Positions 1-5,077 of a DNA stretch of 5,077 nucleotides are shown here, piece by piece (position 1 is the stretch's first letter; the number at the start of each line of letters is the position of its first letter). The stretch comes from a virus. The stretch lies in the IMG/VR virus record IMGVR_UViG_2974666017_000001, positions 1 through 5,077 of that record; one strand, 5' to 3'. Both the position numbers and the translations under genes were made by a program. The notes beneath the pieces are model-generated. The model saw nothing but the letters and a program-made list of their open reading frames with translations. It searched no databases and was not told where the DNA came from.

Positions 1-51
1 AAAAAGTTCTCCCCGTGCCCCCGTAGGGGGGTCAGGGGAGTTCTTTTTTTT
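1..51 (+). terminator. Rho-independent terminator-like hairpin; would follow the Zot-like gene if the molecule is circular
   Basis: ctcccc (9-14) pairs with ggggag (35-40). Inner ccccc (18-22) pairs with ggggg (26-30) around loop gta. A T-run follows (41-51, ttctttttttt). The 5' AAAAAG (1-6) can pair with CTTTTT (43-48), giving a bidirectional look. Confidence 0.6.
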
Positions 52-190
52 ACCGGAGCACTCCCGCCGTCTTGTCACGCGATAGCGTCTCTACCGCGTC
101 CCCCGTCCCCGCAAGGCCAAAGCCCTTGCCCTTCCAAAACAGACTGGCAGGGGCTTCCGGTATGTAGTGGCTGCCGTGACGTCGGGAGTC
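52..190. other. GC-rich, dyad-symmetry-rich non-coding region; candidate packaging signal and/or complementary-strand origin
   Basis: No credible ORF, and composition is clearly more GC-rich than the T-rich genes. Local hairpin: gcaagg (111-116) with ccttgc (124-129). Mutually exclusive long-range complementarities: accgga 52-57 with tccggt 156-161, actcccg 60-66 with cgggagt 183-189, and gtcacg 74-79 with cgtgac 175-180. Function is inferred by analogy with Ff intergenic regions. Confidence 0.35.
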
Positions 191-222
191 GGTGGGCGTG
201 CGTGTAATACGCCCACCTTTTT
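191..222 (+). terminator. Intrinsic terminator-like hairpin just upstream of the rep promoter
   Basis: Perfect 8-bp stem: ggtgggcg (191-198) with cgcccacc (210-217). The loop is 11 nt, followed by TTTTT (218-222). Confidence 0.5.
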
Positions 223-233
223 GAAATTTCCTC

Positions 234-262
234 TTGACAACTCATTCATACTATGGTAACAT
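234..262 (+). promoter_or_regulatory. Sigma70/sigmaA-type promoter for the replication operon
   Basis: TTGACA (234-239), a 17-bp spacer, then TAACAT (257-262) preceded by TGg (254-256, extended -10). The predicted transcript start near 268-270 lies downstream of the ATG at 253. Confidence 0.6.
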
Positions 263-294
263 TTAGCCATGGAAATGAAAGGTGGTTTTTTCAC

Positions 295-1434
295 ATGAAA
301 GTGGTTGTCAAACTTGATTATGCTACGTTTGCTTTCGAGCAGGGGTCTATTTCTATTCCGAAAATTGAAGATGCGCTTGCACAGTGTGATTTGCACTTTG
401 CGCAGACTTCCAACGCAAGTGAGAATTCCCCCTATAATTCCCCTGCGGGACTTTTCTATAAGCCTAACAACGGTGCGAAACAGTCTCCGCACTCTTTACA
501 AGTGTCTGGTCATGGTTGTGAGCTTTTCCGCTCCACCTTGCCGCGACTCGCGTCATTGATGCAGGAAGGTCACGAATTCGGTCACTTTTCCCGTCTCGAC
601 TTTTGTTTCGATGTTGTTATGACAAAACAACGGTGGCGCGAGTTTTATTTGGGTGTTATTTTTGCTTCTGTTGATGAAATGAACAACCCCGAAAAAGCCC
701 GCAAAGTTCGCAAATTCATGTATCAGGGTTACGGCGATTCCACTACCGTCTATATTGGTCGTAGAACGTCTTCTGCGGTCTTCTGCCGCATTTATAATAA
801 GTCCCTGCAAGACCCTGAGAAGAAGCTCTGTGCGGCTTCTGGTGAGCTTCTGGACTGCCCTGATGATTCCTATGTCATTCGCTATGAGATGGAGCTTAAA
901 TTTGCTTCTCGTGTGCGTGCTGGTTCTCGTTCCGTCTATGACCCTTCTCCGCTTTTCTGGTTCTATTATGAAGACGCTGAAAAGCTTTTCGCGTATCTTC
1001 GTAAAGTCTGGAACCGCTACGGTAATGAAACTCTTCTCCCTGATGGTTGGGAAGACATGGAATTTGTGACTGATATTGAAGCTCGCAACATTCAGTTCAC
1101 TAAGGACTTATTGCATCCCCTTAGTGATGATCTTGCTCAAAAGTTTTCCGTTTCTATCCATACCGAGGAACAGAAAATGTCCTACGTTGCAAACGTCTTC
1201 GGTCACCGGATTATTGATATCTTGCTCTATCGTCCCGAGCTTCTCTTCCTCGCTTGTTGCAAGTGGGAACAGTTTTATGATGAACGTCTTCCGTTCTCCC
1301 CTCTTGCACTGACACAAGAAGTCGCTCAATTCTCCGAGTCCTCCCGCATCGCCGACGAGGAATTCAAAGAAGTTACTGATGACCCCTCTCCCTTTAGCGA
1401 AGTCGGGTTTGATGATATAACTTTATTCTTATGA
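295..1434 (+). CDS. Rolling-circle replication initiator, Rep_trans-like (the family of CTXphi RstA and pT181 RepC)
   Basis: Long ORF. Remembered family motifs are present: KLDYATFAF near the N-terminus, LQVSGHGCELF, FSRLDFCFDV, TVYIGRRTSSAVFCRIYNK, and IRYEMELKF. Start 295 is preferred over the track start 253 because SD gaaaggtgg (277-285) precedes ATG 295 and ATG 253 sits inside the promoter spacer. Confidence 0.8.
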   Translation: MKVVVKLDYATFAFEQGSISIPKIEDALAQCDLHFAQTSNASENSPYNSPAGLFYKPNNGAKQSPHSLQVSGHGCELFRSTLPRLASLMQEGHEFGHFSRLDFCFDVVMTKQRWREFYLGVIFASVDEMNNPEKARKVRKFMYQGYGDSTTVYIGRRTSSAVFCRIYNKSLQDPEKKLCAASGELLDCPDDSYVIRYEMELKFASRVRAGSRSVYDPSPLFWFYYEDAEKLFAYLRKVWNRYGNETLLPDGWEDMEFVTDIEARNIQFTKDLLHPLSDDLAQKFSVSIHTEEQKMSYVANVFGHRIIDILLYRPELLFLACCKWEQFYDERLPFSPLALTQEVAQFSESSRIADEEFKEVTDDPSPFSEVGFDDITLFL

Positions 1435-1449
1435 AAGGATGGTCACTCT

Positions 1450-1683
1450 ATGAAAGTAACTGTAGTTGGTAAGTCCCGCCGCGCTGGCAAGTCTAAAACC
1501 GGTAAAGACTATGATTTTACTACCATCATGTCGGAGTTTGACATGCGTGCGAACGATGATAACTCCGGTGTGCAGGTTGATAGAATCAACGTTGATGCTC
1601 GTATGATGCCGTATGCGCTCATTGTCGTTGGCGCTATGTACAATCTCGACTTTGACCGCCACGGATATCGCCTCGGAATTTAG
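1450..1683 (+). CDS. Small ssDNA-binding protein, gene V (g5p)-like
   Basis: 77 aa, basic and hydrophilic, immediately after rep, as in Ff and Pf3. SD gaaagg (1433-1438) lies 17 nt before the ATG. RRAGKSKTGKDYDFTT resembles the G-x-S-x-x-G-K/N-P-Y loop of Ff and Pf3 gene V proteins (Pf3 protein is 78 aa). The match is from memory, with no search. Confidence 0.6.
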   Translation: MKVTVVGKSRRAGKSKTGKDYDFTTIMSEFDMRANDDNSGVQVDRINVDARMMPYALIVVGAMYNLDFDRHGYRLGI

Positions 1684-1812
1684 GAAGTCAAGCTTCCTCT
1701 GTTCCTACACAAATTTCATTGCCTAGTACATCTCGATTTGACCGCACGGATATCTCCTCGGATTGAGGAAGTCAAGCTTCCTTTGTTCTAACCCAAATTT
1801 CATTTCCTATGG
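1633..1812 (+). repeat. Imperfect head-to-tail tandem duplication, period about 87-88 bp, about 2.1 copies, beginning inside the ssb 3' end
   Basis: Copy 1 (about 1633-1720) aligns to copy 2 (about 1721-1806). The best core is 1645-1725 versus 1732-1809, with about 7 substitutions and 3 single-base indels by hand alignment. Each copy carries the identical hairpin aggaag-tcaag-cttcct (1682-1698 and 1766-1782). Confidence 0.85.
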
Positions 1813-1832
1813 GAGAGCGGGTCGCCGCTCTC
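1813..1832 (+). other. Perfect 8-bp stem / 4-nt loop hairpin, 4 nt upstream of the tRNA
   Basis: gagagcgg (1813-1820), loop gtcg, ccgctctc (1825-1832). No T-run follows, so it is not a classical terminator. Confidence 0.6.
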
Positions 1833-1836
1833 ACAT

Positions 1837-1910
1837 GGCGGGGTAGTGCAATGGTCGCATGTCACTCTCTGAAGGTGAAGCTGCTGGTTCGAATCCAGAC
1901 CCCGCAACCA
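1837..1910 (+). tRNA. tRNA-Gln (anticodon CUG), 74 nt, CCA encoded
   Basis: Hand-folded cloverleaf. Acceptor: GGCGGGG with CCCCGCA, six Watson-Crick pairs plus G1.A72. U8 A9. D stem: GTGC with GCAT (one G.U), loop AATGGTC. Anticodon stem: TCACT with GGTGA (one U.G), loop CT-CTG-AA with the anticodon at 1869-1871. Variable loop: AGCT. T stem: GCTGG with CCAGA (G49.A65 mismatch), loop TTCGAAT. Discriminator A, then CCA at 1908-1910. Confidence 0.75.
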
Positions 1911-1958
1911 AAACGGACTTGACCTCCGTTATTCGATGTCGCGAAAGGTGGTGGCGAA

Positions 1959-3137
1959 GTGAACAAAAAGCAGCGGTGTTTTTATAAGCGCTTCGTCGCC
2001 CTTCTCGCGTCCTTGATGGTATCTCTTTCTTTGTGTATTCCTTGTTTTGCTGGATTCGAAACGGAAGCTGATATGCCTTCTCTGGATGATTTTTATAGTC
2101 ATCATGGTTCGTGGTATGTTTGGCGTAGTGCTACTATTTCTGGTTTTTCTTTTTATGAGTTGCTGTGCTCTCCTATCACTGTTTCTGGCACTTCTTATTC
2201 TCTGCCTTATTCGGTTTCTTATTCCACAAATGCGTTTGATGTATCTTATTTAGCTAACGATTCTGGCAAATCTTATGATTATGCTTGCGCTTTTCCTCTT
2301 CCTCTCCGTGGTGCTTCTGGTTATTGGTATGAACTACCTTCTTTCCCTATTGGTTCGGGAATGAAGTTTGATACTTGTTCTGTTCGCGTTTATTCTACCG
2401 CTGCTCAACCTTCTGGTTCTTTCGGTTTTTTAACTTCTTCTTTTAGTCGCTCAGACCGCATTCTTTCTTTCGGAAATACTTATGGTTCCTCTTCTGGCTC
2501 TTCTACCGATACTTTAGATTCGTTTTCTTTTTCATCCCCTTTTTATTCATATCCTTTTGCAATTCGTGAGTCTTCTTCTTCTTCTGCAAGTGGTTATGTT
2601 TTACAAGGTGGTGATAATAACTTTATTATTCCTTCTCCTGGCTATTTAAGTACCCGTTCTTTGCATCTTGGTGTTACCCGTTATCTTCGTGGAACTAATT
2701 CTTTTGTCCTTTATCCGTCTGGGTACACTATCCCGTCTTCTGATATCGGTTTTGTTTTTGTTCAGCAGCCTTCTTCTACTCCTGTTTATTCCGCTTCTGC
2801 CTTTGATACTTCCGGTTCTTTCGCTTTTTCTCTCCTTGTTCCTGCTTCTCGTTTGTCTGATGTTGAAATTGGTGATTGGTTGTCCGAATCTCCTGAGGAT
2901 TTGCAAGACGCTATTACCAAAGAATTTGGAGTTGATTCCGATACTCTTAAAAACTCCAAGGATAATTTGAATTCTTGGAATTCTGCTTCCTCCGTTGACT
3001 CTGATGTTGCATCCGGTGCTTCTGGTCTTCTCGGCGGTCTTTTTCAGAATTTAGGCACGTTTCTCTTTTCTGTTTCTCTCCTTTCCTTCGGTGCTGTTGT
3101 TCTCCGTATGCTCATTAGAAAGGCGGTCGACGGATGA
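1959..3137 (+). CDS. pIII-like minor coat / adsorption protein; secreted, Ser-rich, C-terminal membrane anchor
   Basis: GTG start 7 nt after SD gaaaggtgg (1943-1951). N-terminal signal peptide: MNKKQRCFYKRF, a hydrophobic stretch, then CFA/G. Long Ser/Tyr/Phe-rich low-complexity centre. C-terminal hydrophobic helix LGTFLFSVSLLSFGAVVL followed by a basic tail RMLIRK, the same layout as the Ff pIII anchor. Coding status is high confidence; function is by analogy. Confidence 0.6.
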   Translation: MNKKQRCFYKRFVALLASLMVSLSLCIPCFAGFETEADMPSLDDFYSHHGSWYVWRSATISGFSFYELLCSPITVSGTSYSLPYSVSYSTNAFDVSYLANDSGKSYDYACAFPLPLRGASGYWYELPSFPIGSGMKFDTCSVRVYSTAAQPSGSFGFLTSSFSRSDRILSFGNTYGSSSGSSTDTLDSFSFSSPFYSYPFAIRESSSSSASGYVLQGGDNNFIIPSPGYLSTRSLHLGVTRYLRGTNSFVLYPSGYTIPSSDIGFVFVQQPSSTPVYSASAFDTSGSFAFSLLVPASRLSDVEIGDWLSESPEDLQDAITKEFGVDSDTLKNSKDNLNSWNSASSVDSDVASGASGLLGGLFQNLGTFLFSVSLLSFGAVVLRMLIRKAVDG

Positions 3138-3265
3138 CTTTTCTTGATTTCTTCAAATCAGTTTTCGGCCTTTTCGGTTCTGGTGGTGCTCTGGTTATTG
3201 CCGTTGTCGTTTTTCTTGTCGGTCTCGGTATTTATAAGTTCGTAAAGGATTGGTTGCCATGGTAG
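3134..3265 (+). CDS. 43-aa hydrophobic virion-type protein (coat candidate, Pf3-style without signal peptide)
   Basis: Not in the ORF track. The ATG overlaps the upstream stop (ATGA, 3134-3137). SD gaaagg (3118-3123) lies 16 nt before the ATG. Translation: MTFLDFFKSVFGLFGSGGALVIAVVVFLVGLGIYKFVKDWLPW, with an acidic N-terminal end, a hydrophobic core and two C-terminal lysines. Confidence 0.5.
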   Translation: MTFLDFFKSVFGLFGSGGALVIAVVVFLVGLGIYKFVKDWLPW

Positions 3266-3426
3266 ACTTTGTTTCCGCTCTTGGTGTTTTTACCTCGTTT
3301 ATCGCCAATGTGCTTTCTATTTCCTTTTTTGGCTTCGGTACCTTTGGTCATTTCATTTTGGTTTGTCTCCTGCTTTCGCTTGTTGGTTTTGTTCTCCGTG
3401 GCCTTTGGGATGGAGGTGATAAATGA
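3259..3426 (+). CDS. 55-aa double-hydrophobic-segment protein (pVI-like or other minor virion/assembly candidate)
   Basis: Not in the ORF track. ATG 3259 overlaps the previous ORF's end (ATGGTAG). taaagg (3243-3248) lies 16 nt upstream. Its stop TGA (3424-3426) overlaps the next ATG (ATGA). Translation: MVDFVSALGVFTSFIANVLSISFFGFGTFGHFILVCLLLSLVGFVLRGLWDGGDK. Preferred over the TTG-started track ORF 3269-3460 because of this coupling geometry. T-rich DNA makes any frame look hydrophobic, so confidence is moderate. Confidence 0.45.
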   Translation: MVDFVSALGVFTSFIANVLSISFFGFGTFGHFILVCLLLSLVGFVLRGLWDGGDK

Positions 3427-4037
3427 TGGAAGTTCCTACTATTATCAAAACTTGGGTTGATTCTGACGGTGTTACCGTCTATACAGTGCAGTATAAAGAT
3501 GGTAGTACTTGTGATATGACCGTCCAGCAGTATGATTATCTCAATGCATCCGCGCAGGCTGTTGCCGATTTGGACGCTAAAGCCGCTGCTGATTCTTCCT
3601 CGGAAGCTGCTCCTGCTCCTGAGGAACCCGCGCAGAATATTACTGAATCTCCAGACCTCCGCGAAGGTTATGTTTTGCATGAAGAAGAATTACCTTTTGA
3701 GGGGAGTTTAACCGCTTATGATGACCGCGCAGCAGATACTCCGGCTCTGTATGCTAATCTCCCTAACGTCTCTAATAGTTTCACTGCTATTATGGATTGG
3801 TTTGGCGATACGTTTTTCATTGAACGTACTGAGACGGTGCACAAGTCCGGTTATACGTCCGAAAGGTACTCCTATAATAGTGCGACTCAACTTATTCAGC
3901 TCCCCTATGAGGAGGATTGCACGACTTCCTCTCAGGTTCTCAATCCGCAAGCTTGCGTTTCTGCTTTGCTTGTTGTCCTTGTCTTCGTTACTTCTGTTAC
4001 GTGGATTAAAAACGCGATTTGGGGGCGCATGAGCTGA
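3423..4037 (+). CDS. 204-aa acidic protein with a single C-terminal transmembrane anchor; function unknown
   Basis: Strong SD GGAGGTGA (3412-3419) precedes ATGATG. There is no N-terminal signal peptide. An Ala/Pro/Ser/Glu linker (AAADSSSEAAPAPEEPAQ) separates two hydrophilic parts. The C-terminal hydrophobic helix VSALLVVLVFVTSVTW is followed by KNAIWGR. Confidence 0.7.
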   Translation: MMEVPTIIKTWVDSDGVTVYTVQYKDGSTCDMTVQQYDYLNASAQAVADLDAKAAADSSSEAAPAPEEPAQNITESPDLREGYVLHEEELPFEGSLTAYDDRAADTPALYANLPNVSNSFTAIMDWFGDTFFIERTETVHKSGYTSERYSYNSATQLIQLPYEEDCTTSSQVLNPQACVSALLVVLVFVTSVTWIKNAIWGRMS

Positions 4038-4150
4038 TGGAAATTTTACCTTTGCAGTATTGTCTCGGCATCTTTTCTGTCCCTGAGATTGGCTATTTCA
4101 TTGTCTTTGCCGCTGTTTTCTCTATGTTGGTTCTCCTGCTCCGTCCGTGA
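4037..4150 (+). CDS. 37-aa hydrophobic peptide (pVII/pIX-like minor coat candidate)
   Basis: Not in the ORF track. The ATG overlaps the upstream stop (TGATG, 4035-4039). Translation: MEILPLQYCLGIFSVPEIGYFIVFAAVFSMLVLLLRP. Size and hydrophobicity match the small tip proteins of Ff phages. Confidence 0.4.
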   Translation: MEILPLQYCLGIFSVPEIGYFIVFAAVFSMLVLLLRP

Positions 4151-4251
4151 CAGGTGCCATATATATTTCTATGAAAGGATGATGACTTCAGGGCGCTACT
4201 ACTTCTATTCTCCCAACGCTGCTTTCCTTGGTCGGTGAGTTCTTCACCTCG

Positions 4252-4380
4252 ATGATTACTTGGATGGGTCAGCTCATTGATTTCTATGAGTCTCAGCCCA
4301 TTCTCCTTGTCTTCGTGATTCTCACTATCGCGGGCATCGTTCTCCGTATCCTCCGCCGCTGGATTCCCGGTCGTTCCTAA
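4252..4380 (+). CDS. 42-aa major-coat-like protein (pVIII-like); start uncertain
   Basis: Not in the ORF track. Translation: MITWMGQLIDFYESQPILLVFVILTIAGIVLRILRRWIPGRS. It has an acidic N-terminal part (D, E), a roughly 16-residue hydrophobic core and four C-terminal arginines, the classic pVIII charge layout. A very strong terminator follows it, as with Ff gene VIII. The frame stays open upstream to 4186, with alternative starts TTG 4228 and CTG 4219. No good SD lies at normal spacing from ATG 4252. Confidence 0.5.
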   Translation: MITWMGQLIDFYESQPILLVFVILTIAGIVLRILRRWIPGRS

Positions 4381-4390
4381 CGATTGAGAG

Positions 4391-4431
4391 AAAACGCCGC
4401 CGACCATTTTTAATGGTCGGCGACGTTTTCT
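4391..4431 (+). terminator. Strong rho-independent (bidirectional-looking) terminator after the coat-like gene
   Basis: AAAACG-c-CGCCGACCATT (4391-4408), loop ttt, AATGGTCGGCG-a-CGTTTT (4412-4429). That is an 11-bp GC-rich stem, plus a 2-bp extension across one C.A mismatch, flanked by an A-run and a T-run. Confidence 0.8.
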
Positions 4432-4453
4432 CATTTAGAAAGGATTATATGTT

Positions 4454-5077
4454 ATGCTTTATGGTATTCTTATCTTTTGCGTTTGTTGGCTTTTTGTTTA
4501 TATCGATAACTATTGCAAAAACCCCTACAAGCTTGAAGCTGTTGTTGGTTCAAAAGGCTCTGGCAAGTCTCTGTATATGTCTCGTGTTGCTGATAAGTGG
4601 TTACGTTCTAATAAGGGGCTTATTTATAGCAATATGGGTATTGGTTATGAGTTAGAGCCCGAATACTGGAAACAAACTTTTCTTCCCGATTCCCTTATTC
4701 TTATCGATGAAATTGGCGTGCTGCACTCTAACCGTGATTTTAAAACTATGCCCCGTGAAGCTGTCGAATTTTTCAAGATGCAGCGCAAATATCATCTGAC
4801 AATTATTGTCAGCAGTCAGACCATGGACTTTGATAAAAAGATTCGTGATCTCTGTGATCGTATTTACCTTTGTAACCGTATCGGTTGGTTCTGTCGGCTT
4901 ACTCCCTATCGCTCCTGTATCGCTATGGAACATCGCCCCGAGGGAGGGCACGAACTGGTCAATACGGTTCGAAAAGCAGGTCGGGCAAGGTGGTATACCC
5001 TCCCTAAATCCGTTAAACAGGTAAGTGCTTTAGAATACGATACAGAGCAGGTTATTAGCAAGACCCCCTCGAAGTAA
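4454..5077 (+). CDS. Zot / pI-like assembly (morphogenesis) P-loop ATPase, short form with an N-terminal hydrophobic segment
   Basis: SD gaaagg (4438-4443) lies 16 nt before the ATG. Walker A GSKGSGKS (nt 4547-4570). Walker B LILIDE (nt 4694-4711). MQRKYHLTIIVSSQ resembles the Zot-family HRH-x-G-x-D-hhhh-TQ motif. Residues 1-17 (MLYGILIFCVCWLFVYI) are hydrophobic. The stop TAA is at 5075-5077. Confidence 0.85.
   Translation: MLYGILIFCVCWLFVYIDNYCKNPYKLEAVVGSKGSGKSLYMSRVADKWLRSNKGLIYSNMGIGYELEPEYWKQTFLPDSLILIDEIGVLHSNRDFKTMPREAVEFFKMQRKYHLTIIVSSQTMDFDKKIRDLCDRIYLCNRIGWFCRLTPYRSCIAMEHRPEGGHELVNTVRKAGRARWYTLPKSVKQVSALEYDTEQVISKTPSK

What the first reader, a model, noticed from the sequence alone, without database searches (positions are those of the whole stretch)
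1837..1910. Full-length tRNA-Gln(CUG) gene inside a ~5 kb filamentous-phage genome
A 74-nt sequence folds by hand into a near-canonical cloverleaf with U33, anticodon CUG, A37, a TTCGAAT T-loop, a GG-containing D-loop and an encoded CCA. It sits between the ssb-like gene and the adsorption-protein gene, bracketed by hairpins (1813-1832, and a weaker aacgga/tccgtt at 1912-1930). tRNA genes are normally found in large dsDNA phages. To my knowledge they are not a described feature of tiny ssDNA inoviruses, where coding space is very tight. Possible roles follow. (a) Codon supplementation: by my hand count the called CDSs use about 28 CAG versus 12 CAA, although most other codon families here prefer T- or A-ending codons. 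This would matter in a host carrying only tRNA-Gln(UUG). (b) An attP-type mimic of a host tRNA-Gln gene, although no integrase is encoded here. (c) A tRNA-like fold on the ssDNA or its transcript used for complementary-strand priming or processing. Oddities: a G1.A72 mismatch (bacterial tRNA-Gln normally has U1-A72, so A72 fits Gln identity but G1 does not), a G49.A65 mismatch, and an alternative register with 7 perfect pairs (GCGGGGT 1838-1844 with ACCCCGC 1899-1905). That register would give an 8/4-like acceptor/T arrangement.
Basis: partly seen in the sequence, partly recalled or inferred. Interest (0 to 1): 0.8.

Follow-up and report, generated by a model that had tools for sequence, protein, structure and literature searches.

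The report
Phage tRNA matching its coat gene's start
This tiny filamentous phage really does carry a tRNA gene, and the evidence indicates it is not a spare decoding tRNA but a private "starter" tRNA whose anticodon matches the unusual CAG codon that begins the phage's coat-protein gene, which would be the first natural non-AUG initiator tRNA known to me.

Summary
The tRNA at 1837-1910 is real: ARAGORN calls it and Rfam scores it 46.2 bits against a threshold of 29. [quoted passage not shown] A 2019 survey listed this tRNA in a supplement without analysis.

Every relative whose contig covers the locus keeps the tRNA. Across 38 distinct sequences, 14 of 21 stem pairs show compensatory changes, yet pair 1:72 is never paired.

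The phage's coat gene (4189-4380) has no usable ATG/GTG/TTG. Its frame opens one codon before an invariant CAG that sits at start-codon distance from a strong Shine-Dalgarno. The N-terminal codons after it are under protein-level selection.

In about 15 other inovirus lineages the single tRNA's anticodon always matches the codon at that position. I found nine different pairs: CUG:CAG, UUG:CAA, CUA:UAG, AGU:ACU, CGU:ACG, GGU:ACC, UUC:GAA, CUC:GAG and GAG:CUC. tRNA-less relatives use ATG. Two blind predictions held. tRNA base 37 also co-varies with mRNA base -1.

Best reading: a phage-encoded initiator-type tRNA dedicated to a non-AUG start codon. Codon supplementation, attP mimicry and a priming role are not supported. 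All evidence is computational, and the host is unknown.

The parts
234..262 (+). Promoter-like site (TTGACA-17-TAACAT with TG) upstream of Rep. Probable start of the polycistronic + strand transcript that contains the tRNA.
   Evidence: Consensus scan, (10 of 12 matches). Consensus match only, not tested.
1450..1683 (+). Small ssb/RstB-like gene immediately upstream of the tRNA region.
   Evidence: weak PHROG hit to RstB. Conserved at 77-87% in relatives.
1813..1832 (+). GC-rich hairpin 4 nt upstream of the tRNA 5' end. Possibly an attenuator or a processing element.
   Evidence: -17.1 kcal/mol, z = -4.3. A hairpin of different sequence occupies the same place in relatives.
1837..1910 (+). tRNA gene with anticodon CUG (positions 1869-1871), a G1xA72 mismatch, G2:C71, C3:G70, G4:C69, A73 and an encoded CCA. 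Proposed initiator-type tRNA for the CAG start codon at 4189.
1912..1930 (+). Weak hairpin just downstream of the tRNA.
   Evidence: -5.9 kcal/mol, z = -2.4. Only partly conserved.
1959..3137 (+). Large ORF with a signal-peptide-like N-terminus and a C-terminal TM segment (adsorption-protein-like). The tRNA lies just upstream of this gene in most lineages.
4173..4179 (+). Shine-Dalgarno sequence GAAAGGA serving the coat gene. It is invariant in the clade. Its end-to-codon distance matches that of the Zot and ssb genes.
   Evidence: Spacing read directly.
4189..4191 (+). CAG, the proposed non-AUG start codon of the coat gene. It is complementary to the tRNA anticodon CUG and invariant in 43 distinct sequences. 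An in-frame TGA lies one codon upstream.
4189..4380 (+). Major-coat-protein-like gene of 63 codons: (Q)GATTSILPTLLSLVGEFFTSMITWMGQLIDFYESQPILLVFVILTIAGIVLRILRRWIPGRS. Acidic N-terminal part, TM helix, basic C-terminus.
   Evidence: Homologues with ATG starts in tRNA-less relatives.
4388..4432 (+). Strong terminator hairpin directly after the coat gene.
   Evidence: and (-32.8 kcal/mol, z = -9.9).
4454..5077 (+). Zot-like assembly ATPase. Used as the tRNA-independent marker to collect relatives.

Best explanation
The tRNA is a phage-encoded, initiator-type tRNA whose job is to start translation of the phage's major coat protein gene at a non-AUG codon.

Proposed mechanism for the window:
1. The tRNA is cut out of the polycistronic + strand transcript and aminoacylated, probably with Gln.
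2. It binds the ribosomal P site on the CAG at 4189, which the Shine-Dalgarno GAAAGGA places at start-codon position.
3. Its unpaired 1:72 end and its G2:C71, C3:G70, G4:C69 acceptor stem are the features that, in bacterial tRNA-fMet, direct formylation and IF2 use and exclude EF-Tu.
4. An extra pair between tRNA base 37 and mRNA base -1 strengthens the interaction.

What is shown:
- The tRNA is genuine and under selection.
- The coat ORF lacks a usable canonical start and begins at the matched codon.
- Anticodon and start-position codon co-vary across many lineages.
- Position 37 co-varies with mRNA position -1.
- Position 1:72 is kept unpaired or weakly paired.

What is inferred:
- P-site initiation itself.
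- Which amino acid is attached, and whether it is formylated.
- The biological purpose. Candidates are making coat synthesis dependent on the phage's own tRNA, a lock-and-key that isolates related phages from one another, escape from host attack on tRNAs, or a non-Met N-terminus.
For: (1) It is a real tRNA under selection.
- Rfam scores the window tRNA 46.2 bits, and 39-63.5 bits in the other lineages.
- In 38 distinct sequences, 14 of 21 pairs have compensatory changes. The covariation score is 0.432 against 0.137 in shuffles (0 of 500 reach it) and at most 0.10 in slid controls.

(2) It is universal in the clade.
- Of 37 IMG/VR relatives found through Zot alone, all 33 whose contig covers the ssb/large-ORF junction have it.
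- The 4 without it are truncated exactly there.

(3) The coat gene has no canonical start.
- The frame opens at TGA-CTT-CAG.
- GAAAGGrTGAT...TCAG and the CAG are invariant in 43 distinct sequences.
- The 15 codons upstream of the first conserved ATG/GTG have a synonymous:nonsynonymous ratio of 4016:1495 in the CAG frame, against 273:4684 and 1:4616 in the other frames.
- 10 of 43 sequences have no ATG/GTG/TTG upstream of that Met.
- The SD-to-CAG distance (AGGA end +10) equals that of Zot (+10) and is close to ssb (+11).
- This is the only SD+CAG ORF in the window.

(4) Anticodon and codon co-vary. Nine pairs, always at the SD-defined start of a coat gene:
- CUG:CAG in the window clade, L005/L006, L266, L267, L271, L289 and L316.
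- UUG:CAA in L286.
- CUA:UAG in L158.
- AGU:ACU in L268 and L293.
- CGU:ACG in L280 and L284.
- GGU:ACC in L299.
- UUC:GAA in L278 and L282.
- CUC:GAG in L288, L317 and L325.
- GAG:CUC in L287.

L282 and L288 have near-identical tRNAs that differ at base 34, and their start codons differ at the matching third base. The chance of the first eight pairs matching is about 10^-12.

(5) tRNA-less relatives have ATG/GTG/TTG-start coat genes with good SDs.

(6) Two blind predictions were confirmed. Truncated contigs with SD-CAG coats (L156; L143/L148) predicted a CUG tRNA with a 1x72 mismatch in complete relatives. It was found in L271 and L289.

(7) The acceptor end is initiator-like.
- 1:72 is unpaired in 38 of 38 (GxA, CxA, AxA, UxC), while 2:71-6:67 are 100% paired.
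- 63 of 76 other tRNA-Gln(CUG)-type genes from phages and bacteria have U1-A72.
- The stem equals that of E. coli tRNA-fMet, verified in 5426 genomes.
- The roles of the mismatch in formyltransferase/IF2 recognition and EF-Tu exclusion are stated in bioRxiv 10.1101/524249 and PMC11744186.

(8) Base 37 pairs with mRNA -1 in 18 of 23 lineage representatives, with A:U, C:G, G:C and U:A all seen. Controls: 38:-2 in 10 of 23, 33:+4 in 6 of 23. This pair is possible only for a P-site tRNA with nothing bound upstream.

(9) There is engineered precedent. tRNA-fMet with anticodon CUA initiates at UAG and is charged mostly with Gln. Engineered initiators work at many non-AUG codons.
Against: No experiment exists. 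Expression, processing, charging, formylation and the coat protein's N-terminus are all untested.

- The window tRNA lacks the three consecutive G:C pairs in the anticodon stem that E. coli initiators need for P-site selection. It has A29-U41, C30-G40 and U31.G39. Several other lineages have only G30:C40 and G31:C39.
- It has U11:A24 rather than the A11:U24 of E. coli tRNA-fMet. Some bacterial initiator-type tRNA-Met genes retrieved here also have U11:A24.
- In one sub-lineage (L278, L280, L282, L284, L288) position 1:72 is a U-A pair, not a mismatch.
- In L005, L266, L158 and L278 an in-frame GTG or TTG overlaps or abuts the SD, so a canonical start followed by ordinary decoding cannot be excluded for those genomes alone.
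- In the L158-type lineage an ATG lies 5-6 codons downstream and aligns with the ATG start of the sister paralogue.
- L301 matches only by G.U wobble (GGU:ACU).
- The 37:-1 pairing fails in 4 of 23.
- It is unclear how one tRNA body would be charged after anticodon changes to Thr, Glu or Leu types.
- The host is unknown.
Confidence: 0.75

Rival explanations
1. Ordinary elongator tRNA-Gln(CUG) that supplements host decoding of CAG codons throughout the phage genes.
For: CAG is preferred over CAA, 29 to 12. That is significantly more G-ending than Lys and Glu codons (Fisher p = 0.0012). The tRNA body resembles genuine bacterial tRNA-Gln genes. Phage tRNAs are commonly explained this way.
Against: - tRNA-less relatives show the same CAG bias (71%, 76%, 64%), and a tRNA-bearing one shows 57%.
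- Homologous tRNAs in sister lineages have eight other anticodons, including CUA. Each matches one particular codon at a coat gene's start, not the genome's codon usage.
- The 1:72 mismatch is kept in 38 of 38 sequences, whereas other phage and bacterial tRNA-Gln genes have U1-A72. According to PMC11744186, a disrupted first pair disfavours EF-Tu binding.
- Pyrimidines at position 37 that pair with mRNA -1 do not fit elongation.
- It would leave the coat gene without any start codon.
Confidence: 0.07
2. The tRNA decodes the matched codon in the ribosomal A site as the second codon, after initiation by host tRNA-fMet on an adjacent upstream codon. For L158 this would mean it acts as an amber suppressor of a TTG-TAG 'start-stop'.
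For: In L158 a TTG directly precedes the TAG. In L005, L266 and L278 a GTG lies three codons upstream in frame. This reading would also explain anticodon:codon matching.
Against: - In the window clade the only codon between the in-frame stop and CAG is CTT, TTT or CAT.
- In L267, L268, L280, L143/L148/L289 and others there is no canonical or consistent near-cognate codon at -1.
- The in-frame GTG/TTG codons overlap the SD and are too close to it.
- For sense codons such as CAG, GAA or ACU the host already has elongator tRNAs, so a dedicated phage tRNA would be pointless.
- Pairing between position 37 and mRNA -1 is sterically impossible if a P-site tRNA occupies the -1 codon.
Confidence: 0.08
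3. tRNA-shaped attachment site (attP) or remnant of integration into a host tRNA-Gln gene.
For: Many integrative elements, including some inoviruses, target tRNA genes (PMC8530359). The tRNA resembles bacterial tRNA-Gln genes.
Against: - The gene is full length, and compensatory changes maintain all four stems.
- No integrase is encoded in the window.
- No copy of the phage was found next to a bacterial tRNA in 185,579 genomes using the 5'-half pattern.
- Resemblance to bacterial tRNA-Gln covers both halves.
- In the copy within a 122 kb contig (L325) the tRNA is at least 3.8 kb from either end of the fetched stretch, ~3.1 kb upstream of Zot, in its usual place upstream of the coat and Zot genes.
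- The anticodon varies among lineages in step with a coat-gene codon, which an att site would not do.
Confidence: 0.02
4. A structural element of the single-stranded DNA or of the transcript (complementary-strand origin, processing or punctuation signal) that merely looks like a tRNA.
For: It sits in an intergenic region bracketed by hairpins in a ssDNA phage. Excision of a tRNA from a polycistronic RNA would necessarily cleave the mRNA, so a secondary punctuation effect is plausible.
Against: Features irrelevant to a mere fold are conserved: U8, A14, G18G19, the TTC T-loop, CCA, and an anticodon that tracks a codon elsewhere in the genome. The tRNA's position moves between lineages, for example directly upstream of the coat gene in L267.
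Confidence: 0.03

Closest known systems
Engineered 'amber initiator' tRNA (E. coli tRNA-fMet with anticodon CUA) and other engineered non-AUG initiator tRNAs
   Same: An initiator-type acceptor end combined with a non-CAU anticodon, paired with a matching non-AUG start codon placed after a Shine-Dalgarno. The CUA version is charged mainly with Gln (bioRxiv 10.1101/524249; PMC11744186). L158 carries exactly the CUA:UAG combination. A UAG-start and amber-initiator design has even been proposed for phage biocontainment (bioRxiv 10.1101/2024.07.29.605542).
   Different: Those are laboratory constructs built on the tRNA-fMet body, with three G:C pairs in the anticodon stem. Here the system is natural and virus-encoded, is built on a tRNA-Gln-like body, mostly lacks the full G:C triplet, and has diversified into at least nine anticodon/start-codon pairs.
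Bacterial initiator tRNA-fMet
   Same: Identical acceptor-stem sequence: (C/G)GCGGGG...CCCCGC-A72-A73-CCA. Unpaired 1:72, and inferred P-site use at an SD-positioned start.
   Different: The anticodon is not CAU. The window copy has no G29G30G31:C39C40C41 and has U11:A24. The amino acid is presumably not Met.
Bacterial elongator tRNA-Gln (closest bodies found: Patescibacteria tRNA-Gln genes, e.g. L106, L101, L113)
   Same: Same D-arm (GGTGCAAYGGTAGCAC), same T-arm, the same acceptor pairs 2:71-7:66, and a CUG or UUG anticodon.
   Different: The bacterial genes have U1-A72 and mostly G73. The phage copies have G, C or A at position 1 (unpaired) and A73.
Phage-encoded elongator tRNAs of large dsDNA phages (codon supplementation or evasion of tRNA-targeting defences)
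   Same: A virus-encoded tRNA gene that passes tRNA covariance models.
   Different: Those occur in large genomes, often in arrays. Their tRNA-Gln(CUG) genes have canonical U1-A72. They have no one-to-one relation to a single codon at a gene start.
Suppressor tRNAs of stop-codon-recoded phages
   Same: L158 carries a CUA-anticodon tRNA, and none of its 10 recognisable genes ends in TAG.
   Different: No in-frame TAG codons were seen inside L158 genes. The only relevant TAG sits at an SD-defined start position. The sister lineages use sense-codon anticodons.

Membership tests
tRNA (Rfam RF00005) | Covariance-model score at or above the curated gathering score | tested here: met
   46.2 bits against 29 for the window. 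39.2-63.5 bits for all other lineages.
tRNA (Rfam RF00005) | Cloverleaf maintained by compensatory substitutions | tested here: met
   14 of 21 pairs show double changes. Covariation 0.432 against 0.137 in shuffles (0 of 500) and at most 0.103 in slid controls.
tRNA (Rfam RF00005) | Conserved tertiary and loop nucleotides (U8, A14, G18G19, T54-T55-C56, A58) and a 3' CCA | tested here: met
   Invariant columns T8, A14, G17, G18, G51-T52-T53-C54, A56 and C72-C73-A74 of alignment A3.
tRNA (Rfam RF00005) | Expressed, processed and aminoacylated | not testable with these tools
   Needs tRNA sequencing or Northern blots of infected cells.
Bacterial elongator tRNA-Gln | Anticodon CUG or UUG with U35 | tested here: met
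   CUG in the window.
Bacterial elongator tRNA-Gln | U1-A72 base pair. Its status as an identity element for GlnRS or GatCAB is from established knowledge, recalled from memory. | tested here: not met
   G1xA72 in the window and unpaired in 38 of 38 distinct sequences. 63 of 76 comparison tRNA-Gln(CUG)-type genes have U1-A72.
Bacterial elongator tRNA-Gln | G73 discriminator (E. coli type, from memory) | tested here: not met
   A73 in the window. Comparison set: 46 with U1:A72 + G73 and 17 with U1:A72 + A73.
Bacterial initiator tRNA (tRNA-fMet) | No Watson-Crick pair at 1:72 | tested here: met
   Unpaired in 38 of 38 (GxA, CxA, AxA, UxC). Exception: U1-A72 in the L278/L280/L282/L284/L288 sub-lineage.
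Bacterial initiator tRNA (tRNA-fMet) | Acceptor-stem formylation determinants G2:C71, C3:G70, G4:C69 and A73 | tested here: met
   2:71 and 3:70 are invariant, and 4:69 is G:C in 37 of 38. The stem is identical to E. coli tRNA-fMet, verified in 5426 genomes. A73 is present in the window. That these positions are the determinants is from the literature cited in PMC11744186 and from memory.
Bacterial initiator tRNA (tRNA-fMet) | Three consecutive G:C pairs at the bottom of the anticodon stem | tested here: not met
   The window has A29-U41, C30-G40 and U31.G39. Many relatives have only G30:C40 and G31:C39.
Bacterial initiator tRNA (tRNA-fMet) | CAU anticodon and methionine identity | tested here: not met
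   The anticodon is CUG. Other lineages have UUG, CUA, AGU, CGU, GGU, UUC, CUC or GAG.
Bacterial initiator tRNA (tRNA-fMet) | Anticodon pairs with the codon placed at start position by a Shine-Dalgarno | tested here: met
   Nine anticodon:codon pairs in about 16 lineages. One wobble case, L301.
Bacterial initiator tRNA (tRNA-fMet) | Formylated, bound by IF2, excluded by EF-Tu, used in the P site | not testable with these tools
   Indirect support only: covariation between position 37 and mRNA -1.
tRNA-type attP site | Identity to a host tRNA limited to the 3' part, an adjacent integrase, and location at prophage ends | tested here: not met
   Whole-length conservation. No integrase. The tRNA is internal in the L325 copy.

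The most novel reading that the evidence does not exclude
Small gut inoviruses carry a natural orthogonal translation-initiation system. Each phage encodes one initiator-type tRNA with a reprogrammed anticodon (at least nine versions), and it starts one major-coat-protein gene at the exactly matching non-AUG codon (CAG, CAA, UAG, ACU, ACG, ACC, GAA, GAG or CUC), helped by a fourth base pair between tRNA position 37 and mRNA position -1. The rapid switching of anticodon/start-codon pairs between related phages would then reflect a lock-and-key. Its purpose could be isolation from co-infecting relatives or cheaters, or escape from host attack on particular tRNAs.
Probability: 0.7. Interest if true: 0.95.

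Novelty: categorically new. Interest (0 to 1): 0.9.

Why it matters
To my knowledge, in all known cellular life and viruses translation starts with a methionine initiator tRNA carrying the CAU anticodon. Starting at other codons with reprogrammed initiator tRNAs has been achieved only by engineering.

If this reading is right, three things follow:
- **Biology.** Abundant human and animal gut phages evolved this trick naturally and diversified it. That would be a new layer of viral control over host ribosomes and a ready-made set of orthogonal initiator/start-codon pairs for synthetic biology.
- **Annotation.** Major coat protein genes are missing or truncated in the database records examined here, probably because gene callers require ATG/GTG/TTG. 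The tRNA is also unannotated in all nine tRNA-bearing GenBank records inspected.
- **A wider question.** It gives a concrete, testable explanation for at least one class of 'orphan' single tRNA genes in small viral genomes.

The part of the finding as originally stated, that a tRNA gene exists in a 5 kb inovirus, is real but had already been listed in a 2019 survey.

Tried and rejected
- **Codon supplementation.** I counted codons in the window and in tRNA-less and tRNA-bearing relatives. The CAG bias is independent of the tRNA.
- **attP.** See the rival explanations.
- **Host identification.**
  - The one genome-contig scan, with a 23-nt pattern from the tRNA 5' half, found no phage copy in any bacterial assembly. 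It returned only Patescibacteria tRNA-Gln genes and a few initiator-type tRNA-Met genes. That is informative about the tRNA's kinship but not about the host.
  - The plasmid collection gave no match for the window or for L158.
  - The window's exact Zot protein is not on record.
  - L271 turned out to be an inovirus inside or joined to a tailed-phage contig.
  - L275 is a bacterial contig with only a Zot remnant beside an integrase, in a Firmicutes-like context.
- **Wasted scans.** Two viral scans used mis-spaced patterns, and one call was rejected for too few specified bases. I reused the hits as a control set of tailed-phage tRNA-Gln genes.
- **Small contigs with tRNA-Gln(CUG)** proved to be fragments of multi-tRNA arrays of large phages.
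- **Not evaluable.** L281 and L329 could not be assessed because the assemblies collapsed across the two near-identical coat paralogues.
- **Probable sequencing errors.** The odd tRNA of JN402401/L088 (8-nt anticodon loop, one G missing from the D-loop) is probably a 454 error in the 2011 assembly. I excluded it and L089 (one extra base) from the covariation count.
- **+1 frameshift.** I considered a programmed +1 frameshift from the out-of-frame ATGs at 4179/4182 and rejected it. The putative slip site is not conserved (ACTT, TTTT, CTTT, ACAT), that frame's peptide is not conserved, and other lineages have no such ATG.
- **T-box-like interaction.** I rejected a specifier-type interaction because the leader is only about 10 nt long.
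Full report
**1. The observation**

ARAGORN finds one tRNA in the window, tRNA-Gln(CUG), at 1837-1910 on the + strand. Rfam's tRNA model scores it 46.2 bits against a gathering score of 29, E = 9e-8. Nothing else in the window reaches a family threshold.

The flanking hairpins exist. The 1813-1832 hairpin folds at -17.1 kcal/mol (z = -4.3). The 1912-1930 hairpin is weak, at -5.9 kcal/mol (z = -2.4).

The genome is an inovirus:
- Rep_trans-like Rep (295-1434)
- small ssb/RstB-like ORF (1450-1683)
- large ORF (1959-3137)
- small membrane ORFs
- Zot-like ATPase (4454-5077)

. A promoter-like site lies before Rep (234-262). Strong terminator hairpins lie at 191-217 and 4388-4432. No separate promoter for the tRNA is apparent, so the tRNA is probably cut out of a polycistronic transcript. 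That last point is inference.

**2. Identity of the window and prior knowledge**

[quoted passage not shown] The coordinates are identical to the finding. Their table reports 3 of 47 Inoviridae genomes (~5 kb) with one tRNA each.

The paper that described WW-nAnB as an inovirus abundant in sewage (Cantalupo et al. 2011, PMC3187576) never mentions a tRNA. So the existence of the tRNA had been listed but never analysed. None of the nine tRNA-bearing GenBank records I inspected annotates it.

**3. Conservation**

Six porcine 'Inovirus sp.' GenBank genomes carry a tRNA(CUG). A pattern scan of IMG/VR found about 30 related ~5 kb contigs, all with it.

To avoid selecting on the tRNA, I collected relatives through the Zot protein alone. 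That gave 37 contigs. All 33 that cover the ssb/large-ORF junction have the tRNA, and the 4 without it are truncated exactly there. The tRNA persists even in six contigs where tblastn found no match to the window's Rep.

Across 38 distinct 74-nt sequences from all lineages:
- 91.7% of cells are paired.
- 14 of 21 pairs show compensatory double changes, across 107 cells.
- The covariation score is 0.432. Column shuffles give 0.137 (0 of 500 reach the observed value) and slid controls give at most 0.10.

It is therefore a genuine tRNA under purifying selection.

**4. The odd acceptor end**

In the same alignment, pair 1:72 is unpaired in 38 of 38 sequences (GxA, CxA, AxA, UxC). Pairs 2:71 to 6:67 are paired in every sequence.

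The one genome-contig scan showed that the body is that of real bacterial tRNA-Gln genes. Patescibacteria MAGs have the same D-arm, T-arm and acceptor pairs 2-7. But those genes have U1-A72 and mostly G73. Among 76 distinct comparison tRNA-Gln(CUG)-type genes from tailed phages and bacteria, 63 have U1-A72 and only 3 show an apparent mismatch. All 31 inovirus sequences in that tabulation are mismatched and carry A73 and CCA.

The resulting end, (C/G)GCGGGG...CCCCGC-A72-A73-CCA, is the acceptor stem of E. coli initiator tRNA-fMet. I verified that sequence at 100% identity in 5426 of 5426 E. coli genomes. According to the literature read here, the disrupted first pair of tRNA-fMet is what formyltransferase and IF2 recognise and what keeps it off EF-Tu.

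**5. The coat gene has no canonical start**

The small ORF listed as 4228-4380 (TTG start) has the layout of an inovirus major coat protein: an acidic N-terminal part, a TM helix and a basic C-terminus (RRWIPGRS). The strongest hairpin in the genome follows it directly.

In 43 distinct relatives' sequences, GAAAGGrTGAT...TCAG and the CAG at window position 4189 are invariant. The 'TTG' at 4228 is CAG in many relatives, and the ATG at 4252 is GTG in two. An in-frame stop lies one or two codons upstream of the CAG.

Downstream of the CAG the sequence varies with in-frame 3- and 6-nt indels. The 15 codons upstream of the first conserved ATG/GTG are 73% synonymous among differing codons in the CAG frame (4016:1495). 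The other two frames give 5.5% and 0.02%, and the rest of the gene gives 78%. Ten of 43 sequences have no ATG/GTG/TTG upstream of that Met.

The distance from the end of AGGA to the CAG is 10 nt. It is 10 nt for Zot's ATG and 11 nt for ssb's ATG (read). The two ATGs at 4179/4182 overlap the SD, are out of frame, and their frame is not conserved. This is the only SD+CAG ORF in the window.

So the coat ORF begins at a CAG that occupies the start-codon position, and CAG is the complement of the tRNA's anticodon.

**6. Anticodon and start codon co-vary across lineages**

tRNA-less relatives have the homologous coat gene starting with ATG/GTG/TTG after a good SD. These are Dulem virus 75, bajarodino viruses 60 and 79, and roughly 40 distant IMG/VR relatives.

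Every other inovirus lineage found with a tRNA has exactly one coat gene, often the second of two paralogues, that lacks a well-placed canonical start. In each, the codon at the SD-defined position matches the anticodon:

| Anticodon:codon | Genomes |
|---|---|
| CUG:CAG | MT135307/09, MT135288, bajarodino virus 50 (unannotated coat gene 22 nt after the tRNA), L271, L289, L316 |
| UUG:CAA | L286 |
| CUA:UAG | L158 |
| AGU:ACU | MT135284, L293 |
| CGU:ACG | L280, L284/285 |
| GGU:ACC | L299 |
| UUC:GAA | L278, L282 |
| CUC:GAG | L288, L317, L325 |
| GAG:CUC | L287 |

. All these tRNAs pass Rfam's threshold.

L282 and L288 have almost identical tRNAs that differ at position 34 (U versus C), and their start codons differ as GAA versus GAG. 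Allowing three candidate codon positions per genome, the chance that the first eight pair types all match is about 10^-12. One genome, L301, matches only by G.U wobble (GGU:ACU). Two, L281 and L329, could not be evaluated because the assemblies collapsed.

**7. Blind predictions**

The automated scan flagged three 'tRNA-less' exceptions with SD-CAG coat genes: L156, and L143/L148. All three are truncated contigs. I predicted that complete relatives would carry a CUG tRNA with an unpaired 1:72.

Both predictions held:
- L271 (Zot 99% identical to L156) has tRNA(CUG) with C1xA72, A73 and CCA.
- L289 (Zot 100% identical to L148) has the same.

**8. A fourth base pair**

tRNA position 37 is complementary to the mRNA base at -1 in 18 of 23 lineage representatives, plus one G.U. 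All four combinations occur: A37:U in most, C37:G in L005 and L158, G37:C in L280 and L284, and U37:A in L299 and L301. The neighbouring controls give 10 of 23 (38:-2) and 6 of 23 (33:+4).

Pyrimidines at position 37 are very unusual for elongator tRNAs; this is from my own knowledge. A pair with the -1 base is possible only if no tRNA occupies the upstream codon, that is, for a P-site tRNA at initiation. This last step is inference.

**9. Interpretation**

A dedicated tRNA is unnecessary for reading sense codons such as CAG, GAA or ACU during elongation. It is indispensable if those codons are to be used as start codons, because the host initiator reads only AUG-like codons.

Five lines of evidence point the same way: the initiator-type acceptor end, the SD-defined position of the matched codon, the absence of any other start, the 37:-1 pairing, and the engineered precedent. 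On the precedent, tRNA-fMet with anticodon CUA initiates at UAG and carries mostly Gln, and many engineered non-AUG initiators work. I conclude that the tRNA most likely acts as a phage-encoded initiator for the coat gene, with confidence about 0.75.

Weak points:
- The full G:C triplet is missing from the anticodon stem.
- The D-stem has U11:A24.
- One sub-lineage has a U1-A72 pair.
- In some lineages an in-frame GTG/TTG abuts the SD.
- The amino-acid identity after anticodon switches is unknown.
- The host is unknown.
- There is no experimental evidence at all.

**10.

Codon supplementation: the CAG bias (71%) is equally present in tRNA-less relatives. attP: rejected on whole-length conservation, the absence of an integrase and the internal position in L325. 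Priming or a structural element: nothing supports it beyond the trivial point that excising a tRNA cleaves the transcript.

**11. Novelty**

Four full-text searches found engineered amber and non-AUG initiators, and even a phage-biocontainment design using UAG starts. They found no natural phage-encoded non-AUG initiator tRNA and no analysis of inovirus tRNAs. To my knowledge a natural initiator tRNA with a non-CAU anticodon has not been described. If confirmed, this lies outside known kinds of systems.

Noticed in passing
window 1655-1809: An imperfect ~84-nt tandem duplication (1660-1725 and 1745-1809, 88-94% identical) copies the 3' end of the ssb-like gene and its downstream GGAAGtcaaGCTTCC hairpin, just upstream of the tRNA. 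Relatives have a single copy. Cantalupo 2011 noted a 250-bp length difference near position 1542 between WW-nAnB and X53411.
   Followed up: partly
window 4189-4380; L267 4511-4717; GenBank MT135292, MT135293, MT135296, MT135305, MT135284, MT135288, PQ006129: The major coat protein gene is missing from, or truncated in, the public annotations examined. A likely reason is that it has no ATG/GTG/TTG for gene callers to find. The tRNA is likewise unannotated in all nine tRNA-bearing GenBank records inspected.
   Followed up: yes
L081-L084, L093, L094 (members of the window's clade): A sub-group with 95-98% identical Zot carries a clearly different tRNA body (GGCGGGTTGGTGTAATGGTAACAC..CAAGG-TTCTGAG-CCTTG..) with the same CUG anticodon and the same G1xA72 mismatch. 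This suggests the tRNA was exchanged by recombination while its function was kept.
   Followed up: partly
L287 5976-6051; L281 3419-3493; L088 1578-1646: Three inovirus tRNAs have 8-nt anticodon loops. In L287 the loop GUGAGUCA still contains GAG, which matches the CTC start. L088 (JN402401) also lacks a D-loop G and is probably a 454 sequencing error. L281 is unexplained.
   Followed up: partly
L271 (IMGVR_UViG_3300045988_115507, 42 kb): A complete tRNA-bearing inovirus (Rep_OBD Rep, RstR-like repressor) lies between tailed-phage genes: terminase large subunit, helicase and DUF927 primase-helicase. It is either an inovirus inserted in a caudovirus or prophage, or an assembly chimera.
   Followed up: partly
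L100, L104, L105 and L025, L034, L043, L062: Some bacteria (Saccharibacteria, Ignavibacteria, a Hyphomicrobiales MAG) and unrelated phages have initiator-type tRNA-Met genes with the same compact D-arm (GTGCAAYGGWAGCAY) and U11:A24. So A11:U24 is not universal among initiators. In those organisms tRNA-Gln and initiator tRNA bodies are very similar, which gives a short mutational path from one to the other.
   Followed up: no
L005, L266, L158, L268, L278-L288 (coat region upstream of Zot): Many lineages have two tandem coat paralogues. One starts with ATG (MAALL...). The other has a 5-7 residue N-terminal extension (X-T-T-V-T-A-) and begins at the tRNA-matched codon. The window's clade has only the special one.
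   Followed up: partly
L275 (ERZ28657912 scaffold_993, 24 kb, pig gut): A lone Zot-like gene with an HTH repressor and a tyrosine integrase sits in a bacterial contig next to VanY, LytR-CpsA-Psr, transketolase and ABC-transporter genes. This is a prophage remnant in a Firmicutes-like context and is the only, weak, host hint obtained.
   Followed up: no
window 5-53 and 191-217: Two strong hairpins with T-runs lie in the non-coding region between Zot and Rep: GTTCTCCCCGTGCCCCCGTAGGGGGGTCAGGGGAG-T8, and GGTGGGCGTGCGTGTAATACGCCCACC-T5. They are candidates for terminators or for the replication/packaging region.
   Followed up: no
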